Below, one piece after another: positions 1 to 64,000 of a DNA stretch of 64,000 nucleotides; position 1 is the first letter of the stretch, and every line of letters starts with the position of its first letter. Made by a program: the position numbers and the translations under genes. Where the stretch lies: contig JYFJ02000840.1 in assembly GCA_000934665.2 (NCBI GenBank), forward strand, positions 1-64,000. The letters are read 5' to 3'. The notes under the pieces are model-generated. The model made no database searches. It was given only the letters and a program-made list of their open reading frames with translations, and was not told the origin of the DNA. Source of the stretch: Catajapyx aquilonaris. Taxonomy: Eukaryota.

Positions 1-153
1 GACCTCGGAGGTGAATTCCAATGCGCTAAGAACCTTCCCGGTAAAAAACTACCCCTGGTGATACCCCTGGGGCATATGTGGAGGCCTCCGTATGGATTTG
101 CATAGGTCACAAAAGAGAGACAGACAGATATAGGTCTTGAAATATGTATTAGA
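1..153 (-). mobile_element. Possible 5' end of a non-autonomous Helitron-like element, running off the window start
   Basis: The minus strand reads A|TCTAATACATATTTCAAGACCTATATCTGTCTGTCTCTC: a 5'-TC start after A, followed by a short (CTGT)n tract. This resembles arthropod non-autonomous Helitron 5' ends. The 3' hairpin/CTRR end is not visible. Confidence 0.3.
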
Positions 154-3100
154 TATACTGTCCGGTACTTCATGTGCCGCTGCACGCATGAAACTTGAAA
201 CCCATTCTTACACAGCCAAAAGGGAATTGATTTTCGATTCCTGAGCGTTACACACCGGTTCCCTATCACTGGCTCGTTAGCGCTTGGACATCCTTGACCC
301 GGTTCCAGTCAGGGCCAGGGTTAAACTTTTCCCGGGATCATCCCCCCCGGATCACCCGCTGACATCATATGACATCTCCTCAATCAAACTTATTGTGTCC
401 ATATATTCAGTCAATAAGCTAGTACGATTAAGCGACTGGTTCCAAACAAGAACTTGAGGGGAAAAAAGGAGGACATTGTCACAGGTATCCATAACTCATA
501 GTCTCCCCAGTGACGCCATGGCTCCCTGGATGGCGCCGCCTGGGACCTTTTTTCGGGTGGGGGGGGGGGGGGGGTTGAGCACATTTTCTTCTTTTCAGTT
601 CCAGGTTGTGGCATGGGGCCAAAAACAACGTTATGTCAGAAAATCAATATGGTCCCCCCCCCCCCCCACCTCTCTCACAAACCGACACCCCACCCACGCA
701 CCTACCCCGAATTTCCTAAAACCAAGCACCTCTGGACCCCTCCTGGCCAACCCCCATTTTTTCCCCCTTGTGGGACTTGTACCAGTGTTTACTGGCAGTC
801 GTTTTGTTTCGATAATCGAGGATTCCCGGCAGAAGCCACCAATCATTTTGGGAACCTCCCGGGATTGGGAGGGAGGGAGAACCGCTGGAATTGGCGCCCT
901 CCCATCCCCACCCTACAGCTCCACCACCTCCATCGGCCTCCGCTCCCGTAAACCGCCGGAACGATAACAATGCCGATCATTTTTTGCGCCCCGGGAATTC
1001 CCATTTGGAATCTTTCATTCAAGGTAAACGTTCGTTGCTCTCTCTCTCTGTCCCCTTCCCTCCACCGATTTATGGACCATTTGGAAATGTTTTCCAAATG
1101 ATCGTCATTGTTCAAATACTCGGACTTGAATGGTGGCCCTTCTTTTTTTTTCGCATCTTTCTACAATGCTGGGCTGGCACGTCGCATTCATGCTGTTGTG
1201 CAGGAGGATTTGACAGGCTTCGACTTAATAGTTTGCTTCAAGTTATATTATGAGAAGAAAGGCCGATGTGGCTCGTCCATGAGTGGTACTTCGTCAGAGG
1301 TGTGCGTCAAAACAATGATATCAATCATGAGATCCTTTTATTCTTCATACATCCTATAAGGGGGAAAAGATGATTGCTAGCAAAATAACAAGTGAAGACC
1401 AACCAAGGATAACCAGATGTCCTATATGATGAAAGTGTGCGCAGAGCTGATTGGTGCCAAACAATGTTGCACTGTACAAGCTTTGCCTTAGTATGCGATG
1501 GCAGAGTCCAGCCAGTTTGTATCCATCAATGCAGTGCACCCTAAACTTGTAATGGGTGATTACCTATTAAGGTCTGGTTGCACTACTGAATACAGATGAT
1601 CTACTGGAGGTTTAACGGATGTTATTTATCGACGGATAATAGTTGACAAGAATTGATAAACCGCCATTAAAAACTCGATAGATGATCTACAGTGGTTCAG
1701 CCAGGCTTGTCACATTTGCTGATTATGTAATGTCGATATTTTTGTAAGAGCCTTATTAAGCATGAGAAATGCATTCTGGCAGGGTTCTCATTCAAATGAT
1801 TATAATGTCAACTCAGTGTGAAATTAACTTCTCCCGTGCCACTGACAGCTCCATGTAGAATTGAGTGCTTATTAAACTTTATGCAATATAGTCTACCACG
1901 TGCTATCAGTGGGGTAGTCCACTACATGAGAATAATTTTTTACAAAATAGATGAAAATAAGGCATGCACGTGTATTACCACTTTTAATGACAACATACGA
2001 TACAAGGCAGCATGCAAATTGTTCAAATATCAAGTCCTTTCAAAAGCATCCCTTGACAATCCAATCAATTTGTAGCATGTATGGGAATAGGTTGAATATG
2101 TTCTGAAAACAAAATCTCCCATTGATTTAAATATATGTTCACGATCAACTGAGTTATAAGCCACAGTGCTTCATATTACTTTGTGCGACAAGTGAAATAT
2201 TCGAATGCCGCTGAAAGATCAAACAAATATGCCACCGCAGTGGTCGCTGCGGAGAACTTGATGCAGCTGCGCTGAAATGCAATTATTATGCACAGACATT
2301 GATTGACATTAATAATGTCCGATTTATCATCAAGACTGCTCTCACCTCCCATCAGAGTATTGAAAATAAATTACTCCATACAAGGCGCCATAACAGTAAT
2401 TGTGCCTAAAAAATATGAGCAGCTGCTCGTGCAAGTGGGCAATTAACGCTAGCATGTAGCACATGATATACCGAACAATTTTTAGCGTGCAAATGATCAC
2501 ACGCTGAGACTTAAGCTCCTTAACACCAGCCAGTTAAGAGCCTACACCTCCATTACCGCATCCATGTTTGTAACAAAGTACGCCCCCGAGCGTTCTGCTA
2601 ATTCCGCGGTACTTTGTACCCTATAGAAGCGAAAAAGGTTTCCCCTACCACAAAAGAAAAGTTGAATAGCTACAGCGGAAACAACCGGTCGTTTGTATAC
2701 GTAAATCGCAGTTATAATGTTTCTCCTCTGTGTCCAGCACATTGGCTGTCTCCTTTCAATATGAATCAGCTTCCATGACAACAGATGATGACGGCTAATG
2801 CTCGTTAATTCTTTATTGTGTTGGGAAATAACCGCAGTTAATGGGAACACCAACATACTAGGCCGAGGAATGAAAGCAGGCGCGTGTACACAACAGGACA
2901 TGGCATAGCCATTCCGGACATTCCTGTGTCCCGAAAGCGCGAGCTGGGTGAAAATTAGTCTCGGATTGAGTCGAGAGGTCGGGGAAGGAGACTGGGGGAT
3001 GGCGGTGATGGGGGAGGTGGGTGGAAGGACGGAAGAAGGAAGGAAGGAAGCCAGGAGGAGGAGGGAGGTGCCTCGTTAGGAGAGCCTCTTCGCATAGTCT

Positions 3101-6100
3101 CTCTAATTCCATCCCCCGCATTCACAATGCCTGCAAATCCACTTTGCATGCCCTACTACGCTGCTGCTTCTGCTGCAGGCTATACCCGCCCTCCTTCCAA
3201 TAGATAGCTGGCTAGGTGGATGGATGGATATTTGGATAAACCATCATACATGCAGTGTACTGGGAGAGTGAATGTTCCACACACTGCTTTCTACATGTGA
3301 CTTTCCGCAGTCCGCAAGTTGACAATGGGACAAAGCGGCAGAGATTGCATTATGTCATTACACAGAACAGTCGCAGGTAATTTCCGGACCTCTGGCCAAG
3401 TGTGCCCATCTCCACTGCACCAGAATAACGCAACGTTAGGCTTTGTTGCCCGGTGCATCGTGCTGCGTGGCGAAACACTTTGCAGCCGTGAATTCCATGG
3501 TGTAATGAAGACAAATGAGCCAGTAAAGGGAGGACCAGATCTGATGACTATATAAGAACGGAACAGACGCTATTGGAGAAGGCACTGGCGACATAAAATT
3601 ATATTCCTTCTGGACAACCCTCCCAGTAGGACATAGGCATGAGGCCAAAGAGAAGTCAACTAGTCAAGTCATAGGATATGTGGGAGTGAGATACCTGTCA
3701 AGAAAAGACGATGATTGATGACCCGATCTAATGTGGACTATATACGGTTGAGATGAGATGCATTTAACTCTTACGATGACATTTCGAGTCCGGTTTTCGA
3801 GAGCATGTCATTGTTGACAAATGTCAGATCCATGGCGCAGTGTAACATGTTTTTCTGCTCCCTTGTGAATCACGGTTTGGAAGTGGAAGTGGTCATGGAT
3901 GGGGCCTATAGGATCACCGGTCGAGAGATGAATCTTTACTGGGGGGAGGTGGAGGAAATGAAGAATGGCCGGGATGAAAAAGAATTAGATTTCATGAGAT
4001 GGTAATTGATGAGGTGTGGTTCTAGAATTACGCATAAAACTAGGTGTAGCTTTGATGATATGTTCCAAGTTCTAACTACTACCGTACTTTACTATATACT
4101 TTACATGTTTCCAATATATGTTACTGACCCGATTTTTTATTGTAATGCCCAGTTAAATTATTCATGTTTTATAGAGAGAAATGGGACTGATTTTTTTAAA
4201 CTTTTTTTGAGAAATCTAGAACTATAATCTCAAATTAAATTTCTTTCTCTCCAACTGACCCGATGGTCTAAAAAAATGACACGCCAACTGGTATAGGCCT
4301 ACCTGGTTGGTCGAACGAGCGCAATTTATGGTCCGTAGCGGTGGATAAAGGCCGATAAATAAACTCTATTCCATGTTTGTGCATGGACCACTTAATTCGC
4401 TCGCCAAACAGCACTCCTCACTTGAAGCCTAATATTTACCAATCCTAGACTGCACGTAGCTTTACTTATTTATGCCATCGTGGAATAGTGTTTGTCAAAT
4501 CCGGCAAGAGAGAAACACATACGATTTTTTTAAATATTCTCCTTTGTTGACCATTACCCTACAGTATTTTTTACCCCAGTATCAGTAGTAGGGAAAAGGG
4601 GGTAAAAATGCGAGTGAGTCATTGGGCCCGGTCTCTTCCATCTGCATAATCCCATGTAGGGCCCAGCATGGGTGGAAAAAGGTCGGTGAAAAGCGCCAGG
4701 TGCCGTTCATCACCCGGCCCACCCAAATGAGGCACCCGCGGGTAGTGGACATAGAAACCCAGACCACGCCCATCGCTCGCACCCGACACCACTACAACCA
4801 TGAATAACTCAACCGACCGCCACTCCCATCATACACCACTCATCCATCCATCTACTGCACTACTACTATTCTGGCCATCACACCACCTCCTCTCTATCCA
4901 GCCTGCCAGAGTTCCACGCAATAATTGGAAACGTGTTTGCTCATTTTGCGAAATGAGAATTTAAAAATTGCACACCCTATATTTTATTGGCAGTTTCTAT
5001 ATGAACTTTGGCGGATCCATTTTTTAGGCGGGAGATTGGGGTCGAAAGGCCCTTTCACACTTTGCATTCAATTGCTGAAAGTAGGGCTTCACAGCACATG
5101 GCGACATGGGGCCTGATTCACAAAATATAGGTGCTTGATTTTTTTTAAACATGTCTCATAATTTCTATGTAATTTTAGAAATTATCTCCATTTATAGATT
5201 AAGACTGCCTTTAAAATAGAATCCCATAATAGCACGGCAGACATGGTGTGCAGTGTAGTGAATCTATCTGAAGGCGGCCAACCGTCTGACTCTATATTCG
5301 ACTGCCTTAGTGCACAGAATAATATTAGAGGCGATAAAGAGTTTTGGCAGCAGCTTTAGCAGCGGGAAAGCAGGCAGGCAGGCAATCAGGCTGGCAGCAT
5401 CCTTATTCCCGTCCCCTGCACCCGTAAAAGGGGAGCTGGGACTAATTACTGAGTAATGGCGGACGTGGGGCTCTGGTGCGCCTCCCAATTAGTGGCGATG
5501 GATGCCAACTCAATGGCGCAACAAGAACAACCAACCGCTCAAGATTATAGTCAGCCTGATGCTGGATGGATGGATGTGGCTCCAGGGCTGTTCAGACTTT
5601 GAATTCGCACAATTATGTGCCACCTATGCAAAATACGTCCCAATTATTTTTATCCAGCGTGCACAACCACATGTTGGTGCAATGTCTCAATTTATTGGAT
5701 AATTTAAATTAAATTGGAATACACTTTTTGAACAGAGGTATGCGGAAGTAGTGAGTTCATATCATATCCGATATGAGGTAGAGTGGTGCAGTGTAAACGG
5801 TGCATTCGGGGGTATACCTCGTGCGACATTCGAACTTTTGAATTATGTATCGTGCAGGCTATTAATAGGACTGTCGATACACGAGACTCTTTTATGGGAA
5901 GTACAATCATGAAATTTCTATCATTGCGTGCGGAAGCAGTTCGACCAGTGACGTCACCTTCAGTTCCATGCCATGAAAGACCCTGAAGATTGAATATATA
6001 CGTACATAACCTTGGATATGATTTATGCCGTCACTGCTTCTGTAATCCATGTTAAACCCATGCTGTTTCCACTAGTTAGTAAGCAACGCTCAAATATTTA

Positions 6101-8600
6101 ATTCTACGGGTGTTTTGCTCTTTGTTCAGAACAAATGAGATGCTTTTTGACGCGGTGAAATGACCCTTGAGAGTTGTCACGTTCCGCCTTTTCGGGTTCC
6201 ATGAGAAGAGAAGGAAAAAATATGTGGGATATTCCGAGGAAGAGAGGCAAACCATTAGACATGCTGATTTCTTTTCTTCCCCGCGGTTGCAGAAGACGTC
6301 AACATTGGATTTGGTTCCCAAAATTTATTGGCTGAGAAAATGGGAATTGTCCTCAGGTCGTAACACGGGTGATGGGTGGCACCACCGTCCACTTCTCTCG
6401 GGCCAGCAATTTCCGCGCCTAAATCCAACCAGGTTGAAAGAAATTTTTCTTCTACTACGTGCTAATGTTCACGCAGAGAGGTTCAAACATAAGACAAGAT
6501 TTTATGACTTTAGGCCAACTCAATGAGCCAAGTTTATAGTGCCGATTGTGAGGAACTGACTTTTGGGTAATTAGAAATGAAGGGGGAAGCACCTAAAAAC
6601 CAAGTGAAGTGCACACTATAGCAGGCTCTTTAATACCTGCTCCATAGGAGCTCTTTTATGGGTTTTTCCTTCCGGAAGTTTCCGTGAGAGCTAATTAAGA
6701 GGACGTCAGGCGCGCCATCTAGAAATAATTCCGAAAGAGAAAACTAGAAACCAAAATTGCAAAACATTTCCACCTCTCACTTTTTCCATGGACGACCCCC
6801 TCCATATACCTACTACAGCATCTCTTTGAAGCATCCTCCTGCACAAACACGTAATTCAAAAAGATATATTTTTGATGGATAGAATGTCTGACGGGCACAA
6901 GTCCAAATTTGAAGCCCATTAAGCTGTCGTAAGCTGGCTCCTGAAAACGGTTTTAGCCGAGTCAGGATTCCCTTTCCACTTTTTGCAAAAAAGTGAGAGA
7001 GGGGGGAGAGAGGAGAGGGGGAAAAAAACATAGTTCCTTGCTGGCGTCGGCTCGATTATAAGGTCCTTGCGGCAATCAAAAGAGAGATTATTGAAACTTT
7101 GCGAACAGCGCTTTACTTGCTGCTTCGCCTTATAGTCGGGGATTTCAACGGCGATTATGGGAAGCCTTTCTATCACGTCTAGTAACCTGCTCAACTTGCT
7201 CACGTTTCTCTCAAGCCAATTATACTGCAGTCACACGCTTCTCTACTCCCAACCGCTCTCTGTCCAGACCATCCCAACTTTAATAACGTGTATAAGTTCC
7301 ATATAAAACTGCTAGGGTTTTTTTTTTGCTATACTGAGGAATGGATATAAATCCAGCATATTGAAACTGCACTGAATGGTCGTTTTTTTAAAACATTTTG
7401 CTAAGCGACCTGCTCGGCTTTACACAAGTGCAGCACTGTAACTTTATAGAGTAAGCCTATCTAATCCTGTGGGGAGACGATTTCTAATAGGGGTCGAGTA
7501 AATTTGATGATAAACATAATTTAAACTATTTGCATACGGGCTTTGGTATCCCAAAAATTCTCAATGAATGTGCTTTATGGATAGGAACATGTGCGGAAAA
7601 TTTAGATTGCATGCCCTTAGCTGCGATAGAATAGCAAAAATCGCTGACGCACGAGGATTCCGACCATAAATTGGGAAAGCTGACCATAACATGATCCATA
7701 GAGTTCCAATTGAATTTTTTTTTGTTGGTGCAAGCCGCTTTTTTTTGGTATGTGGGTTGTACCCTAGCCAGGCCCAGAACTAATGAAATGAAGCCCCGCT
7801 ACCTCTCTGGTCGGACCCACCCCTTTTTGTGTGTGATACTGATGAAACTGAAAAAGCGGCGCTGCTTCCATGCAAATCCTGTCTCAGTTCATTAGCACAG
7901 GGGAGGAGCTTCCGGCCTTTTAGGACCCCCTCGCTCGTTTTCCAACGCCCAAACAAGAGCAGACCGAATATATGTGTGGCTCCAATCTACACCCAATTAG
8001 GTCAGGGAAGCCACTTGCAACCCTTTGACTTCAATCTATCACAACCATTCGTATTTGCAAATCAATTTTACCAGGATTCGATTAGTCACTGCCCTCCTCG
8101 TGTTGCCAAAATCCTTCCACTAGAGAGAATTTGCGGAAATACAATGCAAGCCCCCCCCCCCCCTGAGAGGAAGAGCCGCCCAACAACTTTATTGGAGCTC
8201 AAGTTTTGGATTGATGTGGCTCTTAAGTAGGTGATGGCATTTACTCCACTCAGACCCAGATTCAGCCATAAAACCGGCCCCAAGGCTGCGATTTGGGTGA
8301 ATGCAGGCAAGGAATTGAATTGGGACTAAATCAGATCAAATTACGTCTAATAACGGATCGTAATTAGCTCCGACTTTCGGTTGGATAAGCTCCTGATTCG
8401 CCTTTGTTGTCCTCCTAAATGGGTTAGGGTTGGGAGATAGGAAGGGGGAGGGGGTGGGATGGAGGAGAAGGCCATGCCAAACACATAATGAAGATGCAAT
8501 GCCGACTTTGTTTTGCCCTTTCTCAAGAATTTCCTCTTCCCAACAAGCAGCCTCCGCCAATCCCACGATTGCCCCACTAACCCATAATAACAACAACAAC

Positions 8601-8602
<2 letters not shown>

Positions 8603-8659
<57 letters not shown>
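8603..8659. repeat. (AAT)19 microsatellite
   Basis: Perfect trinucleotide run, preceded by a short (AAC)n. Confidence 0.97.
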
Positions 8660-8660
<1 letters not shown>

Positions 8661-11600
8661 GGCTCAGGCAATAAAGGGTGCGAAATTGGGTTCAGATCTG
8701 GGCCTGTGAACCGGTCCCAATTCCCATGATTGAATAAAAGATTGAATCCCGACAAGTTGGTATGCACTGATGGATATATTAGGCCCAGCCCGTGGCCCCC
8801 AGTTCCCATGAGATTTTTTTCAGCCAAAAAGGGGGTGAGATGGGAGGAAAATACAGGGTAAAAATGGCTCAGAAAGAGTTGGAGGGCCGAGTCCTTGCTA
8901 TTGGCAAGACTTAGGCAGATTCTTGGTCGTAAAACCAGAATGGAAGCACCTCGTTAACTTTCTTTTTTTCTCTCTCTCTTTCTCATCTTGTCGATGTTCC
9001 ATATTTTCTCCAACGACTTACTCCGACAGAGTCCGCCTGAACAGATTCGAACAGCACCGCAAGATGTTGCTAATGACATCGGCTATTGGGTCGTGACAAA
9101 TATGATTTCCATTGTATACGATTGGCAGGAAAAGGATTTGGCATCGGGGGGCGCTTTTCAAACGCGCCTGCACTTTTCAGCACTGGGGAACTATACACAA
9201 AGCTGCCTGTGACAGGTGGAAATACTGCCTCGTAACTTTTCCAGCGAACTGCACGCTGTTGCCATTTTCTACTTTCCAGGGCTACAATGCGCTTCAAACC
9301 ATACCTATTAAGGTATTGGTTCGGAATGGCGCACAGCATGCGAGAAAATCGAAGAAAATGTAGGAGGCGAACGTATTTGACAAAATTCCGGCTTACGGAG
9401 CTAATTTCGTGAAAAGTTAAGGATCCAACTAACAGTTATTTCAAACCCTGCCCTTGTTAAAACCGGGAACTGTATTGATGTCAAACACGTGGAATTGCCT
9501 CATTTTTTGTTTGCATTTGCTATATAACAATTTATTCAATATTAGCCAGCACAATGTCATATATTATGGCCACTCATGTACAGCTGTGCAACAGCATAGT
9601 CTCACAACGTCGATATATGCTCATATAACTTAGCCTTGACATTGTACTGTACAGTACCCCCAGTATGCTGCTTGGACTCACAATGCCTGTAGTGTGAATC
9701 ATAAATTAACCGACAACAGCTCGCATTAGCATTGTGTTTACCTGAGCCCTCGGGACAATTTCTACCATTCCGAATAGCTATTTCTGGCCACACTCATGCC
9801 GAAAAAGGTCCCACAAGGGCTGTTATGTTGAATAACCACGTTTTCATTCCACACTCCTTTGGTCCCTCTCCCTCGACATCACAATCAGCTAGATGCACAT
9901 GACATCACGTGATGAGAAGAGTTGCTCCCACGGGCGGGGTCGTTCAAAAAAAAATTATTCGGGGACACCCATGTTTTTCATGTGGAAAAAGCACTTGAAC
10001 TGAGGATTCTTTTCAACGAAAAGCGATCATTATGGCATCAATATAAAAGTGTATGAGAGATTGACATCGAGTCCCTCCTCCCCCGCAGCCCGTCAGCGTC
10101 CCCGCCCGGATCCTTCGAACGCCGCAATCTACTTCCGCAATGGACAGCGACGAGCATCACCCCAAAAGACGGAGCTCTCAGGTACATTCATTCCTGCTGT
10201 ATTCGCAAAAAAATAATTTCTTTTTATATATCTCCGCCTTATTTTTTCCAACTTCCCAACTTCTATTTCCATGCAGCCAAAGTGCAAATAACACTTTTTT
10301 TTCAATTTCCTCACTTCCACTTTTCGATATTTCACGCTTCTTTCACGTAAGACCATCGCCTAATGCGCTGTGCAGCACTTTTTTATTATTTTTGACAATG
10401 GCATTCTTGTGCCGCATCTCATCAGAAAGGCATTTCAATGCCCAGATTTCTCCTCTCAACGGCAGATGGCGGGGTCAGAGTGCATGCTACCAGCAGCACT
10501 CCATCTGCTGTTGAAATGAGTAATCTGAAGGGAAGATTGAATCCCTTAATGCCAAGTATACGTCACTGCATGGTACACCACTACTGCAAGTAATTATACG
10601 TCACATTCACTATGCTTTTGCTGCACCACTGGTTACATATTGATACAGCTATATTGACGCTATCTTCGTTATGTAAATAATTTTTCGCATCAGAAGGTAA
10701 GGTTAACTTAATCAGATGGTAAAACCAGCTTTCATAATAGCTAATATAATGGTTTGTTAATTCTGAAGTACACAACAAGTACACATAATAATTACTCCAA
10801 TCTCCATTACATATTAATGATCTTTTTAAACCAAAAATGTGTTTTAACTATAGGCACAGTCCTAACATTAACATGACCTGAACCAGGCACTGTCTGAGAT
10901 AATCCGCCATACTCTGCGTCACTCCGACATCAGAAGCCTGGTTATGTACACAGAGATATGAGAACAGCCCATCCCAACAGGCGGCAGTGAGCGAATGAGT
11001 CAAGTTTAGAAGCGACCCCAGACGACACTGGAACCAAGTCGCAATATACTCGGTGGTGTTACTGCATCCATCCAAGTGGAAAGTGAGCCTGATCACAGGC
11101 GCGAAAATAAATTAGCACACGTCCGACCCACTTAGCAACACCAAAGTGGCCAACAAGCCTCCGGAGAGAAGCCAGGGGAGAGTGTGGAAGGGTTGGCGGG
11201 AAGAGAGTGGAAGAGTGCCCGGCTATATGAGAGAAGGGCATGGGGAGATTTTTTTAAGGGGGGGGGGGGGGTACTGGCGACGACCGACGACCGACGCCCT
11301 CCTTTTAAGCAGCGGGCATCATTTTCCAATTATCGGTGCCACTTTGCGACGTGGCTCAAGTGGCCCTTAATCGAGTTTCGCGTTGCTCACTTAGCGTAAA
11401 TATTTGCCCTGCTCGACGTGGCTCTCGAAAAAATATAGAGGGAATGGCTGGGGGCGGAAGGCAAGTGTCAAGTGTGCGGACATCGAGTGGTGAATGGGGG
11501 CCGCGTGTTGCCATGCAAGCAAGCCTCGTCCCTAATGCATACGTGTTGACGTCACATGTCACACACATCAACCTGGGGTTGACTTTCTCGGCAGGAGGCT

Positions 11601-13408
11601 GGCAGGAGGTGCAATCCGGCAGCGTGTTACTTTGGTTCGGAAGTTTTGATGATGGTCATGGTTTATTCAATTATGGTGGTTATGAATGAGTCGAAGGACG
11701 GCATTTGGTGTATGTCGCCGTACCGCGTTGTACTAGAAATTGATGTAAGTGGTAGTTAGCACCATTAAGAAGAGACCAGAATAATTGTACAACAAACAGT
11801 ATATGCTGTACCATTTTTGCAGTCCGATGCAAAGCCAAGCAAAGTATATCCACTATTTATTAACATCGATTTCTCATTTCCATTCATTGATTCCTGGGTG
11901 CTTACGCTCAGTGACGATTCATTTAAACATTTACCTACTTCACTCATTCACAAAAGTGACAGCACATATCTTGGCATCGTGTGTTTGGAGTTCAGTGACG
12001 CAGATATTTATATCACAAATCTGTTAAAGGCGAATGTCATTATTCAGTTTCATTAAAAAATTGTGCGAGAATTGCATAATTCCCACTTTAAGACAATCGT
12101 AAGCAGCATCCTTCTCAAGTGGTGTAAGAAGGCTTTACTATGTCATCAGCATTTTCTTCCAAAATTTTGCACTTTCTTCTTATAAAGTCGCGAGTTGACG
12201 TAACAGCAGCCCTCTAGCTACGTAGACTCAAAGTTAACCCATCTTATTGTTCATGATGTAAGATCTGTCAAGAGATGTAAACAAATAAAGCTTAATGTCT
12301 TCCGCCCTTTGAGCTTCATGTATGCCTAAGTGCCACATCAAACGGTTGTCTGAACACGAATAACCGCCAAGGACATCTCTGAAAACACATCTATCTTCCG
12401 AAGCGAGTTGAAAAGTAAACGTGAGATTGATCATCGACGAACAATGTTTTTTTTCTCTCTCCACAAAAATGAGCACAGCTTTCCAGACAGCCCAAGGAGG
12501 ACCTCTGAAGAAAATAAGGGATATACAGCGGCAACAAAATCCCCGCAGTGTTCTTGAAAGAAAGAGTGGCGGATCGAAGTAGCCCACTGGCCGAATAGAT
12601 GGAATAGAATCATCATCCACTCCAACTATTACTACACTGATGCCTTCTTCTCCACCCGCCACCATCGTTGCTGCAAACAGCTCTGGGAAGGCTGCCAAGA
12701 TTGGGCACGGATCGCTTCCTCTGCGTTTCCTGCAACCTGCATTCTCAATCCTAACGCCGATACTGCGCCACTTCCTACAACAAGCAATTTGCGCCCGAAT
12801 TTAAACCTGTTGGTCCGGATAGGAAAAACCACATCGATACGGGTATTATTACTGTTCAAAATGCTCCCGAGGCCAAGAAAAGGGGACATTGGTTTAAATG
12901 AACAACTTTTGGTCGTGTAGTTTTCACTTGGCGGCCTTGCGACTCGTAAAGGGTGACAGTCGGGGTCATAATATGAGTTCTGCACCAAAGAGCTACTTGG
13001 AAATGTTTCAGATGGGCTAGAATTTCTGGGAATGTTTCAGATGAGACCAGCGGATGTGAAATAGTGTCGCAAATAAAGGGACCGCCCACGGGCTGCTGTG
13101 ACATTACTGTGAACGTCACAATGTAGTGTAGGCTGAGTCTCTTTGATGTGTGATAGTATTGCAGGAGAGAGGGTGTGTTGTGGTATATTGTTCGGGCACA
13201 CGGGATGTTTGATTACGAGTTAATAAGTAGGGACAACATATTTATAGTACGCCCCCAGGGAAGATCCGGGTGTAAATAATCCCAATGCTGCATATAAACA
13301 GTAATACAATCATATTATACGAGCATGGAATTGCGCACAGTAACAGCTCACTAACACCAACATTGTATAATTATTCTACCAATACACCCATACGTAAGCA
13401 CATACGTA

Positions 13409-13620
13409 CACCCGCGAGCATAAAGATGGAGACGGCAAGCCCTCACCTTCGGCAGGCTGCTCTGCCAATCTCAGCTATTACGGTATCAAATATACTGACA
13501 TAAATACACGAACACACGCCTGAAGCAGCTAACTCTCGGTCCAAAAAGAGTTCATTAATTTGAGTCGGATAAAGAAAGGTCAAAAAGGGCCTGCCGTCTC
13601 CATCTTTATGCTCGCGGGGG
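13409..13620. mobile_element. MITE, Tc1/mariner-type (TA target site), 212 bp
   Basis: 35-bp terminal inverted repeats (CACCCGCGAGCATAAAGATGGAGACGGCAAGCCCT versus its reverse complement, 2 mismatches). TA flanks both sides (13407-13408, 13621-13622). No transposase ORF. Confidence 0.85.
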
Positions 13621-15050
13621 TACATACATAACGTGACTTAGTAATAAGAAGATTTCTCTGCAGAAACCTTGAGAATTCATAGACAATAGCGCAGATTTGT
13701 CAGCTGGGGTTGGGCATTTCCAACTGCTTGTGAGGCAAGCAATAAAGTTAGATTTGTCTCCGAGTGATGCTGACAATGAGTTGATTATCGCAGCCTAATT
13801 TACGATCCTCTTCGCCTGACAACCCGGGTCAATAAAGTAATTTGCTGAGCTGCCTTTCGGACTATACTAGTATCGATGGCATCCCGGGTTGGCTTCTCTT
13901 GCGCTTCATGCCACGCATCATGCTCTTTCTTATTAGTCTTTAAGTTATTTCAGGAACAAGCAGGCGTCAGATTCGCCCTCTTTCTTCCCCCAGAGATAAC
14001 ACTGAACGCCTTTGCGATACTTTTCATTGGATGTCAAGATAGCGAGTTTCTTCCCACAATCTTGGTTTATTGTTCTGTACTTGAAGCACTTCCACCATCT
14101 TCGTGCTCTGCTATCTGGAGAATTATTGATTATTCTTAGTCTATGAAATAGATGAACGGCCTAATAAAAATGCATCTATAGCTATGCACCATGCTTTAGG
14201 CTACAATATTAGTGCTGATAAAAGAGAGCAGAGCAGCATAGAGAATCTGTTGCACAGTGTCTATACCAACGAAACCTAATAAGACTGTCGAGCGTTAATT
14301 TTGTACAGCATATTCATGCACGACTTTGTAGATTCCCAGAGGTTCCTGACTCGATTAGCTTACAGACATCAGAGCTTCAGAAACGGTGTATTAAGCAAGA
14401 ATTAATAGGCGACGTCCATGCAGCTTTCCGCATTTAATCACCTATTATTATCATTACTGAGACGGTCATTCACAGAGTCTTAGCTACAAGCCGCAACTAC
14501 TCGAGAGAGTTGCTCTAATTAACGTGCATCCTAATTCGGAGTGTTTAGTAAGGGCGTGCAGCTCTCTGAAATCCTCCCAAATCATGGCACGAACTCACTT
14601 TTAATTACAGTATTCTATTCTACCTCCCGCGCTGCCTATCAAAAAACTGTTTAGGCCAAACATTATCCTGGACTGCACACAACCATCAGAACTTCAGAAA
14701 AGTGGTGTTTACTATGCCAACATTTACCCTGCCAGCACGTTGTCGGTTATTTTTGACATATCATGTTTCGCGTGCCGTCCTATACATCAGTGCTGGCATG
14801 AATATTTCAGGTCTTTCTCTAACAATATTTCCTTTCACAACAACACTACCATGTGCCTTCCAGCTGACACACACCCTGCAAGCTTACTGCAAGCAGTAGA
14901 TTCTGTCGCCTACACGCAGTACTTTGGCTTCCTATCCTGTCACGCTACAAGCTCTAGGGTACTATTTTGCACTGTATAAAACGACGTGCTTAATATTCCC
15001 CTCCCTTTTGTGCCTCCCCCCCCCCTTCCCCCTGGATCTGATATTTGCAG

Positions 15051-15428
15051 GTAAAGCGCTTCCGGATGGAAACAAAGGCAGCCAAGACGCTGGGGATAAT
15101 CGTGGGCGGATTCATCGTGTGCTGGCTGCCCTTCTTCACCATCTACGTGATCCGGGCCTTTTGCCCCGAGTGCATCTCCCCTCTTCTCTTCTCTGTCTTC
15201 TTCTGGTTGGGCTACTGCAACTCGGCGCTCAACCCTTGTATCTACGCCCTATTCAGCAAGGACTTCCGCTTCGCCTTCAAGAAGCTGTTGTGTGGCAGTT
15301 GCAAGCGTCGCCGTCGACTACCCCCTACCCCCATTCCCAACCCTCCCATCTACCTCAGCTCCCTAGGAGACGACAGCGAGGGCACCAATGACCAAGGATC
15401 AGATTCCAGGTGCGTACCTACACCATGA
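15051..15428 (+). CDS. Oamb: Alpha-adrenergic-like octopamine receptor (OAMB/OA1-type class A GPCR), 3' coding exon: end of ICL3, TM6, TM7, helix 8, C-tail
   Basis: Phase-0 acceptor (tttgcag|) after a pyrimidine tract. Translation VKRFRMETKAAKTLGIIVGGFIVCWLPFF...WLGYCNSALNPCIYALFSKDFRFAFKK contains CWxPFF and NPxIY and the RFRMETKAAKT signature of OAMB-like receptors. TM1-TM5 exons were not found, so they probably lie upstream of base 1. Confidence 0.92.
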   Translation, partial: VKRFRMETKAAKTLGIIVGGFIVCWLPFFTIYVIRAFCPECISPLLFSVFFWLGYCNSALNPCIYALFSKDFRFAFKKLLCGSCKRRRRLPPTPIPNPPIYLSSLGDDSEGTNDQGSDSRCVPTP

Positions 15429-18400
15429 TGCACGTAGAGGCTGGAATTGACAAGTTGATTCCGGCAGATGACACATGCTTGACAACAGGCTGATGCCACC
15501 TACATCACCGACGGTTCGTTCCGTTGGACGTCGGAGACGCCAACTGCAGAAGCAGCAGAAGCAGCAGCAGCAACAACAACAGGAGCAGTCCGAGCAACAT
15601 CAGGACGAAGGTGGTGGTCCTTCGTTGTCTGCTACTCATTCCAGCAGGAGTCCCAGCCCCAGCAGGTCTCGGCCAGTGGCAGCAGCGGAATGCAAGTGCT
15701 CTTCCCCGTTCGGTCGCGCTTGGGATGGACGAGAGGGGTCTCCAGGGGAACTCAGAAACTTGGTGCAGCACTAGTTGAATAATAACTAGAGGCTAACTCG
15801 TGTTGGACTGATTGTCTGCCCCACCCCGTGCATGTACTGCTGGAGGATGGGACAGGCTGTCGTGGCTTCGTCGCTAGCTCGCCTGTCGCAGCGTCCTTCA
15901 CAGTATATGAAAGTCAGACGGTATTTACGCATTCTGCAGGTTTTTCATGCTCTTTTTAACAAACAAACAAAACATTACAATACAAATTCTTAACTTGTAA
16001 GCTCCATCTTTTCGTACTTCAGCAGGCGGTACAGTACACAACGGGTGAAAGGGCCTCAGACTGGGTACCGTACAATGTTTCCTGACGAAAAGTGGACCAC
16101 TTTTTTGAACTTTTGCGCAAAGGTATTCTCCCGCTCAACTGTAGAAGCAGCAGCCAGTAACGTAATGTACCGTGCTACTCGTTTTGGAAAAATTAGACAC
16201 CTCGAGAGTAGCCTGCGTAGTAAAACGCGTTGTCGAGATAATATTGTAAGCTGGCTCGTGACAAAATTTTTGTGGGACGGTTCCATTAGGTGGGACTGTC
16301 CCTATACCAAAATCGTCCAATAACGCGGGTGTCCAGTATTGTTCAGATAAAGCAGACCATGCGCAGCAACTTAGACATTGCTTTCCAAGCAATGCTTTGT
16401 GGGACTTTTTTTTTGTTTAACACTTACATAATAATATTGTTCACTAACCAAAACGGAGAGAGATCTCTGAAGCGCCCTGTTGTTCAAGTGTAACTTCTTG
16501 CAAAAATGTTGTATACTGCAACAAAAAGCTACAAATAAACATTGGTGACATGAAAAGTTAAGTACAATTGCAAAATTTCTTGCCGCTCAAATTTTTCGAG
16601 GTAGACAGCAATTAAATACAGAGGTCCCACTGCCACAACTTAAGACAAGGCCCCCAAACTCTCAACAGCAAGTTACCAACTCCGCCCAAGAAGAACCGTG
16701 GGCACTACTCTGCATTAGTTGCTCCGATGTGCACAATGTACTGTGTAGTGAATCGTGTAACGTACAGCATTAAGCACCGCCAGGATGGGATGACGGAATA
16801 TCCCATATGAAAACAATTACTAACCATTACAGGTCAAACTAGTGCCATGACAAGCGCTATTTTTGCTGAGCAGGCTTCATTTATTTTGCAGAAGAAAAAA
16901 AAGTGACTTTGGATACATTCACGCACAAGTATTTTTTTTCGGTTGTTGTTGTTGTTGTTGTCGCCGGCTACGTAAGTGAGAAAAATATCTGGCCGCTTAG
17001 TGACAAAACTGATAGTGTGTAAGGAACTGTTGCAGTGAGCGCGACTAATATTTGCAGAGATATGATGGGAGACTTGGACTGGATTATGTTTTGGGCAAGA
17101 ATGGCAAGTACAAATGATGCGTATAGGAGATTTTCAAAATAAGCATGTTTTGATAAGATGAGCCAAGGATTTGCCAGTTTCAATAGAACGTCATTTAACG
17201 ACTAGATTATATAAGTTGGCTGAGAAATTTTGTAAATCTAACTGGTATTTCTAGACTCTATAAAGGCGCTTGACAAAGACTATATACGTTACGTGGGATA
17301 GCTTACATTGTGATTCCATATAGCAAGGCACTCTGCCCACTTAACTCTGCTTAAATCCTTGGCTCATAACATAAAATGATTATTTAAAAAAAATACATCC
17401 CAACCATACTATATAGGGACAGTACATTACGAGTCCTGTACGTGTATTATAACTATATACTGTACTACTTACTATGTGGGGGAAAAATCGCTTAGGCCAT
17501 GCCACACCACAAAACTCGTATGTGATTCCTTCCGGCTGGACTGAGTGAGTATAAACTGGTGATAAATAAACAGTCGTTTGTGTGCTGATCAGGCTTTGAT
17601 TAAGTGGCTTAGACCACGTCTCTTCCCCCACAAAAAAAAAACCCTGACCCAACTTTCCACCTTGAACCCATGCAAAACCCGTGGCCCAGCGATTCATCAC
17701 CTGCTGGGCTGGGTTGCGTGACACCCACACCGTACACGGTTGGAAATAGATGACGTATTACTCATGCTACGCTTGGTTATCTAGCTAACCGACACGGCTC
17801 TATTTCGGGCCGGTCCCCCTTCAAGCTACTTATCTCGAGTGACCTTTCAGGCCCTCTTTTTTCACTCCTTAACCCCACCTCTCTCGACAGTTTCTTCCAC
17901 TCTGTAGGGGGCAATTTCTCCCATAGCCGACTGAATCGAACTTCTTGTGAGGAATCGGACCAACAAGCATGGTAGCTGTTTAGAGCTTCTGTAGAAAAGT
18001 ATTGGCTGGCAGGAACGGTTATGGCGACACTCAACTGTGACCGTTCCAGAGGGCCTCCCAAATTTCCATTCCCGTCTCTACAGGTTCAAGCAGGAATTTG
18101 TCCCTAGACGTCAGCGAGCCTAAATCCTACCGCCATTTTCTCTCCTCCACCTTCTTTTTTGGGGGGGAGAGCAACATTAGGCAGTTGGCCAACTTGGGAA
18201 GGTAACCTGGTGATCCTCCTTTTCCAGGCCCATAAATCGGGTGGCCCTCCTGCCAACCCCTTCCCGCCTTCCAGCCTTAACCTAACACATCCACTTTCCA
18301 TTCCATTCCGAGGCTCAGGGATGAATTCTCCCATATATGTAGGTAGGGGGACTATCCATCACTGGCATGACACTCACAGCCAAAGCGCCTAGAGGGGGTA

Positions 18401-21400
18401 CACAGAGAGAAAATGTGGCTTGTTTTGATTTGGTTTTTGACGTGGGCTCAGACTTTTGCCGAAAATATCGCCACACCCACCACAGGAGGCTACGTCGCTA
18501 CTGTTGCTACATCGCGTGACTCCAATTTATGTTCTTTGCACTCAATCTAATTACAGTCGTGGCACGTATCTCACACTTTATTCTGATGGAAGATGAATGT
18601 TTGTTGGCCCAACTCGCGGCGGGAAGCAACGCTCCAATTTTTAAAAGGGCTCTATGTAACAGAGGGTAAACATGGTGGTAGCGTTGTAATTCTCTAGAAA
18701 AAAAAATATAAGGAGAAAAAAAATCGATGGGGATATAAGTAAAATGTCATTCGGCAATGTAAAAGGAGCTGCATCGAGATACTAGAAGAAAATGAGAAAC
18801 TTAATTCCGTTCTACGGGAAAGAGGGATGGGATTCAAAGCTTGATCCGAAACCTCAGGTTTTGACCTTAGGCGATCCATTGCTTGATGTAGTCATCGATT
18901 GGGCAGGAAAAGGATGAAAGTAGAACAGCGGATTGAGGCAGGGGGAAAACTGAATGGTGGAATTAGAGAGAGGCTTTTTGTTCGAAAATCCAAGGCTGCC
19001 GAAAAGCTTCAAATCCAAACTTTATCGCCGCAGCTACTTAATGTGCGGGCCTGAGCTAATTAAAAGTTATAACTTTGTTAATTTCCTAGACGTAAATATA
19101 GTGAGGAGTCCATCAATGGGACGCCTGATTCGAGTCCTCCAAAGATCTGTAGGGGGCGCCTTCTATTCACTCAGGGTGGTGGATCTTTGGTATAATTTGG
19201 GGGGAAATCACTGAATGGCGGCCACTTAACTTGGCCGACACTTGTGGGCGTGACATGAGGACGCCCGAAGCAGGCTCTCATGAGCCCCTTCGGTAGCCAC
19301 CCTCCCCCGAGGTAAGCCCCACTGCCACCAACCTTTTCATTACCTTGTCTGCTCAACGATCGCCACTCCACACGAAAACCTTACCTTGACCTAGTCTTAC
19401 ACCAACTCGACCTCCTTGCAGCAGCACTCTCCATCGCAGGTCAGTGATTGAAAAAAAACATTTAACTAATAATTTTTATTAACATTATTAGTTTGTACAG
19501 TAGTAACCTTTAAATCGATACAGTACGATGATTCCCCTTCAGATCAGGACCGTGATCTCTGTGAGTGTATACCAGCCAGCATCATCTGTATGTACTGTAT
19601 GGTGCAGTTCGAGTGGTACATAACCAAACAGGGCGCGCATGACAATGTAGGTTTCAAGTTACACCTGAAACACTCAGAGGAGCGCAGAATTCGAGCTTTT
19701 GCCTTTGCCAGAATCCAATTTCCATCTGTTTGTTCCATTCAAAGATGATGTGAGAGCGGTATAGTGTTGGAGTCACAAAGCTGGCGGAAGTTTCGCTGGA
19801 AGCTGTCACCGGTCACCAAACACCCTGACCATTTGTTACAGTGCAGACCCTTTCAGAATCGGTTGCAATGCATCTGTTCTAGTTGACGTATTGAACATTT
19901 GGTTTTAAAAAAGAAGAGTTGGCGAAAAGGCAGAGACCCAAATGATCAGACAGTTCCCCTTTTCTTCCCACTCTTCTCCTTCAACCCAAATCCTACCAGA
20001 AAGGGTAGAAACCTTGGGAGTTATATTGATTAAACCCAAACTCATCGACTCACGCCCGCTTTAGTCTTGGCCGCTTCAGAAGACACCTGCAGGGATGCAA
20101 AATTCCGCATTCTTTCCTCTTTGGACAAATTGCATGATCTAAAGCGGAAGACTCTCGCCCTGCTGCACAGCTCTTACATGGTTTCCTCGCCGGGGGTGTC
20201 CAAACAATCAGCACCGCATGCGGGCCCCTAATTCCTAATCCTATCATTATTCATCTCTATAGAATATTGGTTTCTCATTAAAGCCCCCGTAGCGTTAATT
20301 TTTGATTGTGATGAGACTTCTTCAGCAGCTGTGCTGGTATTAATTAAGGCCCTTAACATAATATCTACCCCGGAAGGATCTTGCAGGTAACCATCGTCCA
20401 GTCTGGATGAGTAATAGAGCAAGGGATACCTTCTAAAGAGATAAGGCGGGTACACGTATTCCCACCCGGGATTGGTTGGTCGGTCGGTCTGTCTGTCGGT
20501 CTGTCGGATGGTTGGATGGTCGGTTTCTTTCTTCCTGGGAAGTAGAGAAGAGGAGGAGGAGGAGGTTCGCCGGGGTTTTATCGATCCAGGTGGCTGAGGA
20601 CGTCATCTTGCCAGGATTTTACGGGCAGGTGGCTTTCGCCCCACCCTTCGCCAGACCCCCTCTATCCCACCCACAGCAACAACCCCCCACCCCCACCCAC
20701 CCCCCNCCATGCCCGCCCACACACCCCAGCTACGTCCTCTCCGCTTCCAAAACCAGTCCCCCCAAATTCAAACTTCAAAGAGTTAGTCAGGCGGCAGGTA
20801 AGGCACAATCCCTTCGCAAACTGCTACGACCCTAACCAACCAACATTCATCTTCCATTTTCACACATTTGTAATTGCATATGTTTGCTCACGGCAGGGCG
20901 TAAGTTTAATCAGGATCGCAGGAAGCATGTAATCCAATCGTAGGAAGGAAGCACTCCTGTGAATTTATGACTCGGATTAAACCATCAGCAAAGGTGCAGA
21001 TTATTCTTTCAACAGGAACACTCACTGCAGACATTAACGTTTGGTCACCTCGTCGTGTACAATAAATATGAGCCATATTCCATCATTTATGTACTATGCC
21101 CACCTATAAGATGTGTCTCGACGTTTCTGCCGACAGTTTCGAATTCCTGCCGACAGTTTCGAACTCGCCCAAAACCTGAGAAAAAGCGCGGCAGACTGCC
21201 TCTCACCTGTTGAGCAAGGCTATGAGCGCAGCGCCTCATGCCAGACATTAAAAATACTCCACTTTCGTCAATGCGACGCCAGCAGTGCAGCATTTTCACA
21301 CTTTCCACATTCAGGTGGGCGGAATGTACACGCAGCGGTGAACCACAGAAACGTCTGTCACCACTTGAACTAGTTACCGATGAAATCTACAGATTACAGT

Positions 21401-22397
21401 GTCAAAATATTGGTTGGCCAAATCCCCAGGCACTATCTGAAGCCTGAAGTGCAGTTTGTTTTGCAGTTTTGAGACTCTTCTATCCCTAAAGAAATACGAG
21501 ATTGAATCTGAGCAAACTGTGCTAGAAGGATAAGAAGAGAACAAGGCTGAAGGAGTGAGAGGGGATTGGAACAGAAGCATTCAGCCTCAGGAAAAGAAGG
21601 TCATTGTAGCCGCGGATATCGACTGTATACACTGAACATGTTTCGCCAACACTGGTGCTTCCATGATTTTCATCCTGATTAGATGCGTGACCCAAAAGCC
21701 TCCCTTGTCCACCACGCTGCAGAGTTGCCAGGGGCCTGCTTATCCCTCTCGCCTGCCTAACTAAAGCCAGTGAGTTTGATCCGGGCTGCCTGGGACACCG
21801 AGGAAGACTTTTTAGACCAGTTTTCCCTCACCAAGCCCGGAGGGACAGAATCTTTCAGGCGAAAGGGGTCCTCTATGATGATTTGGAAGGACACACCTCT
21901 GTGCCTCCAGGGGTATAATACTGTGTGTCATCTTCTTCCTGCTCTTTCTACAGGGTTTCCATGAGCTACATACATGTCGAGTGAAATGTACTGTATTAAT
22001 ACGTTCCGGGCTAAATTAAAGAGTGCAATATTACTCTGTCCTTTCCATAAGTAGAGTGGGGTTATTATTGCAACTCATTGCCTTGCGACGACTCAGCCGT
22101 CGTTGATACCTATTTCTTTATTTTCAAATCTCACTGGGTGGAATTCCGCATAGCAAAATGTAGGCCACAGCGAGCAGAGCAACCTGCATCCCATAAATGA
22201 CGTCGTAATTATGAACACGCAACACCAGTGGGATTGGGCTAAGCAAGGTTTTGCGCTGTTGCGTATCCACATTTTTCTTGCCTAACTTCGACTTGTTGTT
22301 GCGCGGACAAATCGCGCTGAATATTCGGGGCCTTGAAAGTAGTCCACAAGGTCGAGTGTACTTAAGGGATCAAACTGTGCTCTTTGAAGCTCAACCC

Positions 22398-22398
<1 letters not shown>

Positions 22399-22444
<46 letters not shown>
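22399..22444. repeat. (AG)23 microsatellite
   Basis: Perfect dinucleotide run. Confidence 0.97.
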
Positions 22445-22445
<1 letters not shown>

Positions 22446-23106
22446 AATCTGGCATTAAGGGTAAGTTTGTATCAAATAGTTCTGTGCTACTGCTCTGAGG
22501 CTGAGGAATGAGCATACTGTACTGCAATCGATATTATACAAAGTTATTTCATATATTCCGTACAGCTCCATTAAGCACGTCAAGCATGGAGAACTTGAAC
22601 TGTAACGCCCACGCGCTCCGGGAATTAAAAACTTGGCCCACGTCCTCAATTCGACAGCAGTACAAATGTGGGATCCATAAGCACAAAATGTCAGAATGTT
22701 AAAGTATTACGTGACCTTTATTCATGAGTTTGAAATACAGTACTCTGTAAAAACAAAGCCCGGAAATTTTTGTACAACGTGGGCGTTAACGGGTTGCGAG
22801 AAAAAAAAACACTCAGGAAATACCTGCCCTGTGTTGGTGTTGCTGATGACAGGCACCCGGTTTCAAATCGATCCTGTGTGCCCACTACATGCATTTGAAG
22901 GCACTGCAAAGTCCCCACGACACTTATTGCAACCGCAGCAATGGACATGGACACACATATCGCCTCGTTTCGCGTGGTTGTAATGTGGTTGCCAGCCCGG
23001 TTCAATTTGGTTCTACAATATTAGTGCTCAGGGGGTTTAAAAGGATCCGACCAGTTATTACTACACACTATGGACAGGTTGGGCGAATGTGAAATAAATC
23101 ACTCAT

Positions 23107-23311
23107 CTGAATTCTGGCCCCTGATACTAGGCATCCTACTCATGGATGGCTGAGAGGTTACCCTGAACAGTCAGGATATTCCAGGGTAACCTCTCAGCCA
23201 TCCACACGCAGCAGGATGCCTAGTATCAGGGGCCAAAATTCAGCCCCTGATGCTATAGCTTCCTGTTGTGCATGTATGGCTGAAAAGTTGTCCTGAATAG
23301 TCAGGATGTTC
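23107..23311. repeat. Three copies of a ~60-75 bp unit in forward/reverse/forward orientation (long hairpin plus a degenerate third copy)
   Basis: 23107-23165 is reverse-complementary to 23182-23243, with one mismatched/indel patch and one substitution. 23237-23311 is a diverged direct copy of 23110-23181. Confidence 0.9.
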
Positions 23312-26300
23312 ACATTCAACTGCCGGTTCCGACTGCCAATAATAATGAGCATCACGTTGTGCTACCTCCTACCTGACATTCCTATTATTAATAAGGCAAC
23401 CCCCTTCTATTATTGCGGCTCACCGCACCCACCGACCTTTTCCATACCTTCCTCACCAGCTATAATAAAGCGCTCGGTCTTGTCATGTAGATTCAGAGCG
23501 AAATGAATGTTGACAGTGACAAGTATATAGGTGCGAAGCGTCGCGTGCAGAATTCCTGCTGACTGCGACACCCGACATTCATCGGAAGTAATCCGGGTGA
23601 GGCGGGAGATGTGGGGAGAGGCGGAGAAGGGGGGGGGGGGATGGCACTTTTTGAGCTTCTGTCGCCCGAGGTGAAGAAGGAAGTCGGGAGTAGTCGCAGG
23701 GTCCTCTGCTGGGATGGGGGGAGTAGGGTGGGTGGGATTCGGGTGGTGGTAAAGAGCACCCTCCCACCATCTCTCCACCATCCCACCCTCTTTTCCCAGC
23801 ATGCTTTTCCGCAGGCCTGGCCAAATAAAGCGCGAGGGGAATTCCGGGAAGCAGAGCCCCACCCGGGAGCAAATTAGATTTAGCATAGGGAAGAGCAGCT
23901 GTATCGCGTCTCAAAGAGAGTCTTGGATTTTCCCTCCCTGCTCCCATCCCTACCCCACTTGCCCCACAAAACTTGGGGAGTGAGTGCCCCTCCCCAAACC
24001 TAAACTTGGGGAGTAGTTTCTCAGGCGGCAATTAGGACCAGGAAGGGCTTACAGATGGGAAGCGAGGAAGGAAGAAGAAGAAAAAGAAAGGACGATGCTT
24101 TCTATTTCCGCCATTTTTCCAGCAGTTCCCGGAATTTCCTGTATTACGTGCTCTTGGACTTCTGATCCGGCCAATGAGCATATGCGGGCCTATCAAATGG
24201 TCGCAAAAGAGAAACGCTAGTGCAGTTGCATTCTCTTTGCAAGTGACTCGTGCGATCTCAGCCAGAGGCCATTCCCCAAAGAGCAGTAATTCCAAGGAAT
24301 AACTAGAGGGCGGAGAGCCTTTGTTTGCCTCCATCCCTCCCCATCCCTGCAACCCCTCCCCTGCCCCTCCAACATTTATTCTCCGGCCCCCGCCCCTCTT
24401 CCTCCCACTCAAGGCTAACGAACAGGGAAAGGTACTAAGAGTCGTTCAAGGGGAAGAAATGCAAAAGACGAGACCATGAATATGCAGCACCTTTTTTTCC
24501 AACTGGCCAAGAAGGAATGAAGAAGGCATAAAAGATGGCGTTACCGACGTTACCAGATCAAACCAGCCAGGCGAAAAACATCCTGGGCATGCACCGGCAG
24601 TCTCAGGAGGTAGAAAATATTTTCTGGCCTCAAGGTGTTGTATGCATAAAATATTGCACCTCTGAAAACATTGTATTTGGCATGAAAGGCAGAATTTAAA
24701 AACATTTCCTATACTTGAATATTTTAACACGTGGCAAACTGATGGTACTAAATTTTGCATTAAAATACTGTGTAAGTATTACGCTCGAGCATTTGCGAGA
24801 AATTAATTTTATTGCAAAACTTAATTGTTTTGTTGGCACAATATTGTACCGTTCCTAATTTACAGGTTACCTTAATATTTTTCCATTCCACATATTGACA
24901 TTTTATACATCGTTAACAGTTAGTTGCGACAGACTTGCTGGACACATTCACATATTCCTGGATTCAGCAGAACTACATAGGGGAGAAGCCATGATCCAAC
25001 ATACTGTACATCCGGCAGTAAACTTTTTTACTCAATTTGTGAGAGTCCCACGATACTCTTGCTAACTTCTACGGACAGACAAGAAGTGAAAAAAAGGACA
25101 TGGAAAAAATGGGGCAGATCGAACGAAAGCAGGCGAGGAACGCTGAGCACGTTCCCACTTCCAATACCTGCAAGTCCTACCTAACAAACCTTCCCTCCCC
25201 CCTCTTTCCCTTCCTTCCTCTCCTCCTCTCTCTCCCTATCCACCTTCCTCTCTCTGGAACCCCCATCTATATACCCTCGAGGAATTAATGTCACCTGAGT
25301 AACTGCTGCCTGTACTTCGTTGTTTTCTACAGATTGTGGTGGTGGGGGATATACAGTACATAGTGTGTACCTACTGTAGCTTAAAATGTAAGCGGGTGTC
25401 ATTCAACATTTACAGTAAAAAGCCAATGTAACAGTCCGTGCGAGCGATTGGAATACATTGCCAAACGCACATGTTTACTCAATGACTCATGTAATAATTA
25501 ACAACAAAAATTCCTCAACATGATAAATCACTGAGAAATGACAACATAACTATTATGCGTAGGTTCGGATTTTTTAAACTTTCGCATAAATCTAGAGTAG
25601 TTCCTTATACTAGACGTAACAATGGAACTATATTGTTGTGTCGTTGCTGTTGAGTCTAGAAGATGGTTCTAAATTTAGCTGTAAGACGAAACACCTAAAC
25701 AATATTACTGATTTAAGGCACTGACCAGCAAATTCAACTAAGTTATTCAAGTTTATAAGTTTGCCTATCACTTGCAAAATACACCCTGAAGGCACTTTTC
25801 TATATGCATGTTGTGCAATAATGTTACGAGGGTTTGTAATTTTGTTTAAATATTTTCACTATATTTCCTAAAAAGGTTATAGTCGGTGCAAAATTATGCT
25901 GGAATCATAATTGAGCATATGAATGCAATATTTAGGTAACTGCAATAGTGGCTTTTTGAATAGATTCAAGTTTTTAAATTTAACGGTAACATTAAGCGAA
26001 ATGAAATCATCAGTTACATTTATTTTGTAATTATTCTAAAAAAATCTTATCCACTAGCAAATGCAACAAATATTTGCATAGTTCTCAAACCTAAATAAAG
26101 CATTGTGTAACTCTGTATTTTTTGCCTATTTTTACGGAGATACGGTTATGAAAGCAAGCAGAGTCAAAATTAATCAATGTGCATGTTATTACGTGCATGA
26201 AAATATTGACGTACAGTACAGTACAGTACCCTCCTGGAAAGTACAATGTGGTGGTAGTATCCATTATTTTCGTTCCATATGAAAGTCCCACTCGGCGTGT

Positions 26301-26985
26301 AGCAGAGATTATTGTAGCCTTCTTATTATTTCCATTTTGATATCTACTGTACATGTACATAAATTGCAACAAAAATTGAGTTAAAATAATTATGGTGAAC
26401 ATGATGCAGTAAAAAAATTCCACAATTTTCCACCACAATAGGTTGGTTCTACAACTGGTTTCCCAACTGAAGCAGCCACCAGCACATAGCACACACCCCT
26501 CCCCTCCATATCTCCCCGATCCTCGTCGTCCCTTCCCCCCCTTCCTTTTTTTTGACGGGATGGGAGCCTAACTCTATACGGGAGATGGAGCGTGTTCTCT
26601 GTGCGTACCAATCCTTTTTCCACACAACATAACTATATCTAAGTAAATTCATTTATTTAGTTTTTGCATCCAACCGTTCAATGCTGTTTTACCTTTCACT
26701 GTACATTAGAACTACTTAACGTTCTACAGTAAAATAAAATCAGGCTCTTTTAAACCTTCACCACCATATGAACCTAAGGCAAGCCGGGACCAGTTGCATG
26801 TTTTTGCCTTGACCGGCAAAAATATGGCCTTTATAGTCCATTTGCAGAATCAAAGGCAGAAAATCAAAGCATTTTATGCATAGGTCTTTCATTAGTACGA
26901 ATGGGAGGTGTGAGAGAGCGACATTGCATCAACGGGGTGTTTGCACACTAAAAGGAACGTGTTTACATCTTGAGCACTTGCATAA

Positions 26986-27045
26986 TCAAATTTTTATAAG
27001 AGATGGATGGGGTGCGAACCCCTTCCATCTCTTATAAAAATTTGA
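26986..27045. repeat. Near-perfect 28-bp inverted repeat with a 4-nt loop
   Basis: TCAAATTTTTATAAGAGATGGATGGGGT-GCGA-ACCCCTTCCATCTCTTATAAAAATTTGA, one mismatch. Confidence 0.93.
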
Positions 27046-30000
27046 AGGTTGAAGGTTGAAGCATCTAATGCAGGAAAGGAGGTAGGATTACTAAAAAACT
27101 AACAAATCGTAGTGCAAAATATGCTTGGAAAGTTTATATGAGAAACATCACGACAGAAATGCTACTCATACTATCTAATTGTGATTCATGCGTGTTGGCT
27201 GTTCCATCCATCTGTAAAATGTTGCTGGTAAAGTAGTTCTGGATATAAACATTTCATGGCATGCATTTTCAAATATGATATATTAGTACTGTGTGTTTTT
27301 ATATTCCGCATAAAATGTTTCTCACGCAGTAAACATTGATTGCAAATATGTAAAACTTAGATTCGGGGTTAGGCTACTAATCTTACTAGACTGTACTGTG
27401 CGCATATAGGTGCACAAGTAATTTTTTAAAGATGCACCATTAATATTATTTGAAGAATAATGCGATTGTCGATCATTACTTTTAATCGCCTCTCGTGCAT
27501 GTGTTCTACCGCAATGTTCAATGCACAATAGTTTTTTTTATTACAATCATAGTAGAACCGGGATTATAAATGCAGAATTTTCGTTTTACAGTTACAGAAG
27601 TGGCATCTTCCCACACGAATTGTAGAGAAATGCAACACACACATGCGCAAGTGTGGTAAGTGAGCATGCGATAAACGTGTAGGGGGGGGAAAAAAAACCC
27701 CACCACCATGGTTCGGAATGGCTTCGTAACTCCCTTGAGCAACGCAAAGTTGGCCCGGCTGACTGGCCAACTAGACGGGAAAGACGTACAGTTGACCACA
27801 ATGATGTCCCTGAGCTCAAGGGGCAATTAACCATAAATCAGCAGGCTATAGGACAGCGAGGTTGCGGCGGCGGAATTTCCTCCTCCTCCTCCTCCTGCCA
27901 CCCACCTTCCACCCTTCCAACCCCCTTCCTCAATTCCCTACCCCTTCCCCGCTTGCCTTCTAAATTGATACCAATCCCATCTTCATCCAGTTGGTCCAAA
28001 CGAGCCTCTTAGGACTTTCCTCCGCACTCTCCTTTCCTCACACCGCCGGCCCTCATTATCTTTATTATCTTTCGCCATCCACGAAAATTGTCCAGTTCCC
28101 CTGCTCTCTCGGAAAGGTATTCTCAAATACCGCGTGCCACATATACACACTGCCATTGCTCAGCAGCTCACTCTGAGGAACTGCAAAGCTATTTCCACTT
28201 CAAAGGGCTTCTTAAAGTATTTGCTCGCAGAAACATTGCATGGTTGCAGTGTCATGAGGTGAGTATATGTCAAATCGGATTTAAGAAATACATTTCAATA
28301 ATGTTTTGGTTGGGATATTTGGTAAAGGTAATTTATATTATTATCCTGAAAAAGATGTCTAATGTTTCATTCTGGTTTCATTTGCAGCTCGGATGCAGTA
28401 CCAGTATATAAGCCGACATGAAAAGGCAGTGATCAGGGTCGGATTTAACGGGGGAGGGGAGGGAGGACACGACATCTCTCCACAAGTAAGAGTCTGTATG
28501 GGGGCGAAATCGGCCCCATACGGGGTGAAATTTTTGGCTCGCATTTGGACGAGAGGCCACAAGTATAAAACCTGCTGCGGCTGGGGACTGGCTTATCTTT
28601 CCACCACACCACAGGGAACCCTCAGGTGTCTTCAATAATTCAATTATTATAGGAATACTTTAGGGTGCACTGCATAATTACATGCAAATTTTATTTGAAT
28701 ATGTCTGCTACTTGTTTTGTACGCCTTTTACTTTTGTTGATTTAGTGTACAAAACACTTCTACAGTATAAATGCTATTGTAGCTCTTAGGAAAACATTAC
28801 TGTAAATGCCAACAGCTTCTATACAATTTAAATATTTAGGCACCTGCCTGTTTCTCGGCATGGCATTACATCTTTCTGTAAAACGACATCCGGCATGAAT
28901 TTCCGCATATTGCAGTCGGAAGTTATCTTGGCGAATTTTCGAGGTATAATGTGCCCTACAGAATATGACGCATAATACAGGATACAGGACAAGATCAATC
29001 ACCAACACATAAGTAAATGGATAGTTCCACAGTGTTAGCACGTAATTCAAATTTTACGTAACTCGGAATATGTTTTTATTATTTTACAGTATACTGTAGT
29101 GTACAGATACAAGTACCTTATTTACATCGATGCTATAGTCATTTCGTATTCAATAGAGGCAGGTGCGATCGGAAAGGATTCCCCGTGAGGCCCAGAAGCG
29201 GGTCACAAGACAGTGTCTGTCACTTGTAAACTGACTGCGAGGGAATGAGTGTAGGCGGGAATATTCGAGTTGCCACGAGCAGAAAATAATTTAAGGCATT
29301 GTCTAGCAATTGTCTGCTTTTTCTTACAGGACGTTACCGCCAGTTCCGTAATTTTTTTTGCTCACGTCGGATTTTTTTATGCATACAGGTCAGACCGATT
29401 ATATGCGTATGTCGGGGACGTGATGTAATATATTTTCCATGATATGATATGCTGTAATATACGAGTATCATATTATTATCGTACTGTTATGTATAATACT
29501 GTAGTAGGCCTACATATGACGTACGGTATATGACATTTAGTCTATTACACTGTAATATACACAGTAGGCTTACAGGTATATCATGTTACATAATCACAAT
29601 GTATGATACTGTATACCACATCACCTACTCCGAAACTATACCAGTGCCACAGCAAGCACTAACTAAATTCCCCATTCTCCGAACTACTCAGCATGCTCAA
29701 AAAGTGTAATTTGCGGTTATTTGCGTATGCGGTATAGAAGCTTGTACAATATCACTGCCATATAAAGTTCTCGGGGGATGAGTCTATTCCCCGTGAATAG
29801 GTAAGTAGCTCAAGCCTGTAGGCTAGATTAAGTAACAGGTACCAAACAATGCTATGTAGCCCTATACCAAGCCTGCCATGCCTTACTCTCATTCATTCAT
29901 CCAGATAATGGTCGTGATGTCATATTCATTCAACTTTTAGTATCTATGTTGATAGTCAATACTCCCCATTGTAACTATTCAATAATAGAAGAACAGCCAA

Positions 30001-33000
30001 GATAATTTCAATGCTTCTGTTTACGCCATGAAACTAAGACATGGACTCAATTTTTCCAAGACGGTATAATTCAGACTTTGAACACAATGAGCCTCTAGGC
30101 AAAAGGCTGGTGAAAATTTTCCCTTGTTATCGATTCGTTGTTTCGCCTATCTAATGCACTCTGAAATATTACCATTTCCGCCCACACGAGTTCTCTAATT
30201 GGGTTTCACTTCACGCTGTTCACAAACAATGCAAACCTAATGACTTTTTTTTGCTACTATTCACAGATTTTAATTGCCACCTACACTTATTATTACAAGG
30301 CCGGTAATACGCTTATAATTTTCAATTGCTGCGTCATTGCAGAAAACTTGCTGAGGACGCCTTTCAGGACGGAAGAGGCTAAGTTTTCTTTTTGACATTT
30401 TTTTCAATTTTCTCTATAGCCTGATGCGCATAGAATCCAAGAAACTCGAAAAGATTCCGCATTTTTAAAACCAAGTGTATGAATATTTAGTGAAATAACT
30501 GATGAAGATAATTATTATGTAAGTGCTTAGGGTGTGTAAATTATTTAAATAGTTAAATTCCAAATTTCATATTGTTGTGTTCATTATTTTGAAAAGAATC
30601 TGTAACCATGCCCTTCGCCCCTTTCTTATCACCACCTGTACGGTGTAGATTTAACATCAGCTATCAGCCACGGTTAAAAGTTTAAATAATCACAAACCAG
30701 ATTCAAGAGGAAAATGCATGGGAAACAGTGCAGCGTAGTATCACGGTTAATTTGAGGCCAAAATGCGATTAAAGCAATCAGTGGCCTAATAAGGGCTGAA
30801 ATAATGAGGTAAGTGATGTATTTTAATGGTTACTTACAGGGTGGCATCATTCTCATTTTTCTTTCGAATTTTGGAACTTACATTTAACTAAGTACATTTA
30901 TAAACTTATTGTATCCCAATGCACCCTTTCGTAGACATTTTAAATATGCTTGATGCACATTGATTTTCTCTTTCTGATGCTAGACGCCTGCGTGAGCTGT
31001 GACAAATTCGCATGGCAAGCTGACGAAGATACGTGAAAAAAATAAAATCAGAACGCTAATCTTCGATCATGAATGCACGAAATTATAGGGTGCAAGAAAG
31101 ACTCGCTCCTTCCAGTCTATAAATCTTTGTACTAACACCTGACAAGGTTTGTAAATATAATCCTCTGCAATATTTCAGCGCTTTAGCATAGCCATTGTCC
31201 GGATTCATTGAAATGAAACGTTACCCATTCGAAATGGAAAACTACATGCAAAATTTGGCGTTTCAAGTTGCAATTGGAGAGCAGCGTAAGCGAAACACTG
31301 AAACATTCGCGAATAACAAAGTTAATTATGGCGAGTCCTCTAACCAAGTGGAAATTACACTTGGAAATAAATGATCGCGTTCATTCTAGCAGCCTATATA
31401 CCCTTTCCAGTTCCAGTCAAGAACACTTTTGGCTGAAGATTTGTTGTTGTTGTTGTTGTTGGTTTTTTTTTGGGGGGAGGGGGGGTGGGTTAACTTTGTG
31501 TTTTTTACGGGGAAATGATGGATCAAAACCTTGTCAACATCACAATTTCCCAATAATCACGGTTTGTGCTTTATTCCCTGCAAACAAAGCTATAAGGCAC
31601 AAAAATGTGATGTTAAAAATTAGTTCAAAATAAAGGACCTTCGCCTTGGAAGTCACAAAGCAGCTACGTATGTTTCTTGCTTTTAGACCGCACAAGTTTA
31701 AGAGTGAAGCGCAAGCCGCTTAATTTGCTTCACGTTGTATTTTAACCCAGCAGGTATCCTTACGCTGTAATGAATGAAACATGTTTGGCGCGAGTGGAAT
31801 GCGAAGTTCTGCCAGCAATATTAATTACAGCCTAATGAAATGGCCAACTTTCTACATGAAAAATGTGCTTTATGCAACATTTTCGTCGTAATATTATAGT
31901 ATCGACGCATGATCAGGCTGTATAAAGTCAGCAAAACTAAATTAATTATCTTCAAGAATCGACTAGTGAATAACCGCTGAAAACAGAAGTAGTAAATATA
32001 TTCCTCCTCTTGCATTTTGTTCTCTCTGGTATAACATTCTTAATTACATTTCAATTATATTGTATGAGATATCTTTTTAAGTCGTGGAAGGACCCTCACT
32101 TTTAAAAGAGTCAAAACCATAGCGCAAAATGTAGCCTACACTCAATTGCTTAAACGGAGACAATTTTGCATTGTAACCAAATGCAATATTGTCTCCATCT
32201 TTTTCAGCGATATATTACATTACGGTATACTTTCCTTGCATTCCACACACACAACCAATAGTGAAGTTTTGGTCACCCGTAAGCAAAAAATATTGCATAC
32301 TCTAGATGTCTACAGAACATGAACTCGCTGCCAGAGAGAAAGAGAGATGCCGACGCCTTTGGCGCTGAATATCAATTCTCGCAGGAAATCTTTCACGCAG
32401 AAGGCGTCAAGAGGGCAGTGAAAACAGACATATCCTGGTGCATAGACATACCGCTATCCCCAGTGAATTCCGTCAGGAGATGATGTTGGTCTTGGCACAA
32501 GTTTGGCACAGTCAGTGACCCACCTCAGCCAGGTCAAGTAGGGGACAGCAAGTGGCGGCTGGCAACGGGCTCTCATTTCAGGGTTAGAGAGTCTGCAATG
32601 ACATCCTGTTGACTCGCCTGAATTCCCACACAGGCACGCCAAGCTTTGACATTATCAAATGTGTAATGTAAGGGGCTGGCAAGTTCAGGGCTTTGTAATG
32701 TACTGATCCGAATTAAAATTGTGGCTGCATTTTTTCAGTTTGCGAAATAAATTCTTAGATGAAATTAACTATTATTTGACTATTTCCAGCTGACACTTTT
32801 CTACATGAAATGTTGTTTTGGTGGACCAAGCAGGAAGGAACCTCCATCTGACCATTCACAGCCCCAGCTAAAAGTGAGCCTCCCCGTTCGCCCGAAATGA
32901 ACAAAACTAACGCCGGGTCCATCCGGAGGCCCTCGCGGGACTCATTAAATTCAGCACAGTACATTAGTCATCAGGAAAAGAATCGGCGGCCAGCAGGTCC

Positions 33001-35490
33001 ACTATTGCGGACGTTTTGCAGCTCAAGTCATAAATAATCAGTCTCCTTGAACCCTCTATATGCGTTGCCCTCGCCTGCTTTCATCGCCGCAGCTCATCTC
33101 ATGCATATTTAGCAAGTACGCGCGCTGAGAAAGGGTAAATATTGTGCTCAATCCTCGTTGTCTGTCGGAGAGTCTCTAGGTTTTGGTATGGTTCGGAGGA
33201 GGAAACGTGGAGGGCATCTGTTGGATGATGGGGTAAGCAGGCAGTTTTCGTAGGTCCGCCAGTTGGTGGCACAGGTGCAGGGTTGCTGGAGGTCGTAAAG
33301 CATGGGCTGGTACACATTTGCGGGATGTACCGACACTTTATGAGAGAGGTGGTTCGGGGTTGTAAACTGTTATGGGAGTTACGGTTTATTGCACTCTTAG
33401 CCAATGAGAATTACTCGTAGACTCTACAACATAAAATAATGTGAGTGAGTTATATTATTATGTGGTGTTAGAGGTGTGTAACGTTAACTTCTTGCAGGTC
33501 CCATTTTCTCCTTATAGTGAACGTTAACTGGCAATGTAACAAGGTAAGTAGATCATGAAATAGGTTAGGCCAAGCTGGTGTGGCCATTGTGTAAAATTAT
33601 GAAGTGGCCATTATTACGTTGCATTATCTCAGGCACGGCTGGTCGAAAAAGATTCAAACTGCTGTGTTGCAAATAAATGATAATTGAATAGCCTCGATAT
33701 TACATTAAGTGCAAGTAATTAGGTTTACGCCAGGTTTTACGCTAAGGAAGTGGGCTTTTATGGGCAATTTTGTGTCTCGCAGGAATTGATTAGTTCAGAG
33801 AGTGCCGAGTAGCCTTGGCAAGGTTGGAGGCGGTCAAGAACTCTATGAGATGTATACACTGATTGGATAGACAGGTAATGGAAAGGTAAATTTTATTTTA
33901 AGAATGATGGCGAGCCTTCAAAACACTTGCATGTCAAAAGGCGAGTTCGTTATAGATAGACATTGGAGAATCAAACATTCTCGGCTGTCATTCATTTTTT
34001 TCCCCCTGACAGTGAGAGTAATATACTTATCTGATCTTCGCTGATCTGCAAGAAATATTCTGACAGGCATTTTATTGTTAAAAAATTAAATGGCTACTCG
34101 TATTTGGCGACATTATGATTCTTAATACCGTTGGAATGACGATACGTTATGTGACAAACTTAGGAGCAATTAAGGTCTTTTACATACTGTACTATATATT
34201 TAGGAATTTTTTAATCAAATAGTTAATTGTAAGAGTTCAATTACACATTGTTGCGGAACTTAATTAGCCCTTTACTCACTGTTGTGCAACGCATTATCGT
34301 GCATAATTTTGAATTTGAACAAATATCAATGGAGTCTATACCCGTAATTAACATAATTCAGTCAGTTAATCAGCCTGTTACAGTTATTTGCGAGTATATT
34401 AAAGCAATCAACATTTTGCACGTTAACGTCCGCAGTGACAACGAACCCGCTCATCACGGTCGAGGTCAAAGCTTTATTCGAAATGTATCCGTCAACTATG
34501 CATGACGCAATAATGCAAAAGAATGAACCAAATACGGCAAGAGTAGCAGGTCGCCTACTAAGTTCTACAAGGTGAACCAGATATGAAGGACATCTGGACA
34601 TGCCTTTCTCCACAAGAGATTCATAACTTACACGTAGTGTGCTGTGATTAGTCCTTAAAATGGTTTAAAGCACGACTTGCTACTAAGTAGTGTGCACCTA
34701 ATTATTTCGTATTTGTGCTCTCGTTCAAGTGTTTCATCTTACCTGCATGTGCACGATGGTTTTATTTCTTGTATAGGCTACTCCGCTGTCATGTGGAAAG
34801 ATAATATCAGGTGAGTTGGCCCTACCAAATATTGGACAATATTCTGTTGTTACAGGCCATGAGAGCCCCCATTGTGCATTTTAGAGCTATATTGAAATTC
34901 CACGTGCAGTTGCTGTTATTTTGCTGCCTATAATTACAATGTTTGTAAACGAGAGCAGCCACGGCGGTATAGATAACTATTGCGTGCAGTGAATGCAGTC
35001 AACCCGAATTACAGAAGGGTTGGAATGGCCTTGAACTTATCCATTTAACATCGAGGACATTTTCTCACTCCCCCCTGCTGGTGTACAGTGTAGAAACTTA
35101 TGCGCCATTTCAGATGGCATTTCATGATCACAGTCCATAAAAGTGGAAACAATGTCATTTTGAACTACCCAGTATGACACATGCGCTACTTAACTTTATT
35201 ACTATAGCACTGTACATCGTTTGAAAGCATTACTACAAATTCCCTCAAATTACTCGGCCATAATGTAGCCTGATTAATCTTTTAAAAACCATATCATCAT
35301 CGTCACCATTTGGGCCAACATTTCTCTCACCCACTTGACCCTTTCCATTGACTCCTTTCCACCCAATAAAATACGCCCTCTGACAATCTGACAAATCAGC
35401 AAAATTATCATATTATACCCATGATGCTATATGACCTCCGAGTCTATATATAGACCAAACCCCACCTTGTGTACTCTACTCGCCTACCAG

Positions 35491-35553
35491 ATGCCATTGG
35501 ACACGGAAGTGCACATGAGCGAAGTCATGACGTCGAGCGGCCTCTTTTACCAG
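35491..35553 (+). CDS. Uncharacterised single-pass membrane protein, coding exon 1 (MPLDTEVHMSEVMTSSGLFYQ); further upstream exons possible
   Basis: cag|ATG acceptor and CAG|gtaggc donor. A 62-nt phase-0 intron joins it in frame to the next exon. Confidence 0.5.
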
Positions 35554-35615
35554 GTAGGCATCACCCGGTTGAGTATCCTCGTAAGTGAAATTGATTTCCC
35601 GTGTTTTCTTCTCAG

Positions 35616-35825
35616 AGTTACGATGTGAGCCCTCGAGGAGATTGGCGTTCAGGATCGATCTCGCCCCGATCCCGCCTCTCTTCGGCACATGGATTGGGTT
35701 CGAGTCCCTCCGCAACAATCGCCGTGTCTCCGTATGCCCGGGCGCCTCCCAACACGCCTCACAAGACACCTCAAATCAATCTCTTCCCACCACAGCCACC
35801 ATTCGACTACGGAGGACTCATGGAG
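35616..35825 (+). CDS. Uncharacterised single-pass membrane protein, coding exon 2 (Ser/Pro-rich)
   Basis: Strong acceptor (ttttcttctcag|), donor GAG|gtacgt, 210 nt, phase 0-0, open frame SYDVSPRGDW...FDYGGLME. Confidence 0.62.
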
Positions 35826-35882
35826 GTACGTACCCCCCTGAGGGTTTGTCGCCCCCCCATTTTTAAAGAGGATGTCTTTTAG

Positions 35883-36074
35883 GTACTGTCCAACCCATAC
35901 AAAGGACCGATAGTGCTGCATTTAGAGCCGAAGTCGAAGGGGTGTAATTCTCATATGTGTAATAAGGCGCTTCGGGTGGCTGTTGTGTTGCTGATGGTGT
36001 TGGCTTTGAGCTCAACTCTTTTCTACATGATCCAGAGCGCCCACAACTACTCTTTGCGGAAGCACTTCATAAAG
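35883..36074 (+). CDS. Uncharacterised single-pass membrane protein, coding exon 3 (TM helix)
   Basis: Follows a 57-nt intron (acceptor gtcttttag|). Donor AAG|gtcagt, 192 nt, phase 0-0. Encodes the hydrophobic stretch VAVVLLMVLALSSTLFYMI preceded by K/R. Confidence 0.65.
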
Positions 36075-36129
36075 GTCAGTGCCCAAAAAAAAGGGTGATC
36101 AATCTGAGCTGACAGGTCTTTTCTTATAG

Positions 36130-36330
36130 AGGGCTGAGAGTGAGGGGTTCCATGCTGCGGACGTTCCTCGTGTGACGGAGAACCCCAATCGGCGGGCATC
36201 TGGTCTGCCTCAGAAAGGAGTCCCTGTTGTGCCTGTTGTGCCCTCACTGCCTGATGGGCCATCACTGCATCGTGTCATCTACTCGAAAAACGATGATGAT
36301 GAAACCACTTTGGAGTTGGCCGAATTTTAA
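36130..36330 (+). CDS. Uncharacterised single-pass membrane protein, terminal coding exon
   Basis: Follows a 55-nt intron with a CTGAC branch motif and acceptor tcttttcttatag|. Open frame RAESEGFHAAD...ETTLELAEF then TAA. Confidence 0.6.
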   Translation, partial: RAESEGFHAADVPRVTENPNRRASGLPQKGVPVVPVVPSLPDGPSLHRVIYSKNDDDETTLELAEF

Positions 36331-36452
36331 AAAGCTGACTTTGTGTATTTTAATGTTCCTATTTGACTTGTATTTTATTGAGGGTTGCGTTTGAAAAGCA
36401 GACCCTAGTCGCATGTTCCCCAGTTTGACTTTTTGTATTGTACCGATTGCGT

Positions 36453-36458
36453 AATAAA
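36453..36458 (+). terminator. Candidate polyadenylation signal (AATAAA) of the membrane-protein gene
   Basis: First AATAAA about 120 nt after the stop at 36330, followed by T-rich sequence. Confidence 0.35.
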
Positions 36459-37928
36459 GGATTTTTGTCATATAATACCTGATTTTTTTAAGGAGGAAGG
36501 GAAGGCACGTAACTTGGCCAACGTAAAGCTTTATTGCGTGTAACATTGCTAATGACATTGTTCCTACATTACCTTGTTGTAGTATAGGAAATTGTGGGAA
36601 ATGGTTTGGAAAAAGGCGCCAATGGTGAACTTTTACGTGATTTCCAGACGACTGGACTCTTTTTTTAAAATGGTTCCTTCGCCGGGATCTCTTGGTATGG
36701 GTTCCACAGCCCATACCACTAGCCCTGCCCCCTTACAAAAAACTTAGCAATTGGTCCACTTATTGTCCAGGAAGCCGCTTTGGTTCATTTTTGGCAATTT
36801 GTAAGGCTACGTAACTTCCTTGTTTTATGCTAAAAGGTGATTGTAACTTGAGAAACTGTAAACTTGTGCCAGCGTGAGTTACATAAGTTGCATTCCAACT
36901 TCTAAAAGTGCATTTGGTGCGTACATTTTCGGAACGTGACCTTTTAGGGAAGAAATTGATTTGTCACAGTAGAAAGGTCACCACCTTGTCCAATTTACAT
37001 AGGAATGCCTACTGTGACGTCACAACAAGCACCAACATATTCAGCGCTGAAAGTAAATATTACTGCAAGCTAATGCTTTAGATAAGTTAGTGCAGCTAAA
37101 TGCTAGAGTTGTGTGTAGAGATGTTTTATAAGTCTGAAATCTACATTAGAGTATATCTATATGACATGAAATCCAAAATGTATGTCACCGTTCATGTTCT
37201 GTCATATATTGCAGAAACAAGCTAAAGGCCTCGCTGGTGATGACAGGCTGAGGTTATAATCCTATACACTGTACCGTTAGGAAATTTTTGTATTGTTTCT
37301 ACTTAATCGAGACGCACTAGGTTAAGTTTTTCGAAGACCAATCACTATAATCAAAATTAAAAAGTTGGGCCTTTCTGTCTACATAGCGTCTCCTACACGG
37401 GAAAAATATACATTATTCACATTTGTTACATGCTCGTTCCCCTGGTGCTCGATAATTTGACTTCAACATTGTAAAGGGATGGATTTTTGCATCGGGAAAA
37501 ATTCGGTACCGTATACTTCAGATTCTCTTAGGTGAGAGTGGTGCCGATTACCAAATTTAACTGAATTCTTGTCGGATGATAACTTGTGCAATATACCAGT
37601 GAATCCGATCCAAATAAAATGCAGCATCTTTGGTAATGGCCACACTGCAACTCCAAAGTAAAAACGCGCCCCAGACATTTCCCCCCACCCCCCATACTCT
37701 ACACTTGCACCTCAGAGTCAGTTGCTAATCATAATCAAATAAACCAGTGGCATATCCTGCGGGAAATGTGAGTCGACACCACCCTCAACAGTGATCCCCG
37801 AACTGCATCATCCATCCAGGTTAGTTAGATCCACTTGTGGACGTCAGCAAATGAATGCTGAGAGGCAAAAGAGGTCTCCTGAGGCTAGTGGCTTGGAGTA
37901 CTGAGTGTCTTTTGGCCTGCGCAGGTCA

Positions 37929-38064
37929 TCATGTCCAGACCCGAGCAACCCGCAAAAGGAAGATCAACATGGTCACCAGCGCACCTCCGGAGAGTGAGAT
38001 TAGACCCGGTGACCCGTTGCATCCATCTGCGTCGTCACAGCTCTGCAGACAACCACGGACGTAC
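37929..38064 (-). CDS. Ly6/uPAR three-finger (quiver-like) GPI-anchored protein, terminal coding exon 4
   Basis: Phase-2 acceptor ttccag|. Encodes YVRGCLQSCDDADGCN (terminal C..CN of the LU domain), then GSPGLISLSGGALVTMLIFLLRVARVWT*, a GPI-signal-like hydrophobic tail. Confidence 0.9.
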
Positions 38065-39235
38065 CTGGAACCATGTACGCTATATTACAGCCGATACTTT
38101 CTCCAAGATAGGTAGGTGCTATGCCTACATTAGTATAACAAATTATTGCACAAGTTGCTTTTGTCAAGAAAATATATGCAGCTGGTTTATACAAGATGAT
38201 TGAACACAAATGCTTCGGACTGTCATGCGGTTCTGGTGTAGGCTATATTCAATCAGCTGTATAAATCAGTAGGCATATAGTCTACTACTCTATTTGCCAA
38301 GTAATACTTAATACCAGGCAAAAAATTGGCACATTTTCTAATGAGTACTACATGAAACTTTGCTAATGGTAGTTTGCTGTAAGATCAATTTCAAACTGCT
38401 CTACACTCTAACTCGTATCGTCCCGACGAGCCAACTGAGCGTAAGAGCCCAAATGCAAACTTGACAGGAGAGCGAAACGCGTTCATATCGCAGTCACTGA
38501 ATCTTGATATTTCAGACCCACGGGAGCTGCCTGAGTGCCCATTACTTTTTAATGTGCCAGAATTGATGGCAACAAAAAAATTGAGAGGGAAGCAATTAGA
38601 TTTATTACTGGAACATGTCCTTGCTTCGCAGAATCTGATCAAGTGACGTTAATGACATATGTCACATATATGCACCGAATGCGCTAAAAGAAAGCAAAGT
38701 GGCTGCAAGTAGCTCTCCATAAATTGGCCCGTGCGGGACGAACAGTGGTGCAGTAGCAAAGCATAACAAGAGTGTGTCGGTTTCAAAAGTGTTATATCTC
38801 ATACGCTGATGCTTCTTGATGCAAAGCTGCAACGAATCTGCGTGAGAAGCAGTGCTCACACGGCATTACGTGACATACACTGATTTTGAAAAGAGTAGTT
38901 CAAAAAACATGCCCTGCACAAACTCAAATACATTATGCCATACCCTACAGTTAACCCTCAAAGAGGAACTACTCTCTTCATCAGGTGCAGAAAGAGACAG
39001 AAAGTGAGTGTGTCAGCCAAAGGTGTGAAAAGCGTCAGGGGGACGGGGGACAAGGCAGAAAAGAAAGCGCCTCTCCAGCAACATCTTGTGCTTGTCGCTG
39101 GTCATCTTCGGCAGTGAGAATTTCTGGGATCAGGGCCTCCTCCGTCCTCCCCAGCAGACCCAACACACCCCATTCCCTTCCACCCCTCATTTGGTTTTGT
39201 TTGAAAAAAGGTCGGTTCTCCTTGACCCCTGCTAC

Positions 39236-39350
39236 CTGTCATCAAAGTAGAAGCCCCCACAGTGTGACATCCGAATGATCTCGGTGTCGGTGGTAAGGGT
39301 TCCGCTGTCCAAGGCGCAGCCTCGCACCTTCACCGTCTCCCCAGAGTCGC
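39236..39350 (-). CDS. Ly6/uPAR protein, alternative coding exon 3b (downstream copy)
   Basis: Acceptor tttcag|, donor AG|gtagca, 115 nt, phase 1 to 2. Encodes GDSGETVKVRGCALDSGTLTTDTEIIRMSHCGGFYFDDR. Confidence 0.92.
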
Positions 39351-39558
39351 CTGAAATTGGAGGGAGGACCAACGTGCTTCTCACTACCATCTCACCAATC
39401 TCTTTCTCTCTCTCTTGCCCCCGCCCGTGATGGCCTCGGTAGGGGGGAAATATCGTGCCTTTTTTCAATTCAGGCAGAATAATGTGGGCACGTGCATTTG
39501 TGGACTGGGTGTGTGTCAGTGGTAGTAGGCAAGGAGGAAAGACGAGCCGTTCTCTGTC

Positions 39559-39693
39559 ATAATCAAATCTGATCCGGACTATTGCGCAGCCTACTACGCA
39601 TAAAAGTCCACTGCGCAGCCTACTGCGCATAAAGGGTCCACTGCGCATCCAATCTGCACAGAATGAATACGAGTCCAGATCAGTTACGATTAT
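39559..39693. mobile_element. Small MITE-like foldback with internal tandem repeats, between the two alternative exons
   Basis: Imperfect 22-bp inverted ends (ATAATCAAATCTGATCCGGACT / AGTCCAGATCAGTTACGATTAT) enclose about 2.5 copies of a 29-30 bp unit containing TGCGCA palindromes. Confidence 0.5.
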
Positions 39694-39841
39694 TGCCAGA
39701 AACAACGGCCCTTAATAAAACTCAATCGAGTTTTACTAATTAACCCCCAAATCATGTCACGCAGTGGTTCGCTGATTGACGTATATGTGACCTATGGTGG
39801 ATGTGTCGGTTGCGGTCATTCATTCACCCTTGAGACCCTAC

Positions 39842-39956
39842 CTCTCCTCGAAGACGAAGCTGCCGCAGTGGCTCATCCGGACCATCTCCGTGTCCATTGT
39901 GAGGGATCCGCTGTCCAAGGCGCACGCTCGGACAATCATCGTCTCGTACGTGTCCG
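39842..39956 (-). CDS. Ly6/uPAR protein, alternative coding exon 3a (upstream copy; not in the ORF track in this frame)
   Basis: Acceptor cctcttgcag|, donor AG|gtaggg, 115 nt, phase 1 to 2. Encodes ADTYETMIVRACALDSGSLTMDTEMVRMSHCGSFVFEER. Confidence 0.88.
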
Positions 39957-42659
39957 CTGCAAGAGGTATACGTCCGACCCTTTCGGAACATTTTCTCCAA
40001 CCACATGCTAGGACACACTACCCTCTCATACATACATTTCGTCAACCCAAATAATTTTTGCAAAGAGTCAGGAAATTGCAAAAAAAAAAGCCTCAGGAGC
40101 GAGGTGATTAATTTCCGCAACGAAGCATTTTGGGGCAATTTTGGTCTTTTCCGGCCTAAATAGAAGAGGCGAGTGAAGGATGTATGGAATGTAAAATCAC
40201 TCAAGGTTTTTGCAGGGCGAAAACTAAAGGGGGTTAACGGTTTTCAACTGCATGCCGTTTGTTTATTGATCGGTTGGGGCCAACTGTTTATGGCTGTCTC
40301 CCACATTAATTAGCAGCCGAAACGGCTACGGACAGGGGAATTTTGAAAAGGTCATGAAGATGCATGCGCAGTGGTCAGCAGGAGCAGCAGAATATGCTCT
40401 CGGCAGTGCCTGCTCACTCAACTTGCTGCATACGTCATCTTAATGAGTTGCTACGAAGATCTGTCAGCAGCCAAGACCAGCTAACAAGCGACACGGTAAA
40501 ACTAGTGTTATTAATGCTACCTTACATTCGAGCAAAAAAAGGGCATTATTCTTCATGAGAGTATACCGCAATTTTTGGTTTTTACATATGTTACAAAAAA
40601 AAATGTTGCGCACTTACCGAACCTACATTAGGAGACTTAAATTACCGAAGTTCAAAGAATTTTCTTGCTGTTTTAAAACCGTTTTTCACCAAAAACTAGG
40701 CTAAAGCATCCCTTGTGCAAACTCTTTTTCCCATTAGACTACTAATAACTTGCTACACTTTAGGCCTCGAGGGCGATTATTTTGGCTCAAAATATGCGCG
40801 CAGTTTAGCTAACTATAAAAAGTGGTTTGGAATCATTTCCTTTGCACAACTGCCTACTTTTCTACTGTAAGTAGAGCATGGTATATTTCCCGACCTCCAG
40901 AGATTAATATTAATTGGCCGTTCAAATGAGCTCCACTTAATCATGCTGGGACAAAAGCCCATGCACAATGGATGCTCACGTCTCACTTCACAGTTTTATG
41001 ATAATAGACTATTTGTAATTCTTTTGAAAATGTTAAAATCCTACATTTGCCATTAGTGCTTGAGTACTTCGCTGAAAAAGCCTATTTTACACCCCATGAG
41101 CCTCAACTTCAGCCTATACAGGGTTAAAACTTAAAAGAGATAGCCTGACTTATCGTCAAATATTAGTCTTCACTGACAGTGCCGATTTAAAATTAATGCA
41201 GCTGCAATTATCCAAATAGGGTGTTTACGTACCGGTACTTCTGTCGCAATTTTTGTAAGCGCATTCTACGCTAACATACAAAAATGCTGCCGTCCATATG
41301 TATTGAAACTTTTTTGTATTCCTGAGGTGTAGAACATGTCAGGTTTCTGACAAAGGAACGGAAACACCCACATTCGGACCAGAGAAACATGAGTTCAGCT
41401 AGTTAATTTGAGTCCCAAATAGCGACTCATACCAGGCCAAGTAATTTCTTACCACATCAAAGTCTTGCTGTTTAGAAACCAAAATGGTTAAGCTCGGTTG
41501 AAGCTCTAGAAACACAGACCTCTCAGTAGTTGTCACACGCAAGACGGTGAACTTCGCAAATGGCGAGCCACAAGATTAATTCAAATTTGCGGCCAGAATC
41601 ACACACTCGGAATTTGCTCCAGATCCCAAACCCACGACGTCAGCACACAGTCTTCATGAGAATCACCTCCTTATTCCCTTGAATACGATGCCCTTAAAAA
41701 GGGTCTGTCTGCCATAAAAGGCTTGGAAGGTACGGTATTCAACATGTGTGCTGCCGCCGAAAGTTCGCAAAGGGGACACTTGAGGGCAGACATTTCGGGG
41801 TCTTTTAGATTCTGAAGGCAATCGAGAAGAAAGAAGCGGCGGGAAAAGCCTCGAATGAACGTTCCGGACATACCTCAGGCCAAAGGGAACTCCATTCCCA
41901 CGATGCAATTTGGCCTTCCTAAATCATAATGGTGTGCCCGGGAGAGAGGACTATACATAAATATAGACACAGCGATGTGAGTTGGTAAGGAAGGAAGGAA
42001 AGCAGGGTGAGGGCCTGCTATTATGGCCTCGCAAGAGCGGCTTCGGACACTGGAAGAATGTCCTAATAACAAAGTTGAAGCAGCTATCTGGACTTTGCCC
42101 TGGGCCTATCTAAAGCTAGGTGCGAAAATAGTTTGGTGCCATTCGGGGCATTGAAGGCGAGAGGAACTTCCGACAAACCCGCATAGTTTCCGACTTGTGC
42201 AAATGTCAGACACCACACTTGAAACTGACCTACTTACAGTGTAAACGCTCATAATATTGTTTGATTGATTTTCAGGAGGGCGACAAAGTGTTAGGTCTCC
42301 AAAATGGCTGTAAAGTGGGACGGATTAGATGAAAAGTAGCCCAGGACGGAAACTCGGCCAGTCATTCATTCTCAGACCGTCATCCCGGGAAAAAAAAGTA
42401 ATGCGGGTACTTTCCTGAACCAGAAGGTACAGGGCGAACCAGAATCTGAGATGGATAAAGTCTAGGTCGCTGCTTAAAGCCAATGGACAGACAGGCCATC
42501 CTTCTTCATCACCACCCGATTATCGTACCCGTCTATCTTATAGCCCTGTCCTCCACTGGGATTTGGAGGATGATAGTCTGTAGTCACGTAGTACATTCCA
42601 CTTAAACTGTTAGACCGAGTTAACGAATATGGTAAGTTTTCTCCAGTGGATTGTCTTAC

Positions 42660-42839
42660 CATAGACTCCAGCCAGTTTGATGCAGGCCGTGGCTGGAAAG
42701 AGTCCATTACGACCCTTCCGGCCACCCATGCATGGCGACTCCAAAATGGTCGCAGAGTAGTTGTTGTGAAAAGGATCTTCGCAAGCAGGATTGTCTCCAT
42801 TGATAGACACACACTTGAAGCAGTCGATAAATCCACTGC
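42660..42839 (-). CDS. Ly6/uPAR protein, coding exon 2
   Basis: Acceptor ctctttccag|, donor G|gtaaga, 180 nt, phase 1-1. Encodes SGFIDCFKCVSINGDNPACEDPFHNNYSATILESPCMGGRKGRNGLFPATACIKLAGVY (CxxC start of the LU domain). The spliced 172-aa product has 10 LU-domain cysteines. Confidence 0.92.
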
Positions 42840-45800
42840 CTGGAAAGAGTCAAGAGTACATGAAACGCCCATTTTCTTCCCTCTCCATGTTATTCCAAGA
42901 TTTTTGCGGGCCCAGAGCGGACCATCGGCGACACACTTTCGCCATTTGTGTACATGCAGGAGAAAAAACTGCTTAATCTTGCGAATCAACAGGTTTCGTC
43001 CCCATCGATTGGGCCTTGAAAGCTGCACGGCAGTCAAGTTTTGTGCCAAGCTAGTCTACAAGAAAAATCTCGACCTAGTTTGGCACGCCCCTCCAGTGCA
43101 AGCCAGGCTTCTTTCAAGCACTCGTAAAACCCAAGTTTGGATGCGTGTTTCCTCAAGACGGAAACTTTTGGACATCCGTAATAGCCAAACTAGTCTCTCA
43201 ATCTAGTCTCCAAAGTGAATTTACAAACGGCCAGCACTAGACGAAAGGAGGTGTCTGACAAGCAGCTGCCTTGCCAGAAATATTACGAATTTCAAAGGTG
43301 TATGTGCTGGGTTACCATTTTACGAGCAATTGAGGCAACCTTGGAGTCAAATATTCCCATGCTCCTCTCATTAACTCCACTTAATGGCTTTTGGAGATGG
43401 ACTGTCGTACGAGTGCATCCGACGTGAATGGTGTCCTCTAATGAGCTTATTCTGTTGACTGCGCACTAAAACTCTCGCTGGGACTGACGAAGAGGATCCC
43501 CGCCTTGAAACATGAACCACATTTAGGCCACATTCATTTTGGGCTGCCCGGGCCTATCTGTGGATAAGTCGGAGCCTGTTAGCATGCCCGTCACCTCGAT
43601 CACTCACCCAACTATGGAGTCAACGACGTATCGTTTTTCCCCGGCTGAACGAGCCGGAGAGTGACATGAGGCCAATGTTACTGTTTTTTTTATATAAAAA
43701 AAATAGTGCACATGCTTTTTTTCACGCCGGTATTTCACCAAATGGACATTTTTTGCTGGTATCGGAATCTCCACTGACGTCATCAGGGATTTCATCCAAT
43801 CTAGCTAAAAGCTGGAGGTGAGGTAGTGCGCGGACAATCCCAGAGGGCGGTTTATATGACAGTGTGTCAGGAACTTGATCTCCTGGTTTTATCCAAAAAA
43901 TGGATGAAGACGGTCTCTGGAAATCCTGGGGCATATTGTTCATGAACTGAAACTTTCAAATGATTTTATCACGGAATTTAGTCGCCCCCTTTTTAATTAC
44001 AAAAGTCCGGTTAGATATGAAAACAGGGTTCCAGAGTTATCTCTGGTATACAATGAAATGTGGTGTAACCCGTGAGGATGTCAGCTGTCGATTCCGGTGT
44101 GCAGTGTGGAATGGGCCGAAGTACTCATGTGTGGGCAAAAAATGGCCCGATTATTCTGTCGTGCTTGTCGAGCAAAAATTTTGGTTCTGGTTTTTAAAAA
44201 CACATTGACATAACTTGTAGACTATAGGTGATGTTATGTATTAGTATATGTTATAGTCAGTACAAACTGCCAATTTTTGAAAGCTAACCCTCTATAACAA
44301 GTTAAGCTTTTTGTTTTTGATATTTATGCGGCATTTATTTATTGTGAGGCTGCACAATATTTCCATAAATGTATCTATACTGCAGAACTTCCTTTCACTG
44401 TTTGGAAATTTGCCGCCGAGTGCACCATTTGTGCGGGACTGATTGTATATTATTCCATATTTACGAAGACAACGTATTACAATTACGTTCATTACGTGTA
44501 ATCCATCAATACTGTAGTGTACCTATTTAGATGAACATAATTGAACGAAAACCCATACATTAACAAACCTAGCCTGGTTTGTATGCGAGTATGTCACGCA
44601 TATAGATGACTTGCTATTGTAGCACTAAAAGAATATTTTAATGTCAAAAACAGTCAAAATGACACAACTTTTCTACACAACCTTGCAGCAGTTCTTGACA
44701 GCCATCATGACAAAAACCGACATGCAGAGGCAGGACTTTTTCTACAAGCCACATGAAGGTCCCTGTGGCAACAATATGACCACTGACCAGTCCTGTGGAG
44801 AGACGTGCAGTTGCGTGGGAGGCACATCACTGAAACGGGCAGCAGTAATGGTCAGCTATACTGTGTTTTTAACCTTTCTTCATGGGTTAAATTATTATCT
44901 TCAAAATTAATGACGCTAGAGGTTCCACTATTTGAAGCCTCTGAGATCACAAAAGGCGATTATGAAAAAAAGGGGGGCGAGAAAGCTTTTGGTAAAGTCA
45001 ATCCTGACAATTCAAAAAAAAATGCAATTTTCAGAGCCCATTTTTAAGCTTATGGAAGCAACTTTTGCTGTAACTTCGGGTCTTTTTGGGCGTCTAAAGA
45101 TTGAGAAAATGTGATCCCGTGTCAAACTCATTTCTTTTGGAAAATTGGATTTGTTGGCTGGCAGTTACAAGCAGTAATTTATATGGTGTCTATTTTTACT
45201 GCAGTAGTAGCGTTGATATCTGCAAGTTTGCGTCAAGTTCCAATATTATTATGTGTCTGTCTCATAATTTGTCGCAAAAATAAGTGTAAATACTATAAAA
45301 GTTATACTTTTTAAGTTTAACTATTTATTGATCTACAGAAAATTTAACTCAACAGGGACTGCTCCGTTAAGCCCTTCAATCGAACATCGCACCATTTAAT
45401 AAAGCGCTACCATCCTGTCGTCAAAAGCAAAGGCAGTACGAAACAGATAGATAGTGAAAGTTGGAAAAGGTCAAAGCTGCCCAGTGCAACAGCACTTCCT
45501 CGGCGCGATAGCTTTCACACGTGCGAATATCTACTCGCATTTAGCGTTAGGGTCAATTTCCTCCACCTTTTTTGCCCATCTCTTTTTTTTCTCTTTTCAC
45601 CCCCTCTAACATTATGCTAGAGCTAGTAAAACATCACATCAGGGGCAGTTACTCGCTCGCAAGTGATTCATTATTCAAGTACAGTACAGCGTGAGTAAGG
45701 CCGTCTACAGTTAATGGCTGTCCTTTCATCTCGCCATGACTCCAATGCAATGTATCCTCCCAATTGCCCATAGCTTTAGGGAGTTGGGAAGGATATAGTG

Positions 45801-47234
45801 TACTAATAGCGCAAATGCGTGTAAAAGCACTATCGGCATGGACCCAACATTATTTGGCAATATATTATGTCTTCATTTTTTTTCCGAAAATACATTCTGA
45901 TACATTGTTGTTCTTTCATCCATCAATGCAAACATGAATCTGCAATGAAAACAGTTCGACAAACACAGACTGTAACAAAATAATATTTTCGTTCGGTAGT
46001 TTGCAATGAGGAGAGACTCTGTAGGGGTCCTCCGAGACACCGTATTGTGTTTTGTTTGCCGACAACTCACAAAGGACAGTTATCTCAATCAATGGGGACT
46101 CTAAGTGGAGGCTAGAGGGTGAAGGTAGGCAATGTTTACATTTCGTTATGGCAGAAATTGGATTTTCATTAGAGTGTCTTCCTCCGGGAAATCAGCGGGA
46201 AATGAAAAGGGGAATTGGGGAGGCTTGGGAGGAGGGAGGGTGTTCCTTTTAACTCTATCTACCTGTCGCCGTCTCAACTAACTTCTCAGACTACAGTTTC
46301 TAGCAATTAGACTCTCCAAAGGCTCTTTGCGCAACTAACAAGAGACGTTTTTTTGTCTTTCCTTCCCGGCTGTGAAACAAAAGGTAGCGCAATCTCCGCT
46401 GCCTCCGGAGCGCTTCCGGAACTCCAGGATGGCAAAGAAAGGAAGGAAGGAAGAAACGTGTCTCCAAATTACGGTTTACGCCTTTACTTTGGACGTCCAG
46501 CTATTACTACGGACACAAGGAAGAAAATATTTGGACAGGATGAAAAATGATGCTATTTTTTCCAACATGGCGTCTTTCTCGCCAAGTCTGCTGCAGATAA
46601 GATAGCAACCGGGTGACACGATAGTCACTTCAGCACAACCAATATTTGAACCGCGTTGTCCTTGACGAACGACGGTGAAGAGGATGTACGAGTCTATATT
46701 GCGGGTAGGATGAAGGCTGAGGTGAGATGAAAGCTAACGCGAGCTTAACGCAATTACTATGTGAGACCACCGAGATGTCAGGATGAATAATTCTAGCTAC
46801 GTCAGAGGCGGCTTCTTATTCAGTGCATGTATACTGCCGGTAACAAGGTTATCAACAATACATGGCATACAAAGAGCTCGAGTCGTAAGAATGTTATAAT
46901 TTATTTGGCCCCTGTAGTTTTCGGTTTCCACAATTAATAGCAAAGAATGGAAGGCAGAAGATGTAGCTGCTGCTGGTGACGTCAATTGCTTCAGCTGACA
47001 TTTCGACGTCACATTTTAATATCTGGAACAGCCCGAAGCCGATGTTCCCTCTCCCGCCCCTCCACACTTGCCTTCTTCTGACTTTTACGGTACAAACGTC
47101 TCTTTGAGAGCTGGGCAAATATTTGTACTCTAGTGGAAAGTATTGCGCAGCTTTTGGTACTTCGCTTATCTACTAGCGGGCAATTTTTTTCAAAGGAAAG
47201 GGAAATTGGCAACATAGATAAAGAGAAATCTCAC

Positions 47235-47322
47235 CTTCATTGAGGCACAGGGTCAGGAGTAGAAATATTATCGGCTGGATGCTGTAGCAGCACCTCCACA
47301 TAATTCTCGTCTTTGGTCCCAT
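47235..47322 (-). CDS. Ly6/uPAR protein, coding exon 1 (signal peptide)
   Basis: Acceptor ttttcag| 7 nt before the ATG implies an upstream non-coding exon. Encodes MGPKTRIMWRCCYSIQPIIFLLLTLCLNE(G). The phase-1 donor G|gtgaga matches exon 2. Confidence 0.72.
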
Positions 47323-47345
47323 AGGTCACCTGAAAATAATCATCG

Positions 47346-47423
47346 GTTAATCGCCATACCCTTCACTACTATTAACGATACTAGCCGCAGGCGTTAATAG
47401 TAGTGAAAAGTATCACGAAGAAC
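47346..47423 (-). ncRNA. Candidate intronic miRNA-like hairpin
   Basis: On the minus (transcribed) strand: an unbroken 22-bp stem including 2 G-U pairs, a 14-nt loop and an imperfect 10-nt lower stem. The hairpin is certain; its function is not. Confidence 0.3.
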
Positions 47424-50400
47424 AACACTAATTATTCAACATGAAACATTCACCAGTAGACATGTAATCTTACAATAATGAATGTTCACACTGGCGTAAA
47501 CCACATTTTAACTTTTACCCCGAGTTTCATTTGAACCCATTACAAGTTTTCAGCTCCATGTTACGGGCGAATACTTCGTAAACGTACGGTAAGCTGCCTA
47601 TTATGTTAATGTTGTTAAATTATTACCCGAACAATATGCATTAACTGGTAATGACGCATAACGTGCAGTACTACTAGCAAAAACTGCAAATAATAGAGAG
47701 GCTTACATCCACCTCAGTTACAGTACACATTTGTAAAAACAAATCCCACTTAAATTACTGCCCATGAATGCATCCTCAACATGCAGTGCAGGCCCATACT
47801 GTAGGTGTGTCTGTGACAAGTAGGCTGTGAGGGCGTGGCAGGCGGGACTCTAAATATGGACAATACACAGAGGAAACTGTTTGTGAAGCATCGCAGGTAT
47901 TGGAAAAGGACACTTGAGCGGTAGCTGCAGGTCGCTCAAGGCTGATGCCATCATGTCTGTATCCATTCCCTAGCAGAGTTTGTAATTAGTTGGCCGGCAA
48001 GGGATGGAACCCATCAAAGCTTCTTCACTATTATTCCGCTGTTCGACTCAAAAGCAGAGTCTGCGCTCAACCTAAATTAGGTTGAGCATTTTTGTTCCAG
48101 AACGCAGCCTTCTTGTCGCCAACACACAAATGATCATGCGGCTTTCCTTCCGAAAGAAAGGACCAGCAGGCTCTAATGCATTCTGCCGCCCCAGGATACT
48201 ACAGACACTGTATTGCACCAAAGTCAGCAAAAAGTCAGCACATGTATAGTAAACGAGTGACTTTCCAAAAAGACTGCAGCATTTTTGCACGAACCAAACA
48301 TGGGTTTGCTTTGCGCCTAGATTTTGCTAACTTAGTTTGAGCCACAAACTAGTTTCCGTAATCGTCTGATAGCGTGATATAGATTGGTAATTTTATGTAA
48401 TAAGGTGATTCCTGTGACCGGACGTGTTTGATTTTCATTGGGCAATTTTGGTCACATGCAGGTAAAGGCTGAGTCAAATCAGGCGCACCATGTAAACAGT
48501 GGTTTTTTTAAAACCTATAAAGCGAGCTCTCAAAGCAGCTATAAAATCCAAGAACTAAATCATTCATAACAAGATATTTTAAGGTTTACGAGCCTTTTAA
48601 GTAAACTCAAGTTATGTTTAGCACTATTGGAGCAGAAGCCAGAAGGCCCATGTGGGCAAATGTGAAAGTCAGGTTTTAGTCGTGGTCTGATCCAATGATG
48701 GTGCAAAGGCTTTTTCCAGGTCCATTTCCGAGGCAGCAACCCTGTTGCCTTTCCAACGTGACATGAACAGAGATAAGTCAAGAGTAGGGGATGACTTCTC
48801 GTCATGCCGTTGAGAGCAGCACTCTTTGGATTTTACACCACATGCTTTTCCGCCAGTTTAAGCTCAGTGCAAGCTTCCGCTTTTCTTCTTCAAGCTTTTC
48901 CCCAATAACCCCCCACAGACTTTTACTCCAGCAGTTCAGCCTCTTTCTACGTGGACCGAATAGCACTTCATTTCTCCTTCACTACTATTCCCAATGCATC
49001 AATGCTGCGCCTGTATTGTGATTCATATCTTTACCTATAGTCAGATTTGCGAAATGTGTCAGATACTAATATTGTAGAAGAAGCGTGTAAAAAAATGTCG
49101 CAGAAGCTGGAACCAGGAGGTGATTGGGGTGAAAGAAGCCGTTCTATTATAAATTAAATGCCCTGAGGATAGCAATGCAGCAAAAAAAAGGTGGCGACAG
49201 GCGAAAAATCAAAGGGCAAAAAAAACGCGGAATCCTTAGGGAGGGCTTCTGCAGGGAGTGAATTATTTAAACATTTCCGGGATTGGAAGCACTTCCGTCG
49301 AGGGAACTTGGTGTGAATTCTTATGGGCTCATTTGCGGGTTTTTTTTGCTCTCTTCCATCACTTTCTCCATAGGCAATCATTTTCTCTGTGACCTTTAAT
49401 GTGAGTTGGTCAATATTTATAGCGAAAGGTGATCTTATCCGGAGATTTCGTCTAACTGCTATGTTTAGGTATATGTAAGCAAAATGAAATTTTACACGCA
49501 CAAAAACCCTCGGTAGTAATTTTGAATAATGCAGCACTAGTATGGCCCAAGTTGTAGGAGGCGGAATTTAAAGCCATAGTAAGAACTAAAATTATTCAAT
49601 ATGTCCGAGACATTTCTCTCATAGTATGATGATCTTGACCCGCATGTGCGACAATGGACACTTGCCAAAGAGTTTTCTCCCGTATTGATTCCCCGTCCAT
49701 TTAACAGTAAAATGTGCCAAGGCTCCTTTCCAGAGCAACATATTTTAGAGGTCAACTACAGCTAGGGCGCTATTTTTCCCTCTCCAAACTGCTTTCCGAC
49801 GAAACTGGCGCACTCGTTTAGTGTGGCAGAATTATTGGTCGGTATATTCATCCAATGCCTGGTTTACACACGATGAAATATCCATGCTGAAAGTGGGAAA
49901 ATGCTATTAAACAGCCTCTTCAGAATTTTTAAAGGTTCGTATGTCAACCACGATAATTATTTAAACAGTACGTATTGTACAATTGACCTACTCTGGTATA
50001 TAATACATTCTGAGACCTCAATATGTTAACCATTACTCGTATATGCTATTTAAATCATGCCAGTTCTGTTAATATTGTGCTGGATGGCTACCTGGTTAAT
50101 ACTGCAATATTTCAGATTGCAATGTCCACGTTAAATTATAAAAAGTAACTTTGGGGAAAAGGCAATTTCAATGTGTCAAAGCCAGAATATACACGTTCAA
50201 TATCCAATACATACTGTATTTCAGCAAATCCCTGAGGTAATTTTCAGTGGGCATCACACGTATTCTGTGCGTGGAATTCTCAAACGCAATTTTTTGGACT
50301 GTTTGTGACACTGACAACACAGAAGTTTGGCCCTGGGGCTCTTGAATAAGCCAAAGGATGAAACATTTTCATCTCCCTCATCCCAATAAATATTGGGGAA

Positions 50401-53400
50401 AAATGAAGCAATTGAAAATGCACATAGGCGTCAAACTAATATCCCCGGGTATATTCCAGCGATACAGAGTAACATGGCTGCAAAGCCAAATTTTTCCCGC
50501 CACAAATTGCTTTCCCGTATGAAAAACCACATTCGGTCGAAATACTGCCAAAATAAGTTAAGCAGAAACAGTGTCATCTGCAGAGAAAAAATCATACCAT
50601 GTAAAAAAACAAGACTCCGTGATTGAAATCTGCTAATCTGCATTTTCAGATTTGTAAATTGGCAACTGAAAACCGCTGACGACGTTCGATTTCTGTGCTA
50701 ATATTAGCCTAACATGGTGCCTGTCTGGAATTCCCACCCAGTTGCCATTCGCATTAATTCCACCGTTTAGCACAAATTCAACCACCCGATCGCCATCGGA
50801 AGGCCTCGTAATTCATCCGAGAGCTGCATATGCTGCAATATCAAGTGACAGCAACTGACCCGATACTGGAAGTCATCCAACATCTTGGGCTCTAGCAAGT
50901 ATCGAGTAAATCCAGCAAGAAAATGCTGATCCTTCTCCAGTTTCAGTAAAGGTTGAAGGGTGTAGGCCAGTAGGTCGAGTTGTCCTCTGGAGCGGAAAAT
51001 GTGATACAAGCAGCCACCAGCAAACGCCCTTCTCATTAGCATCACAAAGCTGCAATAAAGCCTCCCCAAGTTCTTTGCTACATGGAGCCAAGTCCCTTCT
51101 CTCACTTGCCTTTTCCGATTGTGTTTGACTTTGACGCCAACCAGGTCACGCCCTTGGAAATAACTCCCAGCATCTAATTATAGCTACTCTAGAAATTAAT
51201 CTCAGCGAATCTGCAATACCCCTGTTGTTCTACTGTACCATGTTCAAGCCAACTAGAGATGCTGGTTACATGCTCCACACGTTCACTCAATACGATAAGA
51301 TTCAGAAGACAAATGTTGGGCAGTTGGAGAAAATGGACCTCGGCCTAGGTCCATCTGCCGTTACGAATCCTCGTCTTCTGGATTTGACATCTACTGACCT
51401 TAATCTGTGTCTCTCTTGCTCTTTTTCTACTTTTTTTCTCCAGTTGTGGACCACCTCGTAAATCCTTTGCTCTTTGTCACTGACTCGGACCTCTGCTGCC
51501 TTTCCCGAGGCTTATACAACAAAAAGACCGATCATGTAGCTAGTGCCACAACCAATTATCTTCTGTCTCCCCAAACACAAGATTTATGGCTCATCTCTTT
51601 ATTGCGCAACACGGTCCAATACCGTTGTACTACACCCGACAATAAAGTGTGACAGAATAGATTAATCAAATTTGCATGGTCAGAAGGCCATGGGGCTAGC
51701 CAAGCTTATGCCTTTTGATCCTCTCCAGTACTCCCTGTACTTTGCAAGTTTGACCTTTTTTCAAATATGTTCCAAAGTGAACGATACAGGACGAAGGATT
51801 CATTGGGTGACCCTGTACACAGGCGCAATTTCAGTCTTAACACGATTATCAGCATATTGCCAAAAGTTACTATTTATATACGGTGTAATGAACCTGACGT
51901 TTATATTTAAATTAGCTCTGGTTTGACACGCTGCAATGAACAAAATTCGATTTAGTGCAGTCGTGTAAAAATATCGATCCGTCCACATTAATGGAGCCAT
52001 ATCGATGAAATGTCATTAAAATTTCAATCCGCGAGAGTTGGTCGACAACATCGCGACACAGTTTTGGACTCGCTCCGGGAAGCGTAAAAGTGTTCCAGAA
52101 CTGGAATACTGCGGCAGATAACTTTTGTCGACAGAAAAAAAAATGACAAAGTACAGAGGGAGGGGGGGCAGGGGAGGTGGTGAAGGCAATGTGCCAAATT
52201 TTTTTCATTGCGTTTCCTCTCCTTTGTAAGAATACAAGCTACGTAGTTTGTGGAAAAGCGCAATCCTGAATGTCCCCAATTCCTTAGCTAATCCTACGTG
52301 GCTAAAAACTGCTGTAAAATGGCACAAATAAGGCATCATTAGGGGGCTGTACATGGCACGTTATGATATCCCTTTCTTGGAGTTGCAAGGAAGTTACAAC
52401 GTTCTGGGTATAAATATGCGAATTTGCAGACCTTGCCGCAGGGGAATAAATAATGAAGTCGATAATGCCCAGCTGCGGGATAAGTTAATGCCCATGTTTT
52501 TTTATTGGTAAAGTAAGTCTTTGACGTAACTCGAAATCACATGGGTCTGATGTAATGGCGAGGCAGGCTGACAAGTGCATGCGAATAGTTAAGGATAACT
52601 ATATTCAGTATTAAGATGCTACTCACTCTAAAGAGTAAGATGCACTCTCAGTAATTTATGCGCATTGTGAGCACAAAAATAATCTCAGGTTTGAAAATTG
52701 GCCATTACTGCACCGGACCACTCCAATTTTTTTTTTTTGCCTTTCGTGAGAGAATGGATGCAGTCGGCGTGGAAATCGAGGGGCTGTCTACCGAACAATA
52801 AAACCAGATGTCCTTATTCAACGTGTGAAAAGCAAAAATGGTCACGAATTCACTCATGTTTCTTCCCCAGAAATTTCCACAAAAGAAGTGATATTAAATA
52901 AGTCGATATAATTATCAGCAATAAAATATATGGAAATATGTCATAGAATATGCAAAAAACGGCATATCTGAAGCAAATGAAGCAGTTACCACCCACCCTG
53001 TTTATGAAGACTGACTTTTTTGCAACATGTTTATTTAAGCAAGAAATAATGTCAATGTATTTGTGCCCCGTTTTCAGTTTATTTTGTTTACAAATAGTAT
53101 GTGAAATTATGTGAAAAGTGAATATACATTAACCTATTTAAGATATCTTATTCAATGTTGGATAATATGAATAATAAAATACCATTCAAAACGTGACAAT
53201 GTGGAAGTATCGACAGGGATATTTATCAATATTTCACACCAACAACACGATAAATAAAGAAGCGTATCGCTACGCTGCAAAATCGATAATTTGATTACAG
53301 GCATAAAATGACAGTAACACGGACTGGTTGAAAATTTTGGGTGTCGCCCTGCTTATGGGAGATAGAACGGTTATCACTCGTCCTCGTTAAAAAGCATGTT

Positions 53401-53441
53401 ATGGGGGGCGCCATTTGAAATGTCCGAAGAAATTATTAGTT

Positions 53442-54212
53442 TTGACACTAAACCGCTTGTTTTAAGCAGCTACTTTAGAACAGTAACTTTGAAGGGTTAT
53501 AAAAAATTGTTCGCTAAAACATATTGAAATGTTTGTCGGCCATTCCGCTGAGAGGATTATCTAGCAAGAAACAAAAGAGGCTGTAACTATTGGTCAAAAG
53601 TTAAAGGCACCAGAGTATGGCATCACGAATCCTCCAATTGCAATGGGTCGTATTTTCAACATCAATGAACCAGGACCACTCATATGTTAGCAACGTCACT
53701 CATCGTCAAATTGGATGGTGCCAGAGCAGGGATCTTGTTGCTCATATCAACAAAAAAGGATTAAATACATTTTAAAACCCCACTTTGGGAAGTTGAATTC
53801 ATCTCTCCTGCTCAGTGCACAGAGAAAGAACATATCATGTGCTTCCGTAGGCAGAAAATTAATTATTATAGAGCCAATTAGAGGTGAGACGACTGATTCG
53901 GGGCCTTTCCTTTTGAGGTGGCTTCGCCAGGTATAAATTAAAACCCTATACTTTACGAGTGTATTCTCCTAAGGGGAAACTCCCTTTGTGAGCATAGAAA
54001 CTAAAACTAGAGGCATATGCAAACTTGCCCCACATTTGTACGGTCATTTTCTCCCTCTTGCTCCGGACAGAAAAACACACCCCGAGGCTGTGTAACTGGG
54101 GCTTATAGGTAGGTTTCCCAATGAACTAAAAATAATTGGCTAATTATCTTTGATAACCCATCAAAGAAACTGTTCCAGGGTAATCTCTTAAAAATAAGCG
54201 GCTTAGAGTCAA
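53442..54212. mobile_element. Degenerate long inverted repeat pair, probably an old non-autonomous DNA transposon remnant
   Basis: About 53442-53507 is a diverged reverse complement of about 54146-54212 (TTGACACTAAACCGCTTGTTTTTAAG / CTTAAAAATAAGCGGCTTAGAGTCAA). True ends and TSD are not resolved. Confidence 0.45.
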
Positions 54213-57200
54213 GAATGAAAAAACCACTATGTACGTATACCTGTATAATAGATTCCATGAACCTGTGAAGTTTTGATATTGTTGCGTGTTCCTCTTATAG
54301 CATTAGGGATTTCTGGGTGGGAAGATCATTTTAAGCATCTACACTCTACAGTAATACGTAATAATTTAATTTCTAAAAAGTAATCTATATAACTATTAGT
54401 TCCAATGGTTGGAAAGTGTTATTGTAGTTAAAAGGCATCCGGTAAACAAAAGTAAATATGTTTTCTCAAGTGTTTTATAAAAATAGCGCATATTGAAACT
54501 TTATGCCATGACCATGAGTAACACTTCTGAAGAAAATAAATCCCTGAGATACTTGTGACACCTGTCAAAATAATAAAGCAAAAAGTCAGACAGAACTCAG
54601 CATAGGACTAGGCAAGAGTTTCTGTTTGCATAATTATGACGTCCCAGTATTTTCACAAAATCATATTGCACAAATTAATAATATTCCAAAGGCAAGCCGA
54701 ATCTTCATACTGCATAACTCAGGTATAACATAGCGTTAATACTGTATGTAACATTTTATAACTTTGGCAGTAGGATTAGCAGCGAAAACATAATTATTAA
54801 AAGCAATATGGATATTGTAAAACTGGCCTGCTGAAGCCGACTCCGCCACCCGCAATACAAAATACAGCGCTCATGAACTTTCAAACACAACGTAACTCCA
54901 TTGGAACTAACGAACCCACAAGCCAGTGGCCACTAATGAGCAGGTAGGCAACCACAACCGCCATGCACCACGAGCCCAAAGTGCTGCTCCCTATGAAAAG
55001 CCAGGCCCTGACCGTCACCAGCCATTCCCAGAATGCCATATACCCATTCATTAGTCGCAATGAGAAGAATACCCTCTCACCCTGCTCCCTGGAAAATCCT
55101 TCGCCCCAGGCCCGAACGAATCCTGGAGTTCACATGTAACGCACTAATGAAGCCTTAATGAGGTCAGAGGAGAGTAAGTCACAGCTAATGAGATTTGCCC
55201 AAAGCTCCACATACTGTACCCGACTATGAGTGTGCAGAGGAATTTTTAAGCTATGTGCTGGTACGTACGGCACGACTGGAACACGACCGCAGCATGTGTC
55301 CAGTTCACGGCGAATCGCACACATGTTCCAGACACGTACTTTCCCTGGGTATATACGAAGGCACCTGAATCATGATGGAGACTTCTTTGCGTGTGTTGGG
55401 TGGACTTTTGGGTGGGGCTAGTTGGCCTCGGTTGCTATGGAACCATCGACGTGCTTGGTCGCAAGCAGGTGAGGAGGTGGCAGGCAGGCCATCCAACCTT
55501 TGCCTAATGCTAATGTGGTACAAACCTTCTATATGGGACGTCGTCGATACGCAACTTGCCTGCACCTGACAACCTAGATGATCCTGGGTGTCAAAAGGGT
55601 GACAGCAAAAGGCGCTTTCACAGTATGAAACGGTGCATAAAACTGCATCAGTGACGTCATGCGTTCGATTGCTTCTAGATCGCGTGCTAGCCTGGCAATC
55701 GAATATGGCGGAATTTTACTGACAATAATCACAGCTCCTTTCCATTGCAGGAGCAGAATGCTACTTGAGCCGTGATGTCATATGAGTTCGATTGGTTTTA
55801 TGGACTGTGAAATCTAATGCATGTAATTGGTCCGGAACGGATCTAGTTGCATGCAGTGTAGACGCTTGGAAATTCGGGTAGACTGTGCGTGTGTTTTATA
55901 TCGCGTCCAGGATTACTGCGGATTTTGCGTGGCCAGCTTGCTCAAGTCACTGGCTAATTACATTTTTGTTCATTTTTTACTTCTGGCCAAAAGCAGCAGG
56001 AACAGCTGCCGTGTGCGAACATCAAGTACCGACAGTTCAGCTCGCACAGCGTTTTGCATTGGACTAGAAAACTAACCAATCTCGTTTCCCAAAATTCAGA
56101 TTAGCCTCGATTTCCATTCAAGTATGTTACTGTGCACAACTGAAGGACCAATGGACCGACAAAGGTGATTACATTTGCTGTTCAGCGGGCAGTTTGATAC
56201 CTGTTCCAGGCCCATCAAACCATGGGAATAGGCTACTTCATTATGGGAAAAGCGAATTAATTAGCTCCTCGACTTTCCTCGGGGCAGGATGGAACAGCTC
56301 ATTATAAGCGAGTGTTGTAAAAGTCAACAATAGATTTGAAGATTACTGCCTCGACGTAAGTCAAGCCGCAGCCAAAATTGCCTCAAAGTGTGAAAACCAA
56401 GAGCAGTTAGCAGCATAAGCAGTGCCCTAGAGACCAGCACACCCGCCATTATTCCCAACCCGCATGGTACAGTAGTTAGCAAAATCCTGCATTACTATAC
56501 TTCTAATGCACATGGCTAAAAGTGCAAGTGGCTCGTGTTCATCGTGGTATGAAAGCCACGGAACGAGTCCAGCGGAACATCTGTGCACATGTAAAAGGCT
56601 CCCAGCAGAAAGCAGTGGCCAGTTACAACCCTGGATCGATGGGAAGTAATTTGGTCAAGAGGTTTCTTCGGCTTGTGTTGGCAGCTTGGCTGAATAAGTT
56701 GGAACCCGACGTCGTCGTCGACGCAAACCTTTTTTTTCCAACTCTCAGGTCAGCAGGAATGCACTCGGCACATCTGTACCACTGGCCACTGCACCCTCAC
56801 CCTTGGGGCTTTTCCCTGATGGCAAGGATTTCCCACTACGACTGTACTGTAGTGTGCTGACCTCGATACGGTACATACATATCGAATCAGGATACTGCAA
56901 TACACTAGCGAATTTTTCAATACCCTATAATATGGAGGGCCCTCCCTTTATCAAAATGCGCATAGCTTTGGCTATACAGGTATCTTCAGCACGTCATTAA
57001 CCTGGCTAATTGCAACCGACAAGTACCCACTTGCTTATTGAAATCAGGGTAGTTTAACCGGGAGTAGGCATCATGTTTACAAAGCCTTATTGTACGTAAT
57101 TAGCGGCCCAATGCATTTCATGCCCTTTTCCATGTTTACAGCATTATAATTACGATTTGTTAAAAAGTAATTATTTGCTGCAGCGCAACCCTGGCAGAAC

Positions 57201-59434
57201 ACAGCTGCAAAATTGATTGAAACTTGTTTCGAGCGGAACATCCAACTCGCATCCGTGAGTCTCAGAGTTTGAAATTGCACCCATGGGGTGTTTTCCCCAG
57301 TTTGTCACAAATTTGCACCAGCGATGTGGCTGCGTGGGGTTAAGACAAGCAAATAAACCCGTTTGGGCATTGCAAACCCGGTTCAGGTGGGCATCCAGCC
57401 AAATGCTACACGCTGAATTAGTCCTACGAATCGGATACCAGTTAACATATGTTGTCAGTGTACCTTTTTCCGGTGACTTCACAGGATTAGCATCGATATT
57501 GCCACCGACCCTGGTGCATGAGAAAACCAACATTTCACACGCTCCCCTAGTTTCCAACCTCATGTAATAGATCTCTCGTGTCATTTTTTTTTTGTGCAAG
57601 TTACGCGGAATGTTATACGAGAACATCATTAAGCCTTTCGCTTGCTATTTCATATTAAGCTAGGAAAACAAATGAAGGCCGCCAAAATTGACATTCTACT
57701 GCCTCCTATGGCTTCTCATTTCCTTGACTAATTGCGTCTTTACGCTGAAATAATTAAGAAAGTTCTAACGAAGAGTAATGAGGTGCGGAATCGGTAGAAG
57801 TGTAGCGCAGAGAGGCCCTATAGGCTTTTTGCTTAAAAATATCGAATTTGGTCTCAATTTTTTTAAATATTTTGTACACGTGGTTGATGATTGGGTCTTG
57901 CTTGGGGTAGCAACCAACTGATGTTGAAACATGCGACTGACCTGTACAGTAAGGTGTGGGAAGGTAGAGGTCAGGGAAGACCGTCCATCATGAAGCTTAG
58001 CAATGTGGTGTCCAGATTGGCGTCCCGGATACGGAATACCAGCTCTTTCCGCAGACGCTCGCTTCCCACTGGCCACACTAAAGGAGAGGAGGAGAGAAGC
58101 AGGCCAGAAAAGCATGCATGCGGTGCCCATAGGACCCATCACGCCTGCGCACCCCCTCCATACATATTACCATTACAAGTTGCGAACTCGTCCATCATTT
58201 TTATGCACCAGAAAAAAACAACAGGTAACTAATATTGGCTCGCCTGCAAAAGTTACCGAAACTTTTCTTGATAATTAGCTGGAAAATTGTTCCAGTTAGT
58301 ATTAATTAGGGGCTTCTTCGATTATTTTTTTTGGAGCATGTAGCTGGTGAGGACAATCCATGGAATCAATCAGGTGTGGGGGATGAAGTAGGCTTAGGGT
58401 CAAAGTGGTGGGCATTTTATCCCGGTCTTCGAATCCCGGAGGCGGAGGCTGGCAGGGGTCGGCTGAGTGGCAAAAGGTGGCTGGCCCACCCCGCATGAAT
58501 AATGCGCTCACTGAGAAAGAGGACCATGCTGAGACCTTACCTTTTTTTGCCTCATTTCTCGATCAATCTACGGCAACCCAAGTTCGAGGAAGGACGATTA
58601 TTCCTGCCGCCATCGATCCTCAAAGCTTGCTATAAGGTCCCTTTTTTCACACTAGCTCTAGATTTTTTTTTTTTTTGCTCATCAACGCATTGCTTTATTG
58701 ATTTTCAAAACTTTTTGCTAGATTGCTAGTCGTTCCCTTAGATAGGTAAGTAAATAAATGGATTAGAGTGGCATTGCTCGATAGGAGTAAAATAATGCTG
58801 AAGTTGCAGGTGGAGTTTGTCGTTTTGGAAATTGTCACCTGGGTTGAAATCATAGTGTCTTATTGCAAAATTGCATGTTGTCCAATGTGCACTGGAGAAT
58901 GCCAGCAGGTTGAGCACCCTGCAGTTATTGTCTGCCCTATTATTAGTAAAGAATTTGATGGACCTTTGCTTCATATTAATATGGAGAACTATCATGAGAA
59001 TCGCTTTTCGAGTGACAGATTTCGCATTAATTTACTTTGGAAGTGCAATATTAAGTCGAAATATCAAATCTAACTGTGCCTCGATTCGTTATAAAAGGAG
59101 GCAAGCACTAAATTGAGTTGCTTGGTAGTACTTCTGAAAAGGAGCGCCTGATTTCCTCGAGACGCTCGATTAAGCTCATGTGCTTTCATCATCTAATATT
59201 CACTTTTTACTGTAATATACTTCTTTAACGTCTACAAGGCTTCAGAGCCACATGCCTCTTCCGTGAAACGTAATACTACCTTAATTGACACGTATACTAC
59301 TGCATTGTTGCAGCAGTAGTTCACCTCTTCCATGATTTTTTTTAAAAATACTGTGAACCCGTAAACCTTTCATATCATTTGTGGTCATGTTACTTTATGG
59401 CTTTTTTACAGTGTATGAAGTTGACAATGTTTTA

Positions 59435-59526
59435 TTTGTTTGTTTGTTTGTTTGTTTGTTTGTTTGTTTGTTTGTTTGTTTGTTTAATTAATTACTTAAT
59501 TATCGTCGTCGTCGTCGTCGTCGTCG
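59435..59526. repeat. Compound microsatellite: (TTTG)12 followed by (TCG)8
   Basis: Perfect runs at 59435-59485 and 59503-59526. Confidence 0.95.
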
Positions 59527-60960
59527 TTGATATTAAATACAGATTAACGGGGGAAACAACTGTGCTGAAACACTGTGCATAGTCTGCATATTTTCCATGC
59601 AAAATCTATTCGGTCGATTATACTCAGCCTATTCTCCGGATTTTCAGAAAGAAATTGATAATAGATAAAGAGCTCGATACTTTGTAATACCGCAATTTTG
59701 CAAACTCTCGAGTTTTATAGGTCAAAATATGTAGCAGGACAGCTTCATAAAATTTACGTCTTGTTTTGATATTTCAAAAATTGTAGATCTTTAGGTTCCG
59801 GGCCACATCACGGAGATTACCACTGACGAACGTTCAAGCAGGCAGATAGCATTAGGCATGTAGAGTAGGCTATTGTTCTTTTCAATCCTACCAGCATAAT
59901 TCCAAACTTTCATTTGAGGCGGGTCATCTGCAATGTGTCATGGAGCATAAAATATTTTAAACACTGTACACGTGTGTACAGTATAATGTACACAGTCATG
60001 CAGTAGCCTACCGTACGTAAACGTGCATGGTGTATTTTGCAAGAGAAGCTTGTGTCACTGTCAGGCCAAGGCAGAATGCTACATTTTATGATATGACGGG
60101 AATTTTTTGTGAATAGGCTCCCTTCACAGTCCGAGGCCACGCTTCTTGCCCCTGTACTCTGTGCAAATTGGTGAGACAATAGAGGTGGTTTGGCTGCATA
60201 CCTGATCAGGATAAAGGGACGTTGAATGAAACGAACTTTGGGAGCGGAGGTGGTGGCAAGTGGTGGGAGGGAGGGATGCCAATTCCATCAAAACTAGTCC
60301 AGCCAGCTTTCAACGGCTATAATTTAGTTTTGATTTTAACATTCAGCTCTGAATAATGTTATTTCTCTAAATTACGAATGTGACGCTCTGGTACTCCTGT
60401 TATGTGGCCTTGCCATTGGCAACCCTGCGACTGAAAGATGGCAGCCAAGATGGCGCAAATGGAGAGTTGCTTCTGCCGAGTTTTCCCTTGGGTCTGAGCA
60501 GGTCTGAGGATAGGACCCCTTCTGCCTTCTCCCTCATTCGCCCGCTGGGACAGGGATGCCCCCACCAGAGGAGATCAGCCTGCATCGTGTACACGTAATT
60601 ATGGCTGCCATGTAGCTTAAACTGTTCCAGTCGGGGCAAGGGTTGATCACCGACTCTTATGATCGCCTGCCCACAGGTGCCACTCTTTCGATTAACAGTC
60701 AGTTTGGGACAGAAAGTAGTTCATTTGGGCATAGAGCACTGGAGGTGCACAGATGGCTACGGGGTTGCACTACAATCACTCTACTGTTCGTACGTGTAGT
60801 GCGATATTTTGAAGTTTGCTTCCAGCCGCCTTTGGCTTCGTGGGCAAAAGACAGAGCAATGTTTGACCTGTGCACAGTGATAAATGTATAAATTTCTGTT
60901 GCATTGCACAGGTATGCAACCACTTCAACCACATCATTATAGACCAACAGGTTAGCCACC

Positions 60961-61307
60961 ATGTCAAGTGAAACAACACGAAGAACAGCACCGCGGGATA
61001 TGAAGGATGTGCCAGCAGAGCAGAGCCCTCTAGAGCAAGCTAAGACCCAGCTGGCTCGCCTGAATGGAGAAATCAACCGTATGAACAAAGAACAGCTGGA
61101 GAGAAAGCTGCAGGCACTCAAACTGGATGTGGAAGGGAACCGTGATGTCCTTAAAAAGAGACTCAAAACTTACTACAGAGAGGAAAAGCTGGGACCACTT
61201 GAAGCAGCAGAGGCAGCAGCAATTAAGTCAAGTGGGAAGATATATGACTACTACATTGTCATTGACTTTGAGGCCACTTGTGATGCCAACAACAGGACTA
61301 ATTTTAT
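60961..61307 (+). CDS. ERI1: 3'-5' exoribonuclease ERI1, coding exon 1 (SAP domain and start of the DEDDh nuclease)
   Basis: GCCACC-ATG context. SAP-like INRMNKEQLERKLQALKLDVEGNRDVLKKRLKTYY, then ExoI motif YDYYIVIDFEATC. Phase-2 donor AT|gtgagc. Confidence 0.92.
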
Positions 61308-61453
61308 GTGAGCTGGATTTTTAATGTTACAGATTGTCCATGTACTCGTATAGTACAGCACACTAACCTTTAGCTTTATGACTCCCATGTAAAGCATACA
61401 TGAAGCATCCTTATAGTATAAACGAGAGTGGATGCGTATAAGGTCTTCAATTT

Positions 61454-61615
61454 CAGTAAAACCTCGATATAATACTCCCGCATATAATACGTTCCGCTTT
61501 TAATGCCCCATTTTTCCAGTCCCTTGATAATTTCCATAAGGTAAATTTTCCCCCTTATAACGCTACAAATACTTTTGGGCGGTCCCTTGAAGAGTGGTAT
61601 ATCAAAGTTTTACTG
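61454..61615. mobile_element. MITE (pogo/Tigger-like CAGT ends) in the intron after ERI1 coding exon 1
   Basis: Ends CAGTAAAACCTCGATATA / TATATCAAAGTTTTACTG. TA on the right flank and TT (degenerate) on the left. Internal subterminal ATATAATAC repeats. Confidence 0.65.
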
Positions 61616-61759
61616 TATAGAAATTAGAAATGCATGATATCATGGAATTGATTGAGGACTGACTGATAAACTATAGTACAGTACATTGTTGCCCCAGTAA
61701 GTAACATCCTTGTCATTCATTGATTTGTTCTAATTGTGTGCAATTGATCCTCCATTCAG

Positions 61760-62048
61760 GCATGAAATAATTGAATTCCCAGCAGTGCTGGTGAGTGCAT
61801 CGGAAAAGCGCATAGTGGCTGAGTTCCACAGATACTGCCAACCTTCTATGCAACCTAAGCTGAGCCAATTCTGTCGAGAGCTGACTGGAATCTCTCAGCA
61901 TCGTGTGGATCAGGCGCAAACATTTCCAACAGTCCTCTCCAGGTTTAAAGAGTGGCTGCACCAAAGAGGAATTGGTACCACTTACACATATGCTGTCGTC
62001 ACAGATGGGCCATGGGATATGGGAAGGTTTCTACGTTTACAATGCCAG
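61760..62048 (+). CDS. ERI1: 3'-5' exoribonuclease ERI1, coding exon 2; remaining exons not found in the window
   Basis: Phase-2 acceptor ccattcag|. Encodes HEIIEFPAVL...PKLSQFCRELTGISQHRVDQAQTFPTVL...VTDGPWDMGRFL, all ERI1-family motifs. Donor CAG|gtgagc. Confidence 0.93.
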
Positions 62049-62632
62049 GTGAGCCATCCAAAACATTTTCAGTTGGATTATTTTTCTTTTCTATATTCAA
62101 TGATTTTACTCTCCTTTGTATCATGAGAAGACCAGTGGGTTTAGAACTGAAGCCCCTTTACCTGTCATAAAGTTAATCTGATAAATAAGAAAAATTTCAA
62201 AGTTGTAAGGCTTCATGCCTAGTTCATTAGCAGAGCCTTCTTGTTGCCCTCATACCTCGATAACAAATCTCGATGGCATCTGAGTGGCAGGGGATTCATG
62301 AAATGTTCCGAAAAAGACCCCTCCCCACTGTGACCTCATCTTTACTATTTGCCAGCTTATGTTGTACAGAGCTATGATAAGCAGAGGTATGGCAAGAGAA
62401 AGTGAGATGCAATAATGCCTTGTAGTTAGCAGTTTATTCAAATGTTCTACCCAGCAATATTGAGACATTTAACTTGCTCCTGTACCCAACATCTGGTTTC
62501 TGGTACTCCTGAGGTCATAAAATTTCCATAGTACCTGATGGAGATTTCCTTTGACAGAACTGCCAGAGGCAAGTATTTTGGGCATTTGATCCAACAATGG
62601 GATGAGTGGTGTCTATATGGTCTTATGGAGTA

Positions 62633-62794
62633 CAGTGATGGACATAAATCGAGGCATACTGCCAGCAACATTTTCCGAAGCGGCAGAAGAAGGAATCTTG
62701 CTCGCCGGCCTTGCAGTAACCTTATTTTCGATTCCTTCTTCTGCCGCTTCGGAAAATGTCGCTAGCAATATGCCTCGATTTATGTCCAACACTG
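62633..62794. mobile_element. MITE, Tc1/mariner-type, 162 bp, in the intron after ERI1 coding exon 2
   Basis: 65-bp TIRs starting CAGTG (4 mismatches), 32-bp spacer, TA on both flanks. Confidence 0.88.
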
Positions 62795-64000
62795 TACACT
62801 TGAATAAACCAGACTTCAAGTTACTATTGCATCTCACAGTTCTCTCACCACATGCCTCTGTCTCAGATACCTGCGTCACCAGCCCTTACATTGGTCGGGC
62901 CTGAATAATCTTGAGGGGAAGATTCCCTCTTGGAACATTTTCTGGCTCTCGTGCCATTCTGAATTCAATGAAATAGGTTCCACTGGCAGGTGACACTTGT
63001 TGGGCTTTTAAAAATGATTGATCCTGGATATATTTGTAACCATGCCCTCCAATGGTTGACTAGGTGACTTTTATTCAAATAGACTGTATGGTGAGAGTGA
63101 ATGGGTTATAGATAACCTAGTGCATATTTCAGCTGAATTAAGAGTTGGTGTTTGAACTTTCCAATCTTCTTAGCGGTGGTCGAATTACGCAGAAAATACA
63201 CAAAAACCGAAAGAATCCGTCAGTTGACACACTTTGAATTAGCACACCCCTGATTGTAATTGACACCCCCTCCTCAGGGATGGAATATATGCTGTGGACG
63301 ATAACCTTTCTTTGAGTCCAGCAGGGAACATTTCCCCAAAATGACTTGCTCCTAACATCATTATTTTCCCGTTTTTCCCTGCGTATATCCCTTGTTACTG
63401 ATGTGTAAGCAGGCAGAGACCCGTCGCTAGGTCGTCCGCGTCTCTCACATGATTTGTAAACAGTGCAACAATGGAAAGGACACTATAAGCACTCTCCATA
63501 TACTGGTGTTTGAATTGGCCCGCCGGCACGGGTTGCCAGGTAACATGCGCCGTCGCCGACAAAAAAAAACCATTCAGAGATGGCTAATGTGTCCAGACCT
63601 GTACAGCTGTGATTATTCTCAGAAAAATCCGAGATGGTCTAGCAACATGTAGGCCCACTTGATTGGGAAAAACATGCTGTATTTGAGGATTTTGATTTTT
63701 TTGACTGCCTCGAGGTCAAAAACAAATCAAAGACGAAATGAATGCCCGTTATGAGTTACTTGTGACCTAAGGAACACGAATATGACGATGAATTTCCATG
63801 GACAAAAACAACATCAAATTTTGTTGCATAGTGTAATTTGTTAACCTCCCTTGCGACTCCATATATTACGTTTGTGACCCACAGTTTGGGAAGCACTGCA
63901 TAGGAATGCTGTCAGTTGGTTGGTTGACTGATTAGGAGTTGCATCTGAGCATCTCAGAACTCATCAGGTTCTTACTCCCGTGGTTACCAACAACAATCTC

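What the first reader, a model, noticed from the sequence alone, without database searches (positions are those of the whole stretch)
39134..40046. Candidate competing bidirectional RNA pairings that choose between the two Ly6 exons
Seen: the intron between the exon copies has a segment (about 39445-39548) collinearly complementary to the intron downstream of exon 3b (about 39134-39221). The matches are an 11-bp helix (39458-39468 / 39201-39211), an 8-bp helix (39507-39514 / 39163-39170) and a ~19-nt helix (39530-39548 / 39134-39153), several of whose DNA mismatches become G-U pairs only on the transcribed minus strand. The same core (39507-39517, RNA GACACACACCC) can instead pair with the intron upstream of exon 3a (40012-40023, RNA GGGUAGUGUGUC; 11 bp, one bulge). 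A second imperfect helix (about 39775-39807 / 40012-40046) also brackets exon 3a. Established: competing docking/selector duplexes control mutually exclusive splicing in arthropod genes such as Dscam1 and 14-3-3. Inference: one shared selector loops out either exon 3a or exon 3b. The helices are short and partly low-complexity, so chance is not excluded.
Basis: partly seen in the sequence, partly recalled or inferred. Interest (0 to 1): 0.75.

Follow-up and report, generated by a model that had tools for sequence, protein, structure and literature searches.

The report
Intron pairings around twin Ly6 exons
Two alternative copies of one exon in an arthropod Ly6 gene are flanked by intron segments that could pair in the RNA and hide one copy; this is a known kind of splicing switch, but here only one of the two proposed pairings stands out from chance.

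Summary
They lie in a minus-strand Ly6/quiver-type gene with two homologous 115-nt exons, 3a at 39842-39956 and 3b at 39236-39350.

The pairing that brackets exon 3b is more than chance when the segments are fixed. Arm A (39445-39548) and arm A' (39134-39221) give 67 bp and -69.8 kcal/mol. None of 2x500 dinucleotide shuffles reaches this, and only 2 of 2675 natural windows do. Of nine segment pairs tested, A-A' is the only one that beats composition. Tests that allow for the search are only moderate, at about 2.5-15%. The pairing shows no strand asymmetry.

The proposed competitor upstream of exon 3a (40012-40023) is not clearly above chance. It is matched by 18 of 500 shuffles and 186 of 2675 natural windows, and ranks 83-87 of 3082 window pairs. 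Whole-region folds change with the chosen boundaries.

A spliced contig joins exon 2 to exon 3a, and no contig covers 3b. No orthologous introns could be obtained, so conservation is untested.

Verdict: this is a candidate srp-like RNA pairing system. One arm is credible; the shared-selector switch is unproven.

The parts
42660..42839 (-). Exon 2 of the Ly6/quiver-type gene (start of the three-finger domain, begins ...IDCFKCVS...)
   Evidence: AG acceptor and GT donor read. ORF. Weak Pfam QVR match (E 0.023, below cut-off). A spliced contig of run X5 covers 42660-42841.
39994..40050 (-). Upstream-intron segment U. It contains the proposed selector 40012-40023, which lies 56-67 nt before exon 3a.
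   Evidence: 11 bp plus one bulge with the core, -16.2. Extended pairing with 39484-39537 gives 35 bp, -42.0. This is not clearly above chance: 18 of 500 shuffles, 186 of 2675 natural windows, rank 83-87 of 3082 window pairs.
39842..39956 (-). Alternative exon 3a (115 nt)
   Evidence: Splice sites read, peptide. The exon 2 to 3a junction (skip of 39957-42659; CT..AC on the + strand, i.e. GT..AG on the gene's strand) is present in a contig of run X5.
39775..39807 (-). Mid-intron site X, 35-67 nt after exon 3a.
   Evidence: -23.8. With slightly wider segments -28.3, z about -2.1 (9 of 300 and 8 of 300 shuffles), 17 of 5123 natural windows.
39544..39711 (-). Very stable 168-nt hairpin in the middle of the mid intron, built around tandem palindromic repeats. 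Its base overlaps the first 5 nt of arm A.
   Evidence: The folded stretch 39540-39715 gives -79.1 kcal/mol, z -6.88, and 0 of 200 shuffles fold as well. The same stems appear in the 1121-nt fold. No Rfam family matches.
39445..39548 (-). Arm A: C/U-rich mid-intron segment containing the core GACACACACCC (39507-39517), the proposed docking site
   Evidence: Pairs collinearly with arm A': 67 bp, -69.8. Single copy in the window.
39375..39448 (-). Segment B: purine-rich stretch just before the exon 3b acceptor region. It is complementary to 38937-39034.
   Evidence: -65.4, 59 bp, the best pair on the 100-nt grid. A slightly different cut of the same tracts (39351-39444 x 38990-39080) is at composition level (z +0.65). 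It crosses A-A', so both cannot form as nested stems.
39236..39350 (-). Alternative exon 3b (115 nt). This is the copy most like the single exon of other arthropods.
   Evidence: Splice sites read, peptide. 79-89% identity to most of the 120 listed hits. No transcript contig covers it.
39134..39221 (-). Arm A': G-rich start of the downstream intron, beginning 14 nt after the exon 3b donor. It contains a canonical G-quadruplex motif at 39159-39186.
   Evidence: Partner of arm A. G4 motif and 10 GGG in the first 120 nt, against 1.6 on average. It also has a local partner at 39019-39053, -38.7.
38937..39034 (-). Pyrimidine-rich downstream-intron segment, partner of segment B
37929..38064 (-). Coding part of exon 4 (end of the Ly6 domain, GPI-signal-like tail, stop codon)
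   Evidence: Acceptor read, ORF. A contig of run X5 covers 36516-38161.

Best explanation
Exon 3b is bracketed by an imperfect ~100-nt inverted repeat in its two introns: arm A (39445-39548) and arm A' (39134-39221).

Inferred mechanism:
- In the pre-mRNA the arms form an interrupted 67-bp stem. It encloses exon 3b and both its splice sites in a ~223-nt loop, and the stem starts 14 nt after the donor.
- This lowers use of exon 3b and so favours exon 3a. It works like the downstream pairing of the Drosophila srp exon 4 cluster, which loops out the distal exon.
- The G-rich arm also carries G-runs and a G-quadruplex motif, so pairing may in addition mask a donor-proximal enhancer.

Shown directly: mutual exclusion is backed by the reading frame, because both exons are 115 nt and taking both or neither shifts the frame.

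Possible but not established: the core could instead pair with 40012-40023 upstream of exon 3a, which would make this a two-way switch.

Also shown: the sequences, their complementarity, its excess over shuffled and most natural controls, and the exon 2 to 3a junction. Inferred: that the stem forms in vivo and affects exon choice.
For: - A x A' gives -69.8 kcal/mol and 67 bp. 0 of 500 and 0 of 500 dinucleotide shuffles reach this (z -4.6 and -4.5), and 2 of 2675 natural 88-nt windows do.
- DNA-level alignment of A with the reverse complement of A' gives 67 matches, 17 mismatches and 24 gap columns; 0 of 1000 shuffles reach its score.
- Of 9 pairs among the five compositionally biased segments, only A-A' exceeds composition; 7 have |z| below 1, and the other two are U-A at -1.7 and A-B' at +1.73.
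- In an unbiased 40-nt scan, the best of 1311 mid x downstream window pairs is this region (-37.0).
- Only 0.6%, 1.2% and 2.4% of natural 120-, 200- and 300-nt blocks pair this well with any mid-intron window.
- The outer part of the stem forms in the MFE and centroid of the local 431-nt fold.
- The arms are single-copy in the window, and at 90% likeness only two short pieces (18-21 nt) of one other contig were laid on them.
- The exon pair is old. First copies carry DTE[L/M]x and second copies DTEII in 5 of 5 two-copy genes.
- The kind of mechanism is established for srp and Dscam (PMC4691838, abstract and section 5 read).
Against: - The segments were chosen after looking. Tests that allow for the search are modest:
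  - 9 of 102 natural 1171-nt blocks match the best 40-nt duplex.
  - 9 of 143 shuffles of the proximal 300 nt do.
  - Whole-intron local alignment is matched by 12-29 of 195 natural blocks and 11-50 of 300 shuffles.
  - 8 of 324 natural pseudo-exon loci reach -69.8 and 14 of 324 reach the grid best of -65.4.
- There is no strand asymmetry (-72.6 on the opposite strand; G-U-type mismatches 3 against 3), so nothing points specifically to selection on the RNA.
- The longest helix is A6/U6-rich, and the core is a CA/UG repeat that is about four times over-represented in the window.
- Arm A' has an equally good local partner (-38.7), and segment B has a crossing partner.
- In 1.1-1.4 kb folds the stem forms or not depending on the boundaries.
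- The local 431-nt fold is no more stable than shuffles (z -0.19).
- There is no conservation data and no transcript evidence for regulated 3b use.
Confidence: 0.42

Rival explanations
1. Chance. The introns carry pyrimidine-rich, purine/G-rich, CA/UG-repeat and A6/U6 tracts. Among the many possible segment pairs, some will look collinearly complementary. On this reading none of the helices has a function.
For: - Search-corrected tests give about 2.5-15%.
- The repeat finder lists 17 short inverted pairs in 2.4 kb.
- 40-nt duplexes of -30 or better with the mid intron occur in 262 of 5894 background windows.
- The upstream pairing is ordinary.
- The 8-mer of the core occurs 8 times in the window's two strands, against about 2 expected.
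- There is no strand asymmetry.
- Global folds are unstable to the choice of boundaries.
Against: - With fixed segments, A-A' is far outside shuffles (0 of 1000 in all) and natural windows (2 of 2675).
- The other eight pairs of the same biased tracts do not exceed composition.
- The arms sit directly around the alternative exon.
Confidence: 0.38
2. One shared docking core (39507-39517) pairs either with 40012-40023, looping out exon 3a, or with 39160-39172, looping out exon 3b. Exactly one exon is hidden at a time.
For: - Both pairings exist and overlap on the same 11 nt.
- Both partner sites lie 56-76 nt from their exons.
- For the 26-nt core segment, only 30 of 9072 natural windows (upstream-strength pairing) and 6 of 9072 (downstream-strength pairing) do as well.
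- For the core's 40-nt window, 4 of 143 and 1 of 143 shuffles do as well.
- In one 1121-nt fold the core-upstream helix has probability about 1, and in a 961-nt context the two states differ by under 1 kcal/mol.
- Competition for a shared site is proven in human ATE1 (PMC7797038, passages read).
Against: - The upstream pairing is matched by 18 of 500 shuffles and 186 of 2675 natural windows.
- It ranks 83-87 of 3082 upstream x mid window pairs.
- The real proximal upstream 300 nt pairs worse than 134 of 143 of its own shuffles.
- Joint tests are not significant.
- The upstream segment has a second possible partner at 39775-39807, which would leave the core free.
- Forcing mid-downstream pairing costs 17-21 kcal/mol in two of three contexts.
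Confidence: 0.14
3. The elements act as protein or G-quadruplex signals, not by pairing with each other. The G-runs and G4 motif after the exon 3b donor would be an intronic enhancer or silencer. The C/U-rich and CA-repeat tract would be a binding platform for pyrimidine-tract or CA-repeat binding proteins. The complementarity would be a by-product of opposite compositions.
For: - A canonical G4 motif lies at 39159-39186; there are only 13 such motifs in 128 kb of both strands.
- There are 10 GGG in the first 120 nt after exon 3b and 5 after exon 3a, against 1.6 on average and 1 after exon 2.
- That G-runs near donors enhance splicing is recalled textbook knowledge from vertebrates, not from a call.
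Against: - Composition alone does not explain A-A' (dinucleotide shuffles z -4.6; other purine/pyrimidine tract pairs z about 0).
- No arthropod evidence for such factors was examined here.
Confidence: 0.12
4. The flanking inverted repeat promotes back-splicing of exon 3b into a circular RNA.
For: Inverted intronic repeats around an exon are the classic driver of circularisation (recalled). A-A' brackets exon 3b closely.
Against: A 115-nt single-exon circle is very small. No back-splice joint was reported in the laid runs, although those were contigs, which drop rare forms.
Confidence: 0.03

Closest known systems
Bidirectional RNA pairing in the Drosophila serpent (srp) exon 4.1/4.2 cluster (Yue et al. 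2016, PMC4691838; abstract and section 5 read)
   Same: A two-exon mutually exclusive cluster. Intronic elements lie in the upstream, middle and downstream introns. The upstream pairing loops out the first exon and the downstream pairing loops out the second.
   Different: - srp has four separate conserved elements, two of them in the middle intron. Here the two pairings would share one core.
- The srp downstream docking site lies just upstream of the next constitutive exon. Here the downstream arm starts 14 nt after the alternative exon's own donor.
- The srp elements are conserved across Drosophila and validated by compensatory mutations. Here neither test could be done, and the upstream pairing is at chance level.
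Docking-site/selector competition in Dscam1 exon 6, 14-3-3 zeta, Mhc and MRP1 (as summarised in PMC6071210, passages read)
   Same: Arthropod mutually exclusive exons. Competing intronic duplexes allow only one selector to occupy the docking site.
   Different: In those systems the docking site lies in the left or right flanking intron and every selector lies next to a variable exon. Here the putative docking site lies between the two exons and the selectors lie outside them.
Human ATE1 exons 7a/7b, elements R1, R3 and R4 (Kalinina et al., PMC7797038; abstract and passages read)
   Same: A single element in the intron between two mutually exclusive exons (R3) is complementary to two competitors. 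Exon choice follows the difference in pairing energies.
   Different: - R1 and R4 are similar sequences immediately upstream of each exon and overlap the polypyrimidine tracts, so R3-R4 is an intra-intron pairing.
- Here the second partner lies downstream of the second exon, and the two partners share only a short GGGU..GUGU motif.
- ATE1 is a vertebrate gene with experimentally validated elements.
Ly6/uPAR 'quiver/sleepless' family (Pfam PF17064) genes of arthropods
   Same: Exon 2-4 peptides are 79-89% identical over exon 3 to most of the listed arthropod proteins, many of which carry PF17064.
   Different: The exon 3 pair itself is not the subject here. In 34 metagenome-derived loci, no second exon 3 copy was found between exons 2 and 4. 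Two copies are seen in one unnamed ENA protein (P0001) and in amphipod, springtail and crab proteins (P0002-P0004).

Membership tests
RNA-pairing-controlled mutually exclusive exon clusters (docking/selector, bidirectional srp type) | Tandem homologous alternative exons that cannot be spliced together productively | tested here: met
   Exons 3a and 3b are both 115 nt, 65% identical in peptide, in the same phase and have GT-AG sites. 115 is not a multiple of 3, so including both or neither shifts the frame.
RNA-pairing-controlled mutually exclusive exon clusters (docking/selector, bidirectional srp type) | Transcripts contain one or the other exon, never both | tested here: inconclusive
   One spliced contig joins exon 2 to 3a. 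Nothing covers 3b or the exits of either exon. All data are contigs from one small run.
RNA-pairing-controlled mutually exclusive exon clusters (docking/selector, bidirectional srp type) | Intronic complementary elements that bracket an alternative exon and exceed chance | tested here: inconclusive
   A-A' around exon 3b: 0 of 1000 shuffles, 2 of 2675 natural windows, but 2.5-15% after allowing for the search. Around exon 3a: z about -2, and 115 of 324 natural pseudo-loci are as good.
RNA-pairing-controlled mutually exclusive exon clusters (docking/selector, bidirectional srp type) | Competition: one docking sequence with two or more mutually exclusive partners | tested here: inconclusive
   Both partners overlap on 39507-39517. 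The upstream partner is not above chance, and joint tests are not significant.
RNA-pairing-controlled mutually exclusive exon clusters (docking/selector, bidirectional srp type) | Conservation of the elements and compensatory substitutions in related species | not testable with these tools
   No genome is held for the window. No look-alike stretches exist in the scan. None of the 34 metagenome loci has the exon pair. No hit exceeded 89% identity over exon 3b.
RNA-pairing-controlled mutually exclusive exon clusters (docking/selector, bidirectional srp type) | Disruptive and compensatory mutations change and restore exon choice | not testable with these tools
   This needs a bench experiment.
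Ly6/uPAR quiver family (PF17064) | Match to the family profile | tested here: inconclusive
   Exon 2 alone scores E 0.023 and 16.1 bits, against a cut-off of 27.3. Single exons 3a, 3b and 4 give no match. Close homologues (79-89% over exon 3) carry a precomputed PF17064.

The most novel reading that the evidence does not exclude
An ancient pancrustacean Ly6 exon pair is governed by a three-state RNA switch with a single central docking core. The C-rich core pairs either with a UG-rich selector upstream of exon 3a or with a G-quadruplex-capable selector just after the exon 3b donor. The adjacent 168-nt super-stable hairpin acts as an architectural element that brings the partners together. A shared central docking site with outward-facing selectors, combined with a duplex-versus-G4 choice, has not been described in the papers seen here: srp has four separate elements, and in ATE1 both competitors lie upstream of their exons.
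Probability: 0.1. Interest if true: 0.65.

Novelty: new member of a known kind. Interest (0 to 1): 0.36.

Why it matters
If the exon 3b-bracketing stem is real, it would add a small, tractable two-exon case to the few mutually exclusive exon clusters known to be controlled by RNA pairing. It would be outside Drosophila and in a Ly6/quiver-type gene. The exon pair is shared by crustaceans, a springtail and this arthropod (5 of 5 two-copy genes keep the same first-copy and second-copy signature).

The alternative exon encodes the central part of the three-finger domain, so the switch would select between two surface variants of a GPI-anchored regulator. The case would also allow a test of whether such pairings persist over very long times, as Ivanov and Pervouchine propose for exon duplications (PMC6071210, passages read).

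As it stands it is a candidate. The kind of mechanism is known, and the decisive evidence (conservation, mutagenesis) is missing.

Tried and rejected
- RNAduplex on whole introns gave duplexes spanning everything. It is meaningless for long inputs, so I replaced it with windowed scans.
- A Smith-Waterman prefilter with lenient scores ran in the linear regime and was dropped.
- Global MFE and partition folding of 1-1.4 kb gave the core-upstream helix probability about 1 in one context, mid-downstream pairing in another and neither in a third. I do not use this as evidence either way.
- No whole genome is held for the window.
- The scan's notes hold no relatives.
- Sequencing runs: no RNA holder is listed. 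Run X5, of unknown kind and with 0.08 of the words, turned out to hold spliced contigs. No contig lies over exon 3b, over the 3a-4 or 3b-4 junctions, or over a 3a-3b junction. This is not evidence of absence.
- DNA runs X1 and X3 show no variant inside the arms, but only about 1 variant per kb elsewhere, so this is uninformative.
The third returned 34 loci, and none has a second exon 3 copy between exons 2 and 4. L017 has a partial second copy after exon 4, probably a neighbouring paralogue.
- There is no paralogue of the gene, and no further copy of either arm, in the 64-kb window.
- Rfam: 0 matches at E up to 1 in 37800-42900.
- Strand-asymmetry test for RNA-level selection: negative.
- Literature: the search 'mutually exclusive exons' + 'Ly6' + 'arthropod' (listing only) gave no paper on an arthropod Ly6 exon pair. 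The one 'Ly6' hit in PMC6071210 is human LY6G5C.
- The supplements of Yue et al. 2016 were not opened.


Full report
**Setting.** The flagged interval lies in a minus-strand gene. I read its exons from the sequence and ORF list.
- Exon 2: 42660-42839.
- Upstream intron: 2703 nt.
- Exon 3a: 39842-39956.
- Mid intron: 491 nt (39351-39841).
- Exon 3b: 39236-39350.
- Downstream intron: 1171 nt (38065-39235).
- Exon 4: starts at 38064, stop codon at 37929-37931.

All introns are GT-AG. Exons 3a and 3b are both 115 nt and their peptides are 65% identical. Because 115 is not a multiple of three, taking both or neither shifts the frame.

The product is an arthropod Ly6/quiver-type three-finger protein.
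- Exon 2 alone gives a sub-threshold Pfam QVR match (E 0.023).
- The exon 3b peptide finds 288 proteins at E up to 0.001 among 289 candidates. Most of the 120 listed are 79-89% identical, many carry PF17064, and they range from chelicerates to flies.
- One unnamed ENA protein (P0001) and amphipod, springtail and crab proteins (P0002-P0004) contain two tandem copies.
- In all 5 two-copy genes, including the window, the first copy reads DTE[L/M]x and the second DTEII. The pair is therefore probably old.
- No genome is held for the window.

**Transcript evidence.** Five runs hold the stretch and none is on record as RNA. Run X5, from the same coded organism, holds spliced contigs.
- One contig joins exon 3a to exon 2 exactly at the predicted sites. 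It skips 2703 nt, with ends CT..AC on the + strand, i.e. GT..AG on the gene's strand.
- Another covers exon 4 and the 3' UTR, plus 97 nt of the intron before exon 4.
- Nothing covers exon 3b. Contigs show presence, not absence.

| Helix | Description | Energy (kcal/mol) |
|---|---|---|
| 39458-39468 / 39201-39211 | 11 bp perfect, A/U-rich | -10.8 |
| 39507-39514 / 39163-39170 | 8 bp perfect | -12.8 |
| 39530-39548 / 39134-39153 | imperfect | -23.9 |
| core 39507-39517 / 40012-40023 | 11 bp plus a bulged A | -16.2 |
| 39775-39807 / 40012-40046 | imperfect | -23.8 |

The first three are collinear. As whole segments, arm A (39445-39548) and arm A' (39134-39221) form 67 bp in 18 helices, the longest 11, 9 and 8 bp. 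The pairs are 35 G-C, 26 A-U and 6 G-U, and the energy is -69.8 kcal/mol. The stem would enclose exon 3b in a loop of about 223 nt. Its inner end lies 14 nt after the donor and 94 nt before the acceptor.

**Is A-A' more than chance?**

With the segments fixed, clearly yes.
- 0 of 500 shuffles of A' and 0 of 500 shuffles of A reach -69.8 (means -46.5 and -49.8; z -4.6 and -4.5).
- 2 of 2675 natural 88-nt windows from the rest of the 64-kb window, both strands, pair as well with A.
- A DNA alignment of A with the reverse complement of A' has 67 matches, 17 mismatches and 24 gap columns. It beats 1000 of 1000 shuffles.
- As an internal control I tested nine pairs among the five compositionally biased segments. 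Only A-A' exceeds composition (z -4.84). Seven of the other eight have |z| below 1, and the remaining two are U-A at -1.7 and A-B' at +1.73.

The segments were chosen after looking, however, so I ran tests that allow for the search.
- In an exhaustive scan of 40-nt windows, the best of 1311 mid x downstream pairs is indeed this region (-37.0).
- Even so, 9 of 102 natural 1171-nt blocks give the mid intron an equally good partner, and 9 of 143 shuffles of the proximal 300 nt do.
- Restricting to blocks the size of the exon-proximal region gives 0.6% (of 1472 blocks of 120 nt), 1.2% (of 734) and 2.4% (of 452).
- Whole-intron local alignment is matched by 17, 29 and 12 of 195 natural blocks under three scoring schemes.
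- I also used a null of natural 'pseudo-exons': 300-nt flanks around a 115-nt gap, at 324 loci. 14 of these reach the real locus's grid best of -65.4, and 8 reach -69.8.
- The grid best is actually another pair, 39375-39448 x 38937-39034. It crosses A-A' and, cut slightly differently, is at composition level.

My reading is a family-wise probability of a few percent up to about 15%. That is suggestive, not compelling.

**No RNA-specific signature.** The opposite strand pairs at least as well (-72.6). Mismatch columns that would be G-U number 3 on each strand. The complementarity is therefore that of a symmetric inverted repeat.

It is not a repeated element. The arms are single-copy in the window, and at 90% likeness only two pieces of 18-21 nt from one other contig were laid on them.

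**The upstream competitor.** The core-upstream helix extends to 35 bp and -42.0 (39994-40050 x 39484-39537). Several controls do as well.
- 18 of 500 shuffles (z -1.9).
- 186 of 2675 natural windows.
- It ranks 83-87 among 3082 upstream x mid window pairs. The top pairs instead involve the palindromic repeats of the mid intron and 40361-40399.
- The real proximal upstream 300 nt pairs worse with the mid intron than 134 of 143 of its own shuffles.

Taken narrowly, the 26-nt core segment is matched as well by only 30 of 9072 natural windows. That is roughly 3% for the ~120 nt before exon 3a.

Joint tests for one mid-intron site pairing on both sides are not significant.
- By energy: 16-35% of decoy pairs do as well.
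- Normalised per window: 4%, 14% and 30%, with the best window not being the core.

As a whole, exon 3a's flanks are ordinary (115 of 324 pseudo-loci).

**Thermodynamic folds.**
- In a 1121-nt context the core pairs upstream with probability about 1, and A-A' is absent.
- In a 961-nt context part of A-A' forms, and the two forced states differ by under 1 kcal/mol.
- In a 1401-nt context neither forms.
- Locally (431 nt) the outer part of A-A' is in the MFE and centroid, but the fold is no more stable than shuffles (z -0.19).

These folds show that competition is possible in principle and nothing more.

**Other anatomy.**
- Arm A' is G-rich. It holds a canonical G-quadruplex motif at 39159-39186, one of 13 in 128 kb of both strands.
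- There are 10 GGG in the first 120 nt after exon 3b, against a mean of 1.6. Exon 3a is followed by 5 and exon 2 by 1.
- A' also has a local partner at 39019-39053 (-38.7).
- The centre of the mid intron (39544-39711) is an exceptionally stable hairpin. The folded stretch gives -79.1 kcal/mol, z -6.9, and 0 of 200 shuffles fold as well. Its base overlaps the first 5 nt of arm A.
- Rfam has no match anywhere in 37800-42900.

**Conservation.** This is the decisive test, and I could not run it.
- No genome is held.
- The scan holds no look-alikes.
- No hit exceeded 89% identity over exon 3b.
- None of the 34 metagenome loci encoding relatives has a second exon 3 copy between exons 2 and 4.

**Comparison with what is known.** The closest system is the srp exon 4 cluster (PMC4691838, abstract and section 5 read). 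It has four conserved intronic elements. The upstream pairing loops out exon 4.1 and gives 4.2, and the downstream pairing gives 4.1. This was validated by compensatory mutations.

The present case would differ in using one shared core, and in having its downstream arm next to the alternative exon's own donor. Competition for a shared mid-intron element is proven in human ATE1, but there both competitors lie just upstream of the two exons (PMC7797038, passages read). Ivanov and Pervouchine (PMC6071210, passages read) argue that such structures may be general for duplicated exons.

As for membership, the exon architecture is met. Complementarity is inconclusive, and conservation and mutational proof are untestable here.

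**Verdict.**
- The exon 3b-bracketing pairing is a credible regulatory stem. I put it at about 0.4 that it affects exon choice.
- The shared-selector, two-way switch is possible but not above chance on the upstream side (about 0.14).
- Pure coincidence remains nearly as likely as function (about 0.38).

The kind of mechanism is known, so if real this is a new member of a known kind.

Noticed in passing
window 39544-39711 (minus strand): Exceptionally stable 168-nt hairpin in the mid intron. The folded stretch 39540-39715 gives -79.1 kcal/mol, z -6.9, and 0 of 200 shuffles fold as well. It has a 32-bp interrupted outer stem around tandem repeats carrying the palindrome CTGCGCAG. No Rfam match, and not seen elsewhere in the window. 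Its function is unknown: it could be an old foldback insertion or an architectural element.
   Followed up: partly
window 39159-39186 (minus strand): Canonical G-quadruplex motif 50-77 nt after the exon 3b donor. Both alternative exons are followed by GGG-rich intron starts (10 and 5 GGG in 120 nt, against 1.6 on average), while exon 2 is not (1).
   Followed up: partly
An 11-14-nt GC-rich match (CCACUGCGCAUGC type) pairs with two or three of the tandem repeat units of the mid intron (-31 to -35 kcal/mol in 40-nt windows). It would also loop out exon 3a, but this level is typical for natural blocks (19 of 42).
   Followed up: partly
window 40273-40295 versus 38936-38962 (minus strand): An upstream-intron to downstream-intron duplex of -26.2 kcal/mol (11 bp plus 6 bp) would bracket both alternative exons at once. 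It came from the lenient prefilter and its significance was not tested.
   Followed up: no
window 38065-38161 (minus strand): The transcript-like contig of run X5 that covers exon 4 and the 3' UTR runs 97 nt into the intron before exon 4. This could be retained intron, unspliced RNA or an alternative start. The exon 2-3a contig stops 15 nt short of the end of exon 3a.
   Followed up: no
window 39820-39841 and 39205-39235 (minus strand): The first ~20 nt of the introns after exon 3a and exon 3b resemble each other (GTAG..GGTC.CAAGG), and a shared AACCGAC follows. This may be a remnant of the duplication or a shared donor-proximal signal.
   Followed up: no
proteins P0001-P0004; loci L003, L009: The exon 3 pair occurs in an amphipod, a springtail, a crab and one unnamed ENA contig, with a consistent first-copy and second-copy signature. 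In the termite-like metagenome loci, exons 2 and 3 are fused and there is only one copy.
   Followed up: partly

Follow-up and report, generated by a model that had tools for sequence, protein, structure and literature searches.

Does a single small gene of the Ly6/uPAR superfamily make two proteins by choosing between two copies of one internal exon? The question is raised by a pair of homologous exons on the minus strand of a 64-kb stretch of DNA, here called the window and analysed over its whole length. The original prediction for this locus described twin 115-nt exons, each running from phase 1 to phase 2 and bounded by GT–AG introns, lying between exons 2 and 4 (one copy each) of a quiver-like gene, and proposed that they are used in a mutually exclusive manner to give two 172-aa isoforms.

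Two copies of exon 3 lie in a single intron

Reading of the minus strand and tblastn searches bore out this arrangement. The parts of the gene, together with a hairpin in the intron between the two copies, are as follows.

57942–58025, minus strand: 5′ untranslated exon, minimum extent; donor GT at 57941–57940, reading cag|gtcagt; the end of a contig of the public run X1 maps there.
47235–47329, minus strand: coding exon 1; 29 codons plus 1 base, counted from the ATG at 47322; joined to exon 2 in an X1 contig.
42660–42839, minus strand: exon 2, 180 nt; cysteines 1–5 of the three-finger domain; occurs once in the window; both junctions in an X1 contig.
39842–39956, minus strand: exon 3a, 115 nt, the type A alternative; phase 1 to 2; junction 42660>39956 in an X1 contig.
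39540–39725, minus strand: long imperfect hairpin in the 3a–3b intron, with short tandem repeats inside it; recognized by its fold energy.
39236–39350, minus strand: exon 3b, 115 nt, the type B alternative; phase 1 to 2; recognized by homology, with no RNA contig over it.
37929–38064, minus strand: coding part of exon 4; cysteines 8–10, ...GCN, hydrophobic C-terminal tail and stop TGA; single copy; contained in X1 record 1.
36600–37928, minus strand: 3′ UTR, minimum extent, from X1 record 1; the contig goes on for 84 nt past 36600.

Because exon 2 leaves one base of a codon and exon 4 supplies one, both copies of exon 3 run from phase 1 to phase 2. In the minus-strand reading, a pyrimidine-rich stretch and then cag lead into each copy, and gtag comes directly after it. 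The two copies agree at 82 of 115 bases (71%), and their in-frame peptides share 24 of 37 residues, both cysteines included, or 25 of 39 when the two split codons are counted, which reproduces the predicted figure. Of the 37 codons, the two copies have 16 in common, while synonymous differences account for 8 and non-synonymous ones for 13; the synonymous serine change (AGC/TCA) and the conservative E/D changes that had been singled out are present.

The exon-3 pair is the longest direct repeat in 38000–42700 (125 nt, 73% identical, spacing 606 nt), and this repeat search shows the similarity running out some 5 nt beyond the boundaries of each exon. When 12 orthologous proteins were searched against all 64 kb by tblastn, exon 2 was found once, exon 4 once and exon 3 twice (E 1e-9 to 1e-20); the search returned no third copy of exon 3 in the window and no second copy of exons 2 and 4, which would have pointed to two genes.

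The gene belongs with Drosophila CG31323

Exon 2 contributes five cysteines to the protein, either copy of exon 3 contributes two and exon 4 three, giving ten in all, and the domain ends in ...GCN. The N terminus is hydrophobic and resembles a signal peptide, and the C-terminal tail is also hydrophobic (both judged by eye); the tail probably serves for a GPI anchor. The arrangement agrees with the LU domain, in which 8–10 cysteines follow a conserved order and the last is followed by asparagine, and the domain cysteines are invariant or nearly so in an alignment of 60 proteins.

A search with exon 2 matched 377 proteins, nearly all from arthropods, at 77–89% identity, 89% being the best value among the proteins retrieved, which do not include one from the window's own species. 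Many of these matches carry the precomputed label PF17064 (QVR) and the automatic names ‘Protein quiver’ or ‘Protein sleepless’. The D. melanogaster member of the 90% cluster is the uncharacterised CG31323, which shares with the window gene the ten-cysteine pattern and the invariant DSG...DTE...RMSHCG motif. The name ‘quiver-like’ is thus apt at the level of the family and fails at the level of orthology, the Drosophila counterpart being CG31323 and not qvr. Scores against the Pfam QVR profile (gathering cut-off 27.3 bits) straddle the cut-off: among seven full-length orthologs, two lie above it (27.8 and 27.6), four just under it (27.2, 26.9, 26.8 and 25.7), and CG31323 gives no match at E 0.01. 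Exon 2 of the window alone reaches 15.7 bits. An ortholog match covers 111 residues on 86 profile positions, which implies an insertion of about 25 residues in the domain. QUIVER/SLEEPLESS and Lynx1, Ly6 modulators of K channels and nicotinic acetylcholine receptors, belong to the same superfamily of small cysteine-rich three-finger proteins but are not orthologs of the window gene, whose type of domain exceeds the Pfam QVR profile by about 25 residues.

AlphaFold models of the two D. pulex isoforms have mean pLDDT values of 73 (type B) and 67 (type A), and both show beta hairpins. In a Foldseek search with the D. pulex ortholog model, LU proteins came first (Lypd6b, uPAR, Lypd6, Lynx1, Lynx2 and erabutoxins), with weak values (E 0.06–0.2 at the top). 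VIA-align placed Lypd6b (Z 5.5, 88 residues aligned) and Lynx1 (Z 5.4, 70/74) among the best structural matches, at weak scores that are not above those of unrelated rows, and a wide structure search returned mostly helix matches to the signal and tail helices. We assign the gene to the Ly6/uPAR superfamily because of its cysteine pattern and family matches, the fold lending weak support. Judged from sequence, the window gene is a pancrustacean ortholog of Drosophila CG31323, a small Ly6/uPAR (QVR-type) three-finger protein.

The reading frame allows one copy at a time

Spliced by script with either 3a or 3b, the gene model encodes 172 aa, as predicted; the model required coding exon 1 (47329..47235), which a spliced contig confirms. 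The further claim that including both exons or neither breaks the frame also stands. Inclusion of both brings a stop within 3b, after 163 codons; skipping of both brings one after 110. As 115 nt is 1 mod 3, either outcome would give a truncated product without cysteines 8–10 and the anchor signal. When both exons are included, the stop precedes the last junction by just 9 nt, so that nonsense-mediated decay by the exon-junction rule is not assured.

Published criteria for clusters of mutually exclusive exons include tandem homologous exons, equal or similar length, equal phase and one exon per transcript (PMC3228551). In structure, the pair in the window conforms to such a cluster, having one shared intron, equal length, the same phases, intact splice sites and homology. 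We propose that each mRNA takes either 3a or 3b to encode a 172-aa protein, 3b presumably being spliced in this species too. Exclusivity would rest at least on the reading frame, double inclusion and double skipping each being expected to yield a truncated product; further control of exon choice might come from tissue-specific splicing factors or from RNA structure.

Three specific mechanisms were considered. Steric hindrance between splice sites is ruled out here by the 491-nt intron between 3a and 3b. Incompatibility of U2 and U12 sites is unlikely, all six splice sites being GT–AG with U2-type donors (by eye). As a docking/selector pairing, positions 40361–40379 in intron 2 are complementary to repeats at 39615–39651, an interaction that would loop out 3a; we do not count it, because it is 1 of 14 similar pairs in 4.7 kb, which is chance level, and because it has no counterpart in a Daphnia-like contig with the same exon pair (L001, described below).

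The intron between the two copies also contains the 186-nt hairpin at 39540–39725, with a fold energy of −79.1 kcal/mol and z of −6.36; 0 of 200 shuffles folded as well. Its internal tandem repeats are about 29 nt long, and the unit resembles a TGCGCC..GGAC core conserved in the exons. The hairpin occurs just once in the window and matches nothing in Rfam, so its interpretation as a transposon or a microRNA is unsupported.

RNA from this species joins exon 2 to exon 3a

RNA evidence comes from two contigs of one public run, X1 (its kind is not recorded), that match the window at 99% or more. Record 2 (459 nt) aligns on 39857–39956, 42660–42838 and 47234–47332; its joints, for example from 47234/5 to 42838/9, have CT..AC ends, which correspond to GT..AG on the minus strand, and an 81-nt loose end maps uniquely from 57945 onwards. 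The GT..AG joints and the position of the loose end at a cag|gtcagt donor indicate that this contig derives from spliced RNA. It confirms the 5′ untranslated exon, coding exon 1, exon 2 and the junction between exons 2 and 3a at exactly the predicted bases. The junction 42660>39956, one of those by which the prediction could be checked, is therefore present in one contig of one run.

Record 1 (1646 nt) spans 36600–38161, comprising the 3′ UTR, exon 4 and a 97-nt piece of the preceding intron (38065–38161), and is therefore an unspliced sequence on that side. No X1 contig lies over exon 3b, the junctions of 3b or the junction from 3a to exon 4; as contigs cannot show absence, these data are neutral as to the use of 3b.

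Among relatives, RefSeq lists isoforms that end soon after exon 3 (D. magna X4, Homarus X3 and Oratosquilla X3; P0136, P0139, P0044). Such short isoforms would have neither cysteines 8–10 nor the anchor signal. Failure to splice out the intron before exon 4 may be a recurrent feature.

Crustacean orthologs swap the same exon

Three further kinds of evidence bear on whether both copies are used: isoform pairs from single loci in crustaceans, the genomic layout in a Daphnia-like contig, and the pattern of substitution in the two copies.

First, crustacean orthologs in RefSeq list X1 and X2 isoforms of the same gene in which the same exon is swapped between the same A and B types, with the sequences identical outside that exon. 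As a 40-aa reference containing 3a matched only 2 proteins, exon-3 proteins were collected by a profile search instead. Among the matches, type A exons read ...SLTLDTEL.RMSHCG[AS]FV... and type B exons read ...TLTTDTEIIRMSHCGGFYFDD.... Ten crustacean loci had at least two retrieved isoforms, and at nine of them the isoforms differ only in exon 3, which is of type A or type B: two crabs (Portunus trituberculatus LOC123514719 and Scylla paramamosain LOC135093083), four Daphnia species (D. pulex LOC124192179, D. pulicaria LOC124341349, D. magna LOC116935961 and D. carinata LOC130685280), Homarus americanus LOC121858642, Penaeus japonicus LOC122260922 and Artemia franciscana LOC136027474. At these nine loci the annotated isoforms, which are automatic models, carry A or B and never both. 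At the tenth, from Penaeus chinensis, both retrieved isoforms are of type B.

Type A was also found in one stomatopod and two ostracods, and read-through models with an A-like and then a B-like copy were found in Hyalella and in the product of an ostracod-like contig. In the Hyalella azteca model (HAZT_HAZT004352, P0147), the two copies are only 22 residues apart, so the intron may be very short there and steric exclusion could act, unlike in the window.

In the remaining groups the picture is one of a single exon 3. At all seven hexapod loci with several isoforms (Cloeon, Homalodisca, Zootermopsis, Nilaparvata, Rhodnius, Diabrotica and Zophobas), the exon-3 segment is the same in every isoform, and the retrieved hexapod, copepod, chelicerate, myriapod and nematode proteins that we inspected each have one exon-3 sequence, B-like or intermediate. 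In Drosophila and the other retrieved hexapod proteins, unlike in the window, type B was the only kind of exon 3 seen.

Second, the genomic layout of the window recurs in L001, a contig from a metagenome collection whose peptides are identical to those of Daphnia. It has an A exon at 1705–1822 (118 nt), a 575-nt intron and a B exon at 2398–2512 (115 nt), on one strand, with AG/GT sites on both exons and both lengths 1 mod 3. The Daphnia A exon is one codon longer than exon 3a of the window (115 nt). A copepod-like contig, L002, has exon 3 once only.

Third, the substitution pattern clearly points to purifying selection on both copies, as had been claimed. By the Nei–Gojobori method, 3a and 3b differ with dN 0.26 and dS 0.79. 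In comparisons between the window and L001, pN is 0.196 and pS 0.69 for the two A exons, and pN is 0.09 with pS about 1 (saturated) for the two B exons.

From the same-locus isoform pairs, the Daphnia-like layout and the low non-synonymous change set against saturated synonymous change, we consider it very likely that the window holds one gene that gives two isoforms by mutually exclusive use of a duplicated exon 3. Mutually exclusive use, as originally predicted, is well supported by these comparisons; in this species itself, just the junction of exons 2 and 3a has been seen.

Two side observations concern other duplications in this family. Three metagenome contigs (L003, L004 and L005, the last for example at 766–1013; P0125, P0150, P0159, P0201) contain arrays of partial exon-3-like copies about 100 nt apart, with sequence ...MVRGCALDSGSLTMDTEIV...; some copies are degenerate, and they have the SLTMDTE signature in common with exon 3a of the window. 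In Homalodisca vitripennis, isoforms X1 and X2 of LOC124352811 (P0022, P0265) are identical through exon 3 and have last exons that are homologous but distinct throughout, which suggests a duplicated alternative terminal exon.

Origin of the pair

If the pair is real, as we hold, it is likely to be orthologous with the crustacean A/B pair, by the following comparisons of sequence. Exon 3b matches type B exons at 26–34 of 38 positions and type A exons at 21–25; exon 3a matches type A exons at 23–28 and type B exons at 21–26. Set against Daphnia, 3b agrees with type B at 32–34 of 38 positions (34 in D. carinata) and with type A at 22–23. In a tree of the 38 exon columns, one branch (98/76) splits the exons labelled A from those labelled B, and 3a falls on the former side, 3b on the latter. 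Constraining the type A exons and 3a to a clade gave a log-likelihood 4.8 higher than the free search had found. Three of the 38 columns separate the types strictly; 3a has the A state at two of them and the B state at none, and 3b has the B state at two and the A state at none.

The principal alternative is a separate, younger duplication in the window's own lineage, by which 3a and 3b would not be orthologous to the crustacean types and could still be used alternatively. A tree constrained to a clade of 3a and 3b has a log-likelihood 11 lower and is not rejected by the AU test (p 0.29), so that orthology of 3a with crustacean type A is favoured, not proven. Identity between the copies in the window, 25 of 38 positions, is at the top of the 20–25 range of A–B identities in other loci, and pS between them is 0.47, lower than in the other comparisons (at least 0.69). 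Against these points stand the placement of 3a with type A and 3b with type B in the free tree, the likelihood gained by the constraint on type A and 3a, the much closer match of 3b to Daphnia type B than to type A, and the agreement of the A-then-B order, phases and lengths with L001. Moreover, homology stops within 5 nt of the exons, as expected of an old duplication. Overall, we regard a younger duplication as unlikely.

The low pS within the window could reflect gene conversion, shared codon bias or a younger duplication. An 18-nt stretch is identical in both copies, synonymous sites included (39913–39930 and 39307–39324); such an identical core would also fit a younger duplication. Taken together with the low pS, it could equally come from gene conversion, RNA-level constraint or codon bias.

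It is also conceivable, at a low probability, that this species uses one copy and that the other is an unused or decaying relic. RNA has been seen for 3a only, the absence of an exon-3 alternative at 7 of 7 hexapod loci means that loss of one type does occur, and the constant parts of the window gene are most similar to those of hexapods (87%, a damselfly). Yet open frames, both cysteines, AG/GT sites and the full invariant motif are kept in both copies. Of the two, 3a, which is the one seen in RNA, is the less conserved, and 3b is of the universally conserved type; with pN of 0.09 against the Daphnia-like contig at saturated synonymous sites, 3b is too intact for a relic. That the exons belong to two neighbouring or overlapping genes, or that the pair is an artefact of assembly, for example from haplotypes left uncollapsed, is very improbable: nothing beyond the duplication itself speaks for either, exons 2 and 4 occur once each in the 64-kb window with both exon-3 copies in the single intron between them, the copies are too different for haplotypes at just 71–73% DNA identity, and the same pair is present in other species.

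We return to mutually exclusive use of an A/B pair shared with crustaceans, and to its age. In a tree of 109 columns (the constant parts plus the B exon), the window gene falls inside Pancrustacea (99/98 against chelicerates and the myriapod) and outside both the malacostracan group (87/86) and the Daphnia group, with an unresolved backbone. The highest identity of its constant parts, 87%, is to the damselfly, and the nearest rows are a springtail and insects.

A wider scenario can be offered tentatively. The A/B pair might be older than crown Pancrustacea, since the ostracod-like contig product already has an A-like and a B-like copy; branchiopods, malacostracans, ostracods and the window's lineage would then have retained it over several hundred million years, and insects and springtails would have lost it. 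Because the constant parts look closest to hexapods, the window could mark a near-hexapod lineage that kept type A. The swap would then re-aim a GPI-anchored modulator between two membrane partners, with DSG...DTE...RMSHCG held fixed.

What the swap changes in the protein

In the AlphaFold models of the D. pulex orthologs, exon 3 corresponds to residues 103–141. Within finger II it supplies the tip and the second strand, and within finger III the first strand and the tip; between the two lies a conserved loop with a short helix. The loop is modelled at low confidence, and it and the short helix carry the invariant DSG...DTE...R.SHCG residues; the core common to both isoforms is C-x2-DSG-x4-DTE-x2-R-x-SHCG. 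The 13 of 37 in-frame positions at which 3a and 3b differ flank this motif and lie in these same parts of fingers II and III and around the short helix. A swapped finger region had been predicted: in these models fingers are indeed involved, as parts of II and III with the helix loop between them and not as one finger.

In the Ly6 protein QVR/SSS, loops carry partner binding, and PMC4735452 reports that only loop 2 is needed for channel interactions. By analogy with this role of loop 2, the exon swap would most likely alter the partner bound, or the affinity for it, at the finger II/III surface. The last step of the proposed mechanism would thus be a shift in which partner protein binds.

Relation to known systems

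Mutually exclusive tandem exons are a well-known device of arthropods, with Dscam, Mhc, 14-3-3zeta and MRP among the examples (PMC6071210). The window pair resembles these clusters in its tandem homologous exons of similar length and equal phase. It differs from them in having two copies only, in that its docking/selector candidate is at chance level, and in that the frame alone penalises double inclusion. Among Ly6 genes, human LYNX1/SLURP2 swaps whole domains and the anchor, not one homologous exon inside a domain. That locus gives different three-finger proteins through alternative splicing (PMC4971505).

Full-text literature searches, which cover main texts (supplementary tables may mention the gene), found no paper describing the exon pair. 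In a study of the insect Ly6 family (PMC4476152), the main text is without ‘isoform’, ‘alternative splic’ and ‘Daphnia’ and has ‘mutually exclusive’ in another sense only. The pair was originally put forward as not previously described; this holds for the papers searched and not for the databases, RefSeq already listing both isoforms for several crustaceans. The pair is conserved and genuine, and was already implied by these models.

The CG31323 type ranks with the most conserved Ly6 proteins of arthropods, its exon 2 showing 77–89% identity over a range from ticks to flies, and yet has no known function. An A/B switch maintained by purifying selection in distant crustaceans marks the surfaces tuned to different partners or tissues, namely the tip of finger II and finger III, around a motif that is fixed. 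It gives isoform-specific knock-outs, as well as binding screens, a concrete starting point in Daphnia, Artemia or decapods. No new kind of mechanism is involved; the pair is a clean case for how mutually exclusive exons get lost, as in hexapods.

Neighbouring genes

Elsewhere in the window, an open frame at 15042–15425 on the plus strand matches the end of a rhodopsin-family seven-transmembrane receptor (PF00001, E 2.6e-16, profile positions 193–260 of 260); a GPCR gene, on the strand opposite to the Ly6 gene, probably has its terminal exon here. A second open frame on the plus strand, at 61734–62123, matches an RNase_T exonuclease domain (PF00929, E 1.6e-18), and its Atlas neighbours include a cluster of ERI1-type exoribonucleases.
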